DNA from: Octopus sinensis
Taxonomy: Eukaryota
Direction: 5' to 3'
Assembly: GCF_006345805.1 (NCBI RefSeq)
Contig: NC_042998.1
Span: 47,492,001-47,556,000, forward strand
DNA: 64,000 nucleotides
The position numbers and the translations under genes were made by a program. Shown in pieces: positions 1 through 64,000 of this stretch. The notes beneath the pieces are model-generated. The model was given only the letters and a program-made list of their open reading frames with translations, searched no databases and was not told the DNA's origin. The first letter of the stretch is position 1. Every line of letters begins with the position of its first letter.

Positions 1-391
1 ATAAACTCCTTGTTTTGCGACGACTTCCATATTTATTCTTAATAAGATCCAGTAAATTCAAACTTTAATACGATAGTCACTTGTGTTCCGCTACAGAACA
101 TTACGACGAAAGTAGGCTCGAAACACACTCGATTCATTAGAGTCTTTTATGTGAATGAATCTGGTGTATTACTAACACACACCCATCATAAAGGAGAGGT
201 TGTTCCCTTTTGACAAAACACAACAGCGGTTAACATAAACACGTTCGAATTTACCGGAACTTATTAAGAATAATATGCAAGTCATCGTTTTTTAATTTCG
301 CAGTTTACCATGCACACGATTTGATAATATATTAATTAATATTTTAAAACTCAGAAGCTACATACAAAGTGTATTGTATATATTGTTAGTC

Positions 392-504
392 GGCGGAGGT
401 AAATAATACGCACACTACTCGTATTCAGCGTAATCCTAACCATAACCCTAAACCTAACTTCTAAACGCCGACAACGGGTGATGTACGTATTCTTTACCTT
501 CGCC
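392..504. mobile_element. Small MITE-like element with ~23-bp imperfect terminal inverted repeats and a telomere-like (CCCTAA-type) core
   Basis: GGCGGAGGTAAATAATACGCACA ... TGTACGTATTCTTTACCTTCGCC are inverted; the centre is CCTAACCATAACCCTAAACCTAAC. Confidence 0.6.
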
Positions 505-2313
505 TGTGAGTCTTTATTTTGGTCTATTTAAATGGCAGAAAGAATTTTAAATTAGGTTCTTGTATATCGATAATTGTATTTTGAGATTTTCAACTTGTAT
601 ATTCTCCAAAAGCATTAGAAGAAAATTAAGACTTTAACTTGGAATTGAAACAATTATAGCGACAGCTGTTTGAAGCTAAACCAATGTATATATTTTCATT
701 CCTTACGCATACACAGTTATAACAGTAAAAGGCTAATACTGCACTCACTTGTAATGATCCAATGTAGTTATTTTGTCGAGGGTTGTTAATGTTCAGCATG
801 AAAATCTGTAAACTAATATGTGCGTTGAATCTTGTACCCTTTCAGATAATAAATAAGTAGAATAGATAACTAGAGAAACAATAATTTTGCTTTATATCTT
901 GGCTGTAGTAGATATTAGGAGACAAATTTCGCTTGGCATTTGTCAGAACAAGACTCGGTCACTAGAAAAATACTTGTATCGTAAAAATAAACATAAAGAT
1001 ATAATAAATCTCTGAACGAGATGGCTAGTATACTAAACATAAAGATGAATCTAAGAAATAATCAGACCTTTGATTCATTATTACAAACAAGGGGCCAACA
1101 CAGAGGGGATGATACAAAACACGGGTCATTAAAATGAATGAATTTAACAAGAAATGGACAATTAAAAAGTTTATGAAAAATAAATCGAATGATTTAAACA
1201 ATCAAGGACAATGCAATGAAATGGGGGACGAGTTCAGCTCCGACCCCACAAGCCCCGTTCCACCATTGAGATCTTTTAATTTTCTTCATGGTTTTAAAAC
1301 TGAAAGACAATCTGGATAAACAATCTTGGATTTCTTCTTCTTAGAGAAACCTGTGATGTTAGTTAGGCAGAGATAATAATCGGTATAGTAGTTTGCTGGT
1401 TTGCGCCATATTAGTACTACAAATGGCCTATTTTTCTGTTTACCATTCATCCATTGGATTAGTGCTATGTAATAGTTTTTGCAACAAACATGAGGTGCTC
1501 ACAGTTTAAAGTAAAGCGTGTAATCATTTAAAAATTTCTTTGTAAGCTTATTTCTCTGATATTTTGGCGTAAATTTTCCACACACACGTAGCAAAAGCTG
1601 TCCAGGTGATAAACACAAATTCTTCTGCTCATCATAAATACATACAGTCATAACCTAAATCAACACTCAAGGAAACCTGTTTGTAAACTAAAATATAACA
1701 TTAATCAACTGTAAATGTTACTGTAAAACATCAAAATATATTTCTCAAAAAAAAAAGTCATTGAAATTTTCATAGAATGTACTGAAGTTATGACTATCAC
1801 AAAACAATTTTTACATCTCTAAATTTCAAACATTGATCACTTTAATAAATAACTAAATTTACTACTAAACTACTTTTCATATAACCTGGCTCTCTTATTT
1901 GATGTACTGTATTTAATAGCACTAGCAGTTATCAAGAAAATGGAGTCTGAGTGGCTTACCTAATATCAAAGTTCTACTGTGAGGAGAACTTTACTATAAT
2001 AATTACAGCGAGAACAAAGTAGAATAAATTCTCACCTTGTGTGGCAATTTAACAGGTAGCCTGCATTTCCCTCTATCGGCACTTATTTTTGTTTCAGTGA
2101 TGAGTATAAAAATGAAAATCGGAAACAAAATGTCTACTACTTTGTCAATATTATCAATTGGTTGGAAAATCTGATGCTGTGAATAACTAAAAAAGCAAAA
2201 CTCGTGATGTCTGAAAACTGATGTCAGATTCAGATTCAGCATCCTAAAATTACCCTAATTCGGCTGAAAAGGTTTAAAGAGCATGACAAAAAAATGTTTT
2301 TGTTGCCCAGAGC

Positions 2314-2520
2314 TATAAGGGACAAAGGCCTGAAATTTCGGGGAAGGAGACTAGTCGATTATATCGACCCCAATGCTCAAATCGTACTAAATTTATCGAA
2401 TCTGAAAAATGAAAGGCAAAATCGACCTCGGCGGAATTTGAACTTAGAATATAGAGATGGACGAAATGCTGCCAAGCATTTTGCCCGGCGCTATAACAAT
2501 TCTACCAGCTTACCGTCTTA
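2314..2520 (-). mobile_element. tRNA-derived SINE, family A (most abundant family here)
   Basis: Reverse complement shows degenerate Pol III A/B-box-like motifs (family form GGCGAGCTGGCAGAATCGTTAG ... GAGTTCAAATTCC); homologous copies recur throughout the window. Confidence 0.8.
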
Positions 2521-2819
2521 TAAAGAGAAAAAGACCCACTTCAGTCATATACTACCATGGGATTGCACCAAGAAAGTTCGCTTCCACGGCACAAGTCCGA
2601 GAGAGGTTGTTTATGGAAGACCAGCAGTCGCCCATGCATACTAGCTTCCCTTCTCTACGCCACTAATGTTGCCAAGTCGCAACATATTTCTATAGATGAG
2701 TGAACTGGAGCAACGAGAAATAAAGCATCTTGCTCAAGAACACAACACACAACCCGGTGCAGGTTGTGAGCCCGGCAATCTAACCATTAAGAGATGCGCC
2801 TTTACTGCCTTATTTTATG

Positions 2820-3445
2820 TAATAATAGTACTTATTTTATCGACCCCGAAAAGATGAAAGGTAAAGTAGACCTCGGCGGAATCTGAACTCAGAACGTAGC
2901 GACGGGCAAAATAGCTATTTCTTTACTACCCACAAGGGGCTAAACACAGAGAGGACAAACAAACGGATTAAATCGATTATATCGACCCCAGTGCGAAACT
3001 GGTACTTAGTTTATCGACCCCGAAAGAATGAAAGGCAAAGTCGATCTCGGCGGAATTTGAACTCAGAACTTAACGGCAGACGAAATACGGCTACGCATTT
3101 CGCCTGGCGTGCTAACGTTTCTGCCAACTCGCCGCCTTTACGTTTCTGCCAGCCGCCTTTCCAGCATTTCGTCCAGCGTGCTAACAATTCTCCTCGCTCA
3201 CCGACTCTACATTATGTGAGAATAATCCTTTCTACAATAAGTACAAGGCTTGAAATTTGAGGTGATGGAACCAGTCGAATAGATCGACACCAGTACGCAA
3301 CTGGTACTCAATTTATCGACCCAGAAAAGATGAAAGGCTAAGTCGACCTCGGTAGCATTTGAACTCAGAACGTAGCGACGGGCGAAATACCGCTAAGCAT
3401 TTCGTCCAGTGTGTTAACGACTGTGCCACCTCACCGCCCTAAATA
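2820..3445 (-). mobile_element. Head-to-tail array of 3-4 family A SINE copies, some truncated
   Basis: Repeated ATCGACCCC...GAAAGG...GTCGACCTCGGCGGAATTTGAACTCAGAACGT...CATTTCG...GCCAGCTCGCCGCC blocks. Confidence 0.85.
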
Positions 3446-4069
3446 ATGTGATAATGAAATGAAAAGAGCATCAACTGAAAACCAAAAACGAGAATCTTGA
3501 CAAGTCAGTGAGAACTCAGTACTGCAAATTTGATAAAATTTAAACAAAAATAAATAATTAAACATAAAATATAAAGCATATGAAGATGACGATTGCGGAA
3601 GAGAGATGGGATTAAAAAAATGTATGCAAATGAGGATTATGTTGTGTTGATGTAATTAAACAGATTATCATATAACATTTTGTCAGATATGTCCTTAATA
3701 CTTTGATATACAGAATTAAAAGTGGTATTTCCTTCTCACAATGTAAAATTCTTGCGCATTCGTATAGTTATTTCTATATTTTAAACGTATATTGCCTCTT
3801 TTCTCCTAAGTGATATTCTGCTTTCTAAACATATTCTTGACTATCAGTAAATTCTGTTCATCATCCAAACCCCCAACAAGACACGATGTTTTATTTCTTT
3901 TCGTGGGAAATGGACTTCAACTTCTTGGGCTGCTAATAGTGTTTGGGTTCTCATTTCGCCTGATTACAACTTAGTTGCCTGGGAGCCAGCTAGGACGATT
4001 CTGAGGAACACAAGCGGATGGATGAGATAATAGATTTTGCTTTATACGAGCATACACAAATATGTGGGT

Positions 4070-4102
4070 ACATACAAACACACACACACACACACACGTA
4101 TG

Positions 4103-4133
<31 letters not shown>

Positions 4134-4172
4134 ATGTATGTATATACATGTATGTATATATAGGTATGTATA

Positions 4173-4215
<43 letters not shown>

Positions 4216-4420
4216 TATATGTATATAAATATATATATATATATATATATGTATGTATATATATATATGTATTTATATATATATGCATGCATATATATAT
4301 GTATGTATATATGTATGTATATACATATATATATATATATGTATATAAGCATGTATATATATGCACATGTATGTATACATACATATGTATGTATATGTAT
4401 ATATATGTATATGTACAGAT
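4070..4420. repeat. Compound (CA)n/(TA)n/(TATG)n microsatellite; representative of dozens in the window
   Basis: Directly visible; source of the YI/THT/CV-rich spurious ORFs. Confidence 0.98.
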
Positions 4421-4440
4421 TATAAACAATGAAAGCCCGA

Positions 4441-4655
4441 TTTTGGCGATTCATTCGACAGAGGTAGTAGAGAGCCAATCCGATAATGAATCTGACCTTG
4501 GATCTTGAAAGTTTGCATGAATCCTGGCTCAGTTAAATCTCTTGTAGCTCCAAATGATGTCATCTGTTGAGTAGCGTTGTATTGTCTAATTTTGTTTTGG
4601 AAGTGCTTGGAATCTTTGGTCAGTTGATGACAATAGTTTCTTCAAAGGTCTATTG
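4441..4655 (-). mobile_element. Helitron Rep/helicase coding fragment (degenerate)
   Basis: Minus-strand translation [57 protein letters not shown] matches the RepHel motif F..IR.YN...MTSFGA...TFKIQGQ.YHRIGSL.P; frameshift upstream. Confidence 0.85.
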
Positions 4656-6231
4656 CAAACAATGTTACCTAAAAAGCTTGGTGCACATTGGTTACACAGC
4701 TACTGTGCAACACAAGACGGCAAAATGGTAGACACGTTCGAGCTTGGATAGAATACGTTGCACTTGTTACAGTGCTTTGAGTTCGAATGCCATCGGAGTC
4801 AATCTTGCTTTTATCTTTTAGAGGTTGATAAATAAAGAACTAGCATCATATCTTTCTCTCCTGTTCTTCCATTCTGCATTTTATTTGTAATTCAGTTGTG
4901 TCACTCTGACTTGGAATGAGAGTTGTGTTAAGAGGGCACGTGACACTCAGCCGCTTATATGCTATGCTGACCATTAGGAATTCAGTTAGCCGAGCTACTA
5001 AATGCTCATTGTCGAACCGACGAAGACTCTACCAAAGCAACCACACAACTTGACATCTGCAGCAGATTTGAACTCACTATCTATGAGTCGGCAGAATAAC
5101 TTCTTATCCACTGAATCATTTCGCTTGAAAACCTTCCACTTAATCAAAAAGAAATAGAATATTTGGAATTCCACACATCTCTCAAACCTGTTAATAGTTT
5201 ACGTGAAATAAAATTGTCTTCAACGAGAAATCACCACCTTCAAAGATACGGATTACTGAGTGCTTACTGCTTATTCTAAATCGCTAGAAATAATTAAAAT
5301 TCATGTAGAATAAATAGACATGAAACAATTAGGGATGAAAATGATAAGGACATTTAGTTAGTGATTTCTAACATGAGTTTGATATAAAATATGATAACGG
5401 GTGACGTTCTTACCTTTCTCAAACAACATATTTACTAAAAAATACATTATGGGGATTTATTCATGGAAAATTTTATTTAGTTATAATGGTTGAGTGGATA
5501 AATTGTCTCCTTAATATGATGATGAGGCGTGCTTTATGATTCCTATCGCAGACATTGGGGCGTGCCTTTGGGCGAAGTACTTAACTCTACTTGTCTCAAT
5601 ACGCATGACACCAGCTTGACGGCAGGTCAAAATAAAATTTTAAGAGCCTAGCCTGCAGACACGTTGGATTCTTTACACCCTGCAGTGTGATATGTGCTTA
5701 CAAGCCCTTGTATTAGAAGCTTGGTGCCTTATTGACTAGAGTTTTTCACCCTTCAAAAGTGGAGGTTTGATAATTAGATGATCTTCTAAAAGAATATTAA
5801 TAGTCTATCAAAACCACATGATAAGAGTGATAGTGCGGCCCAGGTTTTTTTGGTTCCCATTTGGATTCGTGTTACTTGCATATATGATGTTTTTTCGAAT
5901 AGTGTATTAAAGTGTAAAGGTCAGGACATCGCTTTTATTAAATATAACGTGTCGTAATTGTTACTAAATATGTCCTTTATGTTACCCGATAAAACAATTA
6001 TCTGATTTCTCACGTTAACACTCACAAGACTACTCAATTCTAGACATTCTAGTCATTCCGCCCCCCCCCCCACGCGCCCCAGTTCATCGAACATAACTCA
6101 TCCATTCTGAAAGAAATAACAGTAAAGATCATCGCAACTGGATTTTGAACTGGGGATCAAAATGCATGAAACTGATTATAATAGTAAATGTAATCGGATC
6201 GAGACTTAATGCTGCTATGGAGAAAGGGAGG

Positions 6232-6277
<46 letters not shown>

Positions 6278-6324
6278 GACAGATAGAGACAGACAGACAG
6301 ACTGACAGATAGACAGAGAACAAA

Positions 6325-6729
6325 TAATTGTTTCCAATTTAGGTAAAAAGACCAGCAGTTTTGAGGTGCGGTGATTAGTCGATTACATCGGCCTCGGTGT
6401 TTGATTGGTACTTATTTTATCAAACACGAAAGGTTAAAAAACTACGAAGTGACAACTATTCTGCGATTCGGCATTCTTAATGAAAAGTAGTAGTAGTAGT
6501 AGTAGTAGCAGCAGTTATTTCAAATTTTTCCCACAAGGGCAGCTTGGGAGAGGTGGGTATGAGTCGATTACATCGATCCCAGTGTTCAACTAGAACATAT
6601 TTTTTCTTCCCCGAAAAGATGAAAGGTAAGGTTGACCTCGGCGGAATTTGAACTCAGGGCGTAGCAACGGGCGAAATACCGCTAAGCATTTCGTCCGTTG
6701 CGCTAACGATTCTGCCAGCTCACCGCCCT

Positions 6730-6730
<1 letters not shown>
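6325..6730 (-). mobile_element. Two family A SINE copies
   Basis: Same family motifs, each with a microsatellite tail. Confidence 0.75.
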
Positions 6731-6788
<58 letters not shown>

Positions 6789-6946
6789 GACTTTAGAAGT
6801 ACACGACAATCTAGGTGTATTGCAAAAATCGGCATTACGTAGAACTGCAGGCATATTGCGTAGAGTATTGTCTGAGGACCTTGTGTCTTGCCCCGGCAGA
6901 CAAAATATAATTCAATCAACAACATTACGATATTGGATACTGTCTA
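6789..6946 (+). mobile_element. 3' end of an R4/Dong-like (RLE-type) non-LTR retrotransposon embedded in (TAA)n
   Basis: Translates LGVLQKSALRRTAGILRRVLS, resembling the terminal 'QK.A.LGT..ILR.VL' motif of RLE-type LINEs; (TAA)n on both sides. Confidence 0.7.
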
Positions 6947-7124
6947 TAATAATAATAATAAAGGCCTGAAGTTTCGTGAGATTACAATGGCCCCAGTGTT
7001 TCACTGATACTTATTTTATCGACCTCGAAAGGATGAAAGGCAAAGTCGACCTCAATGGAATTTGAACTCAGATCGTGCAGACGAACGAAATGCCGCTAAG
7101 CATCTGCCCGGCCCACCGCCTTTC

Positions 7125-7165
<41 letters not shown>

Positions 7166-7324
7166 TTAATGATAATAACTAGCTCGACCCGTAACTATTT
7201 CACGGAATTAATAGTATTTCTGAAAACTTTATCCGAAAAACCTGAAAGCGCAGTGTGAGTTTTGTCTGTATGGAAAGAAAGACGCTCATCTGCTACTCAT
7301 TGAAAAGTGAAAGAAATTAGAATT

Positions 7325-7460
7325 CAATGATTACTTATTTTTTTATTCTTTTACTTGTTTCAGTCATTTAACATAGGATATGATGGAGCACCGCCTTAAA
7401 AAGCACGTGGCACCCAGGCGGGGAATCAAACCCCAGTCTCCCGCGTGATAGGCGGGGATA
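7325..7460 (-). pseudogene. tRNA-Asp-derived pseudogene (7413-7460, anticodon reads ATC) fused to the common SINE 3' tail
   Basis: Minus strand TATCCCCGCCT-ATC-ACGCGGGAGACTGGGGTTTGATTCCCCG vs eukaryotic tRNA-Asp(GTC) TATCCCCGCCT-GTC-ACGCGGGAGACCGGGGTTCGATTCCCCG; 5' acceptor/D strand missing; followed by the AAGGCGGTGCTCCA...AAATGACTGAAACAAGTAAAAGAATA tail. Confidence 0.8.
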
Positions 7461-7904
7461 ATACACTTTATATACAATACGCAAAATTTTATAGACTTAA
7501 TACACTGCACTCATAAAATAAATACTCAGTTTTATTTTTCCATTTTCCCCCATAAACAAACAAAAAAAACCCGCCGTACATATGATACAACCTTTAGTTA
7601 AATTGCATATATCTGACACGGAAATAAGCATGGATATTTCACGGTATTGCACTTAGGCGCATGATTTAAGTGATAGATGATAGTTCAACTAAAAGAAAAA
7701 TACACTTTTCACTATCCGTAACCTCCACCACCACAATCACAACCACAGTCATCATCTCTGCTTCTCTCTACCCCTCTCTCTCTCTCTTTGTCTTTCTTTA
7801 ACCTCACCATCAGAACATCACTCCTCTGCTAAAATTATATTTCTCACTCTCCTCTTCTATATCACTAACTTCAACTAACTTTTTTAACCACGTAATAAAT
7901 GTTC

Positions 7905-8303
7905 TTTTCTCCTCCAGGCACAAAGCCCGAAATTTTGGGGGGTGGGGCCAGTAGATTAGATCTAGCCCCAGTACGCAACTGGTACTTAATTTATCGACCC
8001 CAATAGGTTGAAAAGCAAAGTCGACTTCGGCGGAATTTGAACTCAGAACGTAAAGAGAGACGAAATACCTATTTCTTTACTACCCACAAGGGGCTAAACA
8101 CAGAGAGGACAAACAAGGACAGACAAACGGATTAAGTCGATTACATCGACCCCAGTGCGTAACTGGTACTTATTTAATCGACCCCGAAAAGGATGAAAGG
8201 CAAAGTCGACCTCGGCGGAATTGAACTCAGAACATAACGGCAGACGAAATACGGCTGCGCATTTCGCCCGGCGTGCTAACGTTTCCGCCAGCTCGCCGCC
8301 TTA
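7905..8303 (-). mobile_element. Two tandem family A SINE copies
   Basis: Well-preserved family motifs including B-box complement GGAATTTGAACTC. Confidence 0.85.
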
Positions 8304-8654
8304 CCATGTAATAAATATTACGTTCCTCCTACCTCACGTCATAGATGCTTCTCTTTCCCTCTTTTTCTCTCTCCCTCTTTCTGTCTCTTCGCCATATCCT
8401 CTTTTCCTCTCTCCTTTTTGTTTTCTCCCTATTGTTCTCTTTTTCCCATCAGCTAATCGCACATTATAATTGCGCTCCCTCTACCTCACGTCATGGACGC
8501 TTCCCTCTCCTTCTTTTTCTCTCTCCTTTTCCTCTCTCTCTCTCTCTCTCTCTCTTCTCTTTCTGTTTTTTTCTCTCTCTCCCTCCATTTTCTCTAATCA
8601 CCTGAAAGAGTTACCTACGTGCTATGGAATGACAAGCAGAATTATTGTAAGATC

Positions 8655-8870
8655 CTTCTACTTAAGGCACAAGGCCTGAAATATGGGGGAGGGGGATAAT
8701 CGATTACAACAACCCGAGTGTTTCACTGGTACTTAATTTATCGACCCCCGAAAGGATTAAAGATAAGGTCAACCTCAGTTGAATTTGAACTATGAAAGTA
8801 GCAACAGACGAAATATCGCTCAGCATTTCGTCCAGCGAGCCAACTATTCTGTCAGCTCGCCGCCACCTTA
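8655..8870 (-). mobile_element. Family A SINE
   Basis: Family motifs; (AAT/AAC)n at its head. Confidence 0.8.
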
Positions 8871-8896
8871 ATAATAATAACAACAACAACAACAAC

Positions 8897-8955
<59 letters not shown>

Positions 8956-10299
8956 TAGAAATACTAATAGCAATATGAATGTATGTATAGCTGTATGTAT
9001 ACGACTGTGTGTGCGTGTGTGTGTGTGTGTGGTTGTGTGTGTGTGTCTTGTGTGTATATGTCTAACTGGTGTGTATAATAGGCGTCAAAGATTTTGAGCT
9101 TGACAGTGAAATGAGCAGAAAATTTCGTAAAACTAGATAAAATCTCTATCGATGCGAGAGTTTCTCATTCCTTCTTAAAATGTTTTTATGCACAAAAGTA
9201 TGCATATCTCTCGCTGGTGTGAGACTCCACCAGTGTGCCCATGTGAGTTAGACATACATGAGCTATTGTAATTTCATTTCGGAGGACCATTCTCGATGCA
9301 ACGTTTGTCAAAATAGCTGGAAGTCACATGGAAGATTAAAGTAGCACTCGAACATTCGCAACAAGCAATCGGAAAATAAAACCAATGCTGAAATGAGCCA
9401 TTGCTGCAGTATATAGGATCAGCTCTTCAAACGCCATTCAGAGCTCAAAAATCATCTTAGCTCTTACTCTAGGAAAGAGTGAGAGCTAAGTATTGTTAGA
9501 TATTCGATTAGTACTGTATGAGATAAAGCTGCACGAAGATTATCATTATCCAGTCAGCTTCCAGTGTAATGGTTAGTGGACTACTCTTCGTAGCAGAGTT
9601 ACAAGTTACAATATACAGAGCATATGCAACGGAAATTTAGCCACTACGTATGTTTCACAGATTACAGGTAAGTTCAGCGCCATCAGTTCATCGCAGGAGA
9701 GTTCACCTCCATTAATTCACCATGAATAAAATCCACCTAAGTAAAGTTCACTGCGCGGAAAGTTTACCGAGAAAATATATCCGTAGTATCTCATCAATAA
9801 TAATTAAAAACTATTTTATTGAAACTAAAAAAAAATTGAAGCTGAAAAATTGTCTCAAAAATTTCGTCCGGTGAACTTACGGTATATGAAACATAATTTC
9901 ACAATTGCAGTTGTTTGGAGTTCAGCATTTGATGTCCTGGGTGCACTTGAAGGCGTAACTGCAATGAATCATCAGGGGTACGATTTCTTGCATTAGCAGA
10001 ATGCAATAAAGCATTCCCCCGGTGATGCATTGCCGCTAGGCATCCAAATGTACTTGGAAGATCCAGTGGTGAGTTCCAAGCAACTAAATATTTGTACGGT
10101 TGTTTATCTTAGTTTTCCAATATACATACATGCATATATGTATTCGTGTATTTGTGTTTGCATGTATATACTTGAATATATATATGTGTGTGTGTGTATG
10201 TGTGTGTGTGTGTGCATATATATATAAGCTTATTTAAATGTGTGTGTATATATATATTTTTATATATATATATCTACATATATGTGTGCATTTATATAC

Positions 10300-10330
10300 A
10301 TATATTATTATTATTATTATTATTATTATA

Positions 10331-10387
<57 letters not shown>

Positions 10388-10486
10388 TTATTATATTAGT
10401 GGAAAAATGAAAACCAACGCAGAACGAGTATTTCAAGTTATTTAGAATAATTTGATTATGTGTGCGTTTATATACATATATTATTA

Positions 10487-10539
<53 letters not shown>

Positions 10540-10665
10540 TATATTATATTATATTATATTATATTATATTATATTATATTAGTGGAAAAATGAAAACCAA
10601 CGCAGAACGAGTATTTCAAGTTATTTAGAATAATTTGATTATGTGTGCGTTTATATACATATATT

Positions 10666-10696
<31 letters not shown>

Positions 10697-10859
10697 TATT
10701 ATTATTATTATTATTATTATATTATTATATTATATTATATTATATTATTATATTATATTATATTAGTGGAAAAATGAAAACCAACGCAGAACGAGTATTT
10801 CAAGTTATTTAGAATAATTTGATTATGTGTGCGTCTATATACATATATTATTATTATCA

Positions 10860-10913
<54 letters not shown>

Positions 10914-11001
10914 TATTATTATTATTATATTATATTATATTAGTGGGAAAATGAAAACCAACGTAGAACGAGTATTTCAAGTTATTTAGAATAATTTGAT
11001 T
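10300..11001. repeat. ~183-bp-period tandem array: 4 copies of a ~65-85-bp core separated by (ATT)n/(ATATT)n
   Basis: TAGTGGAAAAATGAAAACCAACGCAGAACGAGTATTTCAAGTTATTTAGAATAATTTGATTA starts at ~10397, 10580, 10764 and 10941. Confidence 0.95.
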
Positions 11002-11559
11002 AGGGTAAGGTGAATTTGAAGTCTTACAGCTGTTTCTGGAATAACCCAAGTGGTTGGTAAGCATGTCCATGCACTGAGTATCCCGTCATCAGAGACAAGT
11101 TATGAATATTTTATAGGGGGATACTTTACGGTTTACAAGAAATAAAATTCACAGTTTATTAGGAATAAAATAGAATAAAGAATAAAAGTAGTTAGAGGAA
11201 TATTGGCAGGAGAATAATGTTCACAACTCATCATTTTCTATAGGATATGTAAAAAGATGAGTTATGAATATTATTCTCCTGCCTGTATTCTTCTACTTTT
11301 ACTCTTTATTCTTCTATTTCACTCGTTTATTCTTCTATTTTATTCCTAATAAACTGTAAATTTATTCCTTTTAAACTGTAAATCTTCCCGTCTAAAATAG
11401 TCATTCCTTGTCTCTGATTGACGATTACCCAGTGCACGGAATGCTAACCAACCAATAAATATTACGTTCTTCCTAAGACTTCAAATCCACCTTACCCTAA
11501 TTAAATTATTCTAAATTACTTGAGATATTCGTTCTGCCTTGGTTTTGATTTTCCCTCTA
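10941..11559. mobile_element. ~620-bp foldback/MITE, palindromic over almost its whole length
   Basis: Left TAGTGGGAAAATGAAAACC...GGGTAAGGTGAATTTGAAGTCTTA pairs with right TAAGACTTCAAATCCACCTTACCC...GGTTTTGATTTTCCCTCTA; inner arms GGCAGGAGAATAAT / ATTATTCTCCTGCC around ~11250; TA at both ends. Confidence 0.85.
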
Positions 11560-12856
11560 ATATAATATATACATGCTACAACGGACAGCTTACACGGATC
11601 CCTAGATCCAGTCTTAGCTGTGATCTTGGAACCTAATGGTCGACTAACTATAGCACTTACCAAGCATGCGTATTCGTTTACATCACAATTGAACTAAACC
11701 CCAAATATTCTACCCAAACACACTCACACACACACACATGCATGTATGTATATGTATATGTTTGTATGTATATACATGTATGTAAATATACATATGTATG
11801 TATATATATATGTGTGTGTGAATGTATATATATATGCATTATGTATATAGATATATCTATATACATATATGTATATATATGTGTGTGTGTGTGTATATAT
11901 ATGTGTGTACTTATATATAAATATATACACATATATATACATATATGAATATGTGTATATAAATATATACACATACGTACACACACATATATGTATACGT
12001 ACACAAAATATGAGGTTTAGCGTCGCCGTGAGACATTCTGTGCAAATGTCTTCTGCTATAGTCCCAGGCTTTGTGAGTGGGTTTGGTTTACGGATGCACG
12101 TCATTCGCATGTGTGTGTGTGTATGTGTGTGTGTGTGTATTTCGGTTTGGGGTGGGGGTATGTGATTGCCACCCCACTATTACTTGACAACGTCGGTTTT
12201 GGTTTTTGATTTGTTTACGTCCCCGCTACTTTGTGGTTCGGCAAAATCAACCCATAGAAAATTATGTAGTTTACGAAAAAAAAGAAAAAGTTAGAAAGAA
12301 AAACGAAAAGAAAAAAAAAAACGAAAAAATATGTACTAGGGTCGATCCGTTCGATTAAACCCTTGAAAGTGGTGCCCCAGCATCGCCGTGACCCAGTGAC
12401 TGGAACAAGTACAAAATAAGAGATAAAACACATCCAACAACTATAATCAATGTAGAAACATATTCGCGCCATCGCTTATTCGTGACGGTACTGACTGCTG
12501 CGCCTCATTCCCGTTATAACAAATTACGACTAACTGGAAAGAACACAAACAACAGTGCAATACGCATCACCATAGGCTTGCACATAGACCACACCCACAG
12601 ATCATCTTCCGCTCACGTAAACTGCTTTCTGCTCTCCTTTCTTGCTAGTCACATTCTTCTGTGCACACTAAACATATTATTTGCGCATAGAAGTTAATAT
12701 GGTAGTTGAAATATACACAAGTTATATTATAACGAGGAGCATTTGTTGTACTCAATACTTCATCGATATATAATGACTACATCGTATTTTAATTATTTAT
12801 TTATTCATTTTTACTTCTTCAGTTTATATTATTATTTTAAAAAGTATTTCTGCAGG

Positions 12857-12933
<77 letters not shown>

Positions 12934-13388
12934 CATCTATCTATCTATTTATCTATCTATCTATCTTTAAGTTTAGTCTAGCGTATGTTTCCAAAAAAGA
13001 TGGGTGAATGTAGCAAGGATGGCACGTATGAATGACGAAGCCTAATCCTATGAATCCGGAAAAATTTATAACAGAGAGTTACTTACTTGCAAATAAGTGT
13101 GTTGACATGTGACATTATTGACCGAGGTTACCGTGGTCTTTTCCGTAGACTTTTCTTTCCACGGATAAATCTTATCTGTTTCCCCCTTTACACTTTACAT
13201 CATAGCATTTCTGTGATACATGATCTCTATTGATCGTTTGTTTTTTCCTTTTAACCTACCCCACTTTTTTTTTCTCCCCTACCCCACTTTTTTTTCTCCC
13301 CAAAAAGAAAAGCTCTACTTTGTAATTTGTCCCGTCTGTGTTCGGCTCTGTGTAGCTAATAAAGAAACATATCTATCTATATTATCTA

Positions 13389-13449
<61 letters not shown>

Positions 13450-14620
13450 ACCTATCTATATATCTATCTGCCTATCTGTCTATCTATCTATCTATCTATT
13501 TGTTTATATATCTATCTATCTATCTATCCATCAATATATCTGTTTATCTATCTATCTATCCATCAATCAATTTATCTATCTATCTATTTACCTATCTATT
13601 TATCTATCTATCTATCTATTTAAGGGGAAAGGCCAGAAGAAAGAAAAGTACTCAATAATAAAAAAGGCTCGCCTGTACCTTCATATTTAAGCAGTTATTC
13701 CCGGATGTACTTTATTCTTGCTATTAGCGCCAATTTCTAACCGTCCTTTGTTTTCTTCATCGAGCATTACAACCAATGTTTCGTACCGAGAACAATTACC
13801 TTCCTATTCCTATTACAACAGGCTGTATTTTCCGACTTTTCAAATTCCAGGGCTTCCCCACCCTCCTAACCAATCAAATTCCGTCACTATATCTTTTTTC
13901 CGACCGAATCCTATTCCCTTTTTCTAATTATTAAAATATCCTCCTCATCCTCCTATGCATGGTTATAAAATTTATAATTCGATTTTATTATACATTCAGT
14001 ATTAAATATTTAGAATCTTCTCTGTGGTAAATACCCTCTTTAACCTTGTCTCGCTTATGCGGAGAAAGATAACATTATATTAACACTCTAATTTCTTACG
14101 TAACAAGCACAATGTGTATTTTTGTGTTTTTTTTTAGAGTGTATAAACATAGTCAAGTGGGAGCTTGTGTTCTTTCAAGGGTTTACTGACGTTAATCAAG
14201 CGTTTTCATTATTAAAACAAAACAAGGTCATCGACTAGGTTTGAAATGAAATTTTCACTCCTCTCTTAATGGGAGAATCATTAGAAAAAAAAAACCTTTG
14301 TTAAAGAATACACCAAACTAAAATAAGGCAGTGTATTAACAGTTTTAAGATGAATTTCCTGCTATCAATATATTCTTTTGTTTTGCGTAATATTTTTCGA
14401 AAACTTTCATGTGAATGAACTATTGTAAAGGGTATTAGAAACGATATAATTGCATCTTTGTAAGTAAAAAGTTCGCAATACCAATACACTATCAATAGCC
14501 TATTATGCCATTTCAAACCATAATTTTTCTAACCACCTGTGTAATTCAAGAGCAGTCAGCAATTAAACATAATTGAATATAATTTTCTTAGGACTGCTAA
14601 CCGTTCATTCATCTCTTTCC

Positions 14621-14664
<44 letters not shown>

Positions 14665-15247
14665 ATATATATATACATATATATACATATATTATAATAC
14701 ACACACATGTGCGTGCGGTGTGTCTGTGCATGTTTATGTCTTTGTATATGTCATACATCGATTATGAAAATCTCTTGGGGAAGCTTCCTGCTTGAAACGA
14801 TCAGCGTACTATTCAGTGACGTGGAGATGCAATAAGCGATTCAAGAGTTTCCATTCTAATGTGTAGTGGATGGATGAAAAAAAAAAAAGCAGCAATCGAA
14901 AAGAGTACTCATTGTCAACATGGACAACAATTACTCTCAGTTTATATATAACAAAAAGATTGTAATCAGTGAGTATCGTTCTGCTTCTTATTACAAAATA
15001 TTATTACAAAAATAATTGAATTCAAATATGCTTTGTTTATTCTTTCGTGAACAGGAATATACAAAATGAAAGTATATAAATTATGCATTGTATGTATGTA
15101 TGTATGTATGTATGTATGTATGTATGTATGTATGTATGTATGTATGTATGTATATATATGTATGCTTGTATGTATAGCTCGTTGGAGGTACACGCACATC
15201 ACCGCACATATGTATATTCATACATGCGTGTCATGTATACTAAATAC

Positions 15248-15285
<38 letters not shown>

Positions 15286-15461
15286 TCATACACACACGCT
15301 CACACAGACACACACACACAAATACATATATATACATATATATAGAGAGAGAGATAGAGAGAGAGAGGGAGGGATGGAGGGAGGGAGAGAGAGATGTTTA
15401 GATTCATGCATACATATTTGTATATATACATGCATATATGCGTACCAAACACATATATACA

Positions 15462-15508
<47 letters not shown>

Positions 15509-15752
15509 ATATATAATATCTGTGTGTGTGTGTATGCCTAAATATATACGCTTATACATATATTTGCATGTTACATGCACGGATACATACACACCACAAC
15601 ATACATATATATATATACATACATATATACTATGTATATTATATGTGTATATTTTATATGTATATATATATATATATACAGAAGTGTCTGTGCGTGTGTG
15701 TGTAGAGAGAGAGAGAAAGAGAGAGAGAGACTGCATGTTTATATATATAAAC

Positions 15753-15784
<32 letters not shown>

Positions 15785-16014
15785 TATATGTACGTATTTA
15801 GTATCCATGACCCGCAGCAGTGTATATATAATTGAACTGAGGGAATACATACTCTACACCCTGCATAGATTAGAATCATTTTATTTATATTTTCTTCCTA
15901 TATTCATGTACCTGTGTGTGTGAGTATACATCTATACGCACGCACACACACACATTATATATAAATATATAATAGATGTAGATAGATAGATGGATAGATA
16001 GATATCGTCATATC

Positions 16015-16180
16015 TCTTTAACTCTTTTACTTCTTTCAGTTATTTGATGGTGGCCATGCTGGAGCACCACCTTTAGTCGAGCAAATCTACCCCAGGACTT
16101 AATTTTTGTAAGCCTTATTCTATCAGTCTTTTTCAGGAACGTAAACACACCGCCATCGGTTGTGAAACAGACACACAAAC

Positions 16181-16211
<31 letters not shown>

Positions 16212-16426
16212 CATATATATATACATATATATGTTTATATGTATATATGTTTATATATTACATATTATGTATATATAGGTATATAGTATAATAATATATA
16301 TAATATATATATTATATAATATATATATATATATATATTATATTACATATACGTATATATATATATATTATATATATTATATATATATATATCTCTCACA
16401 TACATATATATATATCCTATATATAT

Positions 16427-16479
<53 letters not shown>

Positions 16480-16640
16480 TACTCTCACACACAACAACGG
16501 ACTTCTTTCAGTTTCCATCTACAAAATCCACTCACAAGGCTTTGGTCGGCCCGAGGATATAGCAGAAGACAGTAGCTCAAAGTGTCAGCAGTGGGACTGA
16601 ACTCGGAACAATGTGGTCGGGAAGCAAGATTTTAATACAC
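16015..16640 (-). mobile_element. Family C SINE (CORE-like central motif, internal TA/CA microsatellite expanded)
   Basis: Family motif GGCTTCTTTCAGTTTCCGTCTACCAAATCCACTCACAAGGC...GGTCGGCCCGAGGCTATAG...AGAAGACACTTG and tail TTTCAGTCATTTGACTG..CCATGCTGGAGCACC are recognisable, though diverged. Confidence 0.8.
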
Positions 16641-16783
16641 ACACACACACATATTGTATTGGAATGGGCTAAGGACTAAATAAATATATTAATGAATGTT
16701 AAATTAGAAGAGTGATACCCCTTCTCTCTCTTTCCCTCTACCTATCTGTCTATCTGTCTGACTATCTATTTATCTATCGATCG

Positions 16784-16871
<88 letters not shown>

Positions 16872-17254
16872 GCCTACCTATATTTCTATCTATCCATCTC
16901 CATTGTCATGAGACCTCACTAAAAAAAAAAAACAATGTTGTCTTCTAAACAAACCACGCAAAAAACATCTGCTTTATATAAATGAATAAGCTATTTATAC
17001 ATTCAAATAAATTGACAAGTTCGAGAAAGGGACGAAAGCGCAAATTATAAAGAACTTAAAATATTTTTTTGCTAAAATACTGACGACTTTTTTTCTCAGT
17101 ATTCAATTACAGTACATTACACCTAACAATCTATACATACATACATACATACATACATACATACAAACACACACACACACACATACATACACACTCACAC
17201 ACACACATACATATATATGTACATGAATATTTGTGTCTGTATATATATATTATA

Positions 17255-17338
<84 letters not shown>

Positions 17339-17341
<3 letters not shown>

Positions 17342-17515
17342 GTGTAACACATAAATGGGAAACAGGTGGAAAAAAAGAGTACTCAAATACCAGAGGTAGA
17401 GTAATATGCTTTATTTAAAGCAGCAGAAATTTAACAAAAGCTGTTACTCGGGTTTCACGTTCCCGTTGAAACTCCGAGTACAGCTTTTGTTAAATTTCTG
17501 CTGCTTTTTATAAAG
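17339..17515 (-). mobile_element. Short PLE-terminus-like insertion with a ~107-bp foldback (17409-17515), in (TA)n
   Basis: CTTTATTTAAAGCAGCAGAAATTTAACAAAAGCTGTTACTCGGGTTTCA / TGAAACTCCGAGTACAGCTTTTGTTAAATTTCTGCTGCTTTTTATAAAG are inverted; GAAAC-(T)CCGAGT-A resembles the hammerhead GAAA/stem III/GUA segment. Confidence 0.55.
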
Positions 17516-17698
17516 TATATATATATATGTATATGCCCGAACTTGTGCCGCGGAGGGTAAATTTCTAGGTGCAATTCCATGGTCATTCATGACCGAAGGG
17601 GGTCTCCTCCTCTCCTATATGTATATATATATCTAAAAGATGGAGGTGGAGATAGCACAGAAGTAAATCTAAGACATTTCAATTTATAAAAGAATTTA

Positions 17699-17765
<67 letters not shown>

Positions 17766-17894
17766 CGCGTGTGTGTGCGTGTGTGCGTGTGCGTGTGTAT
17801 GTATGTGTGTGTGTGTGTGTTTGTATATACATCGGCGTGTATATTCATTCTGTCACTCAGTCGGGTCCGACGCCGAATTTTCTAGTTGAACCGA

Positions 17895-18150
17895 TCATTA
17901 GAACAGCCAGCGACTGAAATGAACATGCAAGCGGTTGGGTACTCTACAGATACGCGTACCCTCAACGTAAGTCGCAGAAGCATTAAGCGTGATACAGAAT
18001 GTGCCAAGAGTGTTCCTTTGAAATAGAGGTACTGCTAGTTTTTCTCAGCTGGGTGGACTTAAGTAACGTTTCTTACTCAAGACGCGCCGCTGGTAATCCT
18101 ACTCACGCACTAAGATCGTAAGCCGACTATACTAAGCACTGAGCCACGCA
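17895..18150 (-). mobile_element. Degenerate tRNA-derived SINE sharing the family B central domain
   Basis: TTTTTCTCAGCTGGGTGGACT...CTTACTCAAGAC...CACTGAGCCACGC resembles family B copies. Confidence 0.6.
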
Positions 18151-18285
18151 CCTTTGGAATACTTTACAATATGTATGTATGTATTTATGCATGTATGTAT
18201 GTATGTATGTATGTATGTATGTATGTATGTATGTATGTATGTTGTAGGTAATGTATGTATGTATGTATGTATGTATGTATGTATG

Positions 18286-18350
<65 letters not shown>

Positions 18351-18536
18351 ATATATATATAATATACATATTATTTTTCTGAATCTTCAGATTTTAATAT
18401 GCTAGACCACTGGTTTTAAATTGATATTAATCAAACTAATATTCAATTTTCCGCCCTTATCATTTTAAATTTAAATTAATAAATATTTATATATATATGT
18501 ATATATGTATGTATATATGTATGTATATATATATAG

Positions 18537-18830
18537 GGGAATACTTCACAAAAAAAAAATACAAACGACGAAGACAGGTGGTGTAGACAACAAATAGATG
18601 TAATAGTTTAACGCTCAGGAAATGAAAAAGTCGTTAACGTTTCGAGCCTACGCTTTCTACAGAAAGGAACACAGAAAGAAACAAGAAGAGAAAATAAAGA
18701 ATGCGCAGTGGCTAGCGATCTATCATGGCGTATGCCAGACAGATGGGTCACACAGCAGAGCTAGGAAGAAGGGGAGATAATAAAGTAGTGGTGATCCCAA
18801 AACGAAGATTCGCGTGCGTGTGTATAACAA
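18537..18830 (-). mobile_element. PLE-like terminal remnant with a degenerate hammerhead-like motif (~18628-18668)
   Basis: Minus strand CTGTAGAA-AGC-GTAG-GCT-C-GAAAC-GT; flanked by (TA)/(TATG) microsatellites. Confidence 0.45.
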
Positions 18831-19078
18831 AGCATCTATGTGCGTGTGAAAGAGGGCTGATGATTTTGACGTGTGCGTGTGTGCATATGTAGATGTGTGG
18901 CTGATGGTGTGGGGCTGGGAAGTGGTCCATGCTAGTGTGTGCGTGGTGGTGTGATGTGATGTGGTGTTGTGTGGTATGGTGGTGTATGGTGTGCTGGTGT
19001 GTGATATGGTGGTGTGTAGTGTGGATATATATATAAACACACGCTCACACGCACACACATATATATATAAATATATAG

Positions 19079-19125
<47 letters not shown>

Positions 19126-19197
19126 CATACATCACATATTGTATACATATATATATATATTGAACGCGCGCACACATACATACATACATACATACAA

Positions 19198-19368
<171 letters not shown>

Positions 19369-19531
19369 ATAGTTATCGCCATACTAATATGGCATTCTTA
19401 TAAATAATAAAAAAGCTGTCCGCTTATTAGCTCCATGAGGCCATCGCCTAAGTTAGCTATTTGATACACAAACTGTATCCATATAACCTTCGAACAAGGG
19501 AGGTCAGTCGCTCCACACTACTTGACCGGCA

Positions 19532-19573
19532 GCTACAGACGCGTTTCGGGGTATTGCCCCTTTTCAATGCAGC
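19532..19573 (-). ncRNA. Minimal type I hammerhead ribozyme, U3-A8 variant (copy 1)
   Basis: Minus strand: GCUGCA (stem I) UUGAAAA (core 3-9) GGGG-CAAUA-CCCC (stem II) GAA ACGCGU (A15.1 plus palindromic stem III) C17 / UGUAGC (stem I', 6 bp with one G-U). Predicted GUC cleavage between + strand 19537 and 19538. Confidence 0.85.
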
Positions 19574-19893
19574 GTAGCCAGCCAGTAGTGTTCGCTTCCG
19601 ACAATCTCTGTTCGATGGTTTTATTTACCTAGTTTCGGTGGAATACATCCACTTGTTTTCAATAATAGAAATATTAAAATAACTAGTCTCTCTAAAAGAG
19701 AACAGCGGCAGCGTTCCGGGAAAAATATAGTTATCGCCATACTAATATGGCATTCTTATAAAAAATAAAGAAAAACCTGTCCGCTTATTAGCTCCATGAG
19801 GCCATCGCCTTAAGTTAGCTATTTGATACACAAACTGTATCCATATAACCTTCGAACAAGGAGGTCAGGTCGCTCCACACTACTTGACCGGCA

Positions 19894-19935
19894 GCTACAG
19901 ACGCGTTTCGGGGTATTGCCCCTTTTCAATGCAGC
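19894..19935 (-). ncRNA. Minimal type I hammerhead ribozyme, U3-A8 variant (copy 2)
   Basis: Identical 42-nt motif; predicted cleavage between 19899 and 19900. Confidence 0.85.
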
Positions 19936-20067
19936 GTAGCCAGCCAGTAGGTGTCGCTTCCGACAATCTCTGTTCGATGGTTTTATTTACCTAGTTTCGG
20001 TGGAATACATCCACTTGTTTTCAATAATAGAAATATTAAAATAACTAAGTCTCTCTAAAAGAACAGC

Positions 20068-20490
20068 TTCTACACACAAAAGAAAGAGGTTGGTGGAGAA
20101 GGGGGAATTTTTCTATGATGTTTGTGGTTGTTTTGAAGGGCTGTTTGTGTCGTGGTGGTGGTGGTGGTGGTGGCAGAGTTAGAGTGAATTAACGATGCGA
20201 GAGAGAGAGAGGAGAAAAAGAGAGAGAGAGAAAGAGGGAGGGAGAGAAAGACAGAGAGCAGTTATTGAGAAAAGCTTAAATATAGAGGCCCGTTACAAGA
20301 AAGAGGAAAGAATGTGCTGGAATCTAGTGAAAATTATCATTATTATTATTAGTAGTAGTAGTAGTAGGAGTAATAGTAGTAAAAATGGTTTATTGGTTTG
20401 TCTGGTAGCAGACATTATTGAGTAAGTGGACAGGGTGTCGGGAGGGGTGGGATTTAGTCCTCTTATTGATTTATTCATAGAAGTCTTTTG
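20068..20490 (-). mobile_element. Probable 3' tail of a Penelope-like ORF plus low-complexity 3' UTR
   Basis: Minus frame ...IYKQKTSMNKSIRGLNPTP... loosely fits the end of a GIY-YIG domain (E..I.K.K..LN); directly continuous with the ribozyme units. Weak protein-level evidence. Confidence 0.4.
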
Positions 20491-20526
20491 TTTATATATG
20501 CACATTATATATATATTATATATAAT

Positions 20527-22272
20527 CTCATCGTTCATCTGGCAGTCATGTCAGAAATATCTCTCTGAAACTTCTCAACCATTTTAGTGTATTTCTCTCG
20601 CTCCATCGTCAATTCCTGCTGAAGACGACGGCATTCTTTATCCCGTTTGCGAAGGGCTCCTGAATTAGAATTGGTTGGTTTCTTGCTTTTGTCAGCAAAT
20701 TCCTTTCTATTCATCACCTCAGCCAGTTTATTCACAGCCTGTATCTTCTTCAGTCTCTCATCCTGCAACAACTTCCTCAACTGCTCGAGTTCACTGATAT
20801 TATTCTCAGATTTCTCATTCTTCAAATCATCAGCCATTTTATTCATTCTATTTATTAATTCATCTTTCTCGTTTTGAAGTTGCTCGTTATTTTTCCATAT
20901 TCACGTTTAGAATCTTCCAGCACATTAATGCCCGATTCTTTACGAGAAAGTTCTGCTTTATGTCGTGTTTTCAGTTCCTTAATTTCCAGTTGTAGCATGG
21001 TCTTTTCTTTCTCAAGATCTGAGAGATTCTCTTCAGCCACTGTACGTGCTATTTGTTCAGATTCAATCTTTGATGTGGCCATTTTCAAGTTTTTATTCAA
21101 CCTTTCATTTTCTTGCTCCATTGTAGAAATGTCCACAGATAAGTCTTGGTGTTCCTTCTTATTATCTTTGATTTCTTCCTTTAATTCCTTCACTTGAGCT
21201 CGGTATAAAGATGAGAAATAAGATTCTGCTTCAAACTGGTCTTGTAATTCTCGCATCTGAAGTTCTGCTAACGATGATTCTTCCTTTAATTTTCTCAGTT
21301 CTTCTTCAGCCTTTTGCTTCTCGTCTCGCAGTTCTTTGAGATCCTTATCATACTGCTTTTCCCGTGCCTTGGCCTTGTTCAGTTCTTGCGTCTGGGTTTT
21401 CAAGTCACCTTGCATTAAGTTGCGTCTCTGTATTTCTTGCTCCACTTGAAGATTCAAATTCTTCACCTTTTCTGTTTCTGATTTCAAATCCCTCTGTATA
21501 ATCTCCACTGTCTGTCTCATCTGGGACAGATCTAAAGACAGTTCACTCTTCTCTTTCTCAAGCTGCAGCTTCTCACTTTCAGCTGTTTGCCGCACACTCC
21601 GCTCTTGCTCAATTCTCACCTGAAGTTCTTTCATTGACTCTAAATTGACTTCTGATTTTGAAGATATGCTCGCCTGACATGCACTGAACTGGGACATTGT
21701 TGCCTGATGGCTTTCAACTTCGTGTTCCCATTTCCTCAGAAACGTATCCTTTTCCAGTTCTGCATTGGCACAGTCCTTCTCCAGTTGGAACACCATTTGT
21801 TGAGCTTTCCGAAGTTCACTTGAGTTTTCTACTTCCTTGTTTTTCAGCATTTCATTTTCATTTTGAAAATTATTTAATTTTTCTAACAAAGTATTTGATT
21901 GCTCTGACCTTTTTGGTTCAATAAGTTTTTCTCTTCTGCCAAAAGAGCATGTAAATTTGCAATTTCTTTCTCAAGTGACATTTTCACTGATTGTGTTTCT
22001 AAGTATTTGTTATTCAGTTCTGTATAACTCTGGTCCACATGACTGTATCTCTGTTGTAATTCTGAACACATCTTCTTAAACCGATTCACTGACTCTGTGC
22101 TTGTTCGTATTTCTTCTTCAGCTTCTTGAAGTTTTTGTTGCAACTCTATTATCTTGTCACTAGTCTGAGTACTGTTGCCCTGTAAAGCAAGTCGGTCAGC
22201 TTGTTCTTGAAGAAATTGTTTTTCCAAATTCTCAAGGTCACTCTCTTTCTTCTTGCGGAGTTCCAATTCAAT
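20527..22272 (-). pseudogene. ROCK: Intronless fragment of Rho-associated coiled-coil kinase (central coiled coil, Shroom-binding and Rho-binding regions; no kinase or PH domain): processed/transduced copy with 3 single-base frameshifts
   Basis: MRELQDQFEAESYFSSLYRAQVKELKEEI vs vertebrate ROCK MRELQDQLEAEQYFSTLYKTQVKELKEEI; LKKIQAVNKLAEVMNRKEF vs LKTQAVNKLAEIMNRKDF (RBD); no splice sites at either end. Confidence 0.92.
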
Positions 22273-22530
22273 ATAAGAATGCCATATTAGTATGGCGATA
22301 ACTATTATTTTCCGGGAACGCTGCCGCTGTTCTCTTTTAGAGAGACTTAGTTATTTTAATATTTCTATTATTGAAACAAGTGGATGTATTCCACCGAAAC
22401 TAGGTAAATAAAACCATCGAACAGAGATTGTCGGAGAGCGACACCTACTGGCTGGCTACGCTGGCATTGAAAAGTTATGTGGAGCGACTGACCTCCCTTG
22501 TTCGAAGGTTATATGGATCAGTTTGTGTAT
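22272..22530 (+). mobile_element. Inverted copy of the ~360-bp unit with the hammerhead deleted; runs into the assembly gap
   Basis: TATAAGAATGCCATATTAGTATGGCGATAACTAT...; CATTGAAAAG joins directly to TTATGTGGAGCGAC at ~22474, so ~50 nt are missing. Confidence 0.9.
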
Positions 22531-22630
22531 NNNNNNNNNNNNNNNNNNNNNNNNNNNNNNNNNNNNNNNNNNNNNNNNNNNNNNNNNNNNNNNNNNNNNN
22601 NNNNNNNNNNNNNNNNNNNNNNNNNNNNNN
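22531..22630. other. Assembly gap (100 N, true size unknown)
   Basis: Run of N. Confidence 1.
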
Positions 22631-23243
22631 AGGAAGAAAATACAGAAAAAAAGATTTCAGAAATATTTGTATATGCGTGTATGTATGTCGCATGTATGTG
22701 TGAAATTACATATTCATGTGTGCGTTACACTTTTTAATACTTTCCTTATGTGATGTGTTACATGTGAAGAACATAATAAATGATTGCATACTTGTATTGT
22801 TTTTCCAAACATATCAAATGGCTTAAGCATGTTTAGAATTAAAATGTCACTGTGCACTCCTGTAGATAACTTCTATGTTCTATATACTACCACAAGCATC
22901 AAGCAACAGTTTCAGCCACTAGGGAGCTTCTATATGGTCGCTTGATATACTAGAAATAGCTGCCAGATCTCCCTTAAATTATACCACATCACTGTCTAAG
23001 AAAATGGCGGTTTGGATAGTCAGATCCTTGGCCCACGACTAGATCTTCACAGCTGCAATGCTTTTAATCATAAAATCCCGTACGACTGAGGTTGATTTGG
23101 GACTAAGTAACAGCCACCACTACGGCTGTCATAACCTCTATCTAGCACTACGAGAACCATCAGTATTCAAAAAATTAGCACATTCATAATCGTCTTCTTC
23201 ATCTTCACCACTAGTAGCTGCAGCAGCCGGGTAATAAGCTTCG

Positions 23244-23302
<59 letters not shown>

Positions 23303-24349
23303 TATATATAGTATGTATATATATAATAAATATATTCTGCCAAATTGCTACCTTCACTATTAATGGCTGCAGGTTGAAAAAAATGAGTAAAGCGCCAAAC
23401 AAAATACCTTTACATATTATGTATTGGGGCTGAAGTCGACTTTATCTTTCTCTCTACAAAAGAGAGCCGGTCAAATAAAATACCAGTAATATATTTGTAC
23501 CATCAAGTCGATTGATTTGGTGGTTCTTGCTGATTACTCGCCCATAAAACAATTATTACATTATGAACTTATAAACATATATTGAGCCATTATTTACTGA
23601 TAGAGCCTACTTTTAATTAATGTACGTAGAATTGCTGTCGTTTACACATAGCCACCGTCACCTTCTTTATACAATAAGAAGCCAACACAGTGATCTCTAT
23701 GGGGGTTGCGTCCCATGTTAGAAATAGTAGCTAAATTCTTTTCGCACCATATGTTAAAAAAAATCCTAAGAAAAAAGACTGATGCATTTGTTAATGTACT
23801 TGTAAGTGCACTATGTCTGAAAATAAGATAAAATTGTCATGATAGATGCATCTTCATATACATGAACTGGTCAGAGCTGAGCTTGCAGTGAAACATATTA
23901 CGTGAATGCATCTGATGCTAAAATTGTCCATTTATTTTCTTTAAAAAGCCAAGTGAATTGCTTATCAAAAACAATGGGAGTCGCAACGAAGTCCGAAGAT
24001 AGTGTACAAATGTTGCAGCTCTTGTGTTGCATATAAATATATGTAACTGTATATAATATAACTGTACATGAATCATGTGAGATTTTGATAATGTACCGTG
24101 GTGACAGGTGGGCAGGTGGGGGTCACTTCCGTAGGCACTCGCGAAAATCAGTGCAGCAAACTCTGTATCATAACGTGTGCGTTATAATACGGGGTTATAA
24201 TACAGATGAAATAAGTACTAGGCTTACAAAGAATAAGTCCTAAGGTCGATTTCTACGACTAAGATCCTTTAAGATGGTGCTCCAGCATGACCGCAGTCAA
24301 ATAACTGAAACGTATAAAGGAATATATATACATATATATATATATATAT

Positions 24350-24399
<50 letters not shown>

Positions 24400-24453
24400 A
24401 TGTAAGAGTATATATATCGAGAAAGTCTTCTTTCTCGATACATGTGTGTGTGC

Positions 24454-24487
<34 letters not shown>

Positions 24488-24974
24488 AGTTGAAATTGAT
24501 AGAAAAACAAAAGACAAAAATAGGTGCAGGAACAACAAGCAAGTGTATTAGTTTGACCAATCGGAAAAATACATACATACATACATACATATATACATAC
24601 ACAAACACATACAATCTTATATACATGTACGCAGGATTATATGTGTATGTTACTGGGATGCGTGTATGTAAATATTTAGATAAATGAACAACTTTCCCGT
24701 CACTGATGCTACGCTCCATTTACGTTGGGGTTACATCTACCTGGCAAATACCTTCCTGATTGAAGTAGAAATGCGTTGTGAGAGTACACACACCTACGAG
24801 CGCGAGCACGCACACATATATACATATTAAAATATGAATATATATGTATACACATATTATATACTTACACACACACACACTCGTGTATATAATTTATCTA
24901 TCTACCTACCTACCTACCTATCTATCAATCTATCCGTCCATCTAAATATATATATACCTGTCTGTCTAATATAT

Positions 24975-25006
<32 letters not shown>

Positions 25007-25056
25007 ATATATATATATATGTGTGTATATATATATTAGACAGACAGATATATATA

Positions 25057-25125
<69 letters not shown>

Positions 25126-25135
25126 TAGACCAGAC

Positions 25136-25173
<38 letters not shown>

Positions 25174-25351
25174 CAGACAGATATATAATATATATTATTA
25201 TATTATATAGATATATATATATATTATATATATAATATATATATATATGTATATATATATTAGACAGACAGATATATATATATATATATATATAGATATA
25301 ATGTATATATATATATTCGACATACATATATATATAATATAATATATATAG

Positions 25352-25386
<35 letters not shown>

Positions 25387-25400
25387 TAGATAGATAGATT

Positions 25401-25437
<37 letters not shown>

Positions 25438-25561
25438 TGATAGATAGATAGATATAATTATAGGGGAATATTAAATTACATTGCGAAAGATATATCATAA
25501 ACAATTCAAAATTATTTACCAATATATCATTGGCTAGAACATGCAATCAAAAAATATTTTC

Positions 25562-25858
25562 ATAAAAGAAGTGTATGTAATTGTGAATAAATCATAGTTA
25601 TAACGGAGAAGTTTGCGAAAACCCTTACATGTCTAGAAATAGCAGTCAAAACCGCTATAAAACCACTATAACCACTCATATTATATCCCTTCACAATAGA
25701 GGTGTCGGCGGGCGACATGACATAAAATTCAAAACTTAAATAAAAGGGTAGTCCTCTATAATATGAGTGGTTACAGTAGCTTTATAGCGGTTTTGGTTAC
25801 TATTTCTAGACATGTAAGGGTTTTTGCAACATTCACAATTATACATACTTCTTTCATA
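25562..25858. mobile_element. MITE with ~100-bp imperfect terminal inverted repeats
   Basis: AAGAAGTGTATGTAATTGTGAAT...AAACCCTTACATGTCTAGAAATAG...AAAACCGCTATAAAAC...ACCACTCATATTATA is mirrored by TATAATATGAGTGGT...TTTATAGCGGTTTT...CTATTTCTAGACATGTAAGGGTTT...ATTCACAATTATACATACTTCTT. Confidence 0.85.
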
Positions 25859-26743
25859 CACGGTGCGATGGATAAATTGTCCCCATTTTACAATTTTAAT
25901 TTGCGCATGCGCATTATTCGTTTTTGATTTTACTCGACTACACAGATTGTAGGGTCAGTTGGGTACCGTCTGTGAGAAAAAACAGCACCATGACGTAATT
26001 CATTCTGCCAGAAATTTGGAAACGACATGCTGTACTGCTTGGCATTCGCGCCGGAAGCTCCAATACGAACATCTGAGAGTGTTTGAGTGTCAATCTGAGG
26101 ACATGATAATCTGAGGTCATGACAATCTGAGAGTGATAAAAATCAAATATCCAGTCAACATCAGGGTGTTTGGAGTGATCACTAATGATGGTTACGTTAC
26201 ACCTCCATGCATCTTCCCACACGGCTCCACACTCAATACGGAAGCGTACATCAAGTGCCTGGAGGAGGTAGTGCTGCCGTGGGTGAAGAGGGTGGCTACT
26301 GAAAGACCCTATGTCTGGCGACAGGACTCTGCACCATGCCTCACGAGCAGAAGAACCCAGTCATGGCTGCCAGTCAATTTCTGCGACCATGTCACCCTTA
26401 ACATCTGGCCAGCTAACTCCCAGATTGCAATCCCCTTGACTACTATGTGTGGGGCGCAGTTGAGCGAGAGACCGACAAAACTCCTTGTAACACCAAAGAT
26501 GAACTGAAGGCAAAGATTATGGCAGCATTTACCAATTTAAATAAGGAGAGCGTCCAGAAGAGTTGCAGGAAATTCCGAAGTCGTCTGGAGGCTGTGTTTG
26601 AAGTCAATAGCGATTTTATTGAATAAATTTATTCTTTAGTATTTCAAGATATGTTTATGTAATTTTAGTAAATATATCTGTTAAAATGAGATGTCAGTGT
26701 CATTTTTTATTTTTGCGTATTTAGACCACAGTTTATTCACCTG
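25859..26743 (+). mobile_element. Internally deleted Tc1/mariner (maT/DD37D-like) transposon
   Basis: TIR CACGGTGCGATGGATAAATTGTC after TA; ORF with VFGVI..DG...N...YI..LE.V.LPW...QDSAPC..S..TQ.WL...WP.NS; degenerate 3' TIR GACCACAGTTTATTCACCTG followed by TA. Confidence 0.9.
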
Positions 26744-27157
26744 TATATATATTGGACAGAGAGATAGATAGACAGATATTTTCGCATCTGTTTGCAGAGA
26801 CGTCTAAAGACTATTTTACTTATCGATATAGTAACTATGTAAGTTTGTGTGTTTTATCACATTTAATACTTAATACTTTCAATTTTGTCATCCTGCTCCT
26901 TTTTGCGTATACAGGATGTCAGTAGGTCTTCTCGGTGTCAAATCAACAAAAGATTAAATAGCGAAAACCTGAAAGAAGAGCCCTTGTAACATAATCACAC
27001 GGTTTCCGGTGAATTTAATAAAGGCTTCACACGCAACCCTATTCGAATGATGGCCAGATTCTTTCTTGATTTAGTATTGAAGCTATTACTGCACAGCAAT
27101 GATATCTGCTCGCATACACCCTTACTGTCCTTTTGCTAAGACACAAATATATATATA

Positions 27158-27420
27158 AAGGTAAAGGTAAAGTTACCTTTCCGAGTCATGCTAACTCATA
27201 AGGGCCGGTTTCCCGCTTTCCACGGCGTATATATTCTCCACCTGGATGGGACGTCGGTCCGTCACAGGGTTATTCATTTTTGTCAGCTGAGTAGACTGGA
27301 GCAACTTGAAATGAAGTGTTTTGCTCAAGAGCACAACGCGTCGCTCGGTCCAGGAATCGAAACTACAATCTTGCGATTATGAGTCCAATACCCTAACCTC
27401 TAAACCACTTACCTGTGTGT
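27158..27420 (-). mobile_element. Family B tRNA-derived SINE
   Basis: Reverse complement of the 28783-29030 copy; (TAAAGG)n tail. Confidence 0.85.
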
Positions 27421-27570
27421 GTTTGTGTGTATATACTTGCGTGTGTGTGTATGTGTGTTAATTTATCTACACACACACACACACACACACAAACACATAT
27501 ATATGGAACTGTGTAGTGTGTAGTATATTGTTTAGAAACTGTTTAATTATTATTATTAATAATGATAATA

Positions 27571-27769
27571 ATCCTTTCTACTAAAGGCTCAAGGCCTGGA
27601 ATTGGGGCGGGGGTGGATAGTCGATGACATCGACCCCAGAACTCAACTGGTACTTATTTTATCGATCCCGAAAGGACGAAAGGCTAAGTTGATCTCGGTG
27701 GAGTTTAAACTTAGAACGTAAAAATTGACTATGTAAGTTTTTTGCCCGGCAATTCTGCCAGCTCACCTA

Positions 27770-27818
<49 letters not shown>

Positions 27819-28077
27819 GAAGAAGAAGAAGAAGAAGAAGAGAAGAAGAAGAAGAAGAAGAAGAAGAAGGTGAGCTGGGGGGAACCGTTAGCCCGTCGGA
27901 CATAATGTTTAGTAGTATTTCATCCGTTATTACAAACTGAGTTCAAATTCCGCCGAGGTGGACTTTACCTTTAGTTCTCCAGGGTCGACAAAATAGGTAC
28001 CAGTTGAACACTAGGGTGGATGTAATTGACTTACCTCCTACCCGATCTTGCTAGCCTTGTGCCAAAATTTAAAATCA
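27571..28077. mobile_element. Inverted pair of family A SINEs (27571-27768 on -, 27867-28077 on +) around (TAA)n(GAA)n
   Basis: Family motifs in opposite orientation, ~100 bp apart. Confidence 0.8.
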
Positions 28078-28782
28078 TTATTATTATTATTAATAATAAT
28101 AATTTTATAGAAATATGAATCATTTCCCATCAGGCTTCAAAACATGGTGCTTCGACAGAAGTTGCAAATTCCATGAAACCACAAAGTCACTCATTTCCTG
28201 ATGCTAAAAAAAGCTATTATCAAACGCATTTAGACGGCGAAAGAGGAGTAAATGACACTTAAATTTGTAGCTGATGCTTTATTTTTCATGTATATGTGTG
28301 TATGTAACCATATGTGAGTGTGTGTTTGTGTGTATGTGTGCGTGTTGCAATTATTGGATTTAATGTTATCTGTTGTCATTGTTTATACACGACTATGTTT
28401 TTACCAGAAAAACACACTTAAAGTGCTTCACAAACAACTTGTGGTAGTATTGATGGATTGATAGTAGCTATTTGAAATGTATTCTTAGCTGTTTTGAATG
28501 AGTTTTGAATTGTGTTGTAGAGCAATGGATCTTAGGTGGTTGTGCACTCTTGCGGGACGTGTGAGATCACCAGTCTTATTTTATCGGTGTCTTTTTGTCG
28601 AGCCGCTGGTTGATGAGAACGTTAATGGGCCAACCCAAGTTGTCTAGCGACGCTGGGAACGCACACACACACACACACACACACACACGTATTGGAGCCG
28701 CTAGCGTGAATGCCAAGTAGTACAGCATATCGTTTCCAAATTTCGGGCCGAGTGAATTGCATCATTATATTATATTATATGT

Positions 28783-29030
28783 GGAGGCGCGTGGCTTAGT
28801 GGTTAGGGTGGCAGCATCATGATCGAAAGATTGTGGTTTCGATTCCTGGATCGGGCGACGCGTAGTGTTCGTGAGCAAAACACTTCATTTCACGTTGCTC
28901 CAGTCCACTCAGCTGGCAAAAATTAGTAACGCTGCGATGGACTGGCGTCCCGTCCAGTTGGGGAACACATACTCCACAGAAACCGGGAAACCGGGCCCAT
29001 GAGCCTGGCTAAGCTTTAAAAGGGCACTTT
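28783..29030 (+). mobile_element. Family B tRNA-derived SINE, near full length
   Basis: A box TGGCTTAGTGG, B box GGTTTCGATTCC, central CACTTCATTTCACGTTGCTCCAGTCCACTCAGCTGGC, then GCGATGGACTGGCGTCCCGTCCAG. Confidence 0.9.
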
Positions 29031-29344
29031 TATTTTATTTTATTATATTATATATGCACGACGGTCTTCTTTCAGTTTCCGCCTACCAAATTCTCTCACA
29101 AGAGTTCGGTCGGCCCAGGCTAATAGTGAAAGACACCTTGCCAAGGTGTCACGCAGTGACACATGGGCTATGTCTTCTACTATAGCCACAAGTTTGGGAA
29201 GCATGCTTCTTACTACACAGCCACGTCTGCCTTGATATATTTACCCTTTTATTATAAAAAGTCACTCTATGAAAGTGAGTGTTGAGAACCAATGTTGTAC
29301 ATTACGTTGCATTTTAGGAGTCATTGTAAGTAAAAAATAGAAGT

Positions 29345-29580
29345 TCATCCCCGAGTCATGTAGGCTCAAAGGGCAGGTTTCTTGCTTTCCATGGTGTATA
29401 TATTTCCTACCTGGACGAGACGCCGGATCGTAGCAGGATTACTCATTTTTGCCAGGTGAGTGGACCGGAGCAACATGAAATGAAGTGTTTTGCTCAAGAA
29501 AGCAACGCGTCACCCGGTCCAGAAATCGAAACCATAGTCTTACGATCCAGCATCCTAACCACTAACCCTCGCACCTCCAC
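29345..29580 (-). mobile_element. Family B SINE
   Basis: Reverse complement of the 28783 copy. Confidence 0.85.
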
Positions 29581-31287
29581 ACAAGTCATTGACAGATTTG
29601 AATTATTACTAATTTTATTATTAATGCTACTTGCATATAAATTCACCAAACAGGATGCAGCTAAATATGTCATGCAACTTGCTATCAATTGAGCCAAATC
29701 TACGAGCTTGTATGACATTAAATTTATTTGTGTTGCTACTGCTGTTGTTGATATTGTTTAGCGCCAGGTCAACGGTGATTGAGCAAACCTGCAATCAAAA
29801 GCGATCCGACCATGACCATCCTGTCCTCTTCAGTCACCATGTACTTAACGGTACCCAAAGTTATTTTAGATATTGATTTCAAATGTTGACACAAGGCCAG
29901 CAAATTTAATGGAGGAGATAAGTCGATTACATTTATCCCAGTGTTCAACTGGTATTTATTTTTATCGACCCTGAATGGTTGAAAGACGAAGGCGACCCAT
30001 CGCTTTTATTGTTTCATACATAAATTAAAGAAACGGCTTGAAACACCTCGTTGTTTCATAATTTGGCTATTTATTTACAAAGTCATCGTACTTTACGTTT
30101 TAAGGTGTTAGGAAAGGGAATCGGTGGCTGTCATACATTTTCCAGTTGTACCATTGACGTGAATGAATAGTAAACGATTTCTGATGAGAATCTAAAGAAC
30201 TAGAAGGAATTACCGAACTGCTGTGAAATTACCAGTAGATTCAGATTTGTTGAAGCTCTTGTTGTTTTACCTGAGGTTGGCTTTATTGAATAGTCCTACT
30301 TTTCAAAAGCAATTCTACCTGAACTGAGGGAAATTTAGTTGCTACCTTACATAGGTTGCTTCGTCACTTAGTGGTTCCCTCAAAGATTGGATTAGGATTT
30401 GATATATGTCATTAACATGATTTTTTATCGTTGGCTCGAACGAGCGGCATTTCGTTCGTCTTTACGTTCCGTGTTCAAATTTCGCCCGGGTCGACTTTGT
30501 CTTTCATTCTTTCGGGGTCTATAAAATAAGTAGCAATTGTGCACTGAGGTCAATGTAGTTGACTTACCATTTCACCCAAAATATCAGGTTTGTGCCAAAA
30601 TTTGAAATCATTATTATTGTCTGTAGTATATAACGGTTTTAGGTAGGGTGGTCGACGATGTTATTTGGGAAACTATATCACATGACTATATGAAAGCAGT
30701 TTTAGTCACTGGTTGCTTAGTATAACAACATATTCTTAATCTGTGTAAACATATTTCCGGTCAGAGCATTAAATATTAACTGGATTCAACGAGTTTTTTT
30801 TTTTTCTCGGGGGTTCTGTCAGCTAGAATCCGTTAAGATTTTTTACTACCACCTAATTTTTCAAAGAACTTTAATATATGTTTTTTCTTCACTCTTATCT
30901 TCGTAGTATGAAATTTGTCATTGACGTAAATTTTAAATGTCTTCTAACCGTACTGTCAACATCTTTTTCATATCCTGTTTATCGCCCCTCCTTCTCCTTC
31001 TCATCATCATCAATCTCATCATCATCATCATCATCGTCGTCGTCGTCGTCGTCGTCATCGTTATCGTCGTTGTCATTGTCGTGGTCACCATCACAAGCAC
31101 TACCACCGCTACCACTACAGTTTTTCATGATCATGATCATGACGAGTAACGTTCAAAACGGTCACTGGGCATGCTAGAAATAACAGGCAAAGCTCCCTCA
31201 AATTAGGTCTTACCGTCTTTAGAAACAAAAGGATTACTTTAAATAATATAGCTGTAGTTATAATGTCTAACAAATAAGTAGCATAAC

Positions 31288-31326
<39 letters not shown>

Positions 31327-31989
31327 AAGACGGGATGGTCTCGGCAGGAAACCATTTGATGACAGGTTTGCCTGATCAGGGTCGATTTGGACCAAGTAGC
31401 AGTAACATCATCATCATCATCATCGCCATGTTAGTCACTTGCTTATGGCAACTATAATCAGGATGTTCATGATTAACACGGTCATCGTTATGATAAAAAT
31501 CTCCACTACCACCACCACTACCACAACCGTCATCATCATCATCATCCTCATCATCATTATCATCACCATAATCATCTCCACTACTCCCATCCTAGATTCT
31601 TCTTTCCATTTTCATTCCCTTTCCCCTCCCTTTTTACCGTCATCATAATTATCGTTTTTTTTTTTTTTTTTCCTTTTATAGTGATTCTTCTGTTGTATGT
31701 AAATCAAAAAAAAAACTCGAAATACGAATACCTCAACACTCCCTCCACTCCCTAACACACCGTGGATCTTCTCATCGCATCGAAACTCAACAACTAAATT
31801 TCTTAGAACTCCTGCAGTAGCTTATGCAGAAGAAAAAAAACACTGCCTTCTAGACAGTACCTAGCTTCATTATAATTATACTGAGATTTCAAATTCCAGC
31901 CGAACTGAAATAGTTCTGTAATTTTATTCCCGTCATTTTAATTACCTACGTAATTATTCTACCTCTCTCCAAAGCCTGTATGTTCCTAC

Positions 31990-32067
<78 letters not shown>

Positions 32068-32229
32068 TAATATGAGGGAATATTATTCCAAACTTACAGG
32101 GAAAAATTCAATTTAGAAATACTAAATCAAATTTCACAAAATATAATATATACATATATAATATATATATATGAATTAGAAAATAATGAAAAATTAAATT
32201 ATACCATCTAGAAAATTACATATTATAGT

Positions 32230-32276
<47 letters not shown>

Positions 32277-32774
32277 GTTACTATGTATATATATATACAC
32301 ACACATACTACTCTTGCTCTTGGCGTCGTCGTCGTCGTTGTCATCGTCACCAATCTGTTTTCAATATTGCTGTCAATGTTGTAGTTGCTAATGTTGTTAT
32401 GCTTGTTGTTGCCAATTATATTATTGTTGTCAATGTTGTTGTTAAGGTAAGCACTTGACACTGAAGTTGACAGGTTTTTTTTTTTTGTTAGCTAAATGTT
32501 ATTTGTTGTATTAAATGTACAAACTGCTGTTGAAGTTGTTGCTGTCGTCGTTGTGCTTGTTGTTGTTGTTGTTGTTGTATAGAAAATTCAGTTTTTGTTA
32601 TTGGGACATCTATTATCATTACAGTCATTTCCGTTTTTATTATTGTTGTTTTCGTAGTCGATGTAGCTTATATTGTGATTTAAAAAAAAAAAACGTTTTC
32701 CAAGTGCGAAAATAAAAATTCAACGAGCGATTAAACGATTAGAGTAAGTGTAAACACACACACACATACACACA

Positions 32775-32817
<43 letters not shown>

Positions 32818-33132
32818 TAGTATGTATGATGACGATATTCCGGAGTTGAGTTAATCGAGTTCAATCTCATAAAGGGAAATCATAAAGCCTCACTTCCGAT
32901 TGTTTTATTCAGGTTCTGTTTGTGTGATAACATTTGAAATTAGGATATGTATATCCTGCAGTTAGCGGCACCTTTTGGTGGGAAACCGCCGAGTGAGTGG
33001 CTAAAATATTTTTGCTTCTCTACATTCACTTGCTTGATGGGCTGATTATATTCTTGCGAAGAAATTTAATTGGTAACATATAAAGATTGAAAGAGCGGTG
33101 CGAGCACATGTCACAATGCACAAACGTTTCAA

Positions 33133-33913
33133 GTGTGAGACCGTGTGGAAAGATGAATGGAGGCATAACATCGATATCACTAGTGATCACTCCAAACACC
33201 ATGATGCTGACTGGATGTTTGATTTTTATCACTCTTGGTACGTGTTTTCGGGAAACGGCAAGCCAACGGTTGTTCTGTGTGTTCCCTATCTGATCCTGGC
33301 AGAAATTTTTCTCGTCTGAGAAAAACCAAAGCATGTGCAGTTGGAGGGGATGCTTGAGTTCGTTCAAAAATCTTTGTATGGCGGTCTTTTCTTTTGTCCT
33401 TGATGGCTTGGGATAAAAATTAGCCCTTTCTCATCTTGTATGAAGAATACTGAATGTCTTCATGCACTACCTCCCTGATAAGAAGCTCAGACATTCTCAT
33501 GTTCCTGGCGATGGACCTGATTGTCTTGGAGAGATCGTTGTCAATCATGGTTTGGATCTCACCAACAAATCAAAGAGTTCTTTTCTTATCAGAATGATCA
33601 GGGTGAGTTTTTCGAGCTGCCGTACCTTTGTAATCACCATTAGACTTATCCAGCTCTTCCGAATCTTTAGCACTGTCCTCAGACTGACACCCTAACACTC
33701 TGAAATGTTCGTATTGGAGCTCCCAGTGCGTATGCCAAGCAGTACAATATGTCGTTTCCAAATTTCTGGCTGAGTGAATTCCATCATGGTGCTGCTTTTT
33801 CTCACAGACGGTGCCCATCTGATCCTACTATACTGTGTAGTCGACAAAATCAAAAACAAACAATGCGCAAAATTAAAAATGTAAAATGGTGACAGTTTAC
33901 CCATCGCACCCTG
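33133..33913 (-). mobile_element. 5' half of a maT/mariner transposon, same family as 25859-26743, 3'-truncated
   Basis: TIR complement GACAGTTTACCCATCGCACCCTG followed by TA; translation WFFSDEKNFCQDQ..NTQNNRWLA...VPRVIKIKHPVSIMVFGVITSD.DVMPPFIFPHGL. Confidence 0.9.
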
Positions 33914-35815
33914 TATACACAAGTCTTTCAAATGGTGAATAGCGTCCAAACTTTTCACCTTTCCTTCGTTACTAATGAAATTGGTGTGACATGCAAAAAT
34001 GTAAATGGAAATGGGAAGAAGAGACCTAGTTTCAATGCGTGCAGGAGAAGGAATTTTGTTAAAGGTACTCGTCTCCAAAACAGTGATGTTAAACGGTGTA
34101 GTGTGTTAGGTCTACATATTTAGGACAAAATATATTTTATTGTTATGTTAACATGAATATATTTATGTTTAGCTTTAAAAAACGTCAAGTTTCTGATTAG
34201 TCAAGCAGAAAATATTTTACATAAATAATAAACACATATATATTCCACTCGCCTTTATGCTTTTATTTTTTCCTACTGAGTCGGAAAAGGTTTGCATACT
34301 TTGTAACTTTTGATTTCTTGCTTGAGAAAAACATGAATATCAATAATTCTGATGTATTCAAGTAATGATATTATTTCATTTACAATGTAAGATATTTGTA
34401 TGATGTTTTTTCTTTATTATCATTGACGCAATGCAACTAGATAGTTTGAAGAAAAGGTCAAAGTCGATTAAATCAGGTGATTTTATCTGACTAGTCCATA
34501 TTTTAACAACCCGCACGGAGATCACTTCTGGCAAAAGCCCATCCTCAACAGAAGCTTTCTCTTCGAATCCAGAAGAAACTTCAGCCCCAAACAATAACTG
34601 ATAGTTTACAAAGCTCAGGTAAATTAAAGCCCACAATGTAATATTGCTCTCGCAGCTGGGACTGTGATGCTATTGCAAACAACAGCGTCACAGACTGCAT
34701 TGAGAAAGGGGTCCCCCACTGGTTGACTTAAGTAACCCACAGAAGCCTCTGGGCGTCAAGTGTGCTACCGCCTTTCTCTACAGCTACAATAAAAAAACAT
34801 CTGCTTTGTGAAGCTGGCTCAGGTATATGCCCTCTTCACCCAGTTGTCCGATCTGCCTTTTCCACTTTCATGAGCCTTGTGTGTACCATATCCTAGGTTC
34901 ATACTAATCAATACATCCTGTCTGTCCTCAGAACGCCGGTACTCGGGAGCTCTCTCCCTTTACAAAGGTTCAAAGCAAACGTTAATTGCATTCATCTCAT
35001 TCGTCTAGGCGACTTTCATCAGGCCACGTTAGAGAATTAAAAAAAAACTGGTGGGATGTAGCAAGTTTGATTCCATTGAAATTTTGGTCAGAATATAAAT
35101 TAATATGATTAATTCCGTTATTTTGTTCACCGCTGTCTTATTCTGTCATCCACCAACTGTTGGTTCATTAATGATTTATTAAATGGTCCTTAATTTATAT
35201 TACCGATCTTACCCTCAAATATATATATATATATGTAGTAATAAGAAAGGTAGAAAACGTAATTGGTATTTTTAAGTTATATAATAAGCATGTATATCAT
35301 ATAGGTGTGTGGGTGTATACACACACACACGGAAATGTTCGATTATTATAGTTCTAAAAAATACTGGTTATATTTTCTGAGTGTCTTATTACTGTTTAAG
35401 GTGCTCCAACTCTGCATTCTAGCCTATTGTTTTACACTGCGTAAAATATAGGAGTTGCAATAGGAATTGATTACCAAGCCTAAAAAACTGGCAAGGTGGC
35501 GTGTATTCCAGCACACCTTTGTGTGTATGGATATTGTCTATATATAATTTATGAACTTTCATGTGCTGATACACAGATACGCACACATTTAAGAAAAAAT
35601 GTCAATGTTTGATTAAAGAAACGATTCAAAATGTTATATATATATATATTTACGACGGCTTCCACACAGTTCCACCTACCAGGTCTTTTCACGAAGCATT
35701 GGTCGGCCTTTGACGACTGTAGAAGTCACTTGCTTAAGGTGTCGCGTACTGAGACTGAATTTGAAACCACGTGGCTGGAGAGCGAGCATCTTAACCACAC
35801 TGCAATACGTTCGCC

Positions 35816-35867
<52 letters not shown>

Positions 35868-35959
35868 TGTGCGTGTGTTTATGAATATGTGTAGATGTGT
35901 GTTTGCGTGTGTAATAAATATTCATAGTGTACTCGTTTCAATGAGTAGTAGTAATGTGG

Positions 35960-36009
<50 letters not shown>

Positions 36010-36205
36010 AATCATTGAGGGTAGCAAAAAATTCTAAAAATTTATCGCTACAACGTTTTTAAATTTTCACCTTATTTCCGAATTGCACTACTGGCGGTTT
36101 GAGTTCTGGCTGCTCTTCTGGTGGACGAATGGCCTGTTTAGGCCTTCCTAAATTGTTATATATATATATATATATATATATAATAATATATATATATATA
36201 TATTA

Positions 36206-36540
36206 TGTTTCAGTCATTTAACTGTGGTCATGCTGGAGCACCGCCTTTAGTCGAGCAAATCGACCCGGGACTTATCTTTGTAAGCCAGTACTAGCTATCG
36301 GTCTCTTTTGCCGACCGCTAAGTGACGGGGACGTAAACACACCGCATCGTTGTCAAGCTATGCAGGGGACAAACCAGACACACAAACACATACACACACC
36401 ACTTATGTATATATATATACGACAGGCTTCTTTCAGTTTCCGTCTACCAAATCCACTCACAAGGCATTGGTCGGCCCGGGGCTATAGCAGAAGACACTTG
36501 CCTAAGATGCCACGCAGTGGGACTGAACCCGGAACCAAGA
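36206..36540 (-). mobile_element. Family C SINE
   Basis: Nearly complete family C motifs. Confidence 0.85.
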
Positions 36541-36824
36541 ACCTATAATCCTTTAGAGAGATGCTAGCATCCTAATTCTCCAGTTTATATTAGTGTTCAG
36601 TAAAAACCAAATATATCAGTTTTGCCTTGATATATATATATATATAGGTATTTAAAATACTTAGGAATGAGAAAAGGAAGAAAATAGAGAAATTATAATA
36701 ATTTCTTTTTCAAAGATAATTCAAATACCATATAATGACATTCCTGGGATTTGAATATCACTGAATAAAGTGACATCTGTATGTCTCCCTTTTCTTCCTT
36801 TCCTCATTCATCTGTGGTGTGTGT

Positions 36825-36856
<32 letters not shown>

Positions 36857-37528
36857 GTGTGTGTAATAGATCTGGATATGTGCGAGTCCGAGTACATTTG
36901 CTTGTGCGCATGTCCAAAAAAAACCTTGACCGTTTTGATTTAACCATACGTTTACAATGTAATCAATCTCCTCTACAGTGTTGAGACTGAAGATAAATAT
37001 TATTATAATAACCAACTTACTCGTCAGACATGTGATGTGTGGGTATGGGAAATGAGGTGATGTTTTTTGTCAATTTTACTTACTTTCGACGAATATTAAC
37101 GATAGCGATGCATGTGATAAGTACGAGGTTGGTTATGGTGACGTTGAGTAGGACTTGTCATCAAAAGTATTCCAGCGGTGGCCATCATGTCTTTTTGCGT
37201 AATCACAATGAAATCGAAATCCTGAAACTGCCCCAAAATACGACAGTCTAAAGTTTCAACTTGAGACTGTTACAGTCACCTCTCTCACACAGATAGACAC
37301 ACAGATGTATACATACATACATACATACATACATACATACATACATACATACATACATACATACGTGTGTATAAGTACATAAAATAAGGAGTTGTAGAAG
37401 TAAGAATATTTTTAATAGCAGTACAGTGGTACATAACATATCTATCATTATTTACATCATCCACTTCTTATATCTTACATGTAAGTATATATATATATGT
37501 GTGGTGTGTGTGTGTGTGTGTGTGTGTG

Positions 37529-37566
<38 letters not shown>

Positions 37567-37653
37567 GCAAATATTAGTAAGTTAGATAATCTGTATAAGA
37601 TATATATATTATATATATATATATACATACATATATATATAATATAAATATTA

Positions 37654-37688
<35 letters not shown>

Positions 37689-38789
37689 AGGCAAAAACCT
37701 GGGTTTCACTATATGTCACAATCTGACAAGTGCTACTGATAAATTTAACTTTCCTCTTTAGAGCAAAACTGACTCATCTTTCCGCAATAGTGGAATCTCT
37801 ACAAAGTTGAAGGGCCCTCCACAATGGCATGCAGCTGATATATTTGTGATGACATTCTAGTACACTCTAAAGTTGTTTTTTTTCCTGCAGTGACATCTGC
37901 TGAAAACCTATTGGAGGCCGAACTCCGGTCGGCAGGACTTTTTGAAAGGCACACCAGACGACAGTTCACCTTGAATGTTTTTAGTCATATGTACCACCTG
38001 TTGATGAGTCATATCTCTGTGCAGCCTGCTCCTCGAGAATGGTTGTCCATGCTCGCGCTACGATGTCAGAATATCAATTAGAAATAATAGGCAAATCACA
38101 TTCAAATGCTATTAAAAAATGAATATAATATTGGAAAATATAATTTCCGATATTTGGATGGAAAATGCGCGAGAGAAACGAGACGGAACAGAAGTGAACG
38201 ATTAAGATATTCTTATAAGTTACCTCCCGTGACCTGTGTATTTATTTCGAAATTCTGTGCAGACACCTGTAAACTCTAATATTCTTATCCAAAATGGAGA
38301 CGAGTGCCAACACTTCCATACAGCACGCTTGGACAAAACAGTTATAAAAATTTCTTCACATGCATGAAACCATTGGTTGACTTGCTAACCCGCAAATACT
38401 GTATACATATACATGTGTGTGTGTGTGTATGTGTGTGTGTTCATGTGTGTGTGTGTGTGTGTTCGTGTGTGTGTGTGTGCGTGTGAGTATTTCTACTTTC
38501 CAATAGCAGGGCAAACAACATTTTTAGTTTAAAATTAATATACATGTAATATCTGATATTCATAAAGACCGGCTACTTGTCAGCGTGAATTAACAGGTAT
38601 CCTTTCATCTGGATTCTCTTACAAAGGACAACATACGTACAGAGCAAAATATTTATTAGTAGATATAACAAAATAATGAAACTTCATTTTCATTTATTTA
38701 TGACCATACATACATACATACATACATACATACATACATACATACAAACATGAATCTTACAGACGCATGCATCTATTATCTATTCTTTT

Positions 38790-39300
<511 letters not shown>

Positions 39301-40198
39301 ACAAACTCACTAATATCATCAAATACCTACATATGCATATATACACGCATACACAGACAAGCACACACACACACACACACACACATACACACACAAGTAC
39401 GGAGCGGGTTAACATGAAATACCACGGGAAATGCTATATTCATGTATGTGTTTCCAGCAGATGTAAACAAAATACTATTAATAGTAGATATACTCACGCA
39501 TATACACACGTACATACACACGCATACATACGAACAGGTGCATACACATACACATATACATTATCATAGTTCTATAGTGAGTGTAATCATACATGTATAC
39601 GTGCATATATAAATTCATACGCATACACACATACACGCACAAACATCGACACATACATACAAACATACACCACACACACACACACAAATACACTATATAT
39701 ATATATATATGTATGTATATCACAACACACATATATGCATTCATACGCAGGCTGTATGCCTGCTTAAATACATAGGCATACATAAATGCGGAGATCTAAG
39801 GTTTCAGCGCTATCGGAAGTTATTTGCCCGGCAAATCGTCTTATCTTTTAGTTCAAAATATACTTAAACAACCGATTGCTGAGTGTGTGTGCATATATAT
39901 GCGTATGTGTGTGTGTGTATACATACATAGATACACATATACATACGAATAAATATATAAATAAATATATATATATGTACATGCACACATGCAATCACAC
40001 ACTCATTGATGGAAGTAATGTTCTGCTTAACTATAATCTAAATGTACACACGCACGCACACACACACACACTCACACACACACACCTACACACATACACA
40101 CACACACACACACGTTTACACACACAGACTGAACATTACTATAGCTTGCATGTGCGTATGCAGGTATGTTTGTGTTGTATTATATATATATAATATCG

Positions 40199-40230
<32 letters not shown>

Positions 40231-40242
40231 CTATATATATAT

Positions 40243-40415
40243 GAGGGGTGTGTGGTAAGTAGCTTGCTTCCCAGCCACATGGTTCTGGATTCTATCCCGC
40301 TGTGTGGCACTTGCCTTATGAGTGGATTTGGTAGACGGAAACTGAAAGAAGCCCATCGTATATATATATATATATATATACATACATTTATATGTATATA
40401 TATGTGTGTGTGTGT

Positions 40416-40447
<32 letters not shown>

Positions 40448-40583
40448 TTATGTGTCTGTGTTTGTCCTCCAACCATAGCTTGACAACCGATGTTGGTGTC
40501 TTTACCAAAAGAGACCGATAGAATAAGTTCGACTTATTTTGGCCGCAGTCAAATGACTGAAACAAGTAAAAGAATAAAGGAAT
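40243..40583 (+). mobile_element. Family C SINE
   Basis: GTGTGGTAAGTAGCTTGCTTCCCAGCCACATGG...GGTAGACGGAAACTGAAAGAAGCCC...GGCCGCAGTCAAATGACTGAAACAAGTAAAAGAATAA. Confidence 0.85.
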
Positions 40584-40600
40584 ATACATACATACGTACA

Positions 40601-40636
<36 letters not shown>

Positions 40637-41236
40637 TATATATAATATATAGATATATATATAGACATATATATATATATATATATAATATATAGATACT
40701 ATAATATAACATACGTATATACATAATTAAATATATATAAAAATGTAACATTTACAAAAGCAAGAGAGTCAAACATTTTAATGTTTTGTTGGGCCTGGTT
40801 GTTTTTCTTCCTGGCATTCTTTTTCTTGTTATTATCATATTTATTTGCTTCATATTTGTGCTGACAACACCCACCTTCATACCACTTAAAATATTCTTTT
40901 AAACTCCACCCCCCATCTATTCCGTTCTCTTCTCTGATAGTTGCGTAGTCTCATTATTTTTTCTTTCTCGTAGAACTATGTCACTTCAGCGAGAAAACGT
41001 GAGAACACGTCAACGGTAAAGTTATTAATGCAATTCAATGGAAAAGCTAAATGAAATACGGCTTTAGCATAAGAAAAACGACCTTTCAGTCGAGGTCCAT
41101 CTATGAATAAAAGCATGCAGACACACACGCACATATACACAACACACATACTCACACACACACACACACACATACACACGAGTGTTGGATATAAATTTAC
41201 GTAACTATTTAGTCACGCATACTTATAACGTGTGCG

Positions 41237-41270
<34 letters not shown>

Positions 41271-41814
41271 ATATATATTATATGCGTATGTGTGTATACA
41301 TATATTTATTTGCGTAGGTGTACGTTTTGTGACTTTGACATCGACCATTGTGTACAAGCACACGCAGGCATTCACATGTGTGTATGTATATATGTATATG
41401 TGTTTGCATATGCTTGATACATACATATATACATATATACATACATATACATACATATATATATATATATATATAGATATATATATATATATATATATGA
41501 TATATATATATGTATATATATATATATTTGTAAGTATTAAGAGGTTATAAAGATTGACCTAAATATATATCTCAATGCTTGCAAGTGTCTCTTAAATCGT
41601 ACCGCCTATGAACCGCTTACACACTTCTTTAATACATTTTATATAATTTTGCTTTAAAACTATGTGCATGAATCCGACATTCTGGGCTATATTACCAATA
41701 TGGTTACTGTTATTGCATTTGAGGAGATTGCTTGTTGGAGAATACATAAATTCGTGGGACACTTCTTTGTTTTCTAGTGTTTTTATTTCTTTGATCCGGG
41801 ATTGTCCGAATCAT

Positions 41815-42060
41815 TAGAGCAACCATTTTTAGTTATGGACCCCTTTTGCCCCTGTTTTACTCCCAGCCATTTAATATTTTTTTTAAAATCCTATTTGGTT
41901 TTATAATTAAATATTATTAGGAATTATATAAAAGATATGGTTGAAATATTTTGTCTATTTTAGAAGTATAACCAATTTATTGCACATACATTTTTAACTA
42001 CAGAAACTTATGTGGCCACTACCCCCGAAGCGTCATATGGAACTCCTTTGAGAACCACTG
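41815..42060. mobile_element. hAT-type MITE remnant
   Basis: Ends in TTTGAGAACCACTG (reverse complement CAGTGGTTCTCAAA, a typical hAT TIR); left end degenerate. Confidence 0.45.
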
Positions 42061-42929
42061 CATTAGAGCGTCGGACCTAATGCTTTGCAATATATGTTCG
42101 AGTTCTTTACGCTTTGAGGTACAGTTCCGCCGAGGTCTACTTACCTTTCCGCTTTCAACTTTCCAGAATCGATGAATCGATGAAATAAATCATCAATCAA
42201 GTACATGTGTCGTTATCATCAACTAACTTCGTCTTCTCAAAATTGCTGGCTTTGTGACTAAATTCCCTTTATCTTCTATTTTTTTTTCTTGTTTTAGTCT
42301 CCGCCATGCTGAGACACCGCATGTTTAGTCGGGAAACATCGATCAATGTTTGGCACAAAGCCAGCAATTTTAGGAGTTCGGGTAAGTCGGTTACATCGAC
42401 GTCAGTACTCAACTGGTACTTATTTGATAGACCCGAAAGGGGGGAAAGCAATATCAATCTCTGCGGCTCATACGCTCCTCTCCATACATTTTCTGCAACT
42501 TCGCATAGGCCTCTGAGTAGATATCGCCATGACAACTTTCTCTGTCATGGTCAATGCGACGATCACGCGCTAAACACCTTCCTTCTAAGCACTGTTGTGG
42601 ACAGCGGAGTGAGCTAGAACGTTAAAATTTAGTGGGCATACACAGCAGAGTTCAAGGTCCGGATACTTATTGATCAGACCTCGTGTGTGTATGCGAAGGT
42701 ATGTCTATCTCTGAGTTTGTGTGTGTATGGATGTATGCAATGCGTTCGTTCGAGATTGTACAAGTGATTATTTACATATACTTATATGGTGGCTCTCTGC
42801 TCCTGCTCTTTCCTAGCGTGAGATCATAAAAGAATGTTGAGCGCTGAAAGGCATTTGAAGAGTACTGCTTGTATCCGTCACGTGACAAAGAATGTGTGTT
42901 TGTGTATCTTTCGGTGTACATGCATAGGC

Positions 42930-42996
<67 letters not shown>

Positions 42997-43067
42997 GGTT
43001 TCTAGCCTACATTAGAATGCAGTAAATATTAAACAAGATTGCTTGGACAGATGTGTGTATATGTCTG

Positions 43068-43189
<122 letters not shown>

Positions 43190-43191
43190 GA

Positions 43192-43240
<49 letters not shown>

Positions 43241-43278
43241 GTATATCATTATATATATATATATATATATATATACAG

Positions 43279-43382
<104 letters not shown>

Positions 43383-44244
43383 CAGAGAAATTCGACACAT
43401 TACAGATGATCATGATATCTGGGGGCAACAGATATTAGCAAGACCTAATTCAAAGGATAAATGACTTGAAAAGACCTTAATTATTCAGTTCCTCAAAACT
43501 TTACCACCGGTCAAACCACCGGTGAAAACCCTCTAAAACCCCGGTCAGGAAGAACAAGCTACATGCATAGCCACATATATGCCATGTTTAAAATGAGGCT
43601 ATTAATGTAAGTGCTGAATGTCTACACACTTCTTCATGGAGCGCTTCAATTTTGCGTCTGAAAGTCGCATGATGTTAATGCACTTAAATTAAATCTATCT
43701 GTCTGTGTGTTACAATCGTGGGAACAACAAAAATATTACTCGTGTACATGCACATCATCGTGCACGCTTACATCCGGTTTTTGCCTCGGTCAGCTGTTTA
43801 GTTTGTTTTGTCTGTTTACAGCTAAGAACATATTGGAGGACATGTGTCTGACGCGTGCGTGCGTGCGTGCGTGCGCGCACACCACGCGTTTGTATGGCTG
43901 TATGGCTAAGAAGCTCGTTCGGCATCTACGTTGTCTTGGGTTCCGTCCCACAGCACGGCACCTTGACGCAAATGTCTTCTGCTCTGACCATGGACCGACG
44001 AAAGATTTGTGAGTATATTTGGTAGACGGAGACTGATAAAGACTCGTCGTGTATGCATGAATTAATGCATATATATATATACGCAAATAATATTATATAT
44101 ATATATCATATATATGTATATATATATATATATATTATATATATATATATATAATACAAAAAAGGACAAGAACTCAAAACATACGGGGGGACCCACACAC
44201 ACATACACATAACACACACATATATATATATATAGTGTGTGTGT

Positions 44245-44275
<31 letters not shown>

Positions 44276-44437
44276 ATATAATATATATACAAAATATACA
44301 TATATATATATGTAGATATATATGTATGTATGTATGTATATTATATGTATATATATATATATATGCACATATACATACATACATATATATATATATATAC
44401 ATCCACACACACACACACACACACACACAACACATAT

Positions 44438-44477
<40 letters not shown>

Positions 44478-46493
44478 ACAGAAGGGAAAAAGGTTGCATT
44501 CTGATATGTAAGAGAACATGTGAGTAATGTCTATTACGAAAGCATATGTAGAGCGTGAATTTTGAAATCAGCACAACATATTTACAATTAATTCAATTCA
44601 ATTCAATTCAATTCAATTTTTATTGGCTCAAAAAGGAAAGGCTTTCACTTAGATACAAACTTACCAGAGCTTGACCAAATCAGCAAAATACAATGCAAAC
44701 TATATTACTGAATGAACAACGTATGAAAGAAGGAAAATTAAAAATTATTTTGTTTGCTTTTGGCCTCTGTAAAATAATCGTATTCTAATTTATAGTATTG
44801 ATATATCACGTAAAGCAACCGGTTTTCATCCACTGTTAATTAAGATTGGAATTCTTGGCTTTTCTAAAGTCAATAAAATATGATATTAATCCAGAGGGAC
44901 GGATCTGGGGAACTTGCGTCCAGCACCTTGAGCACTGATTTTTTAGGTGATACCTTTCTGCTCGAGTTAACCCCAACCGCCTGGTCCTTGGATGTCTTGT
45001 GTAATTTGCCCCGTTGTATGGGTTCGAGCAAAGTGCCCGACATGAGGATAAGTACCTTCCTTCAACCAGCTAGAGAGGAACTAAAATAAATAAAGGTTCA
45101 TGGATACTGAACTTCCGACCACGACTAACTAGTAAAACAAAAATAGTGTTAGTAAGACTGTTCCTTTAAAGTCAGGGACAACAAGAAACCCTTTTTTTCT
45201 TTTCTTTTTTGCTGTTAGCAATATTGTTTGTTTTGCTTCTGATTCAGGGAAAGAGAATGCATCCTATACCGCTAACGAATCTCATATGAAATAGAAAAAG
45301 AAATTTGACAAAATCGAAAGAAGTTAACAGATGATAATAACTGTTTCGAAAATTGGAGGTCTGCAGATAATCAAGTTAGCATCCTTCAGAATGATACAGT
45401 ACGGAATTTTGTCATTGAACAGGTCGCGGTCTCAAAGTAACGAAAATATTTTGACAAATTAAATTTAAATGTTGTAGTGAATCTAACGGATTTTGTGCGT
45501 TTCTTAAATGGCTTATAAACACCTTCCACGCTGCAATTGTTTTCGTTCCGGCACACGATCTTAGATCAGGTCACTTGCTATGCAAGTACATCTCTGTAAA
45601 TCCTTCAGAATGTTGCTGGGGAATGCAATATATTTGTATAGTGTTTTCTGTGAAGCGAACTTATATGCAAACATTATATGCTAAGTATAGGTAATACACC
45701 ATATTGTTCTGTAAACGTACTGTACAAATGTCTTGGCTCTGATCATCTATTCATTTATTGCTTCTCTCTACGTTTTTGTTTTATTTATTTGTCTGGAATA
45801 TTTTCTTGTTTGTTGACGTTTATGGTATTTTAGATAGAACCCAGAGGTTAAATTTTGTTTAATATGGTGGTATATTAAATCGAAACTAATGTTTCATTTA
45901 GAAGACCGAAGAGGAATGCGTTAGACCAAGTTGATCTAAGGACGCAGCAAGATGAAACAGAATACCAAGAGTCATTTAGTTTTGCACTACTCTATCAGTT
46001 TTAGAAATTCTCTCTTCTCGGTCATATTAAATATTTTATTAAGTTTCTTCGTACACAAGAAGATGAAAGACGAAAAAGAACCGAATGACAGTTATTTTTT
46101 TATTTCTAAAAATAACATTATTTTTCCAAGTTTATTTTATTTTAAAACTTCTTTTTATTTTTGTGTTTATATGTTTATTTTCTTAAAACCATTTAGCTAA
46201 TCACACGATATAAAAAAAGTTTTCATCTGTTCTAACCTTCCGGATCTTCAGTTGAGTTACGAATTGGTGCTTAAGAATTATCTGGTATTTACACAGCATA
46301 GTGATCTCTACCAAAAATTCTCTCCAATTACATCGTTCCCATGATATCCCGTAACACATGAATCAGTAAAAGATAACTTAAGTCGATCGTCTTATTTATG
46401 ACCACCCAAACATTAGTCCTACATTTATTGAAAGTAAATATACATATGTATATGTGTGTGTATGGATGTGTATTATGTGTGAGAGCTAGATAG

Positions 46494-46540
<47 letters not shown>

Positions 46541-47689
46541 ATTTTTGACCATTTCTTGAAGTCTTACAGTACAACTATTTTATTTTCTCACGTGGGTAAT
46601 GTGTACGAATAAAGGACGAGGAAAATAGTGAAGGGGCCGAATTGAAGCGAAGCTGCTCCTTTGGGAGATCGAAACCAAATATATTAATCCCTGGCGCAAG
46701 TGTAGATCACAAATTTTCTACGCCAGAGAATGAGTGATGTCCTTGCTTTTATCGAGTATACAAATGGGAATTACCTCAACCAAGAACTGAAATTGAATAC
46801 TGGTCCGGATTACTAAAACACCATCGTAAGAATATAAGAATATTTCGGCCCTATTCATCTGCCGTGTCTCGTTTCCAGACATATTGTGTCTAGGACTACA
46901 TTATCTTACGAATCTTTCTCTTTTTAAAACAGTAGAGTTAGCTTTGAAATAAGTTATATAGTGAACTATGATATCTCGTAACACATTACGCTGCTATTTC
47001 TAGCAGATCGAGTTAGTATGTAATGCCTCGTTTAGCAGACGATTGTTGTTCAAACCTGAGCCAACCTTTAGTCTAGTAAAGCTATTATCAAACACATACC
47101 AGCCATGAGCATACCCTGTCACTAGGAATATTTAGGGCTACAAAATGGCTTCACGGTATTTAATGGGGCTTAACGTCCTATTCGTATTTAAAACAATGGG
47201 CTGTGATTTAAGGCTTATTTGGTTGATGTTGCTAGTGTATCAGCTGACTACGTTAGCTTCTTTTAAACAGAGTATTATTAACGGCAAAATGGTTCATGTT
47301 AAATTAATTAGTTCTTACCAAAAACTGTACCGAGTGAATATAAGTACAATCTCGACTCGGGTGTTTACTTTTCATCTTACACAATGCTGAATGTCATACA
47401 TAATATGATAAATATTTAGGTCGCCATCATAGTTTCTAAAATAGGTCTAAAATGAACACCGACATCGTTTTTGTTGTTGTTTATATTTCGACAGTTGCTA
47501 CTCTTCAAATGATCTTGCGGTTGTCCTTTCTCTAAGTGTTGTTTACCTGTTTTTCGATATTTCTGGTATTTTTTTTTTTTTTGGTCTATATATTTATTCT
47601 TACGATTCTCCTCTGAGAATTATATCAGTTTTTTACGACAGAAAATGTATGTTCACCACTATAAATGTTTATACACATAAGCACTCACA

Positions 47690-47838
47690 AAGACGGAAAC
47701 ACATACACGCACACATAATGGTGATATATACATATACATATATATATATATATACACATACATATATACATAAAAAACGTGTATATGTGTAAGTATGAAT
47801 ATATACAAGAATGTGTTATACACACACATACGCACTAC

Positions 47839-47919
<81 letters not shown>

Positions 47920-48083
47920 CACACACATACATATATACATAAAAAGCGTGTATGTTTGTAAGTATGAATATATACAAAAATGTGTTTATACATACACATA
48001 CACACTATATACATACATATAATATACATATATATATATATATATAATATATATATATATTATATATATATATATATACATAC

Positions 48084-48143
<60 letters not shown>

Positions 48144-48148
48144 GTATG

Positions 48149-48235
<87 letters not shown>
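47690..48235. repeat. Long (TA)n-rich compound microsatellite with an internal ~150-bp duplication
   Basis: AAAAA(C/G)CGTGTAT(A/G)TGT(G/T)TAAGTATGAATATATACAA occurs twice (~47775 and ~47941). Confidence 0.9.
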
Positions 48236-48238
<3 letters not shown>

Positions 48239-50660
48239 CGCACCTATATCAATATAAATCTGATATGTGTATGTATTAGGTATGCGTGTAAGTAAGGATG
48301 TGGCTATTAAAAGGGAGACAGTTTAAAATGTATCAACACTTGATACGATAGACTGTTTTTTTCTTTCTTTCATTTTTTTTTTTTACATCGTTTCGTGGCC
48401 TGTGTAGTTTGATTTCCAACCAAACACCACTGTTTGCTGTCGTTTTTTTTTTTTCTTTTTCTTTTTTGTTTCTTCACTGATTCACTTTTCTGAGTTGTAT
48501 TTTGAGAACGTGCGCCTGTCTTATTATCAAAACATTTGACAGATATCTAGCGTTCTTTCCCTGTTTTGTTTTGTCTTGTTACATTATTTGCTTTATATTT
48601 GTTTTTAATGTGGTGGTAGTGGTAATGGGTTGTTTGAATGTAGCTGAAATGACCCATTTTTCAGCAAGCGTAAGCCCAAGAAACAGACTGTCCTAATGTT
48701 AGATTATAGTGCAGCTTTTAACCATAATGACATGTGATGACGGCCTATCCTCTTTTAAATGTCGTCTTTACCAGCTGGACACCTATCCCGAAGGAAAGGA
48801 AAAGATACTTATAAAACATTTCCTCGTCTACTTCCGGGTCTGTTCGCTCCTGTTGTGACATGAAATTTCTTACCACGTTTTGCTTCATGATCAAGAAGAT
48901 AAGTCGGGAGTATTTTTACTAAAACCCCTGAATAGCAAATAGGTCAAATGCCAAAATATATAATATACTGACATTGCAGTTTAGATGAATTGGGCTTCCC
49001 AGCTTGGATTTCTTTTGATATGCTTTTGCAATGAAATTCTGTAATTTTGCAATTTATATTTTGAGATTATAAAAAAAAAATGGGCACGATATTGTGAAAG
49101 AATAGTAGTACAAGAGATTAAAGAAAAACAAAACAACAAATTTCCGTATTAATTTCTTAGAATTTCTGTCCCGCTAAGATCAGTGATGGCCTCAAGCGGA
49201 GCAACAGATGTTAAAACACTCAGATAGATTATAAGATTGTCTTGTGATATAGAAGTAGCAGAAAAGCGATTCTTCTGCAAAGCTTAGGTTTAGTGTTGTT
49301 GTTGTTGTGCAGCTCTGGTCAGATTTAATCGTGCAAACCTAAGAATTTGGCGTGTATTCGTTAGCTGCCTGAAACATCCATATTTATACGAATATGTAAA
49401 AGGAATATGATAGAGGCCTTCGTATAAAGAAAGTCGTTCTGTTGGTTTTAAATCCTAGTTTGTATAAGGTTCTTCTTCTACATTAAAGATCACAGCCCCT
49501 CACCACCACTCTCTCTTGGCTTACTTCGGAGAAAGAACTTTTACACTCTGTCTTCTAACAGCATTTTTCTGTGATGTCATCTTCATGAATAGATTATTAA
49601 TTACTTAATTAAGCCACCCAAAACAATAATTCAACTGTTCTTTATATTGAAATTTATCAGTAGGTAAAAGAAAGAGTTACTCATGAGTTTCATTTGAATT
49701 GCATTCTATAAGAGGCTTAAATGAAACATATGTTGGGTTTACTGTCAATATCTAATTACATAAAAAGAAAATTTCATTCAATATCTAAAATGAATTGTTG
49801 TCAATAAAATTTTATCGTCATCTTTAATGACGAAAGATTTTCCAACTGTACTATGTGTTTCAATCTGTTCCCTGATCACCATCAGAGAACTTATTCTTAG
49901 TGGTGTAAACCCTACCAGGATGGATCCGAACAAGGAACTATTATTTCTAAAATATAATGATATCTTTATCCATTAGATCACTAACCCATGTGCTGTCAAT
50001 GTAATTTTATTGATACAACTAAAATCTTTTAAAGCATTAAATCATTTAATAAACCCCACCGAATTTATTAGACTGCGTTGTTTGACTGTGATGTAATTTA
50101 TTATCGATGTCTAGCATTCATATAAGTCTAGGTGAGATTCTCTTTGGGGATGGAATCCATGGTTAAAGACAAAACATGCCACCGTTATAAAATTTTAAAT
50201 AAGTGATTACAATCATCTTAGCTTTCTTAGATTTCCGTTAAAAGGGTATTGCTGAAACAGATGCTCCAGCATTCGCTAAACTCCAGGTTAAGGTGGTACA
50301 CTTACAGGAAAATGAATATACATAATAGTGATCTCAAGTAAAAACCTTTCCTCAGAAATTGAGAAAGGCATGCATGTCACAATTTCTTATTTCAACTTCA
50401 GTTATAAACCTGAGTAGTTCCCTTTTTTATAATATTAATGTATTATATTTACCAACTGTTCTCACAATGATGTTTATAGAAAGTAATGGAAAAATGTCTG
50501 ATGACCCAAATAATTATTTTTATGAGTAATATAATTTAAGAGTTTGCGGAATGTTTTATAGCATTATTTTTTCTTAATTTTCAGTTTGCTTTCATGTTTG
50601 TAATACTGGATAGTTAATATAGCTTCAATAAAATTATTTCCTCCTTTCCTTTTTTTGTAG

Positions 50661-51007
50661 ACTATTAAATGAAAAAGAGAAGCGACCTTTCATTGATGAA
50701 GCCGAGCGTCTACGAGTCCAGCACAAAAAAGATTATCCCGATTATAAATACCAACCGCGTCGTCGGAAACCTCTCAAAACTTCTGGCGTTAGCAATTCAG
50801 GATCAGTCGATGTACAGCACCACCTCCCACCAGGCATGATGTTAAAGTCACTTCAGAACTCACCCACTCCACATATGAGTGATGGCGAGTCTAGCAATTG
50901 CTCAAGTCCTCATAACGGCTCACATGGGCCACCGACTCCACCAACTACACCAAATCAGCAGGAACTTATAAAATGCATGGCAGATCGTTCACGTCTCAGA
51001 AGCATGG
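50661..51007 (+). CDS. SoxE: SoxE transcription factor, internal exon (C-terminal half of the HMG box plus GPPTPPTTP motif)
   Basis: Polypyrimidine-TAG acceptor; (R)[36 protein letters not shown]; the intron inside the HMG box at 'W-R' is at the SoxE position; [10 protein letters not shown]; donor G|GTAAGT, phase 1. Confidence 0.97.
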
Positions 51008-52103
51008 GTAAGTGTCTCGACGAAGTTTAAAATAACGAAAATGTGCTTCTACCTAGTTCATTTGATTTTAGTTATAATCTATCTTTATAGAAATATATAG
51101 GATAGCATATTTAATGGATATGCTTCTTTAGAAATAAAGTTCTTATTTTTGTCGACTTCCCGAATTTGATTTGTAAATTTGAGTATTCCCACATTAGCAC
51201 GAACTCATAAATAATAAAGGAGATGTTGGTTTGGTCAATTGTTGTAGACGATATCTCTATGACTGATATTCGTTGTATCAATCCTGGGAAAGACAACATC
51301 GATTCTTGTGGGATTCAAACCAAGAACGTTAACGAACGTAAATAAAGGCTTTTTGTTTGGCACGCGGCCTTTTTTGTCACTCATACATGTAATGATGGCC
51401 TACCATGAACACGTAAGCGTTACTTTTCTAGATAAGGGGTTCTCAAACTGACAAATAATTGGTCATCCCCTCTAAAATAATAGGAAAATTTTTTACTCAT
51501 TGCTCTTTATTAAGAATTTTTAATTTAAGCACATGGTCGGCTATTTTGCAGTGAGGGTGTTAGTCGACACCATCGACCTAGGAAGGATGGAAGGCAAAAT
51601 TGATCTTAGCAGGATTTGAACTCAGAAAATAAAGAGCTACAAAAATATCAAAATGCAACATTCGCTCTTTATTAATGACAAAACAAAATAGAATGTGCAT
51701 TTACATATTTCATCTTCCTTTGTTGTGATGTTGAACAAGTTAAAATTTTTATGACTTTTTTAAATATATTGATCATTGCAATCCATGCACCTCTTTATTC
51801 AATCCTCACAACCAACCACCACCTATTTTATATCGAACAACATTCTATCCGACACGAGTAAAGAGTCCTTCTATGACGCACAGGGGGAATATTACACTAG
51901 GTTTCAGTATGACAAGTAGCTACTGGCAAATTAGAAATGAAAGCAATAAAAGAGATTGAAGATCAGAATATTATCTTTAGTACATAATAGATATAAAGAA
52001 AGGCAATCCTTTACGTTGCATCTAGTTATATGAAACATCTTCATTTATTTTTATAATCATTGGTTAGAAGACTTCTCATGATCTAAATATTTATGTATTT
52101 CAG

Positions 52104-53065
52104 GAGGATTACATTCCCAGGCCCACCCCATCGACTTTAGTCGGGTAGATCTACGTGAACTTGGAAATGAAGTAATGAGTTTGGATAACATTGATGACCA
52201 TGAACTTGACCAGTATTTGGCAATGAATCCAGGTGCCATCCTCTCGCACCAACATAACGTCGCTGCGGCGGCAGCAGCTGCCACGGCCGCCGCAGCAGCC
52301 CAGTCTGATAACGGATATACGTGCTACAACCAGGTCAGCCCGACTGCTGTCTCTACTGCTCCTACTTGGACTAGCAATTACCGAGTTTCTGCAAGTGCTT
52401 GCGTGCAGCCTTTCAATAATGGAAGCCCAACCAGCATTCCTTATGATTTATCATCGCAACAGCAACAACAACAGCAACAACAACAACAGCAACAACAGCA
52501 ACAACAACAGCAGCAACAGCAGCAACAGCAACCACCACCTGCACATCAAGCGGCCAACGGTCACATAGGAATGGCTTCTAATATGGTACCAAACAACAAT
52601 GCCAACAATGCTAATGTGAACAATTCGAACAACACGAATAACCCTAACAATGGTGCAGTCGCTAATAACATAGGACATCATCATCGCGGACCAGTTTATA
52701 CAACAGCCGCTGAAAACGAATGTAAGTTCCGCGAACCTAATTCCCCGGCAACCATCAAACTGGAACACCTACAAGCACCCCCACCACCAGCACCCCATGC
52801 GCAACCGCAACCACTGCCGCCTCACTTCCGTTGCGAAACAAACAAATATGAAGAATATGACAATACAACATCTCGTTATTCTATGAACGATGACCAGATA
52901 TACCCAGTAACAAACCACCAACAAACATATTACTCAAACCATAATGGACAAGTAGTTTCTAATCCTTCTCCACCGACTTATCAGTATCTCACAATGGCTA
53001 GACAAACCTTTAACCCCATCGTCGCAGCAGGACCTGGAGAACAACCATGGGAACGTTATACATGA
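52104..53065 (+). CDS. SoxE: SoxE last coding exon (IDFSRVDLRELGNEVMSLDNIDDHELDQYL domain, polyA, polyQ, C-terminal region)
   Basis: TATTTCAG acceptor in phase with the previous exon; matches the SoxE motif 'IDF..VDI.EL...V......D..E.DQYL'; ends EQPWERYT-TGA. Confidence 0.95.
52457..52531 (+). repeat. Coding CAA/CAG repeat encoding 25 glutamines
   Basis: Counted from the sequence. Confidence 0.95.
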
Positions 53066-54442
53066 AACATTTAAAATCGTTTTTCATATATATATATTTG
53101 TAATATATATAAATATATAATAATGATATTAATATTAATATTGACGATAAACTTCGGTAGATCGAAATTCCTTCCTCTTGTAAGGAAACAGTTGATCTCA
53201 AAAGTACAATTACATGAAAACCCCTTGTGTATATGAACTAGTGATTGTGAAATATAAGAAATTGAAAAAGAAAGCATTCTAAAACACTTGTTTAAAACTT
53301 CGGAGAAAAAAATCTAATGATACTTTAATGCTTTCAAATGATTTTTATATATACATAGATATGTGTATGTGAATGTGTGAGTGTGTGACTAGGGTGAAAG
53401 AGGAAAATGCAGAGTCGGGGTTTAAACAGAGATATTCAAATTGAATAAAAGGTGACAAAAAGCATGTTAATTTACATGAATCTGAAAATCAAATCCTATG
53501 ACATTTAAAGAGTTGTTTGTGTACAGGTCCAAGCGTTTCATTAAAAACATTTTTTTTATGAATCACACATTTGTGTAGAGTAGACATCAGATTCTAGTTA
53601 AAGTAAAACTGTGCCTCTATTACAAGAAAGACGAGGAAAAACTTTTCTCGTTTTATCAACAATAATAAATGATGATTAGAAATTATCATTTGAAATAGAA
53701 CTTCTTGGGAATATTCCAAGAATACAAAATATTCGAACTTTTCAATTCAGCACAACAAGACTGGTGCTTAGAAATGCATGTAAAAATCAATTAACAGTAT
53801 ATCTTGTATCATACAATTGACTGTTAAAAACTTTTAATTTCATGTAAGTTTCTCGTTGTTTTAGTTATTATTTTTTTCTTTGTTTTTGTAGTGTTTTCTA
53901 CATCACGACATCGTATGTATGTTTTAAAGCAGATGAATACAGCTATGATATATCAATAATTATTCAATACGTTGAAAAGTAAAATATTTTCAAAGAAACA
54001 AAATATGATTCCTATATATATATATATATATATATATAGTTTTCTACAATTGTCTAGCAGATTTTTAACAAGATTAAGCTATAAATTCCATCACATTGAT
54101 GCAAATATCACAGAGTGTAAAATTCAATCTTTACATCTATATCTGTCAGTTAATAGTATTAATTTACTGTCTTTTTTCGGTTTTTGTTTTATTCTAAATT
54201 GAAAATAATTCTAGTGGTCATGGAAATGAATTCTTGGGTAAGACTATCCAAAGCATTTGCACAAATACCTTCAAACAAACAAACTACATGAACACAAATA
54301 GTATTTTGATGTTTTGTAGTGGATTCTCGTTCGATCTAATGCAGTTTGGCTGACACGTTTTGAAAATTTTGACACATATTCTTCAAATGAAAGAAATCAA
54401 ATTTAGTGTACAGGAGAGTCTCTTTTTTCTTTTTCTTTTTTA

Positions 54443-54605
54443 ACTTGGTAACAGATTATTTCACTTCAGATGTTTAACTCTATGAAATGAAATCTAGAGA
54501 GTGGTGCATCGGTCTGTATATGATTCGATATTATTTCATCGATTAATATCGACATATAGAAAGATGTTGTATACATATACCACAGAAAACCTATGTATAT
54601 GTGTA
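54443..54605 (+). repeat. ~160-bp dispersed repeat; second copy at ~60355-60517
   Basis: GATTATTTCACTTCAGATGTTTAACTCTATGAAATGAAATCTAGAGAGTGGTGCATCGGTCTG is shared. Confidence 0.9.
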
Positions 54606-54634
54606 TATATGCATATATATATATGTATATATAC

Positions 54635-54673
<39 letters not shown>

Positions 54674-54851
54674 TGTATATATACGTATATATATATATAT
54701 ATATGTATGTATATATATATGTATGTATATGTATGTATATATATGTATATATATATATATATATTAACGCATATATCTATGTATATAAGTATGTAAATAT
54801 ATATAGCATATATATGTATGCATAATATATATATATATATATATATATATC

Positions 54852-54882
<31 letters not shown>

Positions 54883-55927
54883 TATATATATGTATGTATG
54901 TATATATGTGTATATATGTATATATGTTTATATATGTATATATATGGATATATATATGTATATATAGATATATATGTATATATGCATAAATATATGTAAA
55001 TATATATATATGTATATATGTGTGCGTATGTGTGTGTGTATGTGTATACTTATACATAAACATTCATACAAACATATACATATATACATACAACGAAGAA
55101 ATATTAAAGTAAACCAACACTACACAGGTCCCTCACAGTCTGGTATAAAATTGACCTGTGTTAAACTATAACCAAATATACCCATTGAATCTTTTAATGG
55201 GGGCTGATATTCTGGCAAATCTGTTACTGGCAAATCTGTTGTTGGCTGGAGAAACTAAAATACTATTCAAATCATGTTATGACAAAAATAAACCAAATTC
55301 GAAATTAAATCAGAAACCTACGGTAAGAAACCTTCGAGACTTTACCTTGGCTTTCAGTATTCAGTCGCCGTATATTATGGTGTATATTATGATATATATA
55401 TTTGGACAACATAAAATAATTCTGACAACATGGAAATCAATATACGGTTAAAATAATTTTTTTGAAAAATTGTCTTTAGATAGAATTTTTTATTATTTCT
55501 GTTTAATACAACGCCCAAAAGTGCATACGAACACAGACGCACCCCCTCCCACGCACACACTCAAAATGACATGTGACTAAAATTTCAATTCGTCTTCCTA
55601 AATCCGCCCCACTTCAAATATTATTAACACGATGTGCTCACATACACACACACACATACACACACACACACACACACACATACACACACACACATACACA
55701 CACACTCATTCTCTCTCTCTCCCTCTCGCTATATATATATATATCTATATATATATATATATATTAAGCAAAAGCATCGTGAAATTCGATGTCGGTAGCT
55801 CTACCCAAAATATAGCTGTCTCATTAACAATGACATCACCATCATCATCCTCATCATCATCATCATCATCGTCGTCATCATCATTGTCGGAATTGCCATC
55901 GTCATCATCATTGCTATCCTCATCATC

Positions 55928-56001
<74 letters not shown>

Positions 56002-56419
56002 TTTAATATTTTACATTTGAATTTAAATCGTGAATTTCAACGGGAACTGTCTTTTCATGTCACATACAATTCATCTTATTCTTAAAGATATACGTTTTAA
56101 AAAAAAACAATACCGTCTTGTACGTATAGGAGAACTGATTTAATTTAAAGTTTTCTAACCGTATCTCAAATATAACAAAATTACAAAAAAAAAACACGGA
56201 CAGAGAAAGGCTTGATGAGAGTGTGGATTCTGCTGACATCATACATTAAGCTTGTGTGTATATAGATCTCAACAAGAAAAACAGCTTAATGAAGCAGATC
56301 TGTTTTATATCGCAAGAAATTTTAAATAAAATAGAATAAAATAATTTAACGTCTTCTGTTATTAATTTTTTTATATTGACGTCTATCAATCAATTATATT
56401 TGTATTGTGTGAATTATAA

Positions 56420-56790
56420 GCGTGGCTGTGTGGTAAGAAGCTTGCTTACCAACCACATGGTTCAGTCCCGCTGCGTGATACCTTGGACAAGTGTCTTCTA
56501 CAATAGCCTCGAGCTGACCAAAGCTTTGCGAGTGGATTTGTAGACGGAAACTGAAAGAAGCCTGTCGTGGATATATATATATATATGTATATATATATAT
56601 TGTTGTCTGGATGTATATACTTTTTCTTTAGTTGTTTGTCATCTGACAGCAGCTATACTGGAACACCGCTCTGAAGGGGCTTTAGTCAAATATATCGACC
56701 CCGGGAATAATGTCATAAGCCTAGTACTTATTACATCTGTTATCAAAACAGTGATGGGGGACAAAAACAGACACAAAGAGACACACGTAG
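56420..56790 (+). mobile_element. Family C SINE
   Basis: GCGTGGCTGTGTGGTAAGAAGCTTGCTT...GACGGAAACTGAAAGAAGCC. Confidence 0.85.
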
Positions 56791-56858
56791 ATATATATGT
56801 GTGTGTGTGTATTATATATATATATTATATATATATTATAATATATATATTATATATA

Positions 56859-56902
<44 letters not shown>

Positions 56903-57149
56903 ATATATATCTTATATATATATATATATATATACCTTATATATAATATATATATATATATACTCTATATATTATATATATATGTATATATTATATATGT
57001 GTATATTATATATATATATTATATATATATATATTATATTATATATAAATATAAATATATATTATATATATATGTATATATTATATATATATACATATAT
57101 ATATATACATATATATATATATATTATATATATATATTATATTATATAT

Positions 57150-57206
<57 letters not shown>

Positions 57207-57213
<7 letters not shown>

Positions 57214-58497
57214 ATAATAAGAGTAAATAATTCTATAAAGGCTTTTAAAAAAACCCCAATTATTTACTGGTAGAATTCGGTATGTAAATATAGCCGATTA
57301 CCGGCAGGAACTTCTGTAAAGTTCAGTATATATATTGTATATAAGAAAAAGGGACAGGCAACAGGTTGCTTGACCGCATACCGAAAAAATAGAAATAGCA
57401 GTCAAGAATGCTTATTTCTATCAAAGTTGGACTCCGGGCACGACAAACCCTGTAATTCACATATGCAAAACAGAAGGAATAGATAACGAAAACGAAGTCT
57501 GGTGGTTATCTGTGAACATCATGTTTCTGGATTATAAACATATTGAATATATATTTCATATATATTTTTGATATATATTTCATATACATTGCATATATAT
57601 TTCACATCCTTCTTCAGCACAGCTTTCCATTGAAAAAGATTTATCATAGATTTATCAAATGCTACGTACCTCAAACCTTCTGACCATGCGACATCAAAAT
57701 ATTTGAAGAAAGTGAGCAAAAGCTAAACCTACATAGACGTTTGAATTCGTAAATCTTCCCTCCAAAATTTTGCCATGCGCACTACAAAAATAGTTCCATG
57801 TGATTAGGAACTATTGGGTTGTCATAAGGGAGTGAAAAATCCAAATAGTAATATAATAATAAGAGTAAATAATTTCTATAAAGGCTTTTAAAAAAACCCC
57901 AATTATTTACTGGTAGAATTCGGTATGTAAATATAGCCGATTACCGGCAGGAACTTCTGTAAAGTTCAGTATATATATTGTATATAAGAAAAAGGGACAG
58001 GCAACAGTTGCTTGACCGCATACCGAAAAAATAGAAATAGCAGTCAAGAATGCTTATTTCTATCAAAGTTGGACTCCGGGCACGACAAACCCTGTAATTC
58101 ACATATGCAAAACAGAAGGAATAGATAACGAAAACGAAGTCTGGTGGTTATCTGTGAACATCATGTTTCTGGATTATAAACATATTGAATATATATTTCA
58201 TATATATTTTTGATATATATTTCATATACATTGCATATATATTTCACATCCTTCTTCAGCACAGCTTTCCATTGAAAAAGATTTATCATAGATTTATCAA
58301 ATGCTACGTACCTCAAACCTTCTGACCATGCGACATCAAAATATTTGAAGAAAGTGAGCAAAAGCTAAACCTAAATAGACGTTTGAATTCGTAAATCTTC
58401 CCTCCAAAATTTTGTCCAACTTTGATAGAAATAAGCATTCTTGACTGCTATTTCTATTTTTTCGGTATGCGGTCAAGCAACCTGTTGCCTTTTTCTT

Positions 58498-58500
<3 letters not shown>
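57207..58500 (-). mobile_element. 642-bp unit x ~1.9 in tandem plus an inverted ~87-bp segment, flanked by (TA)n (PLE-like insertion architecture)
   Basis: Units start at ~57207 and 57849; 58414-58500 is the reverse complement of TATAAGAAAAAG...CTATCAAAGTTGGAC inside the unit. Confidence 0.75.
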
Positions 58501-58586
<86 letters not shown>

Positions 58587-59561
58587 AATATATATATATT
58601 ATTATATATTATATATATAATATATATATATATTATATTATATATATATTATATATATATATATATATATAGCGGTGTGCAATGTGTTGTCAAAAAGTAT
58701 AACTATAATTATCACTATGCATGAGTAGGGTGTTAGAAAACCTACATTGCTAGAAATAAGAGCTAAAATGTTCTAATACTGTAGTCAAACCACATAATTG
58801 TATACATATGAATTGACAGGGACTGTCATTCCCCGAAAGCACCGGTCGAGAATTATTCACTATGTGTGAATATGTGTGTGCATGTGTGTGTGTGTGTTAT
58901 TTTGCGAACTGAAAATGCATGAAGCCAGACTTGAGCCTTATCTCAGTGAATCTAGTATAGAAAGACTTCATCGGTAGGACCCTTGGCATTGACTTTCTGC
59001 TAGCAAATAAGTGCACATGATCGCTCTCAGTTTTTATCTAAGATTATAATGGTAGCTGAAATGTGCAATTTCTACTTCTAATATTGAACGACTTTAAACA
59101 TCTAGAATCTTTATTAGGAATTCTATAACTAAAGCAAATACAAGTAGATTGGTTTCCTAGTTATTCCGAAAACTAGACTTGTTACTTAGCGACCATGAAA
59201 AAAGTTTTGTAAGGATTCATACATAATAAGAAATTAAAGTTTTTACAAAAAAGCTGGAAAATTCATCTTGAATTTTGAAAAAATAGCACTTACAATCTTT
59301 TACCGTAGTAGTATAACAGCCTTAAAATCTAGTCAAGTTCAAAATTTACCCACATGCAGACATGGCTGTGTGCTTAAAAAGCTCGCTTTGCAATCACGTG
59401 ATTTCGGGTTCAGTTTTACTGCGTGGTATCCTGGGCAAGTGTTTTCTATTGTCGCTCTGGGCTGCCCAGTGCCTCCTCGGTGAATTTGGTAGACAGAATC
59501 TATGTTGATGTTAGTCATTATGTGTGTGTATTTTGTGTTTGTGTTTGTCCCCACCCCTACT

Positions 59562-59791
59562 TGTTTCTTTACTGCCCACAAGCGGCTACACAGAGAGGGG
59601 AAAAAACAAGGACGGACAAACGGATTAAGTCGATTATATCGACCCCAGTGCGTAACTGGTACATTTTTATCGACCCCGGAAGGATGAAAGGCAAAGTCGA
59701 CCCCGGCGGAATTTGTACTCAGAACGTAGCGGCAGACGAAATACCGCTAAGCATTTCGCCCAGCATGCTAACGATTCTGTCAGCTCGCCTT
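59562..59791 (-). mobile_element. Family A SINE, well preserved
   Basis: Near-consensus motifs. Confidence 0.9.
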
Positions 59792-60229
59792 ACTACCTAA
59801 CAACTGGTGTTGTTTTGCTTACATCTTCTTAATTTAGCAGCTCAGCAAAAGTGACCGATAGTTTAAGTGCTTTACTCAAAAGACAAAGAAGTACTGAGAT
59901 CGATCTATTCGACTAAATGAGTAAAACAAGTGAAAGAAGGCAAAAGAAAATATAAGACTACCAATGGTATAGATGTAAGAAGATATCTTGTCAATTGATA
60001 TCGTGCAATGCGTATACTGGCGAAATTTTACCTACATGTCAACAACCAAAGATAGAGATAATTATGCATTATAGATTAGACAAAAAAAAACATTCGATTT
60101 CAAACCAATGTTCTTTAGTCTGAGAAAAAATGCATGTCAATTGAGTAGATAAGAAGTGATCTCTAGCGTGACCATGCATATTTTAGGATTAACTAAACTT
60201 ACATTAACTAATAAGTTCTTTCTGTTTTG

Positions 60230-60691
60230 TAAGTCAGTGAGTATGACATGAGTGCAATTTGACTGCTATTTCAAGCCAGTTGAGTAACTAGGCGGGGGAT
60301 CCTTCGTTGTCTCAATGCAACTAATATGATAGAGTCTTTTGGGGGATTTTTTTATCTTGGTTACTGATTATTTCACTTCAGATGTTTAACTCTATGAAAT
60401 GAAATCTAGAGAGTGGTGCATCGGTCTGCATATGATTCGATATTATTTCATCGATTAGTATCAACATGTAGAAAGAAATTGTATACATATACCACAGAAT
60501 ACGTATGTATATGTGGGCATATATGCATATATATACGTATATGTATATATATGAATATATATATATGTACATATATGTATATATACGTTTTTTAAGTCGG
60601 TGGGTATGACATGAGTGTAATTTGATTGCTATTTCAAGCCGGTTGAGTGACTAGGCAGAGGATCATTCGTTGTCTCAATGCAACTAATATG
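60230..60691 (+). repeat. ~100-bp direct repeats (60230-60328, 60593-60691)
   Basis: TAAGTC.GTG.GTATGACATGAGTG.AATTTGA.TGCTATTTCAAGCC.GTTGAGT.ACTAGGC...TTCGTTGTCTCAATGCAACTAATATG occurs twice. Confidence 0.9.
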
Positions 60692-61194
60692 CAGTGTATA
60701 GGGATTGCTGTCTGGGCTGAAAGTTATACAGACCTCAACTTATTTATTAGCCAATCTATTCAACAAGTTAGCCAGGGATCTGTCTATTTATGAGTGAATA
60801 CGTGATGCACTATATGCTAAGTTGAGGCAGTGCTGAAAATTTTAATGAAATATTTGAAGCATTTAAAATAAAATGATGTTATTAAAAGCTTTATAACATA
60901 TTTTTAGACTTCACTATGATGATATTGTTCCTGGTGACATTAATATAGCTAGAAATATTCCGAAATTAATCAAAACTAACTATATGTTGTCAAATATAAA
61001 CACTGTGTTCCGGAAATAATATATTATTCAATTTTCGGCTGTGTGCTTTATCAAAGTCAAATATAGGTCCATAATCGTAATTAGATTCGTAGGACAGTTG
61101 TTTTTCTACAAACGTTTACAAGCGAAAGCCAGCAGAAAGCATCTTGACAACTTCAGGAGATGAACCACTAGAAGAAGAAGAAGAAGCGACTAAA

Positions 61195-61680
61195 ACCTAT
61201 TATGGTTTCAAATTTTGGCACAAGGCTAGCAATTTCGGGGGAGGGTTATGTCGATTACATCGACCCCAGTGATCAACTGGTACTTATTTTATCGACACCC
61301 AAGGGATGAAAGACCAAGGGATAAAAGGCGAATTTTAACTCAGAACATAAAGACGGACGAAATACCGCTAAGCATTTTGATTGGAATGCAAACGATTCCG
61401 ACTTTGTCTGAGATTTTGGGGGAGGGGACTAGCCGATTCTGCCGGCTCACTACCTTAATAATGGTTTCAAATTTTGGTACTAGGCCAGAAATTTCAAGTG
61501 AGGGTATATGTCGGTTACATCGACCCTAGTGCTCAACTGGTACTTATTTTATCGACTCTGAAAGAATAAAGGCAAAGTCGACCTCGGCGGAATTTGAGCT
61601 CAAAACTTAAAGATGGATGAAATACTGCTACGCATTTTGTCCAGCGTGCTAACGATTCTGCCCATCACCTAGAGACTTAA
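61195..61680 (-). mobile_element. Tandem array of family A SINEs
   Basis: Two near-complete copies plus a partial one. Confidence 0.85.
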
Positions 61681-61737
61681 CAGTCCAGACAGAGAATTTG
61701 AACATGTAAAGTCAGACACTGTGCTGTAAAGAGGTGT

Positions 61738-62420
61738 TTGTTGATCGATGTAGCTTTCCCGGATTATTATATTAACGACAAAGAAAAGAGAAAATTGTAA
61801 AATATGCAGACTTGAAAATAGGTGTCGAGAGAATGTGGAATATGAAACTAAGAGTGGTACCAATTGATACTGGAACACTTGAGAGTCGGTAACAAAAAAA
61901 TCTCCCAACATTACCACATTTTAAAAGACAATATTTTTGGGAACAGTAAATATCCTGCGGAAAGTGTTGTCTGAGGTTACATAATTTGATAGAAAGTAAA
62001 TTAAACGAGATTATTAATTTGCGACTGATCAGGATATACAAGCAAACCAACCTGATCTGATTGTGTAAAATCATATTGAAAAGACTTGTCTTCTGATTGA
62101 TGTTGCAGGGCCCAGCCGACAAAAGTACTTCTCTGAAAACCTTTGAAAATCTGAGTAAATATAAAGATCCGGAGATTGAAATCGGAAGAATGTAGCATCT
62201 CAAAACAACAACATTACCTATTATTCTTGGGGCAACAGACCAGGTATTGTGGTAACAATTCACGTTGACAAAATATGTCTGCTTATAGATATCAATCCCA
62301 GCAGACTGCAACACCTCTGTAAAATTATTTACAAAATAAAGTAAGTTCATAGGTTTTAAAAATGAAACACCTAAGAACAGCAACTGTACCTGTAATCACT
62401 GGAGCTGTGCGGACAGTTTT
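61738..62420 (+). mobile_element. Several fragments of the RLE endonuclease C-terminus of R4/Dong-like LINEs
   Basis: Frameshifted pieces: K..DL..E..RMW..K..V.P; KTIFLGTVNILRKVLSE; PDLIV...KTCLLIDVA...STSLKTFE.LSKYKD.EIEIGRM.HLKTTTLPIILGA; TVPVITGAVRT. Confidence 0.8.
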
Positions 62421-63084
62421 CTGGACCCAGAGACCGAGTAACTCGGTCTCCATCAAATTGTAAGATTGCTTTGGGGAGTCGTTTAGGAGCCTACTGCTGT
62501 CACTTGCACTCGGGTTCCCCAGATCAATGATGAAATTCTTCCTCAATTCTTCGTATGTTTCCAAGCCCTGCCTAAATTTCAAATCATTTGGCACTTTGTA
62601 AGCGCTGGACCTGAAGGGCTCTTTCTCAGTTTCAATATTCTCCCTTTGTGCGGTGAAGGTGAAGGACACCTGTTTTCTTTTAGAGCTCCTTATCAGCTCA
62701 AAGTTTGTGGTAGGTATGTTTTGTTGATATTGTTTTCTTTTTGTTTACCTGCTGTTCCTCATCTTGTGTGTGTTTTCGTTTTGTAGAGGTGGCTGTATGT
62801 GATGGGAGAATTATTGTTGGGGATTTATCTTAGTTTGGTAAAGGTGTGGTGTTCGATGATGTTGTCATGATTGTGCTGCTTGTTCAGAGCAGATGTAGCA
62901 TTGTAACATTTTTATCGTGTCTGTTTTTGCTAGTTTTTATTTACTCCTCCTCAAAAGAAGGTATTTACAAGTTGGAAGGAGCCAATGTGAGTGGGCTGGA
63001 GGTATGATTTCGTATATATCCATGGTGTCCCCATAATAATAAGTTCGAGAAAAACTGGAAGACTGACGGAAATGTCTTTACATT

Positions 63085-63800
63085 ATTCAACTTTAAAACC
63101 AACCCTATGACTGCGATATACTGATGACACCTTTATACTCTGGCTCCACCAGGAAGATGTCCAAGTGCTGTTAGATCATGTGAACACAGTTCACAATGTA
63201 AAAAGAAAAAAGACAATCAGCTCGCATCCCTGGACGTATTAATAACTCGCACCAAGTATGGATTCAGGACATCCGTATACCACAAGCCGACCTTCACTGG
63301 ACGATACCTTAATTTAAATTCCCACCATCAATACAGTGTAAAGAGAGGGATTGCTCAGTGCCTAAAATATCGAGCCGAGAATATAAGCAACGATCATGAT
63401 ATCCACCACGAAGAAATGATCAAGCTCAGTAGCAATCTATTAATCAACAACTACACCAAAAACATACTATTTCTACAATTATGAAGAAAAGAGAGGATGA
63501 AATCAATAAACTGTCTCCACTCGGTCTACTCTATGTGTAAGGCCTCTCCGAAAAGATACAAAAGATATGCGGCCCATATGACATCAGGACAGTAGTCAAG
63601 AGTAAAACAACACTTCGCAAATATATCCTTCGGGTAAAACCTTCAATAGAAGAGAATATGATTAAAGACTGGAAAATACGAAAACTAAAAGAAGCAGCAC
63701 ATATGCTATGACACAACAACCTCCTAAGCAGATCGAGTGCAGATATGAATAGCATATGGGAACCGGTATTAAGGGCGGATAGAAAATATTAGATTTATAA
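63085..63800 (+). mobile_element. Degenerate Penelope-like element: RT C-terminal half, thumb and GIY-YIG end
   Basis: LRYTDDTFILW...LDVLITRTKYGFRTSVYHKPTFTGRYLNLNSHHQYSVKRGIAQCL; LYV*GLSEKIQKI...IRTVVKSKTTL; WKIRKLKEA. Confidence 0.85.
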
Positions 63801-63828
63801 GCCCTAAAAATTCACTCTATAATTACCC

Positions 63829-63900
63829 ACGGGCATATGGCGTAGTGGTTAAAAGCTCGGGCTAGTAACCCCGAGTTCGATTCCAGGCAGTAATCTGGAT
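63829..63900 (+). mobile_element. Very short tRNA-derived SINE with a (TAA)n tail
   Basis: A box TGGCGTAGTGG, GGGCT-AGT-AACCC anticodon-like arm, B box GAGTTCGATTCC, then (TAA)n. Confidence 0.6.
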
Positions 63901-64000
63901 AATAATAATAATAATAATAATAATATAATAATAATAATAATAATGACAACAACAACAACATAGGAATGAGAACCTAGGTTCGAAATTTCCCCAAGGCACC

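What the first reader, a model, noticed from the sequence alone, without database searches (positions are those of the whole stretch)
19369..22530. Host mRNA (ROCK) captured inside a hammerhead-bearing Penelope-like/retrozyme cassette
Seen: (TA)n | unit | unit | PLE-like tail | short TA tract | 1.75-kb ROCK coding fragment with no introns or splice sites | inverted unit | gap. ROCK is in the same sense as the ribozyme units, and both its ends are abrupt junctions with element sequence. Known: PLE insertions typically have tandem 3' pseudo-LTRs with hammerheads and an inverted terminal segment at the 5' side, and vertebrate ROCK splits this region over many exons. Inference: a PLE reverse transcriptase switched template from its own RNA onto ROCK mRNA (or copied a chimeric transcript) and finished with the usual inverted end. 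This would be ribozyme-retroelement-mediated gene-fragment transduction, a rarely documented route to retrocopies.
Basis: partly seen in the sequence, partly recalled or inferred. Interest (0 to 1): 0.9.

Follow-up and report, generated by a model that had tools for sequence, protein, structure and literature searches.

The report
ROCK retrocopy fused to ribozyme repeats
An octopus genome segment holds an intron-free internal piece of the ROCK kinase mRNA joined head-to-head to a 361-bp ribozyme-like tandem repeat, which suggests but does not prove that this repeat's copying machinery can also copy host mRNAs.

Summary
From left to right: (TA)n, two tandem 361-bp units (96% identical), 0.43 kb of unique low-complexity DNA, a short TA tract, 1.75 kb of ROCK coiled-coil plus Rho-binding coding sequence on the minus strand, an inverted 5'-truncated unit array, and the window's only gap. 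ROCK identity is solid, and the closest protein is an Octopus bimaculoides ROCK model (96%). The piece reads through a conserved intron position, has no splice sites or poly(A) at its ends, and no other ROCK exon lies in the 64 kb. Rfam finds no hammerhead. A hand-built type-I descriptor hits only the two units, on the ROCK-sense strand. The motif has the usual metazoan helix sizes and a U3-A8 core pair, a variant documented in Penelope-like elements (PLEs). The units fit a non-LTR retrozyme. Nothing shows that the "PLE-like tail" is PLE, and no reverse transcriptase (RT) or GIY-YIG endonuclease gene turned up among the ORFs tested. All three frame breaks are homopolymer deletions and there is no in-frame stop, so the copy is young and the sequence under-polished. 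Best reading: PLE-type reverse transcription at a TA tract used ROCK mRNA for one arm and retrozyme RNA for the other. This is plausible but unproven, and it rests on one locus next to a gap.

The parts
19025..19368 (.). TA/CATA microsatellite. It abuts the 3' end (minus-strand sense) of the left unit array and is the presumed insertion target.
   Evidence: Sequence read; repeat families. The junction reads ...GGCGATAACTA|TTATATAT on the minus strand.
19369..19729 (-). Unit 1 of the 361-bp tandem repeat (retrozyme-like monomer, 41% GC).
   Evidence: The cleavage-site-to-cleavage-site monomer folds at -121 kcal/mol, z=-6.2.
19532..19573 (-). Hammerhead-like type-I motif of unit 1: GCUGCA-UUGAAAA-GGGG(CAAUA)CCCC-GAA-A(CGCG)U-C|UGUAGC. 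Predicted cleavage is after the C at 19538.
   Evidence: Descriptor hit (0 of 100 shuffles). The 96-nt context folds with z=-4.75. No Rfam hit.
19730..20067 (-). Unit 2, 96% identical to unit 1. It lacks about the first 22 nt of the monomer at its 5' (right-hand) end.
19894..19935 (-). Hammerhead-like motif of unit 2, identical to that of unit 1. Predicted cleavage is after the C at 19900.
20068..20494 (.). It is most simply ordinary local DNA lying between two insertions.
   Evidence: Only microsatellite matches elsewhere in the window. Only low-complexity ORFs.
20495..20526 (.). Short TA-rich tract that abuts the 3' end of the ROCK fragment. Presumed priming site.
   Evidence: On the minus strand ROCK ends ...CAGATGAACGATGAGAT|TATATATAAT, while the parent protein continues ...NDEMQAK.
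20527..22272 (-). Intronless internal fragment of ROCK mRNA, about 580 codons covering the coiled coil and the Rho-binding domain. It has no start codon, no natural stop codon and no poly(A). Three 1-nt homopolymer deletions lie near 21905-21930, near 20893 and near 20547. There is no in-frame stop.
22272..22530 (+). Inverted unit array whose 5'-truncated end faces the ROCK 5' end (head-to-head). It holds the last 34 nt of one unit, a unit-unit junction and about 225 nt of the next unit, with a 38-nt deletion that removes the ribozyme core. It runs into the gap.
   Evidence: (inverted repeats I1, I7, I8).
22531..22630 (.). 100-N assembly gap that hides the far end of the inverted array and the right-hand target junction.

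Best explanation
This is a young processed copy of an internal 1.75-kb segment of the octopus ROCK mRNA. It is fused 5'-to-5' with a 5'-truncated tandem array of a 361-bp hammerhead-type repeat (an animal non-LTR retrozyme). A second dimer of the same repeat lies 0.46 kb away in the same orientation as ROCK.

Proposed mechanism (inferred):
1. The Penelope-like RT/GIY-YIG machinery thought to mobilise such repeats nicked a TA-rich site.
2. One 3'-OH primed on ROCK mRNA through AU/TA microhomology and copied about 1.75 kb.
3. The opposite 3'-OH primed on multimeric or circular retrozyme RNA.
4. The two cDNAs were joined at their 5' ends.
This gives the head-to-head form typical of PLE insertions, but with a host mRNA replacing the element on one arm. 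The left dimer would be a separate insertion of the same family at the neighbouring (TA)n.

Shown: the anatomy, the ROCK identity, the missing intron(s), the ribozyme-like motif and its strand, and the TA tracts at both co-oriented 3' ends.
Inferred: which enzyme did it, the two-primer geometry, and that the assembly is correct.
For: - Intronless internal cDNA. The fragment reads through the position where bird ROCK1 has an intron (IIRR|LEETNN) and where homology in the O. bimaculoides model P0003 begins (LEDSKR). It also reads through the bird MQA|QLAEE intron position. The bird locus shows at least 13 exon boundaries across the homologous span.
- There are no splice signals at either end and no other ROCK exon in 64 kb.
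- There is no poly(A), and the 3' end is internal to the mRNA. That speaks against a classical poly(A)-primed retrocopy.
- The units fit the published retrozyme definition: a 361-bp tandem repeat, 41% GC, and a strongly self-paired monomer.
- The ribozyme-like motif has helix I of 6 bp, helix II of 4 bp, and helix III of 1 bp closed by a palindromic CGCG loop. This is the architecture PMC4209133 describes for most metazoan type-I hammerheads. The same paper reports the U3-A8 core variant in Cercyon PLEs.
- Partial tandems, an inverted 5'-truncated copy at the 5' end and (TA)n targets are described PLE features, and such insertions are known to break assemblies.
- Both minus-sense 3' ends, of unit 1 and of ROCK, abut TA tracts.
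- There are zero in-frame stops in 573 codons that offer 336 one-step routes to a stop codon. This implies little decay since insertion.
Against: - No RT or GIY-YIG ORF was found in the region or in the 20 longest non-repetitive ORFs of the window. No autonomous partner is identified.
- Rfam's hammerhead models do not score the motif at all. The descriptor was written after the motif had been seen. The two copies are identical there, so covariation cannot be tested. U3-A8 minimal-helix-III ribozymes cleave poorly in vitro.
- This is a single locus, and the right-hand junction is hidden by the gap, so no target-site duplication or second 3' junction can be checked.
- Homopolymer errors in both ROCK and the units suggest low-coverage long-read sequence.
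- No other copy of the unit could be retrieved from any accessible collection.
- No paper in the library documents mRNA capture by PLEs or retrozymes.
Confidence: 0.45

Rival explanations
1. Independent events in a TA-microsatellite hot spot. A ROCK retrocopy was made by some other reverse transcriptase (LINE or LTR element) or captured during break repair. It was later truncated on one or both sides by unrelated insertions of the retrozyme-like repeat or by deletions.
For: The region is full of TA tracts, which are preferred PLE targets. The left dimer is separated from ROCK by 0.46 kb of unique DNA, so at least two events are likely anyway. Internal mRNA fragments flanked by retroelement sequence are known from LTR-mediated retroposition.
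Against: The ROCK/unit junction is direct, with no TA tract or filler. No ROCK continuation lies to the right of the gap or anywhere else in the window. There is no poly(A), LINE tail or LTR sequence at the ROCK ends. The head-to-head geometry and the TA tract at the ROCK 3' end would both have to be coincidences.
Confidence: 0.25
2. Assembly artefact. One or both ROCK junctions were created by a chimeric or mis-joined long read at a contig end inside a repeat. The retrocopy and the repeat arrays are not adjacent in the real genome.
For: The right junction lies only 259 bp from the window's only gap. The three ROCK frame breaks and most differences between the units are homopolymer-length changes typical of under-polished long reads. 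PLE tandem/inverted structures are known to cause assembly problems.
Against: An intronless ROCK segment must exist somewhere in genomic DNA for it to be assembled at all. Both of its ends meet features linked to the same family: a unit on one side, and a TA tract followed by units on the other. The structure is not the symmetric palindrome that a missed-adapter read would give.
Confidence: 0.18
3. One cDNA was made by serial template switches, or from one chimeric transcript: units, then 'tail', then ROCK mRNA, then an inverted end.
For: All pieces from unit 1 to ROCK are co-oriented on the minus strand and contiguous. The reverse transcription of retroelements is prone to template switching.
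Against: It needs the unique 0.43-kb low-complexity stretch plus a TA tract to be a third RNA template, for which there is no evidence. The ROCK 3' end is not at an exon boundary or a GT donor, so a read-through or spliced chimeric transcript is not indicated. RNA-to-RNA switching does not give an inverted 5' unit.
Confidence: 0.1
4. It is a genuine giant exon of the functional ROCK gene, with repeat insertions in the flanking introns.
For: It is a long open coding sequence with no in-frame stop.
Against: There is no AG/GT at the ends, and the homology stops mid-codon in a TA tract. No kinase, PH or C1 exons lie within 20-40 kb on either side. The O. bimaculoides gene model and bird ROCK1 share an intron position inside the fragment.
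Confidence: 0.02

Closest known systems
Metazoan non-LTR retrozymes (tandem 150-450-bp repeats with type-I hammerheads; Cervera & de la Pena 2020, PMC7229834)
   Same: A 361-bp tandem monomer with 41% GC and one type-I hammerhead-like motif per monomer. Helix III is tiny and palindromic (ACGCGU), which suits dimeric cleavage. The monomer RNA is highly self-paired. The size is close to the 350-390 bp reported for mussel.
   Different: The core has U3-A8 instead of C3-G8 and is not scored by Rfam. Only three copies are visible. Expression, circularisation and genomic copy number are unknown. One array is fused to a host cDNA, which the papers read here do not describe for retrozymes.
Penelope-like element insertions (pseudo-LTR partial tandems, inverted 5'-truncated copy at the 5' end, (TA)n targets; Craig et al. 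2021, PMC8557442; Cervera & de la Pena 2014, PMC4209133)
   Same: Tandem terminal units carrying hammerhead motifs, a head-to-head inverted 5'-truncated copy, TA microsatellite at the 3' ends, and an assembly break within the structure. The U3-A8 core variant is documented in Cercyon PLEs.
   Different: There is no RT/GIY-YIG ORF. The position where an element body would sit is occupied by host ROCK cDNA (plus 0.46 kb of unique DNA).
LTR-mediated chimeric retrocopies (Tan et al. 2016, PMC5131818) and LINE-1 chimeras with cellular RNAs (PMC13174262)
   Same: An internal, poly(A)-less piece of a host mRNA is joined directly to retroelement sequence, with at most 1-2 nt of possible microsimilarity at the junctions. 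It is young and co-oriented with element sequence on one side.
   Different: The flanks are ribozyme-type tandem repeats rather than LTR or LINE sequence. The 5' flank is inverted, which points to two-ended priming rather than simple RNA-to-RNA template switching.
L1 twin priming (5'-inverted L1 insertions; from my own knowledge, Ostertag & Kazazian 2001, not checked here)
   Same: Two target-site 3' ends each prime a cDNA, and the products are joined to give an inverted/direct structure.
   Different: Here the two arms would come from two different RNAs, and the enzyme would be PLE-type. Nothing about this step is demonstrated.

Membership tests
Hammerhead ribozyme, type I | Conserved catalytic core (C3 U4 G5 A6 N7 G8 A9 ... 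G12 A13 A14 ... A15.1-U16.1, H17) | tested here: inconclusive
   The motif reads UUGAAAA...GAA-A...U-C. Every conserved position matches except the C3-G8 pair, which is replaced by U3-A8. PMC4209133 reports this as a natural covariation in PLE hammerheads.
Hammerhead ribozyme, type I | Three helices around the core, with helix I open | tested here: met
   Helix I has 6 bp plus an extension, helix II has 4 bp (GGGG/CCCC), and helix III has 1 bp with a CGCG loop (ACGCGU palindrome). See (z=-4.75). The descriptor gave 0 hits in 100 shuffles of 64 kb.
Hammerhead ribozyme, type I | Scores above threshold with the curated covariance models | tested here: not met
   No Rfam hammerhead family matched at the gathering score or at E<=10, even in a 121-nt search.
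Hammerhead ribozyme, type I | Self-cleavage | not testable with these tools
   This needs in vitro transcription of monomer and dimer constructs.
Metazoan non-LTR retrozyme | Short (150-450 bp) tandem repeats of low GC, each with a type-I hammerhead | tested here: met
   361-362 bp period, 96% identity, 41% GC, one motif per unit. The definition is quoted. The caveat on the ribozyme core applies.
Metazoan non-LTR retrozyme | Highly self-paired monomer RNA | tested here: met
   The 362-nt monomer folds at -121 kcal/mol, z=-6.2, and 0 of 100 shuffles fold as well.
Metazoan non-LTR retrozyme | Many dispersed genomic arrays, expressed as circular RNA | not testable with these tools
   No cephalopod genome or transcriptome is searchable here. 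Pattern scans of the three collections found nothing.
Penelope-like element | ORF with a telomerase-like RT and a GIY-YIG endonuclease | tested here: not met
   The ORFs of 19000-23000 are either ROCK or low complexity. The 20 longest non-repetitive ORFs of the window gave no RT or GIY-YIG Pfam hit. Shorter degraded fragments were not screened exhaustively.
Penelope-like element | Partial tandem terminal repeats plus an inverted 5'-truncated copy at the 5' end, with microsatellite ((TA)n) targets | tested here: met
   compared with the description. This is an architectural resemblance only.
Processed retrocopy of ROCK | Homology to ROCK mRNA with the parental introns absent | tested here: met
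   Homology is shown. One conserved intron position is read through with direct support from the O. bimaculoides model boundary, and a second by comparison with the bird locus. The parental octopus locus itself could not be fetched.
Processed retrocopy of ROCK | LINE-type hallmarks: 3' end of the mRNA, poly(A) tail, target-site duplication | tested here: not met
   The fragment ends inside the coding sequence at ...QMNDE and is followed by a TA tract, not poly(A). A target-site duplication cannot be tested because of the gap.

The most novel reading that the evidence does not exclude
The reverse-transcription machinery that mobilises hammerhead retrozymes or Penelope-like elements in cephalopods can take a host mRNA as template for one arm of its characteristic head-to-head insertion. 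That would make poly(A)-less, internally truncated retrocopies at TA microsatellites. It would be a route to gene-fragment retroposition not documented for this retroelement class.
Probability: 0.35. Interest if true: 0.72.

Novelty: new variant of a known kind. Interest (0 to 1): 0.5.

Why it matters
How Penelope-like elements integrate is not understood. Why they form tandem and inverted structures, and how non-LTR retrozymes are mobilised, is also open, and no in vitro system exists. A chimera in which a host mRNA replaces one arm of such an insertion would be a natural experiment. It would show that the enzyme can prime on an unrelated RNA by TA/AU microhomology, and that the two arms are made from separate templates. 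It would also add a third retroelement class, after LINEs and LTR elements, as a source of retrocopies in animals, in a lineage (cephalopods) where the origin of retrocopies is little studied. If it is only a coincidence of insertions or an assembly error, it is an ordinary pseudogene in a repeat-rich region.

Tried and rejected
- Rfam at the gathering threshold on the whole window, at E<=10 on 19300-22540, and at E<=10 on 121 nt around the motif found no hammerhead. The two weak hits (scaRNA, proV) are noise.
- The parental loci of the O. bimaculoides ROCK model (P0003) and the chiton ROCK2-like protein (P0001) are not on record. A bird ROCK1 locus was used instead.
- Scans of metagenome, genome and viral contig collections for the ribozyme pattern, and of metagenomes for ROCK relatives, found nothing. 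These collections hold essentially no cephalopod DNA.
- A protein search with the poly-Q exon at 52175-53065, meant to pin down the species, gave only a 34% hit. The species is therefore 'an octopus, either O. bimaculoides or a relative'.
It was replaced by ORF-wise scans, which found no RT or GIY-YIG.
- A giant-exon reading was rejected: no splice sites and no neighbouring ROCK exons.
- A palindromic missed-adapter read artefact was rejected because the structure is not symmetric.
- Helitron-type or other DNA-level gene capture was rejected because the fragment lacks introns.
Full report
WHAT IS THERE

The window is AT-rich, microsatellite-laden animal DNA. The best protein match of the coding fragment is an Octopus bimaculoides ROCK gene model: P0003, 96% identity by BLASTP over the overlapping 22% of the query and 94% over 119 aa by tblastn. 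The source is therefore an octopus, either that species or a relative.

- TA/CATA microsatellite up to 19368.
- Unit 1, 19369-19729.
- Unit 2, 19730-20067. It is 96% identical to unit 1 and, read on the minus strand, lacks about the first 22 nt of the monomer.
- A unique stretch rich in simple repeats, 20068-20494.
- A TA tract, 20495-20526.
- ROCK-coding sequence on the minus strand, 22272 down to 20527.
- Unit sequence in the opposite orientation, 22272-22530.
- The only gap in the window, 100 N at 22531-22630.

The inverted segment contains the last 34 nt of one unit, a unit-unit junction and about 225 nt of the next unit. It is therefore itself part of a tandem array. Its 5'-truncated end faces the 5' end of ROCK, and it runs away from ROCK into the gap.

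THE ROCK FRAGMENT

Three minus-strand ORFs of 127, 344 and 103 aa join into about 580 codons of coiled coil plus the Rho-binding domain. The evidence for ROCK is:
- Pfam PF08912, E=3e-11.
- A chiton ROCK2-like protein, E=1e-88.
- The ROCK1 Rho-binding domain structure 1S1C, E=5e-7.

The fragment has no start codon, no natural stop codon, no 3' UTR and no poly(A). On the minus strand it ends ...CAG ATG AAC GAT GAG AT|TATATATAAT, whereas the octopus protein continues ...NDEMQAK. Neither end carries AG/GT splice signals.

No kinase, PH or C1 exon of ROCK is detectable anywhere else in the 64 kb, so this is not the functional gene.

Evidence that introns are missing:
- A bird ROCK1 locus (L001) shows at least 13 exon boundaries in the homologous span.
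- One bird boundary is IIRR|LEETNN, with acceptor ag|CTGGAAGAA. It aligns exactly with the point where the O. bimaculoides gene model changes from unrelated sequence to true ROCK homology (LEDSKREYGK). This implies a conserved intron in the octopus parent. The fragment reads GINVLEDSKREYGK without interruption.
- The fragment also reads across the bird MQA|QLAEE intron position.
- The parental octopus locus could not be retrieved, so the other junctions are inferred.

AGE AND SEQUENCE QUALITY

All three frame breaks are single-base losses in or beside homopolymer runs:
- GAGAAAAAC or CCAAAAAGG, near 21905-21930.
- GGAAAAAT where P0003 requires six A, near 20893.
- GCCAG where GCCCAG would give DMTAQMNDE, near 20547. 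DMTAQM matches the EMQAQL pattern of other ROCKs better than the MVTQ of the gene model does.

Most differences between units 1 and 2 are likewise homopolymer-length changes or compensating one-base shifts.

The 573 in-frame codons offer 336 single-step routes to a stop codon, yet none is present. P(0 stops) is about 0.1 at 2% neutral divergence and 0.035 at 3%. The few amino-acid differences from P0003 are conservative (D/E, K/R, I/L).

Together these points suggest a young copy in under-polished long-read sequence. The differences from P0003 are more likely species or allelic differences than pseudogene decay. This is inference.

THE REPEAT UNIT

Rfam finds no hammerhead at the gathering threshold, at E<=10 on 3.2 kb, or at E<=10 on 121 nt.

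By eye, the minus strand of each unit carries GCUGCA-UUGAAAA-GGGG(CAAUA)CCCC-GAA-A(CGCG)U-C|UGUAGC. I wrote a type-I descriptor that requires:
- a C3-G8 or U3-A8 core pair;
- helix II of at least 3 bp;
- GAA;
- helix III of at least 1 bp, closed by A...U;
- H17;
- helix I of at least 5 bp.

It hits only these two sites in both strands of the window, and nothing in 100 dinucleotide shuffles. The descriptor was written after I had seen the motif, so the statistic is indicative only.

The 96-nt context folds into an extended helix I with z=-4.75. The monomer from cleavage site to cleavage site (362 nt) folds at -121 kcal/mol with z=-6.2.

Comparison with the literature:
- PMC4209133 states that most metazoan type-I hammerheads have helix I of 6 bp, helix II of 4 bp, and helix III of 1-2 bp capped by a 2-4-nt palindromic loop, and that they work as dimers. 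It also reports a U3-A8 covariant core in Cercyon PLEs of Schistosoma, with about 1,300 hits. The motif here has exactly those helix sizes, and ACGCGU is a perfect palindrome.
- PMC7229834 defines animal non-LTR retrozymes as 150-450-bp, low-GC tandem repeats with type-I hammerheads, 350-390 bp in mussel. The unit here is 361 bp and 41% GC.

I therefore file the unit as retrozyme-like with a variant core. Catalysis is untested.

The inverted copy has lost the core through a 38-nt deletion.

WHAT IS NOT SUPPORTED

- The 'PLE-like tail' (20068-20494) matches nothing in the window except microsatellites and encodes only low-complexity ORFs. It looks like ordinary local DNA.
- No RT or GIY-YIG domain was found in the region's ORFs or in the 20 longest non-repetitive ORFs of the window.
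- No other copy of the unit could be obtained.
- Two full-text searches found no paper documenting mRNA capture by PLEs or retrozymes. That is compatible with novelty, but it also means there is no precedent.

MECHANISM

PLE insertions are described as partial tandems, often with an inverted 5'-truncated copy abutting the 5' end. They have (TA)n as a preferred target in several clades and tend to break assemblies.

Here both minus-sense 3' ends abut TA tracts: unit 1 as ...GATAACTA|TTATATAT, and ROCK as ...GATGAGAT|TATATA. The ROCK 5' end is fused, without filler and with at most 1-2 nt of ambiguity, to the 5'-truncated end of an array pointing the other way.

Simple RNA-to-RNA template switching from ROCK mRNA onto retrozyme RNA would give a co-oriented 5' unit, not an inverted one. 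A single linear chimera would also need the 0.43-kb unique stretch to be a third template.

The most economical reading has two steps. First, the left dimer is a separate insertion at the large (TA)n. Second, the ROCK-plus-inverted-array structure is a PLE-type two-ended insertion at the small TA tract. One target 3'-OH primed on ROCK mRNA by AU/TA microhomology, and the other primed on multimeric or circular retrozyme RNA. The two cDNAs were then joined 5' to 5'. Every enzymatic step of this is inferred. I give it about 0.45.

Rivals:
- Unrelated retrocopy and retrozyme insertions in a TA hot spot, 0.25.
- Assembly chimera next to the gap, 0.18.
- A genuine ROCK exon, 0.02.

COMPARISON WITH KNOWN SYSTEMS

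The closest documented phenomenon is LTR-mediated retroposition. There, internal poly(A)-less mRNA pieces are flanked by retroelement sequence and joined at microsimilarities (PMC5131818). LINE-1 chimeras with cellular RNAs are a second example (listed).

The present case differs in the flanking element, which is a ribozyme-bearing tandem repeat of the PLE/retrozyme world, and in the inverted 5' arm. If real and mechanistically linked, it is a new variant of a known kind, chimeric retroposition by template choice of a retroelement RT.

VERDICT

As a single unverified locus beside a gap it deserves moderate interest (0.5). Its value would rise sharply if reads confirm the junctions and other arrays of the same unit prove to be fused to other host cDNAs.

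Noticed in passing
window 50632-51027 (+) and 52175-53065 (+): An ORF piece matches the C-terminal half of an HMG box (Pfam E=2.5e-5, just below the curated cut-off). About 1.1 kb downstream is a 296-aa poly-Q/poly-N ORF with no close relative in the protein database. They are probably exons of a Sox-like host gene about 30 kb from the locus.
   Followed up: partly
window 26115-26504 (+) and 33029-33430 (-): Two ORF remnants encode related peptides (KIK[YH]PV.I.VFGVIT.D..V.PP.IFPHG.TL). From memory they look like Tc1/mariner-type DDE transposase fragments. Pfam gave no hit.
   Followed up: no
window 22272-22530 (inverted unit), deletion near 22468: The inverted unit copy has a 38-nt deletion that removes exactly the ribozyme core from A9 through the 3' strand of helix I, so this arm could not self-cleave. 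It is unclear whether this is a real deletion, an RT skip across the hairpin or a sequencing error.
   Followed up: partly
window 19379-19394, 19737-19752 and 22280-22295: A 16-nt palindrome, GCCATACTAATATGGC, sits at the 3' end of each unit and 8 nt from the ROCK/inverted-unit junction. It could form a hairpin near the priming or joining point.
   Followed up: no
window 19369-22530: The three ROCK frame breaks and most differences between the units are homopolymer-length changes, while an exon-like ORF elsewhere (52175-53065) is intact. The stretch next to the only gap looks like under-polished long-read sequence.
   Followed up: partly
window 23246-23330: Another (TA)n tract lies about 0.6 kb to the right of the gap. 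It could be the right-hand edge of the target region if the hidden array ends near there.
   Followed up: no
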